NCBI GenBank assembly: GCA_965112155.1
Contig: OZ218107.1
Reading direction: 5' to 3' (one strand)
DNA length: 64,000 nucleotides
Source of the DNA: Podarcis liolepis
Taxonomy: Eukaryota
Shown here piece by piece: positions 1 through 64,000 of this stretch. A program made the translations under genes and the position numbers. The first letter of the stretch is position 1; each line of letters opens with the position of its first letter. The notes under the pieces were generated by a model. That model was not told where the DNA came from. It saw only the letters and a program-made list of their open reading frames with translations, and did no database searches.

Positions 1-605
1 AGGCAAAAATCCATCACTTCTGTTACTGGATGTTAATGGATCACAAGGCTCAGCAGACACTGAGCTGCAAGAGCATGCTTTTCACTGGCATCCTTGTGAG
101 CAAGATAACCTAGACGTGAAAGTCTTCATGGGCTCCCGCATACAGGCATGCAAAGTGCCACATAAATAGGCAGGGCCCCTCGTTGCCCAGGATGGAGAGA
201 CCGAGGGAGCAGAAGTGAAAAGAGCAGCTAAACTGGCAAAGCGATCCAGTTGCTTGACCCAGAAATATATATATTTCTTCATTCATCCCGTTGCTCAGAG
301 TGGTTGCCTGGCAACAGCAGCAGCACCGCTATCCATGTGTGCACGGCTTATTTTGAGCATCTGCAGGCTGGCCTGCCCTGTAGAGAGGGCAGAGAGATCC
401 ATCTCTTCAAAATCAAATACAAAGTATGTGATCGGCCTCACATATGACAATCCCCCTGCCCGTGCCCAAATGTGTTGGTGAGAGGAGATGGATGTAATTA
501 TACGAAAAGGCCAAGGTAAATAGACTGAGCTATTTATTCCCTAACTCTTTGATCTGAGGTTACATTTTGTTTTATTTATTAAATTTGTATAATGCCCTCT
601 ACCCA

Positions 606-928
606 AGCGGGTGGCGCTGTGCTCTAAACCACAGAGCCTAGGGCTTGCCGATCGGAAGGTCGGCGGCTCAAATCCCCGCGACAGGGTGAGCTCCCGTTGT
701 TCGGTCCCAGCTCCTGCCCACCTAGCAGTTTGAAAGCGCGTCAAAGTGCAAGTAGATAAATAGGTACCACTCTGGCGGAAAGGTAAACGGCATTTCCATG
801 CACTGCTCTGGTTCGCCAGAAGCGGCTTAGTCATGCTGGCCAGCTCCCTTGGCCAGTACAGCGAGATGAGCACTGCAACCCCAGAGTCGTATGTGGCTAG
901 ACCTAACAGTCAGGGGTACCTTTATATT
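606..928 (+). mobile_element. Sauria SINE inserted into an L2 3' tail remnant
   Basis: tRNA-like head gcgggtggcgctgtg, core gcaagtagataaataggtac, ACCTTT-type tail; TSD taccca (600-605 / 929-934). Confidence 0.9.
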
Positions 929-1142
929 TACCCATAGATCTCAGGGCGGTCCAGACACCTTTTTTTCAAGTTTATATTCTTTTGCACATCATGGGAAATC
1001 TTATACGATGCTTCATATATGATTAGTGCCCTGAGAACTTGACGCAATGTTTATTTTGTTAGATTTCTCACCATCCTCATTTCACCATAAGGTCTCAGAG
1101 TGGGTTGCCACAATAAAATATCCGATGATACAACAAATGCAT

Positions 1143-1210
1143 GATTCCTGCACTGCAGGGGGTGGACTAGAAGATCCTTAGGGTCCCTTCCAACTCTAAA
1201 ATGATTCTGT
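1143..1210 (+). mobile_element. Short CR1 3' tail
   Basis: gattcctgcactgcagggggtggactag...ggtcccttccaactct. Confidence 0.75.
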
Positions 1211-1869
1211 AGAAAAGAGTAAAAAAAAAACAAAAAAACAGTTCCTTATATAAAACAATTACATGCATACACAGAACACAGACATTTAAAAATGATTCCA
1301 ATTAATAGAATAGGTCCAATACAGATGCAGACTGGGATAATGATCTCCATTTAAGAGACCTGTTGAAAGGAGAAGGTTTTCAATAGGTTCTGAAAAGACA
1401 AGAGAGACAATGTCCTGCCTCATGTGGAATGGAGGCAAATTCTTCTATCAACCTGCCCATAGGATGAGATCAAGTTAGACTCTCCTTCAGATAGCTCTGT
1501 CACCCTGGGAGGGTTGTAAACTGAGGTGGGGGCAGAACCAATCCAGCTTAGGGTGCTGGGCATGTGTAGAATCACACTCGCCCACAGGAACATTCCTCCC
1601 TTGACCCAGAGCCATGGCGCATGTACTGCCCAGTTGCATTGCAGTGCAGGTTGCATTGAATAAAATATTTGGGGGTCTGCATAATTGAACGCATTATGCA
1701 GTGCACACACGCCATTTGAAAGTTAATTCTCATCAACTTTTGGGGGGGGAACAGCATCCACAAACATTTTATTGGGGAGCTGGCCCCTATGTTGCAATGG
1801 TTCCAGTCGTATTTACTGGCTCACTAAAACAGTATTGGCAGGCTGCTGTTTGGACCTACCTGTTGGGTC

Positions 1870-2512
1870 CTACAAGGTTCCGTCTTGCTCCCCAAGGCAT
1901 TCAACATCTATGTGAAACCACTGGGAGGCATCACCCTGGGATTAGGAGTGCAGTCCCACCAACAGGCAGGTGATACCCAGCTCTTGTTTCCCCATTCCAT
2001 CTGAATCAGTGGAGGCTATACAAGTGCTGGAAAAGCATCTGGAATGAGCAATGGGCTGGATGAGAACCAATAAATGGATGCCGACTCCTTACAAAATGGA
2101 GGTGCTATGGCTCAGCAGTTCCCCAAGTCTAGAAACTGTGGAAATTCCCAATCTTTATGGGGTAGCACTCATCCTGAAAGAGAAGGTCCATATCTTGAAG
2201 GTGTTCCTTGATGCCGCTGGAGGGCCCATGTGGCTTCAGTGGTGAAGAATGCCTAGGCCCAGCTTTGGCTGGCTACAGCTGAAATAGTTTGGCCTCTGTT
2301 ACCCATGCACAGTTAGCCTCTAGTACAGACTACTGCAATGCACTCTACATGGGGCTACCCTTGAGAATGGTTCAGAAGCTGCTGCCGATACAGAATGCCA
2401 TTGCTCAGTTGTTGTGCCAAAGCAGGGATAGGGGATCATGGCACCTCAATCCTCAAAACACTGTACTAGCCGTCAGTGAGCTACTGGGGCCACTTCTGGG
2501 AAACTCTGTTTA
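1870..2512 (+). mobile_element. Decayed L2 LINE reverse transcriptase fragment
   Basis: Remnants of the FNIY(M)KPLG and YADDTQ regions, WMRTNK, DYCNALYMGLPL. Confidence 0.8.
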
Positions 2513-2520
2513 GTTTAAAC

Positions 2521-2684
2521 CAGGAGTGGGAAACTTGTGGGCCACAAGACATTGCTGAATTACAAGCCCTATAATCCCTGTTGGCCTTCTTGAGAGATGC
2601 AGGCCAGCTAGTGTGGCCTGTGGTCAGGGATTATGGGAGTTGTAGTCCAACAATATTTGAAGGGCCACACGTTTCCCTCGCTTG
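2521..2684. mobile_element. hAT-type hairpin MITE (actacaactcccatcatccctg family)
   Basis: 8-bp TSD gtttaaac/atttaaac; CAGG..(C/T)TG ends; related copies near 20670, 21845, 23560, 30920, 38757, 40190, 55660 and 56858. Confidence 0.8.
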
Positions 2685-3459
2685 ATTTAAACCATGGTTT
2701 GTTCTAACAGGCCAGGATCAAATGGTAGTTTATGATCCTAGCATATCAATAAACTCAAATTTACAGCAACCTAATCCACACAGCAGATTATTCATGGTCC
2801 AGCTTTCCTCCTCTTCACTCACAAACAGCTTTTAAAGCGTTCATAATTGTGTTCCTATCTTTTTCGTGTTTCAAAAAAACCCTCACCAGATTTCATTTAT
2901 ATTCCACATTTATACAACATTCCACATGAGGAGATGGAAGGGCGAAATTTGCATCCCATTATTGCCACAGCAGAAGACGTTACGATGAACAGGAGTGTGC
3001 ATGAGTTTAAAAATAGATCGAAGCTTTAGTATGGTCTACCCATCGCTTAAGGAAACAGATGATTAGCATCCTCTGCTGGATGGCGGAGGACAGTGCAGAA
3101 TACTGAAGTGGAAATGTGCTTAACAAAGGGACATTGTGGTGTAAAATGTCAGAAACGCCAGTACTTCCATACCAACAAAATATGAAACTGGTGAATTTCT
3201 GCCTGTCACACAATGGTTAGATGTGATCAAGCACAATTCAGTTTCAAGATACAGGTTTTGCTGCCTTAAACTGAATTTAGCTTCACTTACTTAAGGCTTT
3301 CACACAAATGTCACAGAATTTAAAGGCATTTTAGACGTTTCGGCATTACAAGTACAAAACACAAATTACAGCTAAAAAATCTCACCTTAGAAACATATTG
3401 CAATTGAACTTTTAATAATCCAATTTGCATTTAAGGAAAAAAAAAAAGCCCAGGCCACG

Positions 3460-3645
3460 TGGAACGTGTTCAGTAGTAGAGCCTGTGTTTTGCATGCAGC
3501 AGCTCCCAGGTTCAAGGCCTTGTAGCTCCAGGCAGGGCTGGGAGAGAGCCCTGCCTTAAACCCTGAAGAGCTGCTGCCAGACAGTGTGGACACTACTGGG
3601 CTAGATGAACCAATGCGCCTGACTCTGTATAAGCAGCTTCCTGCG
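3460..3645 (+). mobile_element. Squam3-like tRNA-derived SINE
   Basis: A-box-like ttcagtagtagagc, B-box-like ggttcaaggcc, body ending gcagcttcct; weaker copies near 47060-47240 (-) and 54550-54705 (+). Confidence 0.7.
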
Positions 3646-4126
3646 TTGCTTTCTGTTGCAGAGTGTAAAGGGAATTGGGGTTGCTTGTGCGTAGATGTAA
3701 CTGATGCTCTAGGCAACGTTCCCTGGCTAAACCTTTCCCTAGCTGGACAGCCCTTTCTCCGTGGCTGTGTCAGTCACTGGCAGAATCCGTCAGTGGGCGT
3801 TTCCTGAACTTCCTCCAACATAAAAACTCCTTGACACCAAGTCTCCGCCTAGACTCCCTGCGCGGAAGTCTCCTGCGCAGAGTGGGTGTGGCCAGTGGAG
3901 GTCCTGGACTCTCCCCGCTGGTCTCTGTGGAAGAGTCCTGGAGCCCTCTCTCCGAAGTCCTTCCCTGCTCCCCTTTCTCCCAGGTGTCACGCTGATTTCC
4001 TTCCCCAAAGGAAGTGTTCTCTCTCCTTCTGCTGGTTCCTTCTCCCGCATCATTGGGGAGCCTTACCTCCACTCTTGGCTCCGATGGCAGTTCCCTGACA
4101 CAGAGCTTGAACATGCTAGTGATTAG

Positions 4127-4517
4127 TGAAGAATGGATGAGGGAGCTGGGTATGTTTAGCCTGGACAAAAGAGGAGACCGAGAGGAGATAGGATAGCCAT
4201 CTTCAAATATCCCAAGGGTTGTCACACGGAAGATGGAGCAAGCATGTGTTTTCCTGCTCCAGAGGCTAGGACCCAAACCAATGGATTGAAATTCCAAAAA
4301 AGGAGATTCCAACTAAACATCAGGAAGTACTTTCTGATGGCAACAGCTCTTTTTGACAGTGGGATGGACTCCCTCAGAAGGTGCTGGACCCTCCTTCTCC
4401 GGAGGTTTTAAAGCTATCTGTCATGGATGCTTTGGTTGAGATTCCTGCATCACAGTGGGTTGGATTAGATGACCCCTAGGGTCCCCTTCCAACTCAACAA
4501 TTCTGTGATTCTATGAT
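4127..4517 (+). mobile_element. CR1 LINE 3' fragment
   Basis: Residual EEWMRELGMFSLDKR; ends in attctgtgattctatgatt tail. Confidence 0.9.
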
Positions 4518-5207
4518 TACACTCTTCCTGGAAAATGGGATCATATGTGCGGTTGGGGGGGGGACAGGGAGAAGAGCACCGTGTGTTTCTTCCATAAGCC
4601 CCCAGGTCTCCTGCCATTCTCTTTATAATGGAGGAAGACAGAGATTTGGGAAGCTGTCTTATATCATCAGACACACAGGGAAAGAATGCCACACCAAAAG
4701 AGAGATAAGCTGGGGGCGAGGGGACTTGGGGGGCAGGGGGCAGGGAGAGGAAAAATAATGATCAAATATTGAAAAACCAACGTTTTTAAGATTCAAAATG
4801 CCCACATGCTTTGGTGCAATGACATATTCAGGAGGACTAAAAGAGATAAACGATACTTTCAAGATATTCACCATTACAAGAAAAATACTCATTATACTGA
4901 CCGATCTTAACAAACATGCAACATTAAGAACAGTCAAGTTTCTTTGCTTCCCCTGCAGAGGAGTCAGGATTGTAAAGGGCATATGACATTCTATTTCCCC
5001 CCCGGACAAAGGAATATTGATTGTTGCCTGCTGTCTAATTGTTAATGTTCTTAATGAATTGGTTATAATGGCTGGCCGCTTTATTGCACTGACATTAAGA
5101 GGACAAGACAGATTCTAGTCTATGTGGTTCCTGCTAGCCTGCTAAAGGAGCTGCCACACGTTCACCGGCTGATTATGTAGTACAGACATGGGAAACCTGC
5201 AGCCCCA

Positions 5208-5685
5208 CAGATGAGGGATTTTAGTTTAGAGAAAAGGTGGCTAAGGGGGAGACATGGGAAGGGTTGTGTAAAACTATTCATGGCCTCTAGGAAGCAAGCA
5301 GAGAGAGAGAGAGCAGAGAAAAATGGAAGCTGACTGTTGGAAGATTTGGGACAGACAAAAGAATATACTTCATACAGTACAGTAGCGAAGCTGTGAAATT
5401 CATTTCCACATGATGCAGCGATGGCCAACGACTTGGGCAGCTTATAAAACAGCCACGGACCACTTCATGGAGAACAAGTCTCTCAATGGCTCCTAGCTAG
5501 GATGGCTATGTTCTGCTTCCACTGTCAAGAGTCAGTACGTATATGAATCCTGTTTTTTGGAAACCACAAGTTCTGAGTGTGCTCTTGCACTCAGGTTACC
5601 CTTACAGGCTTCTCGTGGTCATCTGGCTGGGCTTTGTAAGAAGAAGATGCTGGGCTTGATAGGCTTTTGGTTTGATCTTATCTTC
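5208..5685 (+). mobile_element. Older CR1-type LINE 3' fragment
   Basis: Degenerate GIFSLEKRWLRG-type end of ORF2 followed by a 3' UTR that recurs near 47260-47410 (+) and 37255-37405 (-). Confidence 0.65.
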
Positions 5686-6359
5686 CCCAGGTAATATTGG
5701 CTGCCACTTTACTGCCAGGGTCAAGCAAATGGAAGGTCAGTGAAAGGACTTTTTGCGTGTTTCAATTTGTTTTCCGATTGAAAGATGGGAAAAGCCTGAG
5801 CCTTATCACCCATGATCAGAGTTCAGAAGAGACAGCCTCCACCCACATATCCCTAATATTACTTGTATTAATTGTAGGTGCTTTGGGAGGTCAATTTTGA
5901 CTATAAAAGGGAGAGGGGATAGAATAAACTAAATATTAAAATTGAGAATCCCAGTGGATAAAGACAGACAGAATACATAGAAATCATTTATCATTCCTAG
6001 CCTATCAATCATAACTGACTAGGACACTGAACAAAATAGGAAATGAGAAAACAAGGTATCACATATCAATTACAACTTCTCTACGATCTCCAACATTTTC
6101 TTCTTCTCAGAAAAGGCAGCCATTCTATTGGGCAGGACAGATATTAAAAACTGTACCTAACACAGGCTCAAGCTTCATCACATGCTGTTTCCAAGACTTT
6201 TAGAGGAAACTAAAAGCAAGCCTAAGGCTGCAATCCTGTTCTCACTTACCTGGCTGTTAGTCCCATTAAACTCAATAAAACTTACTCAGATACATATAGG
6301 ATAGCGATCCCACCCATGCCAGTTAAAAGACTAGCAGACGATGCGGTGACTTAAAACAG

Positions 6360-6365
6360 TTTAAT
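6360..6365 (-). terminator. Candidate distal polyadenylation signal ATTAAA
   Basis: Minus strand reads ...ttacATTAAActgttttaagtCA, with a CA 13 nt downstream; TE-rich sequence resumes beyond it. Confidence 0.55.
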
Positions 6366-6517
6366 GTAATTCCAAGACAAAGTGTGATTACATTTCTACA
6401 CATATACAATATGCATATGTGAGTTTACAAATTCTGATTAATAACTCGTTTCACCTCAGAGACCGAAAAAATGATCAAAAAGAAACTGTGAATAACAAGC
6501 TATAACATAGTTCACCA

Positions 6518-6694
6518 NNNNNNNNNNNNNNNNNNNNNNNNNNNNNNNNNNNNNNNNNNNNNNNNNNNNNNNNNNNNNNNNNNNNNNNNNNNNNNNNNNN
6601 NNNNNNNNNNNNNNNNNNNNNNNNNNNNNNNNNNNNNNNNNNNNNNNNNNNNNNNNNNNNNNNNNNNNNNNNNNNNNNNNNNNNNNNNNNNNNN
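6518..6694. other. Assembly gap (177 N)
   Basis: Run of N. Confidence 1.
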
Positions 6695-9600
6695 AAGCAC
6701 ACAACGTCATGATGAGAAACACAAGCATTTTTTTTCTTTTTTTTAGTAGCAAGAACTTGATTGGTTAAGAATTAGTTTTCTTGTAAAACATTCTAAAGCC
6801 AAGTAAAATATCCATTCTTATAACATACCTATAATATGAGACTAAGGAATAGGTTACATATAGTTCTACAACACGTCAGTTTCTTTTCTGGGTTTTTTTT
6901 TCCCCCAAAAGACATTACCAGAAGAAAACAAAACAGAAAAATAACAAAAGTGGGAGGAAAGAAAGGAAACAAAGGGGACAATTCACAGAAAAGGAAAAGA
7001 AAAGAAAAGAAACAATACACAAGAAAATACGGTTGCACACAATAATTTTCACAAAGTTTTAACATGGATTAACACTCAATACGGAACCGTACAGTGAAAG
7101 AAGACAACCAACCAGGGCTTTCATGGGTTTTTTGAACTGAGATGATACTGTATCTAGAAAAGCAAAACAAAAGCCTTACAAATATAAATCAGGTGAAAGG
7201 GTGGGGAGGTGTCTTTCTGCGTTGGAATATATTTCAATAATTTTGCCCCCCCCCCCAATTTTTTCCCCCATGTAGTATGTGTTTTTCATTCAATTCAAAG
7301 CATACTTGGTTTATGGGAAATTAAGAGGCATAAAACATCCCTTCAACTATGGGTTAAAAGAGTCCATATATTCACAAATACCTTCCCCAATTTTTATTTT
7401 AACTACCACAAAAAGACTCTAACGGCCAATATATCCCCTTTCTTCCTCCCCTTTCTAATAAAGCTATTATTTCCCCCTCTTTTGAAAGAAAAAAAAATAC
7501 TGATTTTGGTATAGAATTTTCAGATTATACATTCCAATTCTGTCTGTGTAAAAATTTGGCACTGGGAAATGCCTAGCTTTATATTTTTAACTTCGCTGGT
7601 AAAGCACAAGGGATGAGGAGGTGTTTTCTGCACCTCAGATAGCCGTGCTGTGGAATAGCCGAGGGAAATACCACCTCAGAAAGGGGGAAAAATTCCCAAA
7701 ATGTATAGAGGAAAAGGGAGAAGTGCTGCTTGCTACCACCCCAAAGTGAAAGCAGGGACAGCTGCATTTCCCTTTCTGAGGAGACGGCTATGTTAAAAAC
7801 TCCTTTGTGCTTTACAGACTCCAAGCCCAGGGTTTGGAAAGACAATCTATAGCCCTTTCAGTGGGGTTATGGTGATATTTCCACGACTAGTGTTGATATA
7901 AAAGGGGAAATGAGTGGTTGCTAAGGGCGGTAAAAGAGTTATTTTTTGTTAACCGTGCCCAAGGGCTAGGGAATCCCAACCTCTTCCAGTTTTCTTGAGG
8001 TCTAAAATCCTAACAGGCTTCCCATTAGGCTTTCAAAATGGCGGCACAGCCACATGCCAAGTTCACTTTGGTAATGTGAGCTATACTGTGGAAACCATGG
8101 CTTTAAATTGGCTGAAGGGGCCGGGGGGCTCCCCCCTGAATCCAGTGGGAGCAGAGATTTTAACAAGGACCTAAAAAGAATCTGTTCCTCGCCTTTTCCT
8201 TGCAACTCCTTAATCTGCCAGTGCTGAACAAATGTTAGGAACTTTGCTGAGATTGTCAGCTCCACAATGAAGCCCAGCTGTTTGGATAAAGTCGTTTTTG
8301 TGCCAGTTCCTGTATATTTATTGTCTAAAAACACCTCTCTGCCCAGCAGAACGTTTCCATTCATTGGTTACTCGGACAGTAAGAAAAAGAAATCCTCACA
8401 CGTCAAACAAACATAAGTAGGACTCGACGAGAAAAATGAAAGCAAAAGACCATTTGCGTCCAAACACATAATTCGCGACAGCTGGTAATATGAAAACAAA
8501 ACAGCATCCGATAAACTGTCATTGGCTAATAGGCAAATTAAATTTACAAGGTACTGGTCAAGTTCTTCATATTTAGCTTAGGGGGTTCCAAGTGACAAAT
8601 GAGATAGACTGCATGATTACAGAATTATACAGCACTGCCTGTCATTGTTTCTCAAAACAATCCAAGGATTTGTTGTCTCAGTACTTGAGGACTTAATCAC
8701 AGGTTTCCCAGCTGTGAGACATGTGCATGAGTTGCTGGTAGCTAGTCCTGCATTTTATGATTTCCATGGATACAGCTGCCAATTGATCAACCCTGGGGGC
8801 GTTGGGAGAGGCATACCTAGTGCGGGGCTTCCAAAAATTTTCTGGGACAGGTAAATGCATAATGCACCTGTGATCCACGATTGCCATTTCTAAGCAGACA
8901 GTTCTGCTTCCCATGATTATAATGCTGGCGAGCTCGCAGCATTACCCATCTGTGTATTCACGAGCTCCAAGCCACTCGCTATACAATACGCTGCTTGCTT
9001 TGAATACTTGGTTCTCACAATAGCTATGTCTGTTCAGGTTAAGATTTCAGCGGTTAGAATCCCACGCTTTACTCAGAAGCAAGTCACAATGTGTTTGTTG
9101 GGGCTTACTCCTTGGTAAGTGTGTTTAGGATGGGAGCCTAAAGGAAAGAGCTAGCTGGGAATTATTGTGCTTCCTGATTCGTCCCCAAGAGCTTCAATTA
9201 TTATTATTTTCTTCCTTCTTAATTAAAAAATAAATAGGTCATTTGTTGGGCTTTAGTTGTTAATATGTACGGAGTGATTTGCTCCTCTTAACTTTGGAAT
9301 TATCTGGTCTGACCTTCTACCTACTATGTTATATCTCAGAACAGAATGTACACATTGAAGACACAGTTCTACTTAAAAGAGAGAGAGAGCGCGCAAAAAA
9401 TTAAAATGTTAAAGGGACAGCAGTGTTGAGATTCTGAAGGTATAATTAAAACAGAACATTTAGTTAGAAAGTACCAGTTTCAATGTAAACTATAAAACAT
9501 CGTAACTATAAAATGCAACCAGAAAATGTTTAGTAGCCACAGTCGGTTGTTCAGTTCATATTGGTTTAAAATGTGATTCATTACATATCTTCGAGAAGGT

Positions 9601-10322
9601 CGAAGCACTTTACAGTAGCAATGAACATATATAATTACATGTGCATTTCAATATCACAATTAATTAAAATACATAAAAGAGTAATTTAATCCTTGGTTTC
9701 ATTGTTTTATTTTTAAAGAATCACTCAAAGCAACAATGACCAGGGTGGGCATTTTAATATATACCGGTATCTATATTTAATCCCAAATTCAAGCTGGCTA
9801 CATGTTTGTTTGTTTTTATTTTTAAAGGCTAAAACCAAGATGAATGCCCATGTTTGAGGTAATTATTGCCATTAGGTCACAGTTTTTTTTGTAAGAGAAA
9901 TATTTTAATCCTTCTTTATTTATAAAACAAAGTGTTGATCAAAATTCTGGAATCCTTGTTGAACCAACTGGGATCCAGAATCCGGATCAGGTGGGTTTGC
10001 TTCCAATGGAGTCAGTGAGCTCTAGAAAGTTAGAAACATCTAGAACACAGAGAGTCTACTCTAGAACCATAGCAAAGAAGCAAAAAGGAAAAATACAAAA
10101 AGTAGTGTTAAAAAAAATAATAAAGATGGATGGCAAATGCATATATTTTCTAATAGAAATTCCAGACCAAAGTATTTCAAATTTCCTCAAAATGTACTGG
10201 CTTTTTAAAAAGTTCTGTTATTATTAGCTCCACCCCAGCACCTTTAGTTCTTAGCTTTGTCCTGAAAGTAAGACATTTCATTTGCTTTCAGCAGTGTTGC
10301 CCCACCTCTTTCATGACAGACA

Positions 10323-10377
10323 GAAGGAAGGAAGGAAGGAAGGAAGGAAGGAGAGAGAGAGAGAGAGAGAGAGAGAG
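10323..10377. repeat. (GAAG)n(GA)n compound microsatellite
   Basis: Seen directly. Confidence 0.95.
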
Positions 10378-11780
10378 GCCTATGGGTACCATTCACACAC
10401 AGATATTTGTGCGAACTGGCATGGAACTTCCCCTACAGATGAAGAGTTAGACTAGAGATGCCACGATTTCTATCAGTGCAGTAAAAACATCACATTTGGG
10501 GGGGGGGGGAAATGCTTTTAGTATTGCCTTTCTTGGTTTAACTACATTAAGCAAAAGATTAATATACATCTTTTCTTTTCTTAATATGCACACAAAAGTC
10601 TGGTATAGCAGCACTGCTAAAACTGGAAGGACAATACTAACCCGTACATAAGAAACGAGAGTTTCACTCTTATTTGCTATATTCAGAAAAAACAGGCTAT
10701 CGGCGGCTCCTGACAACTTCTGCTAATTGCCCACTCAAAATGACACACTTGCTACATATGTTTCCTTCTCCTATAAGAGCTTTCCCCCCGTTTTGTTTGT
10801 TTACATTCAGTGGTATTATTATTCTTCCGCTGGCCCAGCTTGGCAAATCCTGCAAAATTCACAGGCACCTAACGCCCTGCAAATACATAAATATCCCTGT
10901 GTGGTTATTCCCACACACCACCGAGTAAGAACGGGGGGGAAGTATCTGCAGACGCAAGCTAAATTCTTCAGCCGACTGATACGAATCCAACCCTTACGAC
11001 GACAATGATTTAAAGAAAAGCTACAACACGATCCAGCCACCGAGTGTGATGGTAGAACAGAGCAGCATACCCAAAAGGGCCATTTCCCAATGATCTCTCA
11101 CCATGGCCCGGTACTAGAGCAGCAGAAGTCAGCTTTGCCTGACGGGAAATATTGCATAAGTGACCTGGAACTCAACAACGCAATATATAATGTCACTATT
11201 GTACAGAGTTGGATGCGGGGTACCTTGCTCTATCTGATTGACACTTCTGCGTCAAGAAGGTCTTAGCTTATGAACCAGGTGTTTTATACAGTAAGATAAG
11301 ACAACAGTAAGACAATGAGAACTGGAAGTGTGGCTCAAGAGTGCCTAGTCCTCCCTTTCTCCCACTGCAGGCGCAAAGACCAATAGTGTGTAGGAACTGA
11401 ACAAAAACCAGACACAGGAAGGGGCAGAGAATGCCACCTGCCCCATACCAGCATTTATGAACCTGGTGCCTTGGTGATGACCCACAGCTCCTATCAGCCC
11501 CCAAATAGGGGGCATCTCTAGAGATGGATTATCTTTACCAGCACTGGCACAAAACTTCACCTAGTCACAGTAAGGTTTGCACATCAGCAGCAGCAAATAG
11601 GACCGAATTCTCCCAAGCAAACTTCTTCAGACGCAGTATGTTAAATAAAAATGTTAAAAGTGTGACAAACATGGAAGAACAGAAAGGAAAAAATGGTACT
11701 CCGTAGCGTGTCTTGTCCAAAAAGTCACAACATGTGCCTGGGGAACTTTGAATGGGCAGAGACATACTCTAAGGTACATA

Positions 11781-11796
11781 TTTATTCATATTTATT
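11781..11796 (-). terminator. Tandem AATAAA hexamers, candidate proximal poly(A) site
   Basis: tttatt at 11781-11786 and 11791-11796 on the plus strand. Confidence 0.35.
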
Positions 11797-13812
11797 AATT
11801 TTTTTCTTTGGTTAAAGAAAGGCGTGGTTTTAAATTTTCCTTCAAGTTTGGTAAACCATAATTTATTTCAAGCCAAATTCTGAGGTATAGTGCCTTAAGA
11901 ATACAGAAAACAATGGATGGGAGACAGAAGCATTCCTTCATTGGCCTGTGAGCTAATATGAAGGGGAGGGTGGTTAGATGAAACTATTAGTCATCATGTT
12001 AAGTACAGGGCCAAATTCACTGAAACTGGAAGAAGTTCAAAACAATGGCGTTTAGGTTGCAGTCCTATACCCACTTACTTGGGAATACGTCCTATTGAAC
12101 TTAAATGAATTTACCTCTTTTGAGTAGACATGTATAGGATTGTGCTGTCAGCTGATAAAAGATTTAGGGGAGAAATTACCCAGGTCTCCAATGACATTGC
12201 TTCCATTCATTAAGCAAGCAGTTCCTTCATTGCATACTGTCATTTGGAACAGTACAAACTGTTAAGTTTTGCAAAATAAAAATAATCTCTGCCTCCTTCC
12301 TACGTGAGGAAACTGCTACGGGTAAAGGCTTATTATATCACTGTGTTAACATGAAAATGTACACTTTTAGCGGGCAGCAACCTACTCTATTTTACAGGCT
12401 GCTTCCTTCCAAAGTTCACACTACATTAAACCATTTCTTCTTTGAGGCGCTGCAATTTTACTATGCACTCCTATATACCCCTACACGGAAGAAAGCCCCA
12501 TGGAGTTCAATGGGACTTTCTTCCACATTAGTGTACCTAGGATTTCAGCCATGATTTCACCTAGATGCCAGTACTGCTACACCATTGTTATTAAACAGTC
12601 ACTTCCTCTCATGGGTTTTAACCAGACGTCTTCATGGATCCACAAAAAGCCTCCAAAGGACATGCCCCAAACAGCAATATTTCCTTCTCACTCCCTTCTT
12701 TCCAGTTGACTCCAGCAAACTAAAAATAAAATAAAAATAAAAACACCAGCACCTTACTATGATTGTGTTTTGTTTTTTTAAAAAAAAGGTCCAGAAAAGC
12801 ACTGTTTGCATCTCTGCCTGTAGAAGAAACTCACAGTTCTCCTTTAGTACTGCAAATGTCAATTTCATCTATGGATGCTTGATTTAGCTACTTCCTCATT
12901 CACTCTGGCCTCTAAACTAATCCACCCTCTGACCAGGCTGGGATTTACAGTCAGTCCTTTTTCCAACCTAGCTTGAGAAAAACACACAACTGCACAGTCT
13001 ATGAATTTGTTGCCGCTACATCCGAAGCCCTTCAGTCTCCTGTTGTATAAAATCAGAACCATTTTATAGTGAAAAAGAGAGCTGCGTGCACAAATATCAA
13101 AAACAAAGCAAAATACACAACTAAAACATTTCAGTCTATGTAATTAAAACCAATCCTTTCTTGCCACAAACCAGTCAATCACTTGCATTCCTGATAAACC
13201 AATGGAGATGAATTAATCAAGTATGGCGTAATGGTGCTCTTGAAGAAGATGCTCTGCAAAAAAACCCCCATGTTGTAGAAGGGAATCAACATTCTCAGTT
13301 GAGTGTTAAAAAAGAGAATAGGATGGAGGTTCTTAAAAATATAAATACCATCTTTGTGTACAACTAGCAAAACTGTAAAACATCACAAGTATCAATAAGA
13401 ATTAATTACGATCAGAAAGCATTAGGCCCTTAGGGAAGGAGGATATGCAAACTATTTTTGCCACACAATCAAGCTTTTAATTTTGAGCAATGATCAAGGA
13501 GAGAACAGACAACCATACCTAAGACTCAGTTTCTGAATTTTTCAGTTTTCAACAGCTCTGGTCACCGAACCATGCACTTTCTTTAACTGGCACCATAAAT
13601 ATCATCACACTTGGGTGAAACTGCAGAACCGCCTCACTGAATTTCTTAAAGTGGAAAACTTAACTACAAATACTCACACCTTCAGCTGATTACAGGACTG
13701 TAAAGCATTCTCTGAGTGGTGCAGCCAGAACAGGATTTTGGGGCAGAAGTCTAGGATCCCACTCCCAGAATGAGCAGGAAGGCCCCCAAATGCAGCAAGC
13801 CGTATCACATTA

Positions 13813-14053
13813 CAATCATACATTGGAAGTCGAACGGAATCTGTTCCGGAAGTCCGTTTGACTTCCAAAACGTTCGGAAACCAAAGGGTGGCTTCTGATT
13901 GGCTGCAGGAAGCTCCTACAGCCAATCGGAAGCCGCGCCGGACGTTCGGCTTCTGAAAATCATTCGAAAAACGGAACACTCACTTCTGGGTTTCGATCAT
14001 TCAGGAGCCAATTTGTTTGGGAGCCAAGGCGTTTGAGATCCAAGGTGCGACTG
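13813..14053. mobile_element. Tc1/pogo-type MITE, family A, in the 3' UTR
   Basis: TA target duplication; TIR ca(a)tcatacattgg / ccaaggtgcgactg; similar to the 33750 and 46814 copies. Confidence 0.85.
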
Positions 14054-14113
14054 TATAAAATAAGTGACCTTAACACATGCTACCATCTCAAGACGAGGCC
14101 CCACAAGACCTTT

Positions 14114-14293
14114 CAGAGCCAGCACGTCTCACCACTTGAGGCAAAACTGGAACCACTTGTGCTGCAGCTGTGCTGCCTGCCCTGCCTCTGGCAGAAGTAG
14201 TGGGCAGGCAGAGTGCCCACAGGAATGCCGCCTCAGGGGATTTTGCCGCCTGAGGCAGCTGCTTCACTCCACCTCATGGGTGGGTCGGGCCTG
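14114..14293. mobile_element. Degenerate hAT-type MITE in the 3' UTR
   Basis: Ends cagagccagc / gtcgggcctg; imperfect 8-bp TSD agaccttt/agaccatg. Confidence 0.55.
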
Positions 14294-14564
14294 AGACCAT
14301 GAAATCCAGAGTCTTAACATCCCCACCGATTTCAACCTGGTAATAAAGCCTTGCTTATTAAGTTCTTTGATATCAGAGCAAAGCATCAGACATCAATTCC
14401 TATAATGCAGTCTACATGATTCCAGTATCCTTCTTAAATCCAGTTCTGAAGCTAGAAGTAGTTGTTTGGCTTGTGCCTAAAATAACACACTTCTGAAATG
14501 TGAGGATATAACATAAAGGTCTCAGAAACTGCAATGGTATGCCATTGTTTAGCAGTTACAATAT

Positions 14565-15032
14565 GGCACCATTCAGACCTAACAGGGGGAAAAATTATTT
14601 CCTGCTATGTGAGTGAGGTGCAGCAAGCCTTGGGGTTACACTCTATCTCTCCTTCCCTTCTCCTCTTTCATGCACCAGAAGAGGAGATTTAGATGCCCAT
14701 GTTTCAGATTTTAACCTACCCACAGTTCCTTGCTGTGTTCAAACTCAGGGAATTAAGCTTGTTTAAACTACAGTTAGCGAGAACAGGCCAAAATCAAACC
14801 ATGGTTTCAGATCCTGGCTTGTTCTCCCTAACCAGAGTTTCAACAAACCACAGCTTCCAGAGTTCAGGCATGAGAGAGAATTGTAGTTAGCTTAAAACAG
14901 GAATGCTTCTGAGCAACACCTTGCTTGTGTGGAAAAAACAGTGAGAAGGGGGAAACTTGAGAGCCCAGCACTTGCCATAGCTAATTCACTTAGCAGGAAA
15001 CCATGGTTTCCTGTTACAACTGAACTGGGTCT
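14565..15032. mobile_element. Old palindromic MITE of the aaaccatggttt family in the 3' UTR
   Basis: Repeated aaaccatggttt/aaaccacag motifs; related copies near 2690-2830, 20300-20510, 24920-25250 and 58925-59220. Confidence 0.5.
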
Positions 15033-15195
15033 ATAATCCTGGTTCTTCCTTCATGTGATCTAGACTAGTTTCTCAACCAGTTTCCCTGTTCCTCCCTTTC
15101 CCTGCGAATCCTACATGTGTAACAAGCATTCTGATGCCACTGACACAGGGGGGGGGAAACCCTACTTCAATAACAACCAATCCCCTATTAAGAGA

Positions 15196-15196
<1 letters not shown>

Positions 15197-15245
<49 letters not shown>
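15197..15245. repeat. (AAT)n microsatellite
   Basis: Seen directly. Confidence 0.95.
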
Positions 15246-15246
<1 letters not shown>

Positions 15247-17746
15247 GAAGATGCAGGAATGCATGTGCAAGAGTAAAACATAATTATAACACATTAAAAT
15301 TAATAACAATCATACAACAACATAACAAAATTATTCCTCTCAATGACACAAGCAGCATGAAGCTTCCACTCTAGATGTGATAGGCTAGGGAAGGAATGAA
15401 ACATGTTACACTGAGAAATTGGGGGAAATTATTTAATGGGATAGGAACTGGAAAGAGTTTTCTCCAGAATGTGAAAATGTAAGGTGCATGAACCAATGAA
15501 AGATCAGACTAGGATTTACATTATTACGTTTAGGGGGAGAAGGAAGAAAACAAGAAAACCAAATGGTGCTTAGTTTTAAATGAGAAAAAAAGAGGGTTAA
15601 TTTGAGGGTTTTGCCGTAGGAAAACAACTGTGTCCAACCAAGTATTCATGGTGAGAGCTCTCCCTCCAGGCAAAACACGAGTGCCCGCTTCAAGATATTA
15701 CAACTGTGCTTGTCTTTCTTGCCAACTTACCTCTTGAGAAACCTTTTCGCCTTTAACACTCCTGGGATCCCTCCCTCTTCTCTCAGCTAACTGACCTGCC
15801 ATATCCCAACATCTTACCATATTGCCTAAACACTCCTTTGTCTGAAGTCACAAATACAGCTGTAGCGGTACTGAGCGGCTATGCAGGCAGACAGGCCTCA
15901 GACCACCGATACAAGTACATCTCCACAGGGAACAAACGACAACGACAACAACAATAACAATACTAAGCACTGACACAGCAGAAGCACCCACTTGCATTGG
16001 TGTAGCGTTTTACGGTTTCCCTCTAACCTTCAAAACTCTGCTTCATGGTACGAAAGCTTCTCTTTGGAAATCTGTTTTGTTTGTTTGTTTTAAAAAAAAG
16101 AGCGTTCAGATTATTCGGAGCTGAGGATACAGAGCCCAGATAGCAAACCTGAACAGTGATTAAAACAAAATATCCACTATATGAATGAGATGGTGGGGGG
16201 GAATGAAGAAAGCACCATGTGAGCCACGACACGTTTCATCACTGTGTCTCCAAGTCAGGCTTAGCGCCAGCATTTCGTAAGCAAAGGACCTTCAGAACAC
16301 ACTGCCTAGAAGTGATCAACCCCCTACCGCCAGGCATTGGGCTCAGGCCTCCTGCTAAGGTTGCGTAACCCAGTTCAAAGTAGCGCCATTGGCTTTGCCC
16401 AGCTGCCCAAGTGCCAGTGCAAGCACTTCTCCAGAAAAAAAGCAACTTCTGGAGCAAACCTGAGTCTGATGCTCTAGAAACAAGTCCTCCCAATTCTCTT
16501 ATTTCTTTTTTCCCCACTGAAAGCATTCAAGTGAAAATATATATACAGTCTGTCCCAGCTAATCATCTCCCCCCACCTCCCCAGTCCAGACATAGGGATT
16601 TAACATGAGGTACTACGTGTTTCTGATCCAAAGCAAGCCTGCCCTCACTCACCCACCCTCTTCTTCTTCTGTTTATGCTTTAGTAAGAATACTAAGCTGC
16701 AAAGAATTGGCCGGGTGGCAGAACTAAGCATCCTGACAGAAAGCTAAATCTGTAACTCCACCAACAAAACGGAACTACCTGGAAAGCTGCTTTCGGGCCT
16801 AAGAGCCAGTCTGGGTCCTTTCAAATTCCCATTTCCACCTCGCTCCAGTCAAATTCCACACCACCCCTCTCCCTCGACCTTTGCAACTTACCCAATAAAG
16901 ATGAAAATAATAAGAAGAAGAAGAACCAAAAAAGTCTAGAAGAAGGAAAGCAACAATAAAGAACAGTCAAAAGAAGAAAAAAGAATTGAGATTAATTTCC
17001 AACCAGCCTCAGTCAGTTTCTAGGCGTACCAGTGGAAGTAAACCCTTAAAACTGCAACTGTAGTTTGGTAAGGCACTACAAGGGAATGATGTAAAACTAA
17101 GACTGTGACAGTTTGCAATGGCTGTGCTGAGGACCACACCACAAGAGAAGGCAGCATCAGTGCGCCCATGCGCACATTCACACACACACGCTCTCACACA
17201 CACATATATACCTGGACAATCACATTTGTTACATGCCTATGTTATATCACTTTTTTGTGCAATCACATTGAGGAATAGTCTATTGGTATCATTGGAATTT
17301 AACACAAAGTAGAAAAAAGGGTGTTATGTGTCATATAGTGCTACATTCTACCAAGGTCAAGCTAGAACTACTCCTACACTAACAGCCCAATCCTGAACAT
17401 TTGGGTTTGTGTTATCTGCTCACAATACGGGACGGCAATGTCACGGCAACATTAGCGTGGCACCATGCTATGTGGCGCTGTGATGGGTTAGCTACCAAGC
17501 ACAGTCCCAAGGTATGCATTTATGTGCTGGAGCAGGGAACGTTAGGATTGGACTGCAAACGGTGAAGGGTTACCCAAAAGGAAAGAAAGAAAGAAAATAT
17601 TCCAAAGTAAAGAAGATGAGATTCTATTGTACATTATTAAATACGCTTTTCTTTTAAGAACAACAATTCTCAGGGATTTATCCAGGGTGCTTAGAGTAAG
17701 AACAAATATCTCTGTTGCCCCTGATTTCACCCAATAGTGTTTTCTG

Positions 17747-17747
<1 letters not shown>

Positions 17748-17786
<39 letters not shown>
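17748..17786. repeat. (TG)n microsatellite in the proximal 3' UTR
   Basis: Seen directly. Confidence 0.95.
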
Positions 17787-17788
<2 letters not shown>

Positions 17789-18434
17789 CTCTAACCTGCC
17801 CCTGCTGCCAAGCCTGAGAATGAGAGAGCTGGAACAGTCCAAGCACCTCTCATCCTATGCTCGCCCCCTCCCAACAGAAAACACATCACACTTTTCATTG
17901 TTCCTTTATTTTGGGTTACAGCAACCAGTGCAAATGACAAAAGCGATAACCCTTTTGAAATTCTGGATAAATCCCTAATTTGTATGCTTCTTGGTTTTAA
18001 TTTAAAAAATATATATACCCAAACACCTATGAAACCTTGTATTAGGAGGTTTTGAACAGCAAATTCCTAAACGTAGTCAGATGAAAATAATCTGTAAAAG
18101 TTCTACTGGGGAAGTTATCCAAAAACGGGACCAGACAACGATGGCCCCTTCCACTTCTCCCACTACGTAGTTTGGTGCAGAATGTTTTATTTGTTTTTGT
18201 TTTTCATTTTATCTTTTTTCTGTTCTTTTTCCTTTTTTAAATAAAAAGCGCAGGACTGGCATCGACTCGACTCTCCTTCCGCCTCCTCAAAGTCTCCTCT
18301 GTTCAAGTTCCATTTGAGCCTCTCGTTGCATTGTTTGCTCGCCTGCGGTGTCCTTCAGAACAAAAGCAGCCACGTTTCCCTCTCAGTGTGTGCCGCCGCC
18401 GTTTCCCCATCTGCCGCCCTCTCATTCCAGCGTT

Positions 18435-18899
18435 TTAGATGTAAGGGTACTGGTTGACCTTGGTTGGGCTCAAGGGGTATCCAGTGTAGACAGAGGCTGG
18501 AGATGCACTGATATAGGTCTGGTGGGCAAACTGAGCCTGATACTGGCTTGGGTGGATGGTGGGCGACGGAAGGACACGAGGGCCCATGCTGACGGGAACC
18601 TGGTGGACGATGCTGGCTGGGTATGTGGTGTGCTGGACAGCGTGGCGGGCCGACCCCTGGGAAGCCACCAAGTGGGCCACCGTCCCTGTCGAGCCCAGAG
18701 CCGCCGGCGCAGTGTATGTGTAGAGATGAGGCTGCGTGGGGAGGTGAGCAGCTGCAGCCGCGGCCAGGTGGGGGTGGACCGTACCGTGGCTGGGGCTGTT
18801 GTGTGGGAAGGAATAGGGTGCCTGAGCAATTGTCGGAGTGATGTAGGCTTGCTGCCGCCGGTGACTCCCTGTGCGATCCGTCGTGATGTGCTGCTGGGC
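18435..18899 (-). CDS. HIPK2: HIPK2 last coding exon (15), Ala/Gln/Tyr/His-rich tail ending ...[11 protein letters not shown]
   Basis: ORF 18435-18923; acceptor ctctgaacag; TAA at 18435-18437; C-terminus typical of HIPK2. Confidence 0.97.
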
Positions 18900-19913
18900 C
18901 TGTTCAGAGAGGAGCGCCAACAAAACGAGGGTGAAGTTTTAATCGCCACAGTTCTCAAGCACAACAGCATGCTCTCGGGAGGCTTAAATCCCAACCTATT
19001 TTCTATCCCTTTCCATCATGCACAGTTTCTGGATTTCTGGCTTCCCTGGCGGTTGCAATCTCTCTCCTCTGCCTGGCAAACTGCATTTCCTGCAATGCTG
19101 CAACCATCCACTGGTCCCATTCCTGCAAGGAATATCTGAAAGACCTGTATGAGTGCTCAGTTCCTAGCTGGGGTGAACAAGCACCCTGAAATTGTCAAAA
19201 GAGAGGCTCCAGCATTCAAGATGGCAAGATGCTCTTCATGGGAGGTGGACTGGCCACTGTCACTCTTGTCATTCTACCTGTGCCCCATCCCAACCCCCTT
19301 GCCAGCAGCTGGTTAAGATTTCTGGGCCTCACCAATGGTTGCAGGAGCCTGAACTTGGCACTCACTTTCATGAACATCCTTTGAAAAGATATATTAGCTC
19401 TGTTCCCAACCTTACTTCCTAACTCTTGGGTAATCCAAAAAGCAGCAGCTTCAGGCTGAAGAGCAAGAGAGGGGGAGAAGGAACACAAGGATTTCCCACC
19501 TCGTCTGCTGAGAAACTCTCAAGTAGCAGCAGCAATTCTGTCGAGCTACCTGAATTATTTCCCTCCCACCCAGTTGTTGTAATAGTCACTTTAATTACTA
19601 GTGGCTGGTTTCTTTCTTCCTCCACCCTCACCACCCTTTTTTCCCTTGCATGCCATGCCATGCCTTTTCAGAATGTAAGCCTGAGAGCAAGAAATGTCTT
19701 CCTCCTGCTTTGTTGTTGTTTTTTATGCCACTCTAGGAACTCTAGGAACACATTCTTAGCTAAACACTCTAGGAACACAAAGAAATCTGCGAAAGCTGGT
19801 CTGAATGAAAACAGGCAGTCTCCCGTGGGTCGTGCCACTTCTTGGGCAGTCTTGGAAAGATTTTGCAGGAACCTCCTGCCTGCCTGTCCTCTCTCCACTC
19901 TCCCTTTGCTTAC

Positions 19914-20074
19914 CTGGCTGAGATTAAGAGGCTGCTGCTGCTGGAAGTGTGGTCCTGGCCGCTGCTGCCTATAGGCAATGGCTCCAGACGAGCTCCCTGA
20001 AGAGTGACCGCTGGTGGAGGTCACGATGCTGGAGGACTTCGACTTGTAGGAGGACGAGTGGTGACTGGTGGTGA
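19914..20074 (-). CDS. HIPK2: HIPK2 exon 14, 161 nt: (V)[53 protein letters not shown]
   Basis: ORF 19668-20111; acceptor cccctgctgcag, donor GTAAGC. Confidence 0.96.
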
Positions 20075-21408
20075 CTGCAGCAGGGGAAAGAGCATGCATT
20101 TGTGGTGTCATGCATGCCTAACAGTCATCAGAAGCCTTTGGCTTAAGGCCATCCAAGACCTGAGAGGCAACTCTGTCCCAAGGCCATGTGTGGCACCTGA
20201 CACACTGAGCTGGTTCACACAACACACTAACCACGAGAGCATGCAAACTCCCGGAAAGGAGCCTGTAGTCCCTATGCTCCTCTCCAGGACTTTTTGCTGC
20301 TGCATGGTGGCAAGCTAAACCAAGGTTTGACTTACCACGCCGTGCCATCAGGAACTCATGGCTGAGATCTCTCCTCACTAAACATGAGCTGTAGCCAAGA
20401 ACAAACGTTGGGTACAGCTTGTGGATTATACGGAGAGAACTTAAAACACTATGCATTGCTAAGCCAAACCACAGTTTAGCCTCTCACATCTGCAAATAGG
20501 AGCAGGGAGAAGCAAAGCGTTTGCGAGCTCCCTTCCGGGATGTCTGCAGTGGAGTCTGCTAGGCATGAAATAACTGCTAGGGACTCACTCCCCCCCCCAC
20601 CCCCCCCCAAAGTCCCTTGGTCTGTATAAAATGAAATATTTTTGTACCACAAAGATAGGAATCCTGTGGCCTCCCAGATGTTGTTGGACTCAAAGCCCAA
20701 TCACCAATGACCATGGACCATGCCTGGGGCTAATGAAAGATGGAGTCCGTGCAAGACTGTTGGACATTGTTCTTGTTGGTTTTACAGATGGATTTAATGT
20801 ATTGTTATTGTATCTTATTTTTACTTGTTTAGTATACCTCTGTGATATGTCTGAACCGAGAGTGATATATAAATTCTTTAAATTCTAAATAGTATTAGGA
20901 ACAACAACATCTGGAGGATCACAGGTTCCCCATCCCTGCTGTATGACACGAATGAAATGCAGCAAACCTGCTAATAAAGGCCAAGCAGGGATTTGGAAGC
21001 ATGGAAGACAGATCCTGAAGCAGAAGGGATTCTTCTCTAGGGTAGTGGTTCACAACCGTTTCCCCCCCACTTGAAAACTGCTGAGGATCTTGGTGGAGCA
21101 ATTAATGTTATTTCTGCCTGTTGCAACACTCGTAGTGTGCTGTGCTACATGCTGTATGATTTTAAATGGTATCATTCTTGCTTCTTTCATTGCAATGGAA
21201 TTGAAATTGCAATGCAATAAAATATGACAGAAGGAATAAAAGCAGCAATAAAAGGACAATTAAAAAGCAGCATGAATATGTAATCCAGTGGATTTACCAT
21301 CTCCCATCTTCAACCGCAAATCCACAGACACGCTGTGGAACTGCTGAATGAAGTGGGAACTCCTATTCTAAGGCCTTTGCTTAACACTGAGAGATGTCGC
21401 CAACCTAC

Positions 21409-21656
21409 CTGGTACCAAGTTATCACATTCTACTAACACCTCGCTGGCCTGCGTTTTCAGTGGCGGCACGATGATCGTCCGAGGATTGCCGTTGCAATGC
21501 GTTTCCGGCGCTCCCTTCGTGTCATAGCTGTTTCCGTTGTTGTTCCCTCCTCGATGCTGCACTGCATAGGGGCTGTTGTTGCCGGAGGAATCAGAGTAGG
21601 GGGAGTCATGCACAGTTACACAGCTGATGACATTTTTCCTTTGCTTAGACAGGGGG
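21409..21656 (-). CDS. HIPK2: HIPK2 exon 13, 248 nt: [24 protein letters not shown]...[25 protein letters not shown]
   Basis: ORF 21368-21667; acceptor tcttgcag, donor GTAGGT. Confidence 0.96.
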
Positions 21657-21989
21657 CTGCAAGACAAAACCAGGCCCTTCCCGCGTTAGGCTTCCGCTTG
21701 CGCCAGTGCATAAATGCAAACTCAGTCTGTCCTTTCAATGGCGGCACTTAACATTTATTACATTCTCTTTATTTTGAAGGCTTGTGAGACACACACACAA
21801 CCAGCTTTTAACCTAATGACTCTCAAAATGCGAATACATCTCAGAGCTGAGGTAATCAATGTGGTGCCCTCCAGATGCTGTTGGACTACAGCTCCCATGA
21901 TCCCACGCTGACTGGGGCTGATGGGAGTTGGAGGCCAACATCTGGAGGGCAGGACATTGGCTACCCCGAACTTAGACCAAATGTTGATT

Positions 21990-22184
21990 ACAGGTAGGTA
22001 GCCGTGTTGGTCTGCCGTAGTTGAAACAAAATAAAAAAAATCCTTCCAGTAGCACCTTAGAGACCAACTAAGTTTGTTATTGGTATGAGCTTTCGTGTGC
22101 ATGCACACTTCTTCAGATACACTGAAATGCACACGAAAGCTCATACCAATAACAAACTTGGTTGGTCTCTAAGGTGCTACTGGA
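21990..22184 (-). mobile_element. Penelope-like retroelement (PLE) terminal fragment with inverted partial duplication
   Basis: 12-bp perfect TSD caaatgttgatt (21978-21989 / 22185-22196); 58-bp inverted arms; embedded minimal hammerhead typical of PLE pseudo-LTRs. Confidence 0.85.
22083..22120 (-). ncRNA. Minimal type I hammerhead ribozyme motif
   Basis: GUAU-CUGAAGA-A-GUGUG CAUG CACAC-GAAA-GC-UC|AUAC: stem I GUAU/AUAC, CUGANGA box, stem II, GAAA box, AGCU helix III, UC cleavage site. Confidence 0.8.
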
Positions 22185-23337
22185 CAAATGTTGATTGTTT
22201 AGTTGATTTAAATTCAGTGTGTCTGGATATGATGCATTATCCCTCATTTTCTGCTTCTACATTCACTGTGTTGCCCCTCTCCCTAGGTTAGCGTGAACTC
22301 AGAAAGGCTAAGCAATTTTTCAAGCTAATCTGCCTGCAACAATGTGAAAGAAATTATGAGAAACTAGCATCAGCCTCCCTTGTGTCGTGCTAGAAGTTTG
22401 TGACACAAAATACACCGGCCTTTTTGGATTCACACTACTCTTCGTGCCGAATGACACTGAGAATTTCCCACAGAACACCTTCCACATTTCTACCTACTTT
22501 AGAGAGTAGGTGACTGCAGAAATTTGCTCAAATGGCTCATCTTCTGAAAGACACACACACACACACAAGCCCGACTACGGAAAACAGCAGCGATGTTTTG
22601 CCAATTGCATTACGTTGTTATAGCAACTGCAATTTTTGTAAAATGACGACAAGAAACAGATCGTGTATATAAAGAACTTGGCAATTAGGTATGTTGGCGG
22701 AAGCCATCTCATGGGGAGGCAAACACTGTAAAGAATCCAAATGGGGGTTTCCCAAAGCTTTTCAGTGCTAAATTTTCATATTCCCTCCATGCCTTTTGCT
22801 GCTGCTACTAAAAGGCTTAGTGTGATAAAAAAAAAAGCTACTTCAAGGGAAGCGGCATTTTTTGTTGAACTTTTAGTTAGTTGCTTGTTGCATTTATATT
22901 CTGCCTCTTTTTTTGCCAATTTGCCAATTTGCCAATTAAAAATGTTAATGAGTAGCGCTAAATAACTTCAGGCTGACTTCAGGAGCTGATGGCAGCAATT
23001 CCATAGCCTGGGCTTCCTGGCTTCTGCGTTCCCTCAGGGAACACAGGCCTTAAGTAGCCTCAGGGAAGGAGGGGGAGGTTTCTGCCTTCCCTCACAGCAC
23101 ATAGGGCTTTCTTTATAAGCCCCAGGTAGCCCCAATAATTACCTCAGACCTTTGATGGTCCCTTCATGGGCTCCCCGGCCTAGGTTCCCTGGCATCTGCG
23201 TTTCCTCAGGACGCAGGGCTTGAGGAACCCCAAGGAAGGTGGGGCTCACAGGGCAAACTGTAATTTTAAGTTGTTTAAAACTGTTTTTAACCATTGTGTT
23301 TTTATTCTTGTAACCTTTAGTACTGGGACCTTAGGAT

Positions 23338-23384
23338 AGGGTAGGGTAGGGTAGTAGTAGTAGTAGTAGTAGTAGTAATAGTAA
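23338..23384. repeat. (GGGTA)3(GTA)n simple repeat ending a LINE-like tail
   Basis: Seen directly. Confidence 0.8.
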
Positions 23385-26300
23385 CTGCAGTTCCCACATG
23401 GGTTGGGAGAACTGAGTACAGAACCACTGTAAATCTAGAAATGTCACTACATTAAAGATGGCACTCTCAGCGCTCCTGGGGTAACAAGAGAAAAAGGTTG
23501 CAATTGTCCACAGTAGAGGAACAGTAGTTAAAAATCAAAACATTGTCAACACACCGGACACGTCCATCATCCCTAGCTACCAGAACCAATGTTCAGAGAT
23601 GATGGGAGTTGTAGTTCAAAAATAGTTTGAGACCCAAGTTGGGGAAAGTTTGTTCTAGAGGGAGCTGTTAGCTATTTGCAGCTGTCAGAAGTAACCCAAA
23701 GGCCCAAACCAACAGTCCACCCTGACAGAATAGATTTGCTTTCCCATGCCAGCCCCTTTCCTGAATTTGCAGAGATAAAACAACAGGACCTTTCTTGTGT
23801 TCCTTGTCTCTCATCCAACGTTGGGGAAGGAACTCTTGCAACCCTGCAAGGAAGCTATTGAAGCTCTGTATATAAACGCCAAATTTATTCAAAGAGGTTT
23901 GGGCTCTGCGTTAGCGAGGCTATAGTCTTGGGTGCTGTTGTTTTATAGGCTGTGTATATTGGTTAAAACTCTTAATTGAATTCCGTGGAATTCTAGATGG
24001 AATTCTATTTTTGCTTTAGTGTAATTTGATGCTTGTGTTCACTGCTTGAGGGGGGCGGTCCTGGTTCGGGTTAATAAGCAGGGTAGAGATTTGTTACGTA
24101 AATAAACAAAAGTCAAGAATCGCCCTTCCACACATCTCCTGAAAGGGCAGGGAAGGCTCTATCCTTAACTGTGCTCACTCATCCATTCTAAGAGATCGTG
24201 AGAAAATTATCGTTGAAGACCTTGCTGTCCTTTTTATAAGACTGCTGTAATCCTCCTCTTAACTTTTATATTTCGCTTTCTAAATTAGGCTAAGCTACGT
24301 TTTCAAGCACAGCATACTGGTGAAAACCTCTGAACTGAAAGCCTAGTCACACCTTAGTGATGCGGCGCTATGATAATATCACTTGAACAGCCAGCGCCTG
24401 TTGATTCCCGGGTCATTTATTTGGGCAAGAAATTGAACTATGCACTTGGCTAATTTTTAAAATTCATCTAATATAAATTCCACAGTATATATGACCTTCA
24501 GTTTTACACACTTATCCATTGTCTCCACGAGGTGGCACTCTTTCATTACGTTACACTCGAAGGCCCCTGGGTTTCTTATTGCATTCCTTGCTGCTGCTCA
24601 TAATCATGAGAATTGACAGCAAGTGTAAAACGCCTATTGATTTAAAAACCGTTATGCAAAATGCATACATAAAAATAGCGGATCGAAATTCAACCTCTTC
24701 AGCACAATCCTATATGTTTAGTTTGGAGCAAGTTCCAATGTGTTCAATGGACCTATTCACAAGTAAGTGTACATATAATCTGGTGCACACTTAGCTGGGA
24801 ATAAACTGTACTGACTATAATGGGATTTACTTCAAATAAATATGATTGGGTTGCACTGTTAGCAAAGAAGTCATTTTTCTTAACCTTATAAAAATGCTCC
24901 ATGTATCTCATTCTTATGTCACAGTAAACCATGGTTTACCATGCACGTGCAGATAACTCTTGTTTTGCTCCTCCCTGAGTGCAGGTGGGAGCCACAAACC
25001 ACCATCCCTCACTTAGCATTTCATGCAAACTGGGGGTCATGGGTTAATTTACTTCAACGAAACCAAGGCCCGAAGCCACGGTTTGTTCTTGGCTTAACAA
25101 CCATGGTTTGCCTGAGTGAAACAAACAATGAACTCCGCTTCAGACATAAGACTAAGCTAGGGATCACACTGGGGAGCAGCAAAGCAGGATCAATCTTCAC
25201 ATTTACAGTAAAGCATTAACTATGCTTTACCATAACTTGTGAACTGGGCCGTTTTCATTTACAGCTTGATTCGGTGCCTGCTTAGATGGAAGTGTGTCCC
25301 ACTAAATTCAATGAGGCTTACTTCCTAATAAAACCCTACACTTTAGGGTTGCCATCCAAGAAAAGACTCTGCATTCAGAAAATCTTGGAAAAGGACTAGA
25401 TATTGTGCATCCACGTTGTTATTTCAATGTGAGAAATTCTTCCCATATTGCGTGGCATTTGTCTGCATCCTTATTTATAATAGATTGTTTTTGATATGGA
25501 ACAAACGTAGCCATATGAGCATCGTCATTATGAAACCCAAAATTAAGATTTTCCTGTCCCTGTAGCGATGTTTGGCATGCTTGACATTGTTGCAAGCCAG
25601 GGCCTAAAGGCCTGATCTGGATCCCATCTGGAGACTGAATTAATTTTCCAGGCACTCAAAGTATGTCCAGGATATTAATACAGTGACTTTGGGTTATTTC
25701 TGGAGCAAACTGGGGAGGGGGGTGTGGGGAGAGAAAGAACTAATCCCTAATTATCTCTGAATAGGTTTCACAGCCACCAAGCAGCACTGTGCATTGCCTC
25801 TATGCATACACAGCCTAACCTAAACTGTAGAGCCTTCAGAATGCTGACATAGCTAAATGTTTACTGAACATAAATAATTAGGGTTTCAGAGTGTTAGTTT
25901 TTTCAGAATAATGGAACTTTCAGACTAATGGAACTTTCCATAACATGGCTGGTTGTTCATACATCATGATTCTGAGGCACCCCAAATGCATGAAACAGAG
26001 GACTATCTGTAACCAATTAGAGACACACACAGAAACCGCTGCCTTATAAAATGCAATGCATCATTGCACTAATCCAGTGACTTGTGTGTGTTGTTATGAA
26101 TATGAATTGGATGCATGATAATTTCATCGAATCCAATTCCGCATTCGTTGTTTATTAGTATTTCACATTTTATTTCATCCTTCCTCCATGAATCCCCCAC
26201 CACGCTAACTCTCACAACGACCCTGTGGGGCAGGTTAGACTGAGAGACAGTCAGTTTTGAACTCAGGTCTTCTTGCTCCAAGTCCAAACTACTTTAGCCA

Positions 26301-26654
26301 CTACCCAACATTGACCAGAACACATAGAAAGAATAGATACTCAAGGTTGGCATGTTCCATTGAAATGAATGGGGAGGCAGTGTTGGATAGGGGAGCACCT
26401 GTGTGTAGGGGAGCCCCAATGCATGGAACAAGATCAAGACATTTAATTTCAACTCACTCTTTACAGAATTAATCTTGGCCACCAATTTCTATTGCATTTA
26501 GTGCCTTTTCCCATTTTGCTATGAAAATGTGAATTACTTCTCCCAGGAAGACCATCACGACAAGAGGGAAATTACCCTGGCCCCATCCAGCAGCCGGAGG
26601 AACTGCAGGGAGCTATCTTCCCACCTCATTGGGAAGTTATAAAGTCCTTGTAAA

Positions 26655-26767
26655 CATGGGCACAGCCAAGGTGGGGCAGGGTGGGGCAGTTGACCCCCTC
26701 AAAATCAATAAAAATCCATAGCTAACTGAGGTTCTGCCCCCTAACAAAAATCCTGGCTAGGCCCATG
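26655..26767. mobile_element. Small hAT-type MITE (113 bp)
   Basis: Perfect 8-bp TSD cttgtaaa; TIR catgggc...agcca / tggct...gcccatg. Confidence 0.85.
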
Positions 26768-27321
26768 CTTGTAAATGCCTGAGTTGGCTAAGAACTAGTG
26801 TCTGACCCCCTGTCTTCCCTCCTAATCCCTTTTCCTTTTGTGTCATGTTTTTTAGATGGTTAATCTGAGCATAGAGCCCATTTTATTGCTAATAACTGTA
26901 AGCAGATCTGGGAGCCTTTTTGGCTGAACAGTGGAGTGAAAAACCCTACACATTAAATTAAAAAAGTAAAAAAAATATAGTTCTAGCATTTGACATGTTT
27001 CACTAGATGTATGGTTAACCTATGAAATGTGTTTTGTAAGGTATAGTAAAGAGCAGGAACATCATGGGCCTTTCACACCTAGCACACACCAGTGAATTTG
27101 CTCTGGGTCCAGCAGGAGCCCTGTCTAACTGTGAAAATTTCCACCTTTAAGACAATATTAAGAGCTACAATTCTTAAAGAGTTCCCTGTGCAGAGTGACT
27201 GCTTGTTAAACAACTCTGGAAATTGTAGCTCTGGGGCTGCCTAAGAGCTCTCGGGATGCTCAAAGAACTACAGCTCCCAGAATTCTATGGGAGAAGCCAT
27301 GACTGTTGAAAGCACTTTAAA

Positions 27322-27667
27322 AGTAAAGGTAAAGGGACCCCTGACCATTAGGTCCAGTCGTGACCGACTCTGGGGTTGTGGTGCTCATCTCGCTTTATTG
27401 GCAAAGGAAGCCAGCGTACAGTCATGTGGCCAGCATGACTAAGCCGCTTCAGGTGAACCAGGGCAGCACACGGAAATGCCGTTTACCTTCCCGCTGGAGC
27501 GGTACCTATTTATCTACTTGCACTTTGAAGTGCTTTCAAACTGCTAGGTTGGCAGGAGCAGGGACCGAGCAACGGGAGCTCACCCCGTCGCGGGGATTCA
27601 AACCGCCAACATTCCGATCGGCAAGCCCTAGGCTCTGTGGTTTAACCCACAGCGCCACCCATGTCCC
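27322..27667 (-). mobile_element. Sauria SINE
   Basis: Reverse copy with aaaggt tail; 13-bp TSD aaagcactttaaa (27309-27321 / 27669-27681). Confidence 0.92.
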
Positions 27668-27851
27668 AAAAGCACTTTAAATGGCCATTTAAATTGATTC
27701 CAGTGAGTGATGTTAATGTAGCCATGGTCTGACGGACCAGAGTTCTAAACCTCTCACTTCCTCCCTCTTGCACATGCCTGCACATTCAGGCGTCCCCATG
27801 TGTGAGGACAATGTACCCATGCTCCAGCAAACAGGCCCTACACCTCCTCAC

Positions 27852-28133
27852 CTGGTGGGTGCATGTTTCTGCTCCTCCTCCTCGTCCGTGTCACTGCTGA
27901 TCGTGATAACGCTGACGGCGGGGCTGGGTGTGTCGGGGATGACAATCGTCTGCCGTTGCCGCTCCCGTGTGGTACTGGAAGCCCCATCACCCCACCCACA
28001 GGTGACAGAGGTGCTGCAGGCAGGGCTGTTGTGAACCATGGCGCAGCGAGGGGGGGTGTTCTCCTTTACTCGCTTAGACCGCTGTGGGGAGCTGATCGTC
28101 TGAGACGAGGACACCTCGAAGTTGGATATATTT
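27852..28133 (-). CDS. HIPK2: HIPK2 exon 12, 282 nt, basic NLS (RSKRVK), speckle-retention region and SUMO-interacting motif ([15 protein letters not shown])
   Basis: ORF 27848-28186; acceptor ctcttcag, donor GTGAGG; phase 2-2. Confidence 0.97.
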
Positions 28134-28299
28134 CTGAAGAGAGACAAAGAGACATTTGCATGCATACAGTTCCACCGCTGCAACATCTTTTCTCCACTTC
28201 TAGGTTATGTACATTTCCTCACAGCACAGTTCCGTGCATAAGAAACACAGAAATCTCTATATACAGGGTTAGGCCACTGGCCCACCCAGCTCATGTTGC

Positions 28300-29446
28300 A
28301 TCTGCAGGCGAGGCAGTGGATGTGCTGGACTGTCATCTTGCCTGGGTAATGGACTGGATGAGAGCCAGCAAACGGAAACTCAGTCCAGATAAGACATAGG
28401 CACTGTTTGTGGGTGGTTCCCTAGATCGGAAGGATGGCAGATCGCCTGCTCTTGATGGCATTACACTCTCTCTGAAGGAGTGGGCATGTAGTTTTAGGGT
28501 TCTTCTGGATCCTTTGCTGTCACCTGAGGCTCAGGTGGCCTCAGTGGCATGGAGTGCTTTTCATCCACTTCAGCTGGTGGCCCAGCTGTGCCTCTATCTG
28601 GACAGGGATAACTTAACTCTGTTCTGGTAACCTCTAGGTTAGATTACTGCAATGCATTATATACATAGGGCTGCCTCTGAAGTTCGGAAGCTTCAGGTGG
28701 TGTAGAATTCAGCAGCCTGGTTGCTCACCAGGGCATGAGAGTTTGAGCATATTACGCCAAAAGTGGTGGTTTTGACCTAAAAATCCTAAAAGGGCTAAGG
28801 ACTGCAATACCTCAAGGACCTCCTCTCTCCCTATGAACCTACAGGGACCCCAAGGTCATCCTCTGAGGCCCTTCTTCACGTGCCTCCTCCATGAGAGGTC
28901 TGGAGAATGGCAACAGGAGAACAGGCCTCTTCTGCAGTGACTCCCCGCTTGTGGGATGTCCTCCCCAGGAAGTTTCGGCTGGCGCATTCCTTATACTTCT
29001 TTAGGCGCCAGGGGAAACATTTCTCTTAAACCAAGCATTTGGCTGATTAACATTCTACGGCTTTTTAAATGTGTTTGTGGGAGGGAAGTTACAGTGGTAC
29101 CTCGGGTTACATACGCTTCAGGTTACAGACTCCGCTAACCCAGAAATAGTACCTCAGGTTAAGAACTTTGCTTCAGGATGAGAACAGAAATTGCGCGGCA
29201 GCGGCACAGCAGCAGCGGGAGGCCCCATTAGCTAAAGTGGTGCTTCAGGCTAAGAACAGTTTCAGGTTAAGAATGGACCTCTGGAACGAATTAAGTACGT
29301 AACCAGAGGTACCACTGTATTGTTTTGTGTTTGTTTTATTATTTATTTTGTGTTCTCTTCTTGTATTTCTATGTTGCAAACCACCCTGTGATCTCCGGAT
29401 GAAGGGGGGTATATAAATTTAATAAATGATGATGATGATGATGATA
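28300..29446 (+). mobile_element. L2 LINE 3' portion, interrupted by a MITE, ending in (GAT)n
   Basis: Residual LAWVMDWMRASKRKLSPDKT and LDYCNALY; L2-type 3' end accaccctgtgatctccggatgaagggggg. Confidence 0.85.
29092..29317. mobile_element. Tc1/pogo-type MITE, family B, nested in L2
   Basis: TA|cagtggtacctc ... gaggtaccactg|TA; internal cttcaggtta repeats. Confidence 0.9.
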
Positions 29447-31554
29447 CTGGCAATTGCTCACAGTTGCATAGGGCAGAGATCCCAGGCATTACTGTTATTA
29501 TTGTTGTTACTGGTCCCTCTAACAGCAAAACATTACAAGTGTTCAAAGCAAGTCAAGTTTTGGTTCTAGAGGAAACACTCTGCAGCCAGGCTTTGTTTGA
29601 ATTTTCAGTTCGGTCTGAGAGTGAACAAAGGGAGTAGCTGGAATGTATCAAAGGGAGGGAATTATGGACATATCACACTGCACTGAGTCCTTTGCATAAC
29701 AAATGACTGCACAGTAGCATTCATGGTGCTTGTTGAATACCAATGAGAAATATAGAGCATTCTTCTCTCAAAAGAAGCATATCACTCATTGGGTTACAAT
29801 AATGCAAAGTGGAGGCCGCGGGAATCGCTCAGTCTGCAGGGGCCTGGTCTCCTCTCCCACTTCCCTGTGTAAACACTACAGATATGTAGGAAGGGGGGGT
29901 GTTTTGGTAGCCTGAAATGTGCTAGGAGAGCATGTTCCCCTTTTCATTAACTAACCAGGCCTTTGCAGCCTCTGCTCTCCATTTCACGTGGGCACAGAAG
30001 GCTGGAATGCACCCAAAGTAAACGAAACAAGGGCAGCAGAGAAAGGAGAAGGATTTAAAGCAGCCGATTTGTACGGAGACAGGGACTGGCTGTAAATTCA
30101 TTACAGGTCCTCTGGCCTTGGCCAGGGCAGAGCAGAAACGCACACTTCTGTGTTCTGCAAAGTGCAGATCCATTTCAACTCCTCTCTTTCCCATGCTATT
30201 AAGAGGGATTTTAGTGTTCATTAAAAGCAATGTTTTGACAGATACGTCGATTAAATTCCACCCACAAAAGAGGCACAGTGTAGTCATGCAAATGGCTCAA
30301 ACATCTGCCATGACAATGTGCCTCAACACCCACTTGGGAGGAGTTTGATTCAGTCTTGGGAGTGGTTTTAATACGTGCCCAGACATTTCGCCCATGCAGT
30401 TATATCTGCTGTGTCACAGGGCAGAACCTGGCTTGTGTTTTGCAGTGCAGAGAGCCAAACTAAGGGAACTGGCCAACTCTCTCATAATTTCTCCTTTTAC
30501 AGATTTTGCATTTGTGGGAAATAACAACAGCCACCCTTCCAGTCTAAGGTATTATCCTTGCACCCAGCAGTCACCTGTTGCAAGCACAACTTAATGCATT
30601 AATTTAATGTTAAGTGTTTATAATCCACATTCCAACAAGGAGTTCCCAAAGCAATAAAATCATAAGCACTGTAAACAAGTATGTTAAAAGCACACAATCT
30701 ATATAACAATCCAATAAATGCAACAGCAGAAATAAGATACAGGCTGCATTTGCACATAGCATAGACTATTAATAGTGGAAAACAATCACATCTCTGATGG
30801 TAACGAAACCTGAAGCAAGGTTCATTACTGGACCTCAGGGAATGGGCAGACATATTTATTGATTGATTAAATATCCATTCCTACCCTTCCTCCCAAAGAA
30901 GCTATAGAAGCTATAGAACAGGGATGAGGAACCTGTGACTCTTCAACTGTCGTTGGACAGCAACTCCCACCTTTTCCCTGGTCATTGGCCACTCTTGCTA
31001 GGAATGATGGGAATTACAGTTACGCAACATCTGGAGGGCCAAAGGGTCCTCACACCTGGACTACAACCTCTATCATCCTTGGCCACTGGCTGTGCTGGCT
31101 GGGGATACTAGAGGTTCACCATTCCTGTTATAGACTGGGACCGAGGAAAAACTGAGACATTTCTCACTCATTCAGTCAAAAAACATAGGCCAAACATATA
31201 AAGACAGAGACAGAGTATTCACTGGCAATCGTGATATTTCATCTATAGTAGAAGGGGGCATAATTTTGAAATTGAGGCAAGCCAGTCTTGATGCAGTGAG
31301 ACTGCAGTGTTTTCATATACTCACATTTTATTTTATCTTTTTTTTAAATTAGAGGAGAGGGGAAGTGCACAGCAAAATGGTGTCATGCCACAAAGCAATC
31401 ACAATAGGAATGGATGTGTTAACTGGGTGAACGATCTCATTTCCCCACATATAAGACTGAAGGTATCCAGGGGGTATTTCATAGTGTGGGTAATGGCTTC
31501 TGTTTGTTGGAATGTCACTAAAATCCCATCTTCTCAGAAGCCTATTCATAGTAG

Positions 31555-31909
31555 GAAGGTAAGGTAAAAGTAAAGGACCCCTGGATGGTTAAGGCCAGTC
31601 AAAGACGACTACGGGGTGCAGCGCTCATCTCGCTTTCAGGCCGAGGGAGCCGGCATTTGTCCACAGACAGCTTTCTGGGTCACGTGGCCAGCATGACTAA
31701 ACCGCTTCTGGCACAAAGGGCCATTTACCTTACTGCCGTAGCAGAACCTATTTATCTACTTGCACTGGCGTGCTTTCAAACTGCTAGGTTGACAGAAGCT
31801 GGGACAGAGCAACAGGAGCTCATCCCATAGTGCGGATTCGAACTGCCAACCTTCCGACCAGCAAGCCCAAGAGGCTCAGTGGTTTAGACCACAGAGCCAC
31901 CTGTGCCCC
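31555..31909 (-). mobile_element. Sauria SINE (more divergent subfamily)
   Basis: Same core tatttatctacttgcac; TSD tagtag. Confidence 0.88.
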
Positions 31910-32993
31910 TAGTAGCTTTATACCCCCAGTTTAAACAAGGAGAGAAAGGAAAAGAAATAATTAGAGATCATTTGCAGAATACCCTTGAAATTGCAAGATA
32001 CTGGTAACTTCCAAGTGTCATTAATCTGCGGTAGTTTGTATAATCCAGTGACTTGTCTGCTTCTTATGAATGATATGATCATCTCAAACATAAGGCATAA
32101 GGCATCCTCTGCCATCACACTGTCTATATTTAACTTGATCTGCTCTCTGTGTGTCTATGTCTGTGCATATGTGTATACACACGCGCGCGCACACTCATTC
32201 GCTGAAGCAGAAATAACAGGCCTTTAAAAGTGGTTCAATATTCTCCTATTTTGCCAAGACATCACTTTAATGGGTTTAAACAGGTCCAATTGCATAGGCT
32301 TCTGTTGGAGTGGCTTTCAAACTTCCTCATGGGAAATAGAGCAGAACCTTCTTCAGTGCATGTGGAGTATGCTAATACTTAATACTCAAGTCCCATCAGA
32401 GAAATCCTGAGCCAGAGGGAAGGAACTGCTGATGCACCATTTGTACTCTTGTCAGTCCGCTCTCCCTCTGCGGCCATTCCTAAAAAGGTGGCACATCAGA
32501 AACTGGAACTGAAGCAAGTGGGATCTGAAACAAAATACCTAGGGGCAGGCTGCTCCTCTTCAGTGTTCTTCCCAGACACCACACCATCTTCCTTTGCACT
32601 CCATTCTCTTCTGCCTTGCCCCCATGTCCCTCTCCCCAACAACAGAGTCTAAGCATTCTGGGGCTACTGACCATGCCTAGTCCATTGGGCTGCTTGGGTT
32701 TTGTTTTTTACACCCTGTTCACCCCCCCCCCAATATTTTTCCTACATCTGCAAACCTTGAGGTCCTACTGAGCAAGCTGGTTTTTAAAATTAGAAATAAA
32801 TAAATTATTTTTTGCAAATCCACGAATTTACTTTGCAGCCTTTGACAATTCCCTCTCAGACCTATTGCTTCGTCCATAAATAAGAATTACAGCAGCCTAA
32901 AGGGTCGTTCCAGGGCAGCGCCACCTCTTAATTTTATTTGTATACTGCCCTCCATCCATAGATTCCAGGTGCACAACACAAAAATGCAAGGTG

Positions 32994-32995
<2 letters not shown>

Positions 32996-33028
<33 letters not shown>
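32996..33028. repeat. (CA)n microsatellite
   Basis: Seen directly. Confidence 0.95.
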
Positions 33029-33030
<2 letters not shown>

Positions 33031-33205
33031 GAAAACAAGAGCAAATTAATAACGCCCACTCAACCCCGTTCCCACATCACATTAATTTCCATGTTTTGGT
33101 AAAGGCAGCCTGGTGTGCAGCAGGGTGGTATGTGGGGTGCCTTTACTGAGGTAAGAGGAAGCAGATGGATTTAGGAGGGTCAGAAGCCCCATTCCTGATC
33201 TAGTC

Positions 33206-33344
33206 CAGGGAAAGGGAATCTGTGTCCCTCCAGATGTTGCCGGACTACAACCTCAACCAATCCTGACCATTGATCATCCTGGCTGGAACTGATGGGAGTT
33301 AGGAGTCGCAGCAACATCTGGAGGACCCCAGGTCTCCCACCCTG
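33206..33344. mobile_element. hAT-type hairpin MITE
   Basis: 8-bp TSD atctagtc/acctagtc; self-complementary body. Confidence 0.8.
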
Positions 33345-33434
33345 ACCTAGTCTCTCACCTTAACCACAAGGCAGTGCGGCGAACAGAAAATCTCCCTCCT
33401 TTATATCACCCCCCCCCTCTTTTCCGGTGCCTAC

Positions 33435-33614
33435 CTTGCTGATGACTGGTGTTGTTTATTCTTCCGAGAGGAGGTGGTGCTGGTGGGCTGTTGCCTCATG
33501 ACGTGAGCGACACCCACGTTTAAGGGCTGGGCTGCTGGAAGGGTGACGTGACTTGCTAAAAGTGCCGGCTGTTGCATGATGGGATTGTAGTGGCTTCCGT
33601 GAGCGTGTGTGCTC
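33435..33614 (-). CDS. HIPK2: HIPK2 exon 11, 180 nt: [59 protein letters not shown](R)
   Basis: Manual translation; acceptor ttctcgcag, donor GTAGGC. Confidence 0.96.
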
Positions 33615-33749
33615 CTGCGAGAAAAACGGAGAGAAAGGCGTTTTGTACATTTCGAGAAGAATGCTCAGGAATGAATGGCAAACACAACAGCATCCCAGAA
33701 AGCTCAATGTAGGGTATTTCAGCGCTGGCATCAGGCTTTTTTAGAAATA

Positions 33750-33987
33750 CAGTCGTACCTTGGAAGTCGAACGGAATCCGTTCTGGAAGTCCATTTGACT
33801 TCCAAAAAGTTAGGAATTGGTGATTGGCTGCAGGAAGCTCTTGTAGCCAATCAGAAGATGCGGAAGCCCCGTCAGACATTCGGCTTCCAAAAATAGTTTG
33901 CAAACCGGGAGAGTCACTTCCGGGTTTGCGGCGTTCATGAGCCAAAACGCTCGACTTGCAAGGTGTTCAGGATCCAAGGTACAACTG
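33750..33987. mobile_element. Tc1/pogo-type MITE, family A
   Basis: TA|cagtcgtaccttgga ... tccaaggtacaactg|TA. Confidence 0.88.
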
Positions 33988-36442
33988 TACTGACTTGACC
34001 AATGGCTCACATGAGGTTTAGCCACAGGCTAGTATTCTTTTCAGTAAGACGCACTGCTCAGTGCTGCAGGTAGGTAAGTTTAGATTCTAATCAGCCTTAT
34101 GGGGAGCGAATTACGGGCTCTTTAGGCAGCAACATGCTTTCTTTCACTTACTGCAACATGTGGCATGGCAGCCCTGCTGCATATGGGGCCCATCCTGCTC
34201 ATTCTGCTGCGTGGGTCCCTGGACATCTCCCCCAAAGTTCTGCCCCGATGGCTCAACTGACACAGCCTCTTGCACTGCCATAGTTCCTTTGATGCGCACT
34301 CGCATTACAAGGGCAAGGACTATTTCTGACAATGGATAGAGCAGAGGGAAGACAGCAACGTGGGAGGGATACCAGGGGAGGGGCGGAACTCCACCAGAAT
34401 TCCATCTGCCTGCTGCAAGTTGCAAGCTTCCATTATTCGCCTCGGCACAAAGGCTTCAAAGAGGGCAATAAATAAGTATCAACTTCCCTCCGCGATTCCA
34501 TGGAAGCAGTTAGCGACCCAAGAACAAAACTGCAGAGAGCTTCTGCGGCGTGTGCCGACGTACAGAGGAGAGTCGTCCCTATACAGCTTTTAAGAAGCAT
34601 TTAATGGGGGAAGCAAGCAAGAGGAAGCTCAAAGATCATAAAAGGGCTGCTGCCGGTTGCTCTTTCTGAGAAGTCATTTTGCTACAAGCACAGAGGCTCA
34701 GGAAGCACTCCTGGAGAAACGGTGGCTTTTATTAATGCCTTATTCTTAGCCTCTTGCAAAGATCAGTTGGGTGCCGGGTAGAAGAGGCAGTGCCAGGAAT
34801 CTGAATGTTTTGTCTGCAAAACTATATTAAACGGTTTGTTTAATATAGTAACGCATCCCACAATGTGTGACTTGTGAGAAATAACCTTTTCATTTCATTT
34901 CTTCTTCTTTTTTTAAGAGTTTATGTGCATGTTGACCCTAGCCCATGAGAGCTGATCATTTGAATCTATTCCCATATTCAAGACTTGGCTTACAGCATGT
35001 TAAGGTAGCAGCAGGTTGAAGGTTGTTATGCGCAAGCTTTCTAAGTAAGCACCACGTACATTAGGTTGCTTACCTTTAGTGCTGCTGAAGCACTGCTTTT
35101 CTGCAGTTAGCTGAAAGCGTAATTAAAATGGAAGTTCTGCTCAAGCTCTTAATATAGTACTATATTATCCAGTAGCTTCCTTGCCCATTACTAATATTCG
35201 CCTATTATGACTATTCACAAGTTAAGTTCCACTCAGAAAAGACCCCCAGCAACATTAATTAAAAGCTTCCTCTTTGCAGGTCCTGCCTAACTTATGGCTA
35301 CTTGCTGACTGCAGCTGGAGGATTTGTGATGAAGAACGTCTTGAATAGCCTATCTTAACTGCCCCAGTGTCAGTTTCTGTACCCACATGAAGGATTACCA
35401 ATTTCTTCTAATTGCTTTTTCTTAAACAATAAAATACACTCATTCTCTTCACATTCCACCACGCCAATACTGTACTCTCCAATGAATTATGCCCAACATC
35501 TCAGCATTATTCCCAAAATATGGCAACACGCTGGACATATGACTCTAGTTGTGGCATAGTCAATGTTGAGCAGAGGTGGGCAAGCAAAGTACTAGTAAAG
35601 CTTTTAAGGGCTCGTGTGCCTTTAATTAAACATTTTCTGTTTGCAGGTCTTGCCCAGGCAGGTTGGCGCCACACCTGTGTTATTGTTGCAAAAATATCTG
35701 CCAAAACTTTGGCCTGAAGAGATACAAGACACTCCTGAAAACATTGCAATAAAACAAAACCGACAAGTTTGTCACTCGGTCGCTACATAAAAAGAGAGCA
35801 AACAAATTTCGGGGGAAAGGGCTAGTGTAGAATTAACTTTCATTCGGTTCCCTGGGACAAAAAGTAGGGAAGTAATCAGAAGAGTTCAAGGTAGTCATTC
35901 TTTTTTGACCAGGGATGACTTTTTCACACAAGGTTATAGTCTTTGGCCTAGAAGACCCTGGAGTGAATCTTGCAATTTTCAAAGCAGTTTTCTTTATGGG
36001 AAACAGCTTCTGCTGTTTGTATTAAAAATGTTATACATACACAGTAGCAAAAGGTGGGGTGGTGGCACTTAGCCGACCTTCCTGCAGTGGAGTCACTGTT
36101 GGTTATGAGGAGGGAGAGTGGTAGGGAAAAGTGGCAGGGAGGTTGACACTGTGCAAACACGCCAGCAAGAACAACATACTAGCTCCTGCTGGTGTGTTTG
36201 CACAGTGCCAACGTCCTCACTGCATCCCTCTCCCTCTCTGTAAGCAGCAGCGACTCCACTGTCAGGAGGTTGGATAAACATCACCACATCCTGCCATTCA
36301 CTACCATGCATACGAAACAAGCACCCGCGAGTTATGTGCTTAGTTCATGCAGCCATTAGGCAATAAAGATGGGATCACAGATACTGAGGCTCTCACGAAG
36401 TTGGTACCTTACAGACAGATACAAGTTTTCCTTCCTGTTTAC

Positions 36443-36585
36443 CTCCAGTCTGCCAGGGGCTGGGTCCCTGCCATGGTCTCCGGAATTACAGCTGCATGCT
36501 GGACTGAGGTGTGGGCGGCTACCCCAGTCAGCTGTTGCCAAGCTGGGGGGAGCAGGATCTGCTGTGTACCGCTAGGCCAGGCTTG
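36443..36585 (-). CDS. HIPK2: HIPK2 exon 10, 143 nt: [47 protein letters not shown](R)
   Basis: Manual translation; acceptor ttctacag, donor GTAAAC. Confidence 0.96.
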
Positions 36586-36894
36586 CTGTAGAACAGAACA
36601 ATCACAAAATTCAGTGCCAACCCGTACTTTTTAAAGAAGCATGTTACAAACCATACCGCACAGAACAGATTCAATATAAGTCGGCAGGGGAAAAAATCCC
36701 ATGCAACTAATTCAAAGGCAACAAGCGTAGCTCAGCCAGTTTTGGACAAGGCAAAGAGCAGCATGCTATAAAGTCGAGAGGACGTCAACCCAACTTTAAA
36801 CCAAGGTCTTTTCAAAGAAGCTGTGAAGACAAAATTGCTGGTATTAAAAGCTTAAGTGCAAATGCACGTTTCTTATCTGTTGCAGTGGAAGCAG

Positions 36895-37255
36895 CATAAT
36901 CCTAGGCAACAGGACTTACTCTCTTGTAGGGGCTGCAATGCTAAGCAGACTTACTTTGGAGTAAGTAAGCTCTATTGAACTCAGTTAGCTTCTGAGTAAA
37001 TATGCACAGAATCGGGCTGCAAGGGTGTTTAGGGCTGCACTCCGACCTCAAAAGTCTGTGTTCAATGGGGCTTACGTTTGGGAAAGTATATACGGCACTG
37101 GATTTCACATGCACACCTACTAGGGAATATGCTTCACTGAACCCAGTAGGACTTACTCCCAGGTAAGTGTGCACAAAACTGCAGCTATTCACCCTAGCAG
37201 GCTTGCACAGGCAGCCATACACTTTTACTCAGAAGTCCAAATGAGTTCAAAGGGA
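36895..37255. repeat. Cluster of degenerate ~80-bp palindromic mini-elements (ttactcagaagtaagtcc...ggacttactc family)
   Basis: Four to five adjacent units; single copies near 6225, 9055, 12053, 12470, 24700, 38635 and 57030. Confidence 0.55.
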
Positions 37256-37459
37256 GCTAGATCAGGCCAATGGCCCATTTAGCCCAACACCCTGTTCACA
37301 CAGTGGCACCAAGATGCCCGTGAGAAGCCCTCAAGCACAATGGCACCTTCCCCTCCTGTGGTTTCCAGCAACTGGTATTCAGAAGTGTTTCTGCCTCTGA
37401 CAGTGGATCACTCCTGAGTGGATCACTTCATAGGATCAGACTCCTCCCCCCCCAACATC

Positions 37460-37930
37460 CTTTATTATTTTATTCACATTATATACATTCTTTACAACAA
37501 ACAACTCCAAAATAAACAGACAACTCCAAAATAAAATCATATGTAACAAAACCATAAGTCTCATGTTTTCATTTACACTCTCAGATACCTTTACTTGATA
37601 TTTCTTGCTGCTTTCTGCTTTCCTTATAGAATCTTTATGAAAATTTAAATCTCTTAAATCCTATACCAATCATTAACAGTTTCAATTAATCCCTTCACCT
37701 CCCTCCCCCACAGCCCAGTACTTCCCTCCACTATTCACTTTATTTGTTATTCCATCCTTAATATATTATTGCCCTATCTCCTTGCGCCTTTTAAACTTTT
37801 GCATATTAATTTTGAAGCTCCAGCACCAACTTTTTGCATGTATTCCTTAACGCATTCCCACTCTTTATTAATTTTTTTATTAGAGTAGCCTCTATTTGAT
37901 GCTGTTAATTTTGCCATCTCCGCCATCTCA
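37460..37930 (-). mobile_element. L1-type LINE 3' end (ORF2 C-terminus plus 3' UTR)
   Basis: Minus-strand EMAEMAKLT...EWE resembles non-mammalian L1 ORF2 ends; ends in AATAAA-rich tail. Confidence 0.6.
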
Positions 37931-39432
37931 CACTTCCATTTTCTCCCAAGCCGGATGAATGCCAACCAATACCCATGTGCCATTTGACATCAGTGACTTA
38001 AAAAATGTCATGGGGACTTTTGAAGTAACATATATTATCAAGAAAGTGTTCGGATTGTGAAATGCTAGGTTCCATCAAACGGGCGCGAAGTCCTCTTTTC
38101 TTTTGGTATCTTCTAAAGTGGTGCTGGGAGGTGCCAAGGCCTGTTCCGTGTGAGCAGCCTCGCTGCCATGTAAGCCTAATTCTGCACAGACTGTCACCTA
38201 AGACATGCGCAAGTGTCATCTTGCTCAAATGACTCAATTTTCGAGTCATATTATATTTTACAAGTAGGTCACATTCAGATTCCCCCTGCATGACACGGCA
38301 GGGCAACTTAATCCCTTCTGAGAACAGATTTAAGAAATGCATGTGCTAAAAGATTTGCTTGCTCCTGGAAACCAAGGGTGGCAGCTTAATACCCACAGCT
38401 GCGAGCACTCAACACTCCGAAGGCCGAAATTCTGCACAAAAGCACTTTGGATTTTACGCTCAAAAAGAATGAATAATTTGTTTCAGGCGTTCAAGAATTG
38501 GGAGCAGGCTTTTTTCCTAGCCGTTTGCATGGAAAAGGTTAACTGGGAGAATCCAGACCACTGGTTCGACTGGGGCACCATCCATTTCCATGGCTAAGCA
38601 CTCATTTTGTCCTCAGATAGCCACATAAAGACTTGATCCTATGCATGCTTACTCAGGAATTAGCCCCACCGGGTTCGGCCTGATCCTACACACACTGACC
38701 TGGGAGTCAGCTTCCCTTAAAGTCAGCAGGACTTGCTTCTGAGTTAATATGTAGAGCAGAGATGGGGAACCTGTGGCCCTTTGGATGTTATTAGACTACA
38801 ACTCCCATCAGCCCTGGCCCTTGAATTTGCTGGCTTAGGCTGATGGGAGTGGGAGTTCAACAACATTTAGAGGGCCACACGGTCCTCACCCCTGGCTGCC
38901 TATGGGTTTCTATCCAATAGGCAAAGTTTGGTGACCACCTCAGGTAGCTGACTCCGGGCATCATGAAAGGGTAGCACATTGTTATTCATTTGTTTTTATT
39001 ATTATGCTTTTACTGCCAGTGACTTTCTCTCTCAGCTACCAAAATAACGTGGCTGGTCTTGGGTACTAAGCACCCTCACAGGGAGGGGAGGCGTCGCTTG
39101 CTCTGCCTCGGGCAGCACAATGCCATTGTGGGCAGCATGGTAGGGCGCAGGTGTTCACCTGACCTCCTGGCAGGTGAGCTGCTGCTGCTACTTACCTGCC
39201 AGGAGGGGTGAAGCAGCAGTGAGGTCCACAACATTCAAACACACTGCTGCTGGTGTGTTTGCATTACGCTGCCCTCCCTACTACCTCATTCCTCCCCTCT
39301 TGTTAAGTTGCCATGATTCACCTGTTGTGAGGTTATATAAGTGTCTCTGCCTTACCATACCACCTGTGACTGGCAAAATGTATTGAGCTGGCATTAATCT
39401 ACATCCTCATGAAAAACCCTGATCTTGTGATC

Positions 39433-39466
<34 letters not shown>

Positions 39467-39501
39467 CACACACACACACACACGCGTGCACACATACACA
39501 T
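39433..39501. repeat. (TG)14(CG)2(CA)n palindromic alternating purine-pyrimidine tract
   Basis: Seen directly. Confidence 0.95.
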
Positions 39502-41590
39502 TTCTTTTCCAATTTTTAAGGAAGAAATTCAGGTTCTCTAATGCAAAATCTGATTCCCCTCCCCACCAAAAGGACAAGCCCCGACCAGGAATCATGGCGG
39601 TCCTACCTTAACAGGTCATATCTCTTTAAGAAGCTGCAGCTATGCTTACAAAGAGTGCAACCAGAGCTGTCTCTCACCTGTAAAGTCAGGCAAACTGATA
39701 TAGTTGCCTCGTGTGGGTAAAAACAAATCCTAAAAGGTTGGATGTGATGACTGGTTTTTCACCACCTGCTCCAGGAGTTGCATGCAGCACACTTCATCTG
39801 ACTTGCATATCACATTTCCTGCAATCAACATCTCTGAAGATAATATACCAGCTTCAGCCCATCAGTCTTACCCTTCCAGTGATGTTGGGCGTAAATATTT
39901 CACAGTATCAGGACCTTAAAGCAGGGTTGCTATTTCCCCCCCTCCTGTCAGAGGGGAAAAGCCACATGCCAAAAACTCAACAGGCACAGCTTTCTACCTG
40001 GTGGCATTTTTACACTGGGGACAGCTGACCCTTTTGAATTATTGTTTGTCATGTAGCTCTTAAATGCACAGCATCTCAAGCTAGGAAAGAAGGTGGCAAC
40101 TTAGAAATGTTCTTCAAAGAGATCAGTTTCTAAATTGAGAGCTGTCAGGGCTTAAGCATCTATAGATGTCACAGCCTGTGGGCCAGAAGGCCTTTTCCCA
40201 ACTTGGTTCCCCTTCAGATATTTTGGCCCAAAATTCCCATCATCCCTGAACATTGGCCCATGCTGGCCAGGGCTGATGGAAGTTGAAGTCCAAAACACCT
40301 GGAAGGCACCAGGTTGAGGCTGGCTGTTACCTGTTTCATGTGTTACGTGGAATTTATTCCTTTGACCCTCTATATTAATTGTTTATTGCGGTGATGTTTT
40401 GAAACTCTGGATCCTTGCTTGGGACTACCTGTTTCGTTCGAAAAGTTCAGGGAGGGGAACCTATGGCTCATCGGACGTTGCTGTACAACTACCCTTCTGT
40501 CACCTGTCACAACTATATACGATATATACAATGAACAATGAAATTGAAAAACTACATAAAACTACATAAAACATTCAAAAACTCTGAAACCTCATTTTAA
40601 ATAATTTGTCCTAACAAACCCTGACTCCCCCCCAGGGAGCTCTCAGCCACAGCGTCTGCACGCGCCGCCATCTTGGACCTTCACCTAATCTTGGGATTAG
40701 GCCGCCATCTTGGACCTTCAACTAATCATGGGAGTGGCCCTTTATGAAAGTGCAGGATTTGTTTTTTAATTTTTTGGGCCTCCTGCAGAATGTAAAAATC
40801 CCAGGCTGTGCTCACACTTCAATATTTAGCTACTGTTTAAGTGGTACAATGATTCTACGGACAGCCTCCACTACTGCCTTAGCGTTCGGCTTAGCCCCAT
40901 GTTTTGAGCCCGTCTACTGGGATTGCCAGTTGTACTAAGGCCAACTGAGAAGTCTGGAATATGTTCTGAGTTTTGAAACTGTACACGCTCACAGCCAGAC
41001 CATTTCACACGGTGCTTCGGTCCAAATATTTTACATATTTACGTTTGCAAAATTCACTTACTTTCTTTTAGCTTTGGGAGGAACCAAACCCTCCTCCTTT
41101 CTCGTTCGCCCTTTTGAATTGCTCCCATTTATTTTATTTTTAAATGAGGTGGGTAGGTCTGTCTTTCCACCCTGCCGTCGCCGCCCCCCTTCCCCTCGAG
41201 TGTACCACTTGGAAAAGGATGGCGTGCTTTTCATGGAGGTGGACTTCATTCATGTCAAAGAGGCAGCTGCTTAACAAAGACTCTTCATGGGAACAGGAGG
41301 CACCACTTAGTTAATGAAAAGGAAATCAGGCAAGCTTCAAGTTCTTTTCCATACTGCCTTTCCCAGATAAGCTGGGCTGGCAGCAGGCAAAAGGAAAAGG
41401 ACTGAACTAACACTCGCCGGAATGCTATCCAGGCAAGGCAATGCTTTGGCAGGATTTTGGAGTCTGCTGATGCCTGAGAACGCTGGAATGCTCTGGCATA
41501 GACAACGACATTCGCTCTGACGCACTGATTCAAATTGAATTAGTCTGGGATACAAGGGGGCTCATATAATGGGATGGTCAGAGCCCCCAA

Positions 41591-41750
41591 GGCTGCAGAC
41601 GCACGACTACGTTTAAAGCACACGGCTTTCCCCAAAGAATCCTGGGAGCTAAAGTTTGCTATGGGTGCTGGGAACTGTAGCTCTGTGAAAGGTAAACTAT
41701 AATCCCTGTGATTCTTTGGGGTGCTTTAAATGTAAGGTGCGTATGCAGCC
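41591..41750. mobile_element. PIF/Harbinger-like MITE
   Basis: TIR ggctgcagacgcac / gtgcgtatgcagcc; flanks caa/taa. Confidence 0.7.
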
Positions 41751-42584
41751 TAAGTGTCTGGCAGCTGTGGTCGAATGCCCCGCACCCTGCCTTATAAAGA
41801 GTCAGACCTTTGCTGCACCTGACCTAAAATGACCTCTGCTATATTCCTAGTGCACCATGTTCAGTGATGTCATTATGAATATTTAGACTTTATTTCCCTA
41901 ACACAATGAAGAGAAGATGTAGAACAGATCGTTCATCCTCAATGTCTTTTTTTTTTGTCTTTGGGACAAGTGGATTTAAAAAAATGGAGAGATAGCAAAT
42001 TCTGTGAAACTGCATGGTGTTCTCAGGCGCCATTAGACTGAGTTCATAGACCACTTAAAGAATATACAAATTTGTCATTGACTCCAGCGCAAATTCATAG
42101 GAATCTAAATGAAACAATGTCAAGAAATATCAATATATAATTAACATTTTTAAATCGGCAATCACAATGAGTAGGAATCATTAAATGTGAAAAAAAGGAA
42201 TACCGTTGAGGAATCATCCTATTAAATGCACATGTTCCTCACTGTATTTTCCTATGCCTTTTATTTTATGTCTCACACTCATAAGTTTTTAATTAAAGTA
42301 TTCACACTATACCTCGTAAACTTCTTCCCCACCCCTAGCCCTTTTTGACCCTTTTCTAACCCCTGGGTTTTTATTCACCCTGATCCCAGGGGGTCAATAG
42401 TGACAGCTTTGGGGGATCTGCTTTGGGGAGTTTCTAGGGAATTAAAAGCTGGTGGGTAAAAAAACTGAAGCATCATGAACCCTTTAATAGTCAAAATCCA
42501 AATTAGCATCCACACACAAGTGGCACTCTCCTAATTAATAAACTGAAAAAAATAGTTGCTCTCTGCATCCAGTTCTTTGCATTA

Positions 42585-42789
42585 CGACTGACAGCTTACA
42601 GTAAGAGCTGTTCAACAGTGGAACGGACTTCCTAGGAATATGGTGGACTCTCCTTCCTCGGAGGTTTATAAGCAGAGGTTGGGTGGCCATCTATCATGTA
42701 CGATCTAGTTGAGATTCCTGCATTGCAGGAGGTCGGACCAGATGACTCTCAGGGTCCCTTAAACAACTCTACAATTCTACGGTTCTATT
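42585..42789 (+). mobile_element. CR1 LINE 3' fragment abutting the exon 9 donor
   Basis: Same CR1 end as the 4127-4517 copy, with tail attctacggttctatt. Confidence 0.85.
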
Positions 42790-42798
42790 CAAATTTAC

Positions 42799-42920
42799 CT
42801 GTGCTAAAAGTCCTGGCTGGATCTGAAGGGGCTGAGCCCCAGGAGCCTGAGTGACGATTGGAACAGCGTTCTCCATCCGGACTGAATACCCAGCATGCTT
42901 TGAAGGGGACGTCTGTAACC
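42799..42920 (-). CDS. HIPK2: HIPK2 exon 9, 122 nt: [40 protein letters not shown]
   Basis: Manual translation; acceptor cttttcacag, donor GTAAAT. Confidence 0.96.
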
Positions 42921-43789
42921 CTGTGAAAAGAAAAGATAAAAAGTGTTAGCCATCATCAGTTGCTTTTCTAGGAACAAGCACCTTAGATTATCCTGGGCAA
43001 CTCTCCTCTCTGGCCAGAAGGACTTTCTGGTTGTCAATCATGCCATTTTATCACATCGAAACCTGCCATTTGAACATGTCTCTTCTCACATTCCATGCGC
43101 TGGCCGAAGAGGATTATTTCTGGTTTTCTTAGGCGAATAAATTGTTATCACTCAGAACCATAGGCCAGAACGATTCAATACAAATAGAAATAAAAAGCAC
43201 ATACAGAAGCACAGGTCAACGTAACGTGTTTCACTAAACACGCATACAATAAAATAATTGAACTGTAAGGCTTCCCCACCTGAACACAGGGCCCACAGAC
43301 CCTCCACATAGATTAATATATGGGTGTCACAAATACAAGGGAGAAAAAGAATACCTCACTCACCCCACTAGGACTTTTTTTGAAGGCTGGCTCTGCTATT
43401 TCCAGCAGTACCTCAGGCAAATAATCATTAGAAAGGAAATTACTAGCTTTAGATTCCATAAAGCCCGAAACTGTAATTCTAGCATCATCACCACCACAGC
43501 TCAGATCTATCAATTTATTTCAGGAGAAATTTGATTTTCCACTAGCTAGCTTTTTCTTAGGCAGGAAGGAGTTTCTCCTTTGTATTTTTCCACCTTATTG
43601 CTCTCCACAGAGTTCTCCGCAATGTCTACACACGGTTATAATAATATGCCAACCTAGACTGGGCATTCAATTCCAGTTGTGGCCTAGCCAATGATAAGCA
43701 AATCTGGACCCACTAGGCCAGTTTCTAGCATCTCTGAAAATCAGGCTCTACAATCCTGTGAATGTAGACTATACCTCAATCCAATAAAG

Positions 43790-44240
43790 GAGGCTCTTCA
43801 ACCCAGATCCTTTTTGGCTTCCCTCACCATTTGAGGCGGGACAGACGGTTCCTGCTTGGTGGTGGCACCCTTACTGTGGAATGCTCTCCCCAGGGAAACT
43901 TGCCTTGCGCCTGCCTTGACATCTTTTGGGAGCCAAGGAAACACCTTCTTCTTTTCCTGGACTGCTTAAAATCCACTGTGAATTAATTTTATGCTGCTTT
44001 TACATCTGCAGACTCCTTTTATGCTACTTCTGCTGATTGTTTTAATGTTGCTGTTTTAATCTGCCTTGTTGTAATTTAATATATGCAATAACACATTTCA
44101 TACACCATACGCTCATAAAAAAAGGAGTCATACCCAACCTTACAAAGGCTTAGTGATTTTAACTTTTTGTAAGACACCTCACCCTGGGAAGCTGTTGGAG
44201 AGTGAGGTATAAATCCCTGTGATAAATTAAATTAAATAAA
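43790..44240 (+). mobile_element. L2 LINE 3' fragment
   Basis: Similar to the end of the 28300 copy (ggtggcaccc...tggaatgctctccccaggga). Confidence 0.65.
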
Positions 44241-45582
44241 CAGAAATGAGGACCTGCCAACTCAGAGCAAATATGCTGTATTCGGAAGGCTGAAAAGAGC
44301 ATAGCGATAAGGATATAAGTGAGTCAAATGATATTAAAACACTTTGTGAGTGTTCAAACTTTCTTGGTTGATCTTGCACTGTGATATAGGAATCACCGGC
44401 GGTCGCTTTGCCCTTTCAAGTCAACCCTGAAACTGCAATGACAGCAACAGAGGAAAGCCAGATGGTTGTGACGGTAACAGAGGAAAAGCCAAGTGATTCA
44501 CTGAGCTTTCCATCACACACTGAAGAGGCCAGCTAGCTTCAGTGTAAATGTTAACACACAACCAGGCAGAGCTACATGTTTTTTGGGTGCGGTGGAGAAG
44601 TGTGGTACCTAGTTGAACACGAGGGGCTGGGAACCTGTGGGCCAAGACTGACCCACAAAGGGGTCCAATTTGGCCTGCAAGGTCAGTTTACCCAAACCAC
44701 AACCACCCGCAGACACCACCGTGTGCAGTTACTAAAAAGAGTGCTGCTGGAATCAGCAAGTCCACCTTTTTGTCTCCTCCCCAAAATCACCAAACACCCT
44801 TCTCCCTGCCCCAGTCTGGGACATATAACCCACACAGGGTTTTGCCTCTTTGGAATGGACCACTGGGAAGTGGGCATGGTGGCTTGACTTCAACAGAAAC
44901 AAATTTAAACAATTAAAACTTTAAAAAAATCCAAAAACTGACAGGAAGAGAGTTTTAACGCCAAACAGCAACACCGGGACATTCAAGACACAGGGCCTGG
45001 ATACGAAAAACAACAACAGCAAAACAAGGCAGAAGGAACAACAAAAAAGGAGGCGTGTTTCCATTCCCTTCTGAAAAAGAGAAGAAATTCTGTGCCTGTG
45101 GTTTTTTTTATCTGTTTATGTTTTGTCTTGCTTTGAATGGTTGCTACTGTCCTTGAGCCGTTGGGATGGGGTGGAGTAGGAATTAAGCGGAGTCAATACA
45201 TCTATTTTTGTGCCACTTCCCAATAGCTTCCCAATACAGGCTGGCTGAATGCCACAGCTGAAAAAGAGACATCTCCGTCTCCGGAGGAAGCGCCGCCTGT
45301 TGCTACACACAAGGGGAGAAATTAAGACTCCAGCAGCCTGTCATCCTTTCTGCCGTCCTGCCTTTTGAGCTGAAGAAATAATTGAGGATAAAAATTTGCC
45401 CAAAATAGTCAAAATGCCCTTTGTAGCTTTTGTAAATAAGACTCAGGGGACTTTTCAGGATTTCACCCTCGAGCTCTTTTATGTTATTTTAACCCCGCAT
45501 AAAAAGGATAAAACGTCTGCTGCACAGCAGTGCGCCGAGACATCAATATCTGCAAAGAACTTTAATATCTTTGGATAAAAAT

Positions 45583-45587
<5 letters not shown>

Positions 45588-45624
<37 letters not shown>
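45588..45624. repeat. (GA)n microsatellite
   Basis: Seen directly. Confidence 0.95.
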
Positions 45625-45627
<3 letters not shown>

Positions 45628-46813
45628 AGCCAGGTGGCAGCAGCACAGGCTGCCAGACGGCAGCAGAACCCAGATGTGTGCGAAGGCAGGGACAGCTCCT
45701 GGGTAGAAGAAATGGGTCTTTTCTTCAGTTTCCCTGTCCCAAATCCCACCAAGTAAACCCCCTCCCCAAAAACTGACCATGGCTGTAGTGCATTGCAACC
45801 CAGCCCATGCACATCAACCTGCACCCTTGTTCTGCCACAGGTTAGGATCACATCACACAGCTGTGCATTTGGTGCAGCTATACTGATGGGTCAGGGGAAT
45901 TTTCCGTCTTAGGCAAAGCTTTGACTTACTGAGTCATGCTTTTCTAACCTGATGGCTTAGTCCTGGAACTTGCAGGGTTTCAACCCTGCCCAGATCTCAT
46001 TCCTCAGGTGAGGAGACCTCCAGAAGATCTCCACCCTGCCCATGATCCGGAGGAGCCATCGAATCTGGACATCCCTTTTCCCAGGACTAGAGGTCCCCAC
46101 ACCAACTACCTAGGTCCCTGGACAGTTCTCATCTGCGTATCCACCCACCCTTTCTCCCAGGAACACAGGAGCAGAAGGTTCAGTGAGACAGGCACAGGCT
46201 TCAGAAGTGGCCAGTTAGCTGCCCGTGAGGCTACTCAGCAGAGGAGGAAGCACATGAAAATACCTACTGGAATCAGGGCCTGACTGAAAGCCAGGAATGG
46301 TAGAGCCTCCAGTCTAACCTCCCATCCAAGCTCCATCCTTCCTGACCTGAGGAAACAGGCAGTTATTTTGCTCCTTTGTGGGTCTGCCCAAAACACATGT
46401 GGTTTCCCCTAATAGGGACACAGAGTAGCTTAGCAGCACTATAAGCTTTTCTGAACCAATGCCCAGGCTGAATCTATGAAATTATCTGCAGGAGGATTAT
46501 TTCTCAGTCGCGTTACTAGCCAGGAAAACAGAGTTAGTTAACATTCCAAGAGAGACTCATTTCAGACACCATGCCCGTAAGGGCACCGAGCAGACCAGGT
46601 TGGCAATCAACCAAGCATTACTTTAACCCAAGCCTCATAGCACTCCAGCTACTAAACTACTGCAACATGCCCTGCATGACTTTCACCGACGACATTTCAG
46701 AAGGGCCAAGGAAGTCTTGCTTTCTCATGCAGCTGTGTCACCAGGAGCATATTTATGCTACCTTCAGGAGATACATTTTGTCTCCTGCAGACTTCTTGAG
46801 TATTATTAAAATA

Positions 46814-47051
46814 CAGTGGTACCTTGGTTCCTGAACGGCATAGTTGTCAAACAAATGGGCTCCTGAATGCCGCAAACTTGGAAGTGTTCTGGTTTGAAAA
46901 CGTTTTTGGGAAGCCGGTCGTCCGCCGTGGCTTCCGCTTGAGTGCAGGAAGGTCCTGCAGCCAATCGGAAGCCGAGCCTTGGTTTTCGAACGGTTTCGGG
47001 AGTCGAACAGACTCCCGGAATGGATTAAGTTTGAGAACCAAGGTACTACTC
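46814..47051. mobile_element. Tc1/pogo-type MITE, family A-related, opposite orientation
   Basis: TA|cagtggtaccttggttc ... gaaccaaggtactactc|TA. Confidence 0.85.
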
Positions 47052-47567
47052 TACTCAAATACTCTGCCGCGTAGCTCCAGTTCAGACTATACCAGGTCTA
47101 ATCTGTCTAGCCCAAGATCAACTACCCTGTTTGCCTGTGGCTCCTCAAGGTCTCAGGAAGAGGCCTTTCCATCTTTTTACTGAGGCTCCTAAGGACTCAG
47201 CCTGAGTGGCCCTGAATGCAACACAGGTCCTCTTCTTCTGACTGGTGGCCTCTCCCTGGTTGATGCTGCCTCCACAGTCAGAGGCAGGGATGCTTCTGAA
47301 CGCCACAGAAGAGTGCTCTTGTCCTAGGGTCCTGCTTGTGGATTTCCCACAGGAATATGGCTGGCTGGACTAGATGGGTCCTTGGCCTTGGCTAGCAGGT
47401 TCTTCTTAAGTTCTACCTGGGTTTCGTTTCTCGTTTCTGCCTGCCAAGCATATCACCTTTGTCAAGGCGAGGAGCATCCCAGAGAAATGCACTGGCCCAA
47501 TAAGCAGAAACGCTTCGAATGAGACAAGGGAATGGCAGGTTTGTAGCAGATAAGCAGCGTCTCTTAC

Positions 47568-47790
47568 CTTGGAAGCCTGGAGGACACACGATGAGGGCTT
47601 GCTGGAAGGGGTCGGGGCGAGCACATATCTGCGCCGTCCCCGTCTGCAGGGGGACGCTTCTCTGGGCCACCGCGGCCATGGAGGCTGCCGAGGGCTGGTA
47701 GAGTGCAGATTGGTAGTTTAGTATGGAGACTTCAGGGTTGGCTAAGGAAATAGTGGCACTGGTGGTGGAGGTGGGAGCCAGGGTGGTGGC
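47568..47790 (-). CDS. HIPK2: HIPK2 exon 8 (long form, 223 nt; internal alternative acceptor at 47694 gives 127 nt): [32 protein letters not shown]|[42 protein letters not shown](G)
   Basis: Manual translation; acceptor actcctttag at 47791, internal TACCAG| acceptor, donor GTAAGA. Confidence 0.92.
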
Positions 47791-47861
47791 CTAAAGGAGT
47801 GGTGGGATTTAAAATGAAATAAAAACATAATATGAAGGAGATGGCAATGTTGGAAAAAAGC

Positions 47862-47901
<40 letters not shown>
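47862..47901. repeat. (TAA)n microsatellite just upstream of the exon 8 acceptor
   Basis: Seen directly. Confidence 0.95.
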
Positions 47902-47902
<1 letters not shown>

Positions 47903-49327
47903 GAAGGTAATATAAATAAGGCAAGACAACAAGTTGCAAAAAGGAAAGGCAAGCGACATAAAGAAGGGCAGCAGAAAAAGGGGAGGAGGGTACAAGTAAA
48001 AAGGTGGAAGCGAAGGATGTGTAAGGATGTGTAAGGATGAAGACTTTTCTTTAGCCATTGCATGCACCACTGTTCTGCTCGTGATAGAGAAATGACCAGA
48101 ATACAACAACAATGGCAACAACTGGGGAGCACTGAGCCCGCAGCCCCCCAAAAGCAGCTGGTATCATCAAGGTAAGGAACGTGTCACAGCCAACATCCCC
48201 TGCAGAGTATGTGTTTGTTTTGTCGGGGAAAGGAAGCATCTACCAGTCCAATTCAATACAGGTGTACTCTGAAGAAAGTACCACTACGTTCATTAAGACT
48301 TCATCTCGCGTAATCGGGCAAAAGAATGCAGCCTGCATTTCTTGTGAGAAAGAATGAAGGAGGGTAAGTGCACTGTTGTCATTCATGCAGGTACAGAATG
48401 GTGCATATATGTTTCTGCCTACGAAAAGGAAGACTGGAAAATTGCTAAATATTTTTATGTGTTTAATTCCTTAATCCTATAATGTGTGAGAATGACTTGA
48501 TCCGCAGTTGGTGGCTTGGCTGACTTTGATGAGTTACCTGCTCGGCACACCGGCTGTTTTCCACTTTCTGAATGAGGCTTGTGGATTACATGACCCTGTA
48601 AGGGCCTTATATTAGGCGTGGGTGACAGCAGGGTATTTGCAGGCATATGCAGTTACTAGATACTGGGAGAATTTTTGGTGTTTCTGCCCTCTGACACGTA
48701 TGGCGCTGCCTGCATACCAGATTTTAAAAAAAGATTTTAAAAATTATTTTTTCAAGAAACACGTATTCTGTTCAAGAATTTGGATTCTTTAAAACCAAGA
48801 ACATCTGCTGAGGCTGAGTGGGAAGAAATATATATATGCAAACCTATCCGGTCCCTCGAAAGGATATTTCCTTCTCCTCTACCTGTAGAGGTGGAATGAC
48901 AAAGAAGGAAGTCTATCAGACTCTACTCATGAAATCATGGACTGTTGAGGGCAGCTATGGAAGCTATGAAAGACTGAAATGATGGCCTTATAGTGAGTCA
49001 ATTGATTGGTCTGTTACTCTGACTGAGAGAAGCTCTCTTGGGCAGAAAGGGCTTTCTTTTAGGTAGAGCAGCCAGGAATTTATTGTGGGTCCCTTCGCTG
49101 ACCTATAGCCCTTCCTGTAAACTGCAAGTGCCTTTATCCTGCACCAAATGCCAAAATCTTGTGATCACACAGAGTGGGGAATATACAGATCCCTTTCCAC
49201 TAATAAGAGTTAATCAAGAATCTGGTGAAGTCTTTGTGTGTGGAAAAGTTTCAAAGAGAGTTGGCCAAGCCTGCATACACACACGCAAACACACACACAG
49301 AGACTGCATTGTGATTCATAACCTCAC

Positions 49328-49490
49328 CTGGTTATGAACTGTATTGAGCTGGTTGTTGAAGGTCATGGTAAGGTTGGTTGATGTGCTTGGGGCCACGTGG
49401 GTGATGAATGGGGTCTTGCTCTGATTCACTGTGTCGTACATGTTCACCCGCCGCTTGCAAATCTCCATGTTCTGGAAACAGGACTTGACA
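49328..49490 (-). CDS. HIPK2: HIPK2 exon 7, 163 nt: [54 protein letters not shown]
   Basis: Within ORF 49316-49684; acceptor aaacag, donor GTGAGG; phase matches neighbouring exons. Confidence 0.96.
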
Positions 49491-50569
49491 CTGTTTATGA
49501 GAAAGAGGGCATGAAGAAGCAGGAAAGCCAAAGGGATACTGCCCATTTCACCAATGATGTACATACACCACAAACTTAAATTGTTTGGTAGACATGACTT
49601 CTTTCTAGGAAATAAAAGAATTGCCGTTCTGGCACAGGAGTGGCAAGAGACAGCTAGTATTCCCAGCCCTATCAAACTCGCCACGCTACAGTTCCCGGGA
49701 TTGTTTGAGGGCAGCTATGGAAGCCACTGTTACAAAACAGAAACAAGGATGTAACGTTGGTGTGTTCCAAGGCTCAAAAGCATCACAATGATCTGTACTA
49801 TCTATGAAGCAAACATCGCGATCAGTTGCAAATCATAGCCTATTTTCTGTGCAGTTTACATTGTTGCTTGTTGTCCTCAATCCTTAAAACCACTCCAGCT
49901 CTGAAACCAAACCTCAGCAAGTTTAAATATTCTAGGAATGCCAGGAACAGGAAGCCCCTGCTCTACAGAGAGCAGTTCCAAAGCTGAGTCCCTGCTACTA
50001 ACATGATCCCTGTAGCAAGCAGACCCAATGGACACTCCTTACCATTTTCTGCCCCTTCATTTGTAAGGATCAAATAAAATAAAAAGGAATGCAACTTTAC
50101 AACAGTTTGGATGTCATGTATGAGCACATTCCCTTGGTCGTGCAAAGAAGCTCTACTGCAAGAAATGTATTCTCTGCGGTCAATAAGTCCAGCTTCCCAC
50201 TTTGTGGCAAGATTCCAGAGAGATCAATAGCTCCTGACAAACGCTCGTTCAGACACCTCTTAGTGTGTAACTACAGGTTACTTGAAAACACCCAGCTGCC
50301 GCTGAAAGTAAGAGTCCCGTGTCCGGCCGCCCTCCTGACCTCTGTCATGTTTAATACAGCTTATCTTGTCTTGTGGTATAAAAATGGAACTCATAGCCAA
50401 ATGATGTGGGGCAAGGGCAAGCAAATGCAAAACGTCATGATATCATAGCAGCAGGCAAGTTGCGCTTCACATTACGGAAGTGTGTCAATGAGGCTTGTGG
50501 CTGCCATTTTCAGAAGTGGTTTCCACCCTCAGGAAAGAAAGTGTTTCCATGACTTCCCCCAGCAACTTT

Positions 50570-51145
50570 GGCCACATTCACACCCTACATTTAGAGTGCT
50601 ATTAAACTACTTTAAACAGTCAAGGCTTCCCTGCAAAATATTCTGGGAACTGCAGTTCAGTAAGGGTGCTGAGAGTTGTTAGGAAATCCCTATATTTCCC
50701 TCAAAGAGGGACAATTCCCAGAGTTCCCCGTGAAGAGGGACTAATTGTTCAATAACTCTGAGAGCTGTAGCACTTGGAAGGGAATAGGTGCCTCCTAACA
50801 ACTATAAGCAGTCTTATAATGAACTACAACATAGCGGAAGCCATGACTGTTAAAAAGGTTCGCCTGGCACATTAATTATACAACTTTAGGCACCAAGTGA
50901 AAATGTCCCTCTTCAACCAGGCCTTGGACTGATTAATATTGTACAGCCTTTTAAATGTGTCTGTAGGAAGGGGAGGGATTTTTGTGTGTGTGCTAACTAT
51001 TAATTTGTGGTTTTATCCTGTATTTTCATCTTGTGAACCTTCCTGAGATCTTTGAATGAATTTATTAAGCTTATAAATTTAATATAAAATAATAATAAAT
51101 AGATAAAATAGAAGTGTTTTTAAAATGTATGGAGTGAATGTGGCC
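50570..51145. mobile_element. PIF/Harbinger-like MITE interrupted by an L2 3' fragment (~50858-51110)
   Basis: TIR ggccacattcac.cc.tacattt / aaatgta.gg.gtgaatgtggcc; 3-bp flanks ttt/ttt; related sequence at ~27170-27320. Confidence 0.65.
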
Positions 51146-51627
51146 TTTCCTTTAATTTTTTTTTTAATTAAAGGTTTTCTTGAATTACAAAAGTACATAG
51201 TGTGTCTCTGTTTTCCGTTCATAGAATCTTTTCTCTCACCCTGCTAGGATGACAGACAGATCCTGGCAGTGAAACTTCTGATTTTGGAGTCCACTCACCT
51301 ACCTTATCCTCCCACAGAGTTATTGCATGGAAATTAATCCTACCACCTGCAGAAGGTAGGGAACAGGTGAACAAGCCACCGTAACAAATTGCTCATTCCT
51401 GAATCATGTCTCACTGGCCCAGAGCTGTTAAAGCAACTCGGTTTAGGCCTTGTCAGGATCAGGAGATGGCAGCCACACTTATCAAAACATTCTTGCCATG
51501 ATAATGGTTTTCCTGGCATCCAGGTTCTGTTGGTATTCACTCTGCTTGGCTGCAACTCAAATTCAAAGCACATTTGAGCAGACACTGCTCTGAGACTTGC
51601 AACCCAAAGCAGAGAGAAAGGAGCTTA

Positions 51628-51837
<210 letters not shown>

Positions 51838-52008
51838 CTACATTTCTGGAAGTCCTGGGCCTAGAGAAATCACACCCAGCCAGATGCCTACACGTGTTTG
51901 GCAGGATCAGGGGAACAGCCTACGAAAGATCAAAGATTCACAGAGTCCTCAACCGTGCAGGCAAAGCTAGCATGAAGACAGTCTCCCTTTGTGCAAGTTG
52001 CTTCACAG

Positions 52009-52143
52009 CAGGCATAGGCAAACCTGGCCCTCCAGATGTTTTGGGACTACGACTCCCATCATCCCTGACCACTGGTCCTGTTAGCTAGGGATGGTGGGAG
52101 TTGTAGTCCCAAAACATCTAGAGGGTTGAGTTTGCCTAGGCAG
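52009..52143. mobile_element. hAT-type hairpin MITE, best-preserved copy
   Basis: Long near-perfect inverted arms taggcaaac...gatgttttgggactac / gtagtcccaaaacatc...gtttgccta. Confidence 0.82.
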
Positions 52144-52375
52144 GTTATGACAAATGCATGGAGGGCCCTTACGTGTACTGCGATGTATACACATAAGGCC
52201 GCTTCACATGGCACCAAAGGCATGGCTGAGGAATATGACCAGTGAGTGCAGCAGCAATAAATTGAGCAGACCCACAGGGGTGTTTAAGCATATAACACCA
52301 AAATTCTCTAACAGAGTTTGCACAAGAATGGAGAATACATTGTTATCCTGCGGTGGGTTATTTGGCTGGATATTA

Positions 52376-52510
<135 letters not shown>

Positions 52511-52913
52511 TCAGTTACCTGCATCTGCTCTGAACTCTATTTAACCTTCATTGCTACTCCAGGTAGGCACCACAAAACCTTCCACCCCTTTCGGCCAAGC
52601 TCCCAAATAGCTTTATTACATATTGTCCACCTCACATGAAATTGCACAGGAATTGAAGTAAATCCATGAGTTTCGAGACCGCTGCTAAATTTTCATCAGA
52701 TGTGAGCTGCAGACTCGGTAACACACAGTTGTAGAGGGAAATGGTGGCATCTTTCCCCTATTCAATGCCTGTGTAAAGCTTTTTTACATTTGTGGGGGGC
52801 AGGGAACAGGGTCATGCTACTAACAGAATGGATGCAAGGAATAGATGTTTGGTCACCCTAGACTTGGAGCCCCACATGGCTTTGGTTTTTTGGGGGGTGC
52901 TACCATACTCAAC

Positions 52914-53259
52914 GGACGCGGGTGGTGCTGTGGGTTAAACCACAGAGTCTAGGACTTGCCGATCAGAAGGTCAGCGGTTCGAATCCCTGTGACGGGGTGA
53001 ACTCCCATTGCTCAGTCCTGCTCCTGCCAACCTAGCAGTTCGAAAGCATGCCAGTGCAAGCAGATAAATAGGTACCGCTCCAGCGGGAAGGTAAACGGCG
53101 TTTCCGTGTGCTGCTCTGGTTCGCCAGAAGCGGCTTAGTCATGCTGGCCACATGACCCAGAAGCTGTACACCAGCTCCCTCAGTCAATAAAGCGAGAAGA
53201 GCACCACAACCCCAGAGTTGGTCACGACTGGACCTAATGGTCAGGGGTCCCTTTACATT
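52914..53259 (+). mobile_element. Sauria SINE, near full length
   Basis: 13-bp perfect TSD taccatactcaac (52901-52913 / 53260-53272). Confidence 0.93.
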
Positions 53260-53637
53260 TACCATACTCAACAAATGGCAACCACAGCCTTTCCCCCCAC
53301 TATATTTATATTTATATTTATTGTAAGAGCAATGTGGTGGTGTATAGAATTAGTTTCTGGATGTTTGGCCTGTGTTTGAAACAGGATGATGTATTAAAGG
53401 GGCTTTTGGTATTATCCGACATGCCTCTTCTGATGTTCTTATGCAAAGAGACAACATCCTCTCCCAAAACAATCCCAGCAGGGAGGTGAGGAGGAGTCCA
53501 GCCTACTTCACTGAGCCCTCTCTATGAATCTGCAAACGTTCTGAAGACCTGAGGCATTAATTTGCCAAGCCACCCAAAAGCCACATCACGTTGTTGCAGC
53601 AACTGCCTATCAGCCCGCCAAAAGGCCACAGGCCTCA

Positions 53638-54030
<393 letters not shown>

Positions 54031-56516
54031 TTATGATGTATTAAGAGGCTAAATAACTAGGTGCTATAAAATTATCTTTCCTTCTGCAGTTAAACTCCAC
54101 CGCACTCCTCCTTTAGCCTTTGAAGCCTGCGGACATACGTTGCTTTATCCATAAACTGCAAAGATAAAGGGAGAGCAGTGAAGGTATAAGAGTGTGTGTA
54201 TGCCTTGCGGGCATGCTTTATTTGCCAAAGAGCCTTTTACAACTTTGGCTTTGATCCTCAAATGCTAATTTCGGGAGGACTTGTTTGAGCAAGATGCCAT
54301 AAAGGCCAGGTTGCGTCCGCTCCGCCATCTTTTTCCGAATGAAAGAAGTTTAGGTCTGTATGTTCTGTCCCACCAAACAGCTCTCACCATGGACAACTGG
54401 TACCCCCCCCCCCCCGGGCACATCCTACATGAAGATGCACCCAACCACTTCAGTGGGGTTCAGATGAGCATCACAATGTGGATAGGAAGGCATAAGAATA
54501 ATCGTCTATACCCCTAGACAAAGAAGCTGAGGTCAAGTGCATCCTTTGGGTGCAGCGGGTCCCAGGAATAAATCCCTGGAGTCCCTGGTTTTAAAAAGAA
54601 GCACACTGAGACTCTGGAGTGCTGTGCTGCTGCCTGTCAAAATGGACAGTACTGTGCTGGACCGATAATCCAACCTGGTACAAAGAACCTTCCTAAGTAC
54701 CTATTAGGTATATGAGTAGAAATCTGTTTCCATGGAAGGCTCTTTTTTGCCAGATTGGAGCATATTTGCTGAATTTGTGGCATGGCCATTAAAACTCTTC
54801 TGTCTGCTTGCCTCATAATGGTTTTAAAACATGAACCTATTTTATACTGTGAATGTGTTCTATTTTCTTTTGACTGTTATTTGATTGGTTCTAATATTTT
54901 TAGAGCTGGTGCCAATTATCATAATACGTACTGTCTACTGGTTTAAGCTGCCGTTTTTATTTATTATATTATTATTATTTCATTATTGCCAAACGAACAA
55001 ACAAACAAATTTCTTGAACAGAAGCAAGGAGGCGAACTGAGGCTTTGCACCAACCATCTTCCAAATGTCGCCTCTAGAGAAAGTCTCAAAGACTGCGGCA
55101 GTGAAACTGAGGAACTGGGAAAGGCAGCTTCAAATTTTGAAAAACTAGATTTTGGCTGCATAGACTTTTGTGCTGATTATAGTCGCAGGTATCTGGCATT
55201 CAGTGGGATGGTTGAGCAAAAGGTAGGGTTGCCACCATTTTTTCTGGCCTCGCTCCTGTTTCTTTAAGCAGCAGCCCGATAAACAGAAAATGAAGCAGGC
55301 AAAATGTTCTGCAGCATAGAGAGAAGCGATGGGCAAGGCTTTATCTGCTTAATTGCCTTTGTGTCATACCACTGCTAAAGGCACTGGAACAAAACAGGCG
55401 ATAATGCCAGTAACAGGCTCACCAACTTTTTTTTTCTGAGAAGCTCAACAGCTGCTTGACAATAAGCAAAGTTTTTGCAGGCAACGTTTTCCCCATCACT
55501 GTGCTACCTTCAGTGTTAAACCGAACGGTGGGCTCCTAGAAAACAGCCTAGCCCAAGGATCTCCCTGCCCTTTGACTTAGGCCTCTGCTGCTGCCCCTCC
55601 TACGGCGATGATGAAAGAGGAGTGTTAACGTGAATGAGCGCTCACTTGCTTCTCAATCCTTAGAATGGGAAACTTACAGCCCTTCTGAGGTTCTTGGACT
55701 ACAATTCCCATCATCCCTGACCATATAGGCTGGGGCTGATGGAAGATGGAGTCTAGCCATGCCTGGAGGGCCACAGGTTCTCCACCTCTGCCTCAGAACA
55801 TGTCCTCAGTGGCAACAAGAGGCAACTGATACTGCAATGTACATAACAAATAAACCTGCATTGATACTTGCTGTTACAGTGGAGTAAGGATGCCTGTTTT
55901 GTTCACTGTTTGACCAGACACCCATCTTACAGAGCTTCCTAGCCACCTGGAAGTTAGACTCTTGCTTGACAGATCACCTAGGCGGTCAGCCCTTAAAGGC
56001 ACAGTACTACCAAAACACTACAGACGAACAATTAAAAAGTGGTCTCAGGAGTTAAAAGTACAGGTAAGGTCATTTCAAGATAGTAAGGAAGAGCGAAGAG
56101 GAAGGAGGGAAATAAAGACACATGAAGATAGAAAAAGGACTAGAGTCATACACAATCTTTGTCTTTATGGGCACTCCTGGTTCAAAACCGAGCTGGCTTT
56201 CCACTCTTAACTCCCAAAAGAGGTCTCACCACAGAGTTAAAAAGGTACAGAGTGGCACTACTTGTTAAATTGAGGCCACCTTGGTGTTGCAGTGGGAGAT
56301 AAGAGAACATAGTCTGAAGTTACATGAAACCCCCACCTTGATGAAGGCAAACTGGGCTGGGGCTGGTCAGTGACTGGGTGACCAGTAGGAAACCATATCT
56401 GGGCTGCCTTGGGTCCCATGATGGTGGAAAAGTGAGATATAAATACCATAAAATACTGTAAACAGATCAAGCAATCCACCCACCTTGTTCAACACACTCT
56501 GGCCAATGAATAATCA

Positions 56517-56822
<306 letters not shown>

Positions 56823-58668
56823 CTATTGCAAAACAGAGCTGTTTCATTATGAGATGGACAGGGGTGAGGGACCTGTACCCTTCCAGACGTCGCTGGACTA
56901 CAACTCCCATGATCCCTGACCGTTGGCCATGCTGGTTGGGTCTGATGGGAGTTAAAGTCCAACCACATCGGACATCAAATAGACCGTTTGTGTTCTACAG
57001 GCATCCTGCAATAGAAAAATAAGGCTTATATTGCAATCCTACTAGTTACGCTTACTCAGAAGTAATCCCAACAGGACTGACTGACAAGTGCATGCAAAAT
57101 TACAGCCTTAAAGCATTTATTGTGCAGATGACTATGGGTGTAATTAAAAGAAAAAAAGGACTAAGAGTTCTCAAAAGGCCACCCTCCTCCCAAAAAAGTT
57201 TATTAGAATTGTTAATGCCTAGCAAGTTTTGTTGTAACACTACACAAAAAAAGATACAACTGAGACTTCTTCATTGGCGAAAAGGCACAGAGAACCTGTC
57301 CATAAAAAGGTGTTAACTTCTGTTGCTAGAAACAGGACTATTCTTATTATCTATTTCATTTCTATGCCGCTTTATACTTTTAAGGTAAAAAATCTCAATG
57401 TGGTTTACAACCTACATTAAAACATCCAATAATACAACAATCCTGAATAAAACATTACTGGAAAAAAGTTAAATATAAAGTATACATTCAAAGCAACATA
57501 ATTAACGGGAAATAAAAATAGTATCTTAAAGGTTTCAAAAGGAAACATTACAAAGGAGGTCAAGTACAGAATGCACATTTAATGCAGCAAAGTTCTAAAA
57601 AAACACACCTTAAAACATTTCAAAAGAAAACATTCCTAAAGGAAGTAAAAAATAAAATGTACATTTGAAGCAGCATAATAAGCAAGAGCCGAAGGAACAA
57701 CCCCTTTTAGAAACTGATAAATTACTGCACTTTTTGCCTTTGTCTGGCCTTTAAGATTTTCTCATAGAGGTTTTTTTTTTAAAGTTTTGTTTTAGGGGCT
57801 GATATACAACTATTTATAATATTTGCTTCTGATTTGTATTATTGGAGATTAAATGGTTTTTTTCTCTCTCTCTGCTGCCTTTATTATTATTATTTTGGGC
57901 GGGAGGCTATTCTTCCTTTCCACTATATATGCAGCACTCAGGTTCGTTATTGTAAGCTGCTTTGAATACATTTTGGAAAAGCAGTGTAACCTTAGATTAA
58001 TGACTACAGGCCAGTTCAGATATTTTCTTCCGTTGTAAGAGCAGTCCCATTTTGTTTAACAGTGTATAGTGAGATCTCCCAGATCTGAGCTGCAGCAGGA
58101 TCCACAATCTGTAAATACTGGGGAGAGGTATGCATTTGCTCAATTTTCACCGCAGTATCCATAGTTAAATTCATTCTCTTTCGAACCCAGGAAGTCAGAT
58201 TTCTTAAAACACACACACACAACCCTGCAATCGGTAAGTTGACAAGAAGCTAGACCTTAGGAAAATCCCATGGGGGGAAAAGGTCAGCTCAGCCAGTCTC
58301 CAAGCCCATTCAAGCCTTTGACGGACAGCCAAGTGTTTCTATCTCCCCCCCAACCCCATCCTGTCTAGAGTCCTTTTTACATTTCTTTGCGATGAATATT
58401 TAACGCATTTTCACCAAAAAGGGAAAGTCTTGTTTGAAATTATTGAGACCCAGGTTCACACACATGGCAGCTTAACTGCTCCTCAGATTGTAACCATGTG
58501 CCTGCAAAAGATTTCAGAGATTCTGTATCTTCAATATTTGTGCAACAGACTGCATTTTGGCCGAAGCATGCAGGAGTGAGGAAAGCTGCACCTACCAAAA
58601 TTATATTGCTAATATGTAAGCCCTGTCCTCCTTTATATCTGGTTGCTCTTAGCAAAAGCAATATGAAT

Positions 58669-58820
58669 GCTTGGGATAGCTCAGTTGGTGGAGCATAAGA
58701 CCCTTAATCTCAGGGTTGTGAGTTTGAGCCCTATGTTGGGTAAAAGATTCCTGCATTGCAGAAGTCGGACTGGATGAGCCTCAGCGGTCCCTTCCAACGT
58801 TACAATTCTATGATTTCATG
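58669..58820 (+). mobile_element. tRNA-Lys(CTT)-derived SINE with CR1 LINE 3' tail
   Basis: 58669-58740 is a degenerate tRNA-Lys (tagctcagttggt...agacCCTTAATCTcagggttgtgagtttgagccc); 58746-58820 matches the CR1 ends at 4440 and 42712. Confidence 0.85.
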
Positions 58821-59440
58821 ACCTGCCACAGAGGCAGCTACTGAGCCTAGGAACTATGGCTGTACTCAGGTGATCCTCCAAATTACTCTTTGAAAGATCT
58901 TGAAAAAAACACTGCTCATATTCTCCTCTCCTCCTCCTCTTTGGCACAGGGCTTAATTCATTGCATTCAGTTTTAATCAAACCACAGTTTGCTATCATCA
59001 TGCCCCCAACAGGAAACTGTGGTTTGTCTGATTTTTCCGTACCAGGATTGCAAACCGCAATTTGATCTCGGTTTGCAATCTTGGTCTGGAGCGATCACTT
59101 GAACCACAGTTTGTTGGTTTGGTTGTACAGCAAACTATGGTTTGAATTAAACAGGATGCAATGAATTCATCCCTAGGCATGAGAGGAGAAGGGAAGGAGA
59201 AATGTGCAAACAAATCCAAGTTTGGAGGATTTGCTGAAAGCAGTTCAAGCGATATTCTTTTTAGGCACTAGTTAAGAGGAATAAAAGAGAGCAGCTTTCC
59301 CTCACACCCTTGTAGGGAAACTTCATCATAGAAAGGGTTGCTGTCTGCAGCCATGGGGCTGAGGGTGAAAGCAAAAGCACAAGAGCAATTGGGTATATAC
59401 AGGGCGAGTCTTTTAAAAGAGGCCCCGTGGAACATGTGTA

Positions 59441-59682
59441 CAGTGGTACCTCAGGTTACATATGCTTCAGGTTACAGACGCTTCAGGTTACAGACTCCGC
59501 TAACCCAGAAATAGTACCTCAGGTTAAGAACTTTGCTTCAGGATGAGAACAGAAATCGTGCTCCGGCAGCACGGCAGCAGTGGGAGGCCCCATTAGCTAA
59601 AGTGGTACCTCAGGTTAAGAACAGTTTCAGGTTAAGAATGGACCTCCGGAACGAATTAAGTACTTAACCCGAGGTACCACTG
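59441..59682. mobile_element. Tc1/pogo-type MITE, family B
   Basis: Perfect 12-bp TIR cagtggtacctc with TA flanks; near-identical to the 29092 and 60713 copies. Confidence 0.9.
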
Positions 59683-60712
59683 TATATGATCCATAGGGCT
59701 CCCTCCAGATGGGTTAATAAGGGCTTGGGTTGAGTTCCTCTTCTCTCTCCTCACCGTCACCAAAAAAATCTGGGGCTGGACCTGCCTAAAGGCACCATTA
59801 CTCTAGATCTTATACTGTATGTTTCCACCTGGAAGAACAGTTTTTCAGCTTTCCACTTTGGGTGGTTTGATGTATATACACAACCCCAACGGATAGGAGC
59901 GAGACCCTCTGTGAACTGCCTGGAAAACACATCCTTCTGATGTAAAATAATCAATACGAACATCCTGTAACTATCCACTTGATCACTGTTTGTATCTCAG
60001 AAGGGAATAGAGCAGCTTTCATGAACACAGCACAGCGTTCTCTTCAAAAGGATTCGCTCGCAATTTTTCCCAGCCCCTTTTCTGTGTGTGTGTGTGAAAT
60101 TGCAGCTTGACGCGCTTCTCAGCGCAAAGGAGGAGACTTTCCCCCACCCACTTACTGCTGAGTTATCAAGCTCATCTGACAGCTTATTTGACCGCACATG
60201 CTCAAGCGGTCTAAGCTAGTAACCAAGTCTCTGCAACCAGCCTCTGGGAACACAGCCTGAGAGAAACTTGTTCTCCCGTCATATCAATGCAATTATGCAA
60301 AGCAAATTCCACAGTCTGGTATTCTACTGCATTTGGGAAAATGCACAGGCTCCCTATAAGCCTGGTCCTCTGGGTTGGAGCACTCCAAATCTGCACCATT
60401 TTTTAATGTTAGGATCAGTGTATTAGGCTTACACCAAGGGAAATGAGGCTTTGCTGCGATACCTATCTATGCTGTGCATGCCTTCTTCCACCCTATTCTA
60501 AACTTCTTGTCCTGAAAGGTGGGAGATTTTGTGCATTGTCAATTCCTCCTTCACTTTCTCCCCTACACACACACACACACACACTGCAGCAGGCAAGAAA
60601 TTTAGATCAGAATGTGTGAAAGCCAAGCTGTACAATCAGCAAACTTGTATGATCATCCTTGATGTGCTAGTTTTATACATGCAGGGAAGCCGTTCCCAGC
60701 ATGTATAAAATA

Positions 60713-60921
60713 CAGTGGTACCTCAGGTTACATACGCTTCAGGTTACAGACTCCGCTAACCCAGAAATAGTGCTTCAGGTTAAGAACTTTGCTTCAGGAT
60801 AAGAACAGAAATCGTGCTCCAGCAGCGCGGTGGCAGCAGGAGGCCCCATTAGCTAAAGTGGTGCTTCAGGTTAAGAACAGACCTCCAGAACGAATTAAGT
60901 ACTTAACCCGAGGTACCACTG
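60713..60921. mobile_element. Tc1/pogo-type MITE, family B
   Basis: Same TIRs and TA flanks. Confidence 0.9.
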
Positions 60922-61831
60922 TATAGGGAACCATTCAAACATTTGATCCACCAACTGAGGGCTGAAGTTCTGCAGTCTGCCAACAGATACATCTTATGTC
61001 TCTGCTGATCATGCAACTCAGATCAAGCACGCAGATAGCGGGGATGCAAAAAGCTTTATTGCCAGAAGAAGGCTATTAGAAAAGAACAGCTGATTATTTC
61101 TGGAACTCTCCTGTAATGTTGACCATTACTTACCACATTCCATGGCAATAAGTTCCAAACAGCAGTGTTGTGATGTTTCCTTTTGTTCATTATTGCCTCG
61201 CTGTATGCTGATTGCATTGCATGCTTTGTTCAGATCAAGTTATTATGTAAAACACTAAGGATGTTTCCACTCTTGACACTAAAAGTGCTTTTTTGTATTT
61301 TGCAGATCTGTAATGTGAATATTAAAACCTACACAGCTAGAATGTAGAATCAGTTTCAAGTGGTCCTCTTCCTCTTTATATCCCACGTTAGCAACATGCA
61401 TATAAATAGCAGAGGAGAGGGTCAAAGGTGCTTTTAGTGTCATCTGTGAAAATGCCCTGCACAATATATGTGTAACATTTATGTATTTAAAAATGTTAAA
61501 GATATTACATACTTGCCCCCCACCAAAGTATGCTGACAGTTTAAAATGTCTTGTTTATCCATTTGCAAGTTAGTCTGCTTTCTTAGCACTTCCTAGCAGT
61601 GCAGGTCAGCTCTGCAATTTGCAGCAACCAGGAATGAGAAAGCAGGCTTTTGTTTTCTTACCAAGGGACAAAATTATACCAAATTTTGGGTAGTGCAGGG
61701 ACAGAGAGTACTGCTGAAGAGTAAAGTTTTCTGAGAGCACAAAAGAGTAAAAAGTTTGAACACCATGTTTTGCACTGGAATTTTATTTAAACAGCTTCAT
61801 CTAGGCCTGCAATAAATACACAGAATAGATA

Positions 61832-62077
61832 CAGTCATACCTCGGGTTGAAGTAGCTTCAAGTTAAATATTTTCGGGTTGCGCTCCGCGGCGACCCAGAA
61901 GTAACGGAGTGCGTTACTTCCGAGTTTCGCTGCTCATGCATGCGCAGACACTCAAAATGACGTCACGCGCATGCGCGGAAGCAGCAAAATGCGACCCACG
62001 CAGACGCGTGTTATGTTTACTTCAGGATGCGAACGGGGCTCCGGAACAGATCCCGTTCGTATCCAGAGGTACCACTG
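61832..62077. mobile_element. Tc1/pogo-type MITE, family C (CpG-rich)
   Basis: TA|cagtcatacctc ... gaggtaccactg|TA; different interior. Confidence 0.85.
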
Positions 62078-62253
62078 TACCTGCATATTCATTTTGGTCA
62101 AGTGCTCTGACAACTATGTTCTGAAACTAGCTTTTACCCCCTTAAGTGTCATCTCATCGTCTCAATGTATTCTTTTTTATTTATGGGACACAAAGAATGG
62201 CATGAGTAAAATGGGAGAGGGGGAGAAAGCTAAAGCTATCTTCAGATGCCTTA

Positions 62254-62569
62254 AAAGGTAAAGGGACCCCTGACCATTAGGTCCAGTCGTGGGGTTGCAG
62301 CGCTCATCTCGCTTTATTGGCGTACAGCTTCCAGGTCATGTGGCCAGCATGACTAAGCCACTTCTGGCGAACCAGAGCAGCACACGGAAACGCCGTTTAC
62401 CTTCCCTCTGGAGCGGTACCTATTTATCTACTTGCACTTTGACGTGCTTTCGAACTGCTAGGTTGGCAGGAGCAGGGACTGAGCAACGGGAGCTCACCCC
62501 ATCGCGCGGATTCAAACTGCTGACCTTCTGATCGACAAGCCCTAGGCTCTGTGGTTTAACCCACAGCGC
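62254..62569 (-). mobile_element. Sauria SINE (slightly 5'-truncated, small internal deletions)
   Basis: High similarity to the 27322 and 52914 copies. Confidence 0.9.
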
Positions 62570-63311
62570 AGTTATAACCTACGGGCAGCTAAAATCAGCT
62601 GCCCACTTCCTCAGTTCCCACCCCTTCTACCCTGTATTCAAATCTAATTCCTGCACCAAGCAATCGGGGAAGATTTGGAAAGTGCCTGTCACGCTGTTGG
62701 GGTTTGGCCCCCCGCTCCTTCCATCCCTGTCTTCCCCTTGGAACTGAATAACAGCAGGACTTGCATCTTTGCAACAGCTGTTTCGTTTTGGTTTGGGACC
62801 TGCCATCATCAACCTCTCAAGCTGCGAAACCAGCACACCGGGGCCCTGAGCTCTCCTCCTTGATCTGCTCACAATTCCCTGGCGGAAGAAGCCTCGCCTC
62901 GCCATTGGTCAGCCCTCTCCATGTGATTCTCTGCCAACGTTCCACCTGCCTCCAGCAGAATATTTACTTTAGTGACCCTGTTCTGTGGCAGGGTAATTTC
63001 ATTGTCTGGTGTTTCTGTCAGAGAAATTAATTACTGCTCCTACTCACCAGCTCCCTTGCCCGCACGTCACAGAAACATTAAAAGCAACTGCCAGGGACTT
63101 TCAGCTTCCACAGCTTGGGCTGTTTGGGAGCTAAATCCTCTCTGAATGCCAAACCTGCCTCAGAATACCATATAACACCTGCAGGAACCTAGCCAGCACA
63201 GGAAGGGATTTTATTGCCTGTTCCTAGCTGGACAAGCATACACATATTGAAAAATGGGGAGGGGAGGAATAAAGCTGCACACAACCCCCCACTATCTTGG
63301 CCATTCACTTA

Positions 63312-63856
63312 GAGAACACTTGGTTCTCAAACCTAATCCGTTCCAGAAGGCCATTCCAAAATCAAAGTGTTCCAAAACCAAGGTGCACTGTCCCATTGAA
63401 AGTAATGCAAAACGGATTAATCCATTCCGGACTTTTAAAAACAACCCCTAAAACAGCAATTGAACATGAATTTTACTATCTAACGAGACCACTGATCCAT
63501 AAAATGAAAGCAATAAACCATGTACTGCAGTCACACAATCAATCAATCAGTAGCTGAACTGGGTTCCACACAGTCACAAAACAAAACAAAAAAGCCGCAA
63601 AAACAAAAATGCAAAATAAATAGCAAAAACAGACAGACCTCAGCGTAACGCTCAAAATGGAAGTGTGGCACTCAGATCGTCAGCGTTAACACTCAAATTG
63701 TCAGCATAACACTCAAATCGGAAGCGTAACACTCAAAATGGAGCACGTTCAGCTTTCGAAAAAAGTTCGCAAACGGGAACAATTGCTTCTGGGTTTGCAG
63801 TGTTTGGGTTCCAAGTTGTCTGAGGACCAAGGCGTTTGAGAACCAAGGTACCACTG
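63312..63856. mobile_element. Longer pogo/Tigger-like non-autonomous element with internal ~21-bp tandem repeats
   Basis: Right TIR tttgagaaccaaggtaccactg|TA; left TIR cttggttctcaaac with damaged terminus. Confidence 0.75.
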
Positions 63857-64000
63857 TATTACAAATAGATATCAAGCATCCAGGGCCTCTTCACAAGTGC
63901 AATAAATGCCCGACACAGAAAAGCATTTCTATGTAAGGAATGGCGCACAACCTAAGTGCAGATCACCTGCAGTAAAAGACCAAACTGAAGGGGGACGTAG

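Follow-up and report, generated by a model that had tools for sequence, protein, structure and literature searches.

A two-armed Penelope-like fragment with a probably silent hammerhead motif in an intron of lizard HIPK2

For Penelope-like elements (PLEs), an inverted, truncated pseudo-LTR (pLTR) with a tail and a target site duplication (TSD) of 9-10 bp has been described as the typical insertion structure (PMC3846280, PMC8557442), and the tail is described in PMC11167929 and PMC8557442. For Poseidon of Anolis carolinensis (PAc), the enzyme was reported to cleave and extend both target strands in vitro and to begin reverse transcription from two internal sites, by which the tail is defined (PMC11167929). 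The hammerhead of this element cut only with the element's protein and was dispensable for insertion in vitro, and the same account reports no RNA-seq reads ending at the hammerhead cut site (PMC11167929). In another report, cleavage by a single minimal hammerhead of S. mansoni was undetectable, and dimers cut little (PMC4209133). The steps that make short and inverted insertions are left open by the one in vitro study, as far as it describes them (PMC11167929).

Here, a window of 64,000 nt from the lizard Podarcis liolepis (assembly GCA_965112155.1, contig OZ218107.1) was analyzed, in which an exact 12-bp TSD, CAAATGTTGATT, brackets a 195-bp insert (Table 1). Element positions (q) are counted along the minus strand from q1, with q7 at window position 22120 and q137 at 21990. 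On a reading that we hold with high confidence, the insert is a non-coding, two-armed scrap of an abundant PLE, likely left by one insertion event and likely neutral, with a hammerhead that is predicted to be silent. The TSD, the insert, its inverted arms, and the 24-nt loop had been placed by a first-pass annotation of this DNA, and sequence comparison returned all of them at the same positions. The arms are identical at 57 of 58 positions; at the single mismatch (22069 versus 22160), the inverted arm carries G, whereas the main copy and its close relatives carry A. Within q7-137, a single position of the main copy departs from the majority sequence of 29 close relatives, and the main copy meets the inverted arm at a 1-nt microhomology. 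The hairpin folds at -107.1 kcal/mol (z -20; equally stable shuffles, 0/200), and folding predicts a near-perfect 58-bp duplex, in line with the long double-stranded RNA proposed earlier.

Table 1. Features of the insert and its host intron in the window.
Feature	Coordinates	Strand	Remarks
HIPK2 host intron	21657..27851	-	6,195 nt; GT at 27851, AG ending at 21657; exon prediction
TSD, left copy	21978..21989	.	the two bases beside the insert (AA, minus strand) coincide with those that come next in the element
Penelope tail, ~34 nt (q104-137)	21990..22023	-	found at one end of the insert only
Main copy: pLTR 3' end, 137 nt, 5'-truncated	21990..22126	-	q1 = 22126
Main-copy segment pairing with the inverted arm (q25-82)	22045..22102	-	
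Minimal type I hammerhead	22083..22120	-	sequence and energy evaluation; architecture as in PMC4209133, as far as described there
Loop, 24 nt (q1-24): stem I 5' strand, CUGAAGA, stem II 5' strand	22103..22126	-	
Inverted second copy (q25-82), head-to-head with the main copy	22127..22184	+	terminates within the stem II palindrome
TSD, right copy	22185..22196	.	exact repeat of the left copy

With Pen2a_Av (PMC3846280; scheme in PMC8557442), the family shares the head-to-head inverted pLTR, the one-sided tail of 30-40 nt, the short TSD, and a TATA box in the pLTR. Unlike elements of that type as described there, the insert has no ORF, both its arms consist of pLTR ends alone (137 and 58 nt), its TSD is 12 bp, and its arm, starting at q82, is shorter than the family's usual q93-107. 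Other identities were rejected: a MITE is ruled out by the retroelement ends serving as arms, the 12-bp TSD, and the one-sided tail; a microRNA precursor by its Rfam scores (mir-466, 35.6 bits versus a gathering threshold of 85; MIR1222, 31.7 versus 90); and an assembly artefact by the insert junctions found in independent runs. A separate element of 115 bp with 30-bp inverted ends, likely a MITE, lies 12 nt from the TSD (21851-21965); it is very abundant in all runs and has relatives in the window at 52035, 56886, 40216, and 38784, with sub-threshold Rfam matches to mir-5408.

Relatives of the insert that extend further upstream run into a GIY-YIG frame, and intact 926-codon frames (RVT_1, E 1e-11; GIY-YIG, E 2e-5) lie between pLTRs that are 91% identical to the window copy, at one locus in the classic tandem-plus-inverted layout. 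The Penelope-like origin proposed in the first-pass annotation was borne out by this reverse transcriptase frame with a C-terminal GIY-YIG domain beside a closely similar pLTR, and the insert has the features of an EN+ Penelope-like fragment, namely the family ORF, the pLTR hammerhead, an inverted 5'-truncated copy, and the one-sided tail plus TSD. In a homology search with the family protein, the best named relatives were from lizards and turtles, mostly at 60-65%. PAc, too, is a reptile PLE whose hammerhead sits at the border of pLTR and ORF, whose tail is defined by two internal start points, and whose target is AT-rich, according to PMC11167929; in the intact copies of the present family, however, an ATG inside the hammerhead is followed by a stop and the long frame opens further 3'. 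Intact and apparently identical 926-codon ORFs were also seen in tandem and inverted arrays at L255 (G000:C1:101118701-101128700) and L256-L258, and the major subfamily looks recently active.

The exact 35-nt ribozyme core occurs in 11,579 copies genome-wide (reversed control, 0). In a tail-anchored sample (the best 30 of 41 hits, one being the window itself), 22 of the 29 other copies had an inverted partner within 700 bp, adjacent in 19, and a TSD of 12-18 nt was present in about 18 copies. A 76-nt stretch spanning the whole ribozyme gave 94 matches, which made 92 loci after the window was set aside and one pair was counted once: 46 were plain, 9 carried an inverted copy that did not cover the cut site, 24 were locked (an arm over the cut site of a single ribozyme), and 13 held two opposed hammerheads. 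An arm thus lay over the cut site at 37 of the 92 loci, and 55 were unlocked. A further sample of 94 cores, drawn from the initial 5 Mb of contig C1, contained 56 in locked or double arrangements, with doubles counted per core; the frequency of the armed layout was taken from these samples. The arm identity of the insert is in the upper range, with 5 of 36 other armed loci reaching 98.2% (median, 95.6%). The fold-back layout is therefore routine in this family and already in print for Penelope elements.

Two-strand priming of the arms is inferred by analogy with the Anolis enzyme in vitro (PMC11167929). The element's protein would have nicked both target strands 12 nt apart, and each nicked end would have primed cDNA at an internal site of the element RNA. 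The tailed cDNA would have reached q1, the other would have stopped at q25 in the palindromic stem II, and the two would have been joined head to head through the 1-nt microhomology. An unlikely but serious competitor is that the arm came from fold-back and self-priming at the DNA level, by a template switch at the palindrome, instead of from a second primed cDNA. Arkhipova et al. ascribe inverted junctions that are palindromic to self-priming, with an antisense strand serving as template (PMC3846280); in the present family, the inner end of the partner arm falls at q18-33, in or beside the 14-nt palindrome, at 31 of 43 single-ribozyme loci, and the outer end at q82 is nonstandard for the insert. 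However, in most relatives the two arms differ in their outer ends, which match two groups of 3' ends (q93-107 and q131-142, or about q100 and q140) that armed loci typically combine one each, and many junctions carry filler or re-copied pieces and not a clean palindrome. Self-priming alters the origin of the arm and leaves the functional verdict unchanged. With regard to the RNA template, 3 of the 30 tail-anchored copies start at q38-44 and none exactly at q41; thus, there is no sign that cleaved RNA was copied.

The 5' ends of the family were also informative. When the search pattern was extended in the 5' direction, exact genome-wide counts fell from 11,579 at q11 to 9,801 at q7, 7,780 at q6, 5,031 at q4, and 4,163 at q1, counts that also take in point differences. 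The loss per base was 4% inside, about 20% over q7 to q4, and 6% beyond, and 4,770 of the copies reaching q7 (49%) were lost within the next three bases. In the 94-core sample, 41 5' ends fell at q3-7, 8 at q8-11, and the other 45 were scattered between q-539 and q-6. This pile-up is at the far (5') edge of the hammerhead structure and not where an enzyme arriving from the 3' side would stall. In the subfamily of the window, TATATAAG starts at q-24 and the ends peak at q7 (35 versus 3 at q5), whereas in the major subfamily TATATAGA starts at q-26 and the ends peak more at q5 (19 versus 13 at q7). For this contrast, the Fisher p value was 5e-6 (1e-4 without five microhomology cases), and the TATA-to-peak offset was +31 in both subfamilies; q5 and q7 (window 22122 and 22120) are both G.

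A G preceded 28 of 48 q7 ends (31% expected, p 7e-5). Four of these in the first set could be templated by the arm, and among 21 armless copies starting at q3-7, most of them without a called TSD, an untemplated G was made clear by the TSD in one. The q5 ends showed no excess of G (6/19). Re-copied CTGAAG-like pieces stood just upstream in 15 of 96 cases, against 3.5%, although three of these represent one unrelated neighboring repeat. The pile-up suggests run-off of reverse transcriptase at the capped 5' end of an RNA. More fully, instead of being truncated at random on the 5' side, the short solo and fold-back hammerhead scraps may be complete, strong-stop-like run-off copies of an RNA that starts 31 nt after the pLTR TATA box, where the cap would leave an extra G, slipping would re-copy the first bases, and two cDNAs primed on both strands would join at the palindromic stem II; we hold the chances of this full account to be evenly balanced. 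Alternatively, the TTTCAG of q0-5 may serve as a splice acceptor, as described for D. virilis (PMC4209133). As weak evidence against run-off, four RNA runs listed no start peak at q5 or q7. A literature search covering few subscription papers found nothing relevant on a start-site or cap signature in Penelope copies, and Fig. S2 of PMC11167929 may already show a 5' pile-up.

The age of the insertion was assessed with contigs assembled from four runs, in which junction contigs hold 19-28 element letters, below the 31-letter bridge threshold. The right-flank contigs of X1 (organism A, 24 letters), X3 (organism B, 28 letters), and X11 (organism G, 21 letters) start within the arm, and X11 also has the left junction, with 19 element letters; in run X4, the right flank is absent from the contigs. 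Because these contigs run into 21-28 exact arm letters, where at an empty site they would continue into the left flank, the site is filled. A 207-nt skip was seen in 0 of 15 rows among those listed in the joint table (94 further rows). Between the flanks and the window, 8 of 940 letters differ in X3 and 12 of 837 in X11 (~1-1.5%); X3 apparently carries the odd G of the arm at 22160, and its one other letter is at 22373. Judged from these contigs, the insertion predates the split of lineages about 1-1.5% apart. The earlier suggestion of a recent, possibly polymorphic insertion was not upheld: the junction is common to three organism labels, and no sign of polymorphism was seen. At usual rates of divergence, the insertion is presumably a few million years old, and the one mismatch in 58 fits such an age. 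Within its subfamily, the insert is on the young side, as judged from its single difference from the majority and from arms that are as alike in 5 of 36 armed loci.

The host gene was identified from a minus-strand kinase exon matching HIPK2 at 40 of 40 residues, and 321 nt separate the insert from the 3' splice site. First mates from two RNA runs covered the HIPK2 exons on the plus strand only, as expected because a minus-strand gene gives this pattern in the usual stranded library. HIPK2 being on the minus strand, the hammerhead is sense to it and the arm is transcribed first, as had been proposed. In four RNA runs of organism G, two exons were covered at a depth of ~0-8, the unique intron was almost uncovered, and no splice joints were listed; the insert drew RNA reads of other copies, 96-98% of which ran on into unlike sequence.

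Several other repeats occur in or near HIPK2. A second fold-back with two opposed intact hammerheads is located near the presumed 5' end of the gene (L103, G000:C11:23624463-23624697). The long 5' intron holds a young-looking LTR retroelement, which we take to be gypsy-like, in antisense orientation with a 1,556-codon pol-like frame on the plus strand (L093, G000:C11 about 23523400-23530000). Another abundant repeat occupies 27320-27660 of the window, in the same intron as the insert. A few RNA reads from other loci join the end of this repeat (27659) to a Penelope piece at 22050, which suggests a composite element elsewhere.

On the minus strand, the hammerhead motif reads GUAU-CUGAAGA-A-GUGUG(CAUG)CACAC-GAAA-GC-UC-AUAC, with a predicted cut after 22087. 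Stem I (GUAU/AUAC) is formed by 22120-22117 and 22086-22083, CUGAAGA (22116-22110) is followed by an unpaired A, stem II (22108-22095, GUGUG/CACAC) lies inside the 14-nt palindrome (22096-22109), and GAAA occupies 22094-22091. A palindromic AGCU stands without a loop 3, and G15.2 adjoins C16.2; therefore, helix III cannot close within one molecule. The motif thus has CUGAnGA, GAAA, UH, helices I and II, palindromic 15.2-16.2, and no loop 3, as in minimal type I hammerheads. Metazoan PLEs carry such hammerheads with the same short helix I, unpaired base before helix II, G10.1-C11.1, palindromic 15.2-16.2, and missing loop 3, mostly solo and genome-wide, with opposite-strand pairs already noted (PMC4209133). 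Helix II is 5 bp here (6-7 within the perfect palindrome), versus 7-8 in the hammerheads of that report. An Rfam scan of the sequence gave no hammerhead match at E<=1, and the only other core match in the window, at 52705, is unrelated. Like non-LTR retrozymes, the insert is non-coding, hammerhead-bearing, and PLE-derived (10.64898/2026.07.22.740005). A retrozyme as defined there, however, needs at least two tandem units with same-strand hammerheads, and the insert has one hammerhead, the sole core, and an antisense arm; this identity was rejected. No tandem hammerhead was found within 1.5 kb at any of the 92 identical-ribozyme loci.

Folded alone, the hammerhead has a folding energy of just -6 to -7 kcal/mol. 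Within 420 nt of pre-mRNA, each of the 12 bases of 22094-22083 is predicted to pair with the arm at a probability of at least 0.997. In the HIPK2 pre-mRNA, the arm would emerge first and form, as a by-product, the 58-bp duplex over GAAA and the cut site. As a prediction, this agrees with the pairing described in the first-pass annotation, which also correctly left CUGAAGA within the loop and regarded the plus-strand look-alike as nonfunctional: its 'ctgaa' is merely the complement of the first five bases of the main copy. The read ends of four RNA runs showed no peak at 22087, which says nothing either way in fragmented libraries with reads from other copies. The hammerhead is likely to be silent with or without the arm. 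Because such a motif is expected to need a second hammerhead to cut, and in Anolis the element's protein as well, the intron would need no shield.

The first-pass annotation had further proposed that the arm switches the ribozyme off and so explains why a sense hammerhead is tolerated in this intron. Put as selection, HIPK2 pre-mRNA would be cleaved in vivo by the sense hammerhead, with help from the element's protein or from other copies acting in trans, and introns would retain armed insertions only. We judge this very improbable. Besides the predicted pairing, the intact protein-coding copies in the genome speak in its favor, with protein-assisted cutting reported for the Anolis motif (PMC11167929), as does a mild depletion of tandem retrozymes in Xenopus introns (42-44% intronic, called avoided after normalizing; 10.64898/2026.07.22.740005). 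However, armless copies with the identical ribozyme lie in sense orientation in the last intron of PTGS2 (L152, G000:C6:90352474) and in intron 1 of a MAPKAP-type kinase gene (L153), and the lack of loop 3 leaves the monomer without helix III. We take the kinase gene to be MAPKAPK5. Gene strands came from an exon finder and Pfam for ~12 of the 92 loci (60 candidates); among the six unlocked loci with a gene strand, L152, L153, and L186 are sense and L159, L164, and L169 antisense, and exons on both sides were found for L152 and L153 only. L152 also retains the pLTR TATA box and is a possible intronic promoter in PTGS2.

The T-A skew of the flanks was used as a proxy for the direction of transcription. 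The 55 unlocked loci showed no strand bias (+0.0014 +/- 0.0047; 27 positive, 28 negative; 14 above +0.03 and 14 below -0.03). The 24 locked single-ribozyme loci, at -0.0088 +/- 0.0064 with 10 positive, leaned opposite to the direction predicted by a lock, also beyond +/-0.03 (2 versus 7); the difference between the groups had a p value of 0.27. This test is weak: HIPK2 calibrated at +0.028 (sd, 0.032 per 10 kb; 12 of 15 bins positive), the 10 kb around the insert gave -0.020, the wrong sign for the direction of HIPK2, and total exclusion of sense copies was disfavored at just z 1.3-3.5, depending on the assumed genic share. A partial strand bias is compatible with these data. On orientation bias in Penelope copies, a literature search covering few subscription papers found nothing relevant. 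As a predicted fold, the lock stands; as an account of tolerance, it is superfluous. Of the first reading overall, the origin, the sense hammerhead, and the predicted pairing stand, and the role in tolerance, the youth, and the polymorphism do not.

It is equally improbable that the 58-bp duplex truly acts on HIPK2 or the element through A-to-I editing, small RNAs, or a change in how the exon 321 nt downstream is spliced: the near-perfect predicted duplex, the small RNAs antisense to Penelope that were reported from a rotifer (PMC3846280), and the persistence of the insertion across organism labels would fit such an effect, but thousands of such hairpins exist in the genome without this one being distinctive, arms elsewhere decay (pooled mismatch, 4.1%), and persistence across 1-1.5% divergence is expected of neutral DNA.

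In conclusion, the insert is a known kind of Penelope footprint, one of thousands, with no sign of function. The locus directly answers, in the negative, whether intronic sense hammerheads of this type need a shield. If true, the run-off reading would account for the solo minimal hammerheads that flood animal genomes, and the start site of the element would be mappable from DNA alone. The TATA-linked pile-up of 5' ends, in a genome with intact elements, offers a testable handle on how short and inverted Penelope insertions are made.

What the first reader, a model, noticed from the sequence alone, without database searches (positions are those of the whole stretch)
22083..22120. Intact minimal hammerhead ribozyme on the sense strand of HIPK2 intron 12
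Seen: the minus (HIPK2 pre-mRNA) strand reads GUAU CUGAAGA A GUGUGCAUGCACAC GAAA GC UC|AUAC. This has both conserved hammerhead boxes, a 4-bp stem I, a palindromic stem II and a tiny palindromic AGCU helix III. Predicted cleavage is between 22087 and 22086, about 430 nt upstream of the exon 13 acceptor. Established: minimal type I hammerheads of this form occur in Penelope-like retroelements and generally need dimerisation to cleave efficiently, so the motif class is not new. Inference: a potentially self-cleaving RNA is transcribed with every HIPK2 pre-mRNA, between the SIM/speckle exon and the C-terminal regulatory exons.
Basis: partly seen in the sequence, partly recalled or inferred. Interest (0 to 1): 0.85.

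Follow-up and report, generated by a model that had tools for sequence, protein, structure and literature searches.

The report
Retroelement hammerhead relic, locked in hairpin
The 38-base hammerhead-ribozyme motif is real, but it belongs to one copy of an extremely abundant Penelope-like retroelement repeat that landed in a HIPK intron, and at this site it is a lone copy buried in a 58-bp hairpin, so it is an ordinary transposon relic rather than a regulator of the gene.

Summary
Observation confirmed. The minus strand at 22120-22083 has every feature of the minimal type I hammerhead of Penelope-like elements (PLEs). These are the CUGAAGA and GAAA boxes, an unpaired A after A9, a G10.1-C11.1 pair, a 4-bp helix I, a palindromic AGCU in place of helix III, and C17 at 22087. 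A structural descriptor finds this one site in the window and none in 300 shuffles.

The motif is not a HIPK2 feature. It lies in a 195-bp insertion (21990-22184) flanked by a 12-bp target-site duplication. The insertion is a 5'-truncated forward copy plus an adjacent inverted partial copy, which is the published PLE insertion signature. Reads from three related species put summed depths of 3-6 million on the element, against about 55 on unique flanks.

The 3' 20 nt of the motif pair with the inverted arm (57 of 58 bp). The hammerhead-competent fold costs +36 kcal/mol. No partner copy for dimerisation exists in the 64 kb. Rfam hammerhead models do not match. An RNA run shows no pile of ends at 22086/22087 in the repeat family, and it does not cover this intron.

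The scan has noted this motif many times elsewhere in this genome: 208 'hammerhead' notes in 682 windows. Verdict: a known kind, very probably inactive here, low interest.

The parts
22083..22120 (-). Minimal type I hammerhead motif. Helix I is GUAU/AUAC. The core is CUGAAGA, with an unpaired A before G10.1. Helix II is GUGUG-CAUG-CACAC. GAAA follows, then AGCU (15.1-15.2 / 16.2-16.1) in place of helix III, then C17.
   Evidence: Sequence read; exact single match in the window; only descriptor hit, with 0 in 300 shuffles.
22086..22087 (-). Predicted scissile bond, 3' of C17 (22087) and 5' of A1.1 (22086).
   Evidence: Position follows from the hammerhead numbering applied. Aggregated RNA reads show no excess of ends here (table 6).
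21990..22126 (-). Forward, 5'-truncated copy of the abundant repeat. It comprises the loop and 5' half of the HHR, the 3' half of the HHR, about 45 nt, a T-rich stretch and a 3' tail.
   Evidence: The pile-up of contigs and reads starts at 21988-21993 and fades by about 22120-22127 (tables 2, 7, 8). Other copies continue past 22127 with different sequence (table 7).
22127..22184 (+). Inverted partial copy, the upstream arm in the pre-mRNA. It is the reverse complement of 22045-22102 with one mismatch (22069/22160).
   Evidence: 57/58 complementary, 24-nt loop 22103-22126; hairpin MFE -111.7 kcal/mol, z -14.9.
21978..21989 (.). Target-site duplication, left copy (CAAATGTTGATT).
   Evidence: Exact 12-nt direct repeat abutting both ends of the insertion.
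22185..22196 (.). Target-site duplication, right copy (CAAATGTTGATT).
   Evidence: The junction of arm and flank is also present in contigs of organisms A, E and G (table 8, records 8, 16, 24).
21409..21656 (-). Next downstream coding exon of the host HIPK gene. The acceptor AG is at 21658-21657 and the donor GT at 21408-21407.
   Evidence: Sequence and reading frame.

Best explanation
This is one copy of a very high-copy, Penelope-like-element (PLE)-derived repeat inserted in a HIPK (probably HIPK2) intron. The insertion (21990-22184, 12-bp TSD) is a 5'-truncated 3'-terminal fragment of the element, joined head-to-head to an inverted partial copy of itself. PLE terminal regions carry a minimal type I hammerhead, thought to process tandem PLE transcripts as a dimer, and this fragment retains one complete motif in the sense orientation of the gene. 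At this locus the motif is very probably silent, for three reasons. It is a monomer whose 'helix III' is only the 4-nt palindrome AGCU. It has no partner copy nearby. And in the pre-mRNA the already transcribed upstream arm pairs with the 3' 20 nt of the motif (half of helix II, GAAA, AGCU, the cleavage site and the helix I 3' strand) in a 58-bp stem. Shown here: the motif, the insertion anatomy, the repeat abundance and the energetics. Inferred: PLE parentage (from motif type and insertion architecture) and catalytic silence (from thermodynamics and published assays on other min-HHRs).
For: Motif features match the published PLE min-HHR list: an unpaired nucleotide between 9 and 10.1, G10.1-C11.1, helix I of 4-5 bp, an enlarged helix II, and palindromic 15.2-16.2 (PMC4209133 read; sequence; descriptor). 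The insertion has a 12-bp TSD and a 57/58 inverted arm. Craig et al. describe PLE insertions as highly 5'-truncated, often with an adjacent inverted 5'-truncated copy and with the HHR near the 3' end (PMC8557442). Abundance: summed depth is 3-6 million on 22010-22133 against about 55, 23 and 15 on unique flanks in three species. Energetics: the hairpin is -111.7 kcal/mol and the HHR-competent fold -75.5, giving an equilibrium share of about 1e-25; without the arm the share is still only about 0.6%. AGCU/AGCU contributes only -2.5 kcal/mol. There is no second copy or second descriptor hit in 64 kb. RNA reads on the family show no place where molecules begin or end at a fifth of the depth (table 6). 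Published assays report no monomer cleavage and low dimer cleavage (PMC4209133; review PMC6765202).
Against: No autonomous PLE (RT plus GIY-YIG ORF) with this 3' end could be examined, so PLE parentage is by resemblance. The inverted arm lacks the element's last ~55 nt. It is therefore not the textbook 'inverted 5'-truncated copy' and may come from fold-back synthesis at the helix II palindrome. Thermodynamic equilibrium ignores helicases, co-transcriptional kinetics and possible trans partners from the very many family transcripts. The RNA run did not cover the unique intron flanks at all (depth 0), so nothing was measured on this locus's own RNA. No other copies could be fetched, so no covariation test was possible.
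Confidence: 0.85

Rival explanations
1. The motif does cleave some HIPK2 pre-mRNA. This could happen transiently before the hairpin closes, after unwinding, or by pairing in trans through AGCU or helix II with other family transcripts. It would lower the output of the 3' exons.
For: All core positions are intact and the motif is in the sense orientation 430 nt upstream of an exon. Family RNA is present in a relative's transcriptome in both orientations. The authors of PMC4209133 propose that in vivo factors raise activity.
Against: The upstream arm is transcribed first and is 57/58 complementary. The active fold costs +36 kcal/mol. Monomers are inactive and dimers weak in vitro. No end pile-up is seen in family RNA. 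With very many copies scattered in introns, efficient cleavage would be broadly harmful.
Confidence: 0.04
2. The relevant RNA feature at this locus is the 58-bp near-perfect intronic hairpin itself, not the ribozyme. It would act as a double-stranded RNA substrate (A-to-I editing, Dicer or Drosha processing, or local slowing of splicing).
For: The hairpin is exceptionally stable (-111.7 kcal/mol, z -14.9). Rfam reports only weak miRNA-precursor-like hits (31-36 bits). The RNA run shows a somewhat larger share of A>G plus T>C places (17 of 59) than DNA of the same species (7 of 40) (table 1).
Against: The Rfam hits lie far below gathering scores (85-90) and match both strands equally, which is generic hairpin behaviour. 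The editing hint is small and aggregated over all copies. No small-RNA data were examined. There is no conservation argument.
Confidence: 0.08
3. The hammerhead likeness is a chance by-product of a palindrome-rich repeat, with no ribozyme ancestry.
For: Rfam hammerhead models give no hit even at E<=10 on an 81-nt slice. The isolated fold is not unusually stable.
Against: The descriptor gave 0 hits in 300 shuffles of 64 kb, both strands. Four features that the core-box pattern does not force are present: the bulged nucleotide after A9, G10.1-C11.1, palindromic 15.2-16.2 and a short helix I. These are the features Cervera and de la Pena used to argue against chance. The carrier has the PLE insertion architecture.
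Confidence: 0.03

Closest known systems
Minimal hammerheads (min-HHR) of metazoan Penelope-like elements (Cervera and de la Pena 2014, PMC4209133; Lunse, Weinberg and Breaker 2017, cited in PMC6765202)
   Same: Type I topology and the same core. There is an unpaired nucleotide between A9 and G10.1, a G10.1-C11.1 pair, helix I of 4 bp and an enlarged helix II. There is no real helix III, only a palindromic 15.x/16.x tetranucleotide that could pair with a second copy. The motifs are massively dispersed, mostly as single motifs in truncated elements, and were reported in reptiles.
   Different: Nothing qualitative. Helix II here is 5 bp plus a 4-nt loop (a fully palindromic 14-mer) rather than the 7-8 bp of the Schistosoma families. 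In this copy the fold-back junction lies inside helix II, so only one arm carries a whole motif.
Complex tandem/inverted PLE insertions (Craig et al. 2021, PMC8557442)
   Same: 5' truncation, an inverted copy abutting the 5' end, a target-site duplication, and the HHR about 100 nt from the 3' end.
   Different: The inverted copy here also lacks the 3'-terminal ~55 nt of the element, so it is an internal fold-back duplicate rather than a second 5'-truncated insertion.
Conserved intronic hammerheads of amniotes (HH9 in RECK, HH10 in CCDC186; Rfam RF02275, RF02277)
   Same: A hammerhead on the sense strand of an intron of a protein-coding gene.
   Different: By established knowledge, those are single-copy, deeply conserved, canonical ribozymes with a stable helix III and loop-loop contacts. 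This one is a repeat copy without helix III or loops, and it does not match those Rfam models.
Animal non-LTR retrozymes (Cervera and de la Pena 2020, PMC7229834; Li et al. 2026 preprint)
   Same: Type I hammerheads with a weak helix III, related to PLE terminal regions. Monomer derivatives are scattered through genomes, and about 43% of Xenopus copies overlap introns.
   Different: Retrozymes are tandem arrays that yield circular RNAs. Here there is a single unit with no tandem partner.

Membership tests
PLE minimal hammerhead (min-HHR) | Core boxes C3-U4-G5-A6-N7-G8-A9, G12-A13-A14, A15.1/U16.1 and H17, in type I order | tested here: met
   CUGAAGA ... GAAA ... U-C at 22116-22087 on the minus strand.
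PLE minimal hammerhead (min-HHR) | Unpaired nucleotide between A9 and 10.1, and a G10.1-C11.1 pair | tested here: met
   An extra A at 22109; G 22108 pairs with C 22095 (bulge 1, G10.1-C11.1 True).
PLE minimal hammerhead (min-HHR) | Short helix I (4-5 bp) and enlarged helix II (6-8 bp) | tested here: met
   Helix I is 4 bp, GUAU/AUAC. Helix II is 5 bp plus a CAUG loop within a 14-nt perfect palindrome. This is slightly shorter than the published range.
PLE minimal hammerhead (min-HHR) | No stable helix III; palindromic 15.2-16.2 allowing a dimeric helix III | tested here: met
   AGCU at 22091-22088. The duplex is worth only -2.5 kcal/mol.
PLE minimal hammerhead (min-HHR) | Located in the terminal repeat (pLTR) of an element encoding RT and GIY-YIG endonuclease | not testable with these tools
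   This copy is a 195-bp fragment without an ORF. Only the insertion architecture (TSD, 5' truncation, inverted copy) fits. Other copies could not be fetched.
PLE minimal hammerhead (min-HHR) | Large intragenomic families with covariation in helices I and II | tested here: inconclusive
   Very high abundance is shown in three species. No variant at 10% or more is listed inside 22080-22125, while 22040, 22060, 22075 and 22079 vary at 40-70%. However, 47 rows were not shown and no alignment could be built.
PLE minimal hammerhead (min-HHR) | Self-cleavage as a dimer | not testable with these tools
   This needs an in vitro assay. There is no partner copy in the window.
Canonical type I hammerhead (Rfam Hammerhead_1 and clan) | Match to the covariance model (helix III hairpin, loops 1 and 2) | tested here: not met
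   No hammerhead family among matches at E<=10, on either 4 kb or 81 nt.
Conserved amniote intronic hammerheads (HH9/HH10) | Single-copy, model match, stable monomeric fold | tested here: not met
   No Rfam match, a multi-copy repeat and an unstable monomer.
Non-LTR retrozyme | Head-to-tail tandem repeats of an HHR-bearing unit | tested here: not met
   No direct repeat of the unit. The only other match is the element's own inverted arm.

The most novel reading that the evidence does not exclude
Despite the hairpin, the sense-strand motif cleaves a measurable share of HIPK2 pre-mRNA. It might do so in trans-dimers with the abundant family transcripts, or after helicase or ADAR remodelling. A transposon ribozyme would then have been co-opted to tune the output of the C-terminal exons in this lineage.
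Probability: 0.02. Interest if true: 0.6.

Novelty: already known. Interest (0 to 1): 0.1.

Why it matters
The finding matters little in itself. It is one more copy of a motif class described in 2014 as massively dispersed in non-mammalian vertebrate genomes, reptiles included. Its practical value is for the scan. In this genome a hammerhead core in an intron should first be treated as part of this repeat family. The frequent fold-back architecture of the insertions predicts that many such motifs are structurally locked. If sense-strand intronic copies did cleave, hundreds of host genes would be affected. That would be a genome-wide question, not one about HIPK2.

Tried and rejected
**Rfam.** I ran Rfam at permissive thresholds on 4 kb and on 81 nt. 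There was no hammerhead hit, only sub-threshold miRNA-like hairpin hits on both strands, so the miRNA-precursor reading is rejected.

**Looking for other copies, to build an alignment and test covariation.**
- Exact-pattern scans of viral, metagenome and prokaryote genome collections with two different 22-23-mers were all blank. This is as expected for a vertebrate repeat.
- blastn and nhmmer of the element against the window found only the element and its own arm.

**Other checks that gave nothing.**
- The protein atlas gave no usable name for the last-exon ORF.
- The second core-pattern match, at 52661-52699 on the minus strand, fails the structural descriptor and is taken as chance.
- The Lunse et al. 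2017 paper is not held, so its content is cited only through the review PMC6765202.
- The dimeric hammerhead fold could not be scored. The intermolecular helix III crosses helix I, which is a pseudoknot for the nearest-neighbour model. Only its parts were evaluated.

Full report
**What is there.** On the minus strand, 22120-22083 reads GUAU CUGAAGA A GUGUGCAUGCACAC GAAA GC UC AUAC. The 34-mer from CUGAAGA onward occurs once in the window, even allowing 3 mismatches. With standard hammerhead numbering:
- C3-A9 is CUGAAGA.
- An extra A follows A9.
- G10.1 (22108) pairs with C11.1 (22095) at the base of a 5-bp helix II with a CAUG loop.
- G12-A14 and A15.1 are GAAA.
- 15.2/16.2 are G and C, so 15.1-16.1 spell the palindrome AGCU.
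- C17 is 22087, and the scissile bond lies between 22087 and 22086.
- Helix I is 4 bp (GUAU/AUAC).

I wrote a structural descriptor modelled on the one in Cervera and de la Pena 2014. It requires the core boxes, an optional bulge, helix II of at least 4 bp, 0-8 nt in place of helix III, U-H, and helix I of at least 4 bp. It finds this single site on the two strands of the 64 kb and nothing in 300 dinucleotide-preserving shuffles. The isolated 38-mer folds no better than its shuffles (-6.8 kcal/mol, z -0.44).

**Gene context.** The acceptor AG is at 21658-21657. The last-exon ORF (18435-18923, minus) finds many unnamed close relatives. The only named relatives are homeodomain-interacting protein kinases. 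Paralogue 2 and the intron number rest on my recollection of the HIPK2 C-terminus and were not tested.

**What carries the motif.** The motif sits inside a 195-bp insertion, 21990-22184, bounded by an exact 12-bp direct repeat, CAAATGTTGATT, at 21978-21989 and 22185-22196. Read in the gene's orientation, the insertion has three parts:
- an inverted arm (22184-22127);
- a 24-nt loop (22126-22103);
- the forward copy (22102-21990).

Arm and forward copy are complementary at 57 of 58 positions (22045-22102 against 22127-22184; the mismatch is 22069/22160). The whole insertion folds into a hairpin of -111.7 kcal/mol, z -14.9.

**Repeat abundance.** I laid Logan contigs of three related species (coded A, E, G) and raw RNA reads of species G on 21700-22600.
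- Positions 21988 to about 22120-22127 belong to an extremely abundant repeat. Summed depths are 3-6 million there, against about 55, 23 and 15 on the unique flanks. The tool warns that this is not a copy number, but the contrast is four to five orders of magnitude.
- Other copies run on beyond 22127 with a different, shared sequence (table 7). This copy is therefore 5'-truncated there, and the arm is a local rearrangement.
- The arm-flank junction (22156-22541) is present in contigs of all three species, with 2 to 10 differences over about 385 nt (table 8). The insertion therefore predates their divergence.

**Match to the literature.** Cervera and de la Pena (PMC4209133) defined the min-HHR of metazoan PLEs. 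Its features are a short helix I (4-5 bp), a large helix II, a conserved unpaired nucleotide between 9 and 10.1, a conserved G10.1-C11.1 pair, and no helix III but palindromic 15.2-16.2. They found thousands of such motifs per genome, mostly as single motifs in truncated elements, and saw them in reptiles. Every sequence feature on that list is met here. Craig et al. (PMC8557442) describe PLE insertions as strongly 5'-truncated, often with an inverted 5'-truncated copy abutting the 5' end, and place the HHR near the 3' end. Here the HHR lies about 97 nt from the 3' end of the insertion. One difference is that the inverted arm also lacks the last ~55 nt of the element. It starts inside the helix II palindrome, which would fit fold-back synthesis at that palindrome; this is inference. 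Rfam's hammerhead models do not match at E<=10, on either 4 kb or 81 nt. To my knowledge those models describe canonical ribozymes with a helix III hairpin, and the 2014 authors also needed a dedicated descriptor.

**Would it work here?** Four lines of evidence say probably not.
1. **Published assays.** A single min-HHR gave no detectable cleavage. Dimers and trimers cleaved weakly and mostly at non-physiological Mg2+ (review PMC6765202).
2. **No partner.** The window holds no second copy of the element and no second descriptor hit on either strand. The would-be intermolecular helix III is worth only -2.5 kcal/mol. Two molecules would instead pair through the 14-nt helix II palindrome, at -25.2 kcal/mol.
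3. **The hairpin lock.** The 3' 20 nt of the motif are paired with the upstream arm, which is transcribed first. These 20 nt cover half of helix II, GAAA, AGCU, the cleavage site and the helix I 3' strand. Forcing helices I and II with an open core raises the energy from -111.7 to -75.5 kcal/mol, for an ensemble share of about 1e-25. Even without the arm the share is about 0.6%, because a small UUUCAG/CUGAAG hairpin sequesters the first box.
4. **RNA reads.** In species G's RNA run, 2,340 reads lie on the repeat, equally in both orientations. No position has an excess of read starts or ends at a fifth of the depth (table 6).

There is one limit on the fourth line. The unique intron flanks had zero depth in that run, so the reads come from other copies and nothing was measured on this locus's own RNA.

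**Other readings.** The scan's own notes record 208 'hammerhead' notes in 682 windows of this genome. Many describe palindromic, TSD-flanked Penelope-like mini-insertions, and one describes this same hairpin lock (s1-847119). These are unchecked notes and not evidence, but they agree with the abundance measured. The hairpin as a double-stranded RNA substrate remains possible and untested. The miRNA-like Rfam hits are far below threshold and symmetric on both strands.

**What could not be done.** No alignment of family copies could be built, so covariation was not tested. The autonomous parent element was not seen.

**Verdict.** The motif is real and correctly read, and the class is already known. 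This copy is an ordinary, rearranged retroelement fragment whose ribozyme is very probably inert at this site.

Noticed in passing
window 21851-21965: A second, unrelated, abundant repeat sits about 25 bp from the insertion. It is a palindromic MITE-like unit with 30-nt arms at 83% complementarity. Summed depth is about 3-4.5e5 in the same runs, and it gives weak sub-threshold miRNA-like Rfam hits (mir-5408, mir-3036).
   Followed up: partly
beyond window 22127 in other copies (table 7): In other family copies the sequence upstream of the hammerhead continues with a shared stretch (93% agreement among RNA reads). Read in element orientation, this stretch contains TATATAGAAGG about 30 nt before the motif. 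It may be the element's internal promoter region, as pLTR promoters are described for PLEs.
   Followed up: no
window 22045-22184, aggregated over family reads: The RNA run X23 shows more A>G plus T>C variant places (17 of 59) than the DNA run of the same species (7 of 40). This is a faint hint of A-to-I editing of fold-back copies, not significant as it stands.
   Followed up: no
window 22018-22022: About a quarter of the RNA reads (129 of 557) lack 5 nt at 22022 in the T-rich tail. This variant is nearly absent from the DNA contigs, which suggests that a particular subfamily is the expressed one.
   Followed up: no
table 5c (joints from 22120 back to 22086-22091 or 22051): A few low-depth contigs join a copy that ends shortly after the cleavage site to a new unit starting exactly at 22120, the first base of helix I. 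These are rare tandem or rearranged copies with a recurrent 5' boundary at the hammerhead's edge.
   Followed up: no
window 52661-52699 (-): CTGATGA...CGAAA...TC matches the bare core pattern but has no helix I or helix II. It is taken as chance.
   Followed up: yes
window 6518-6694: A run of 177 N (assembly gap or masked). It was left untouched.
   Followed up: no
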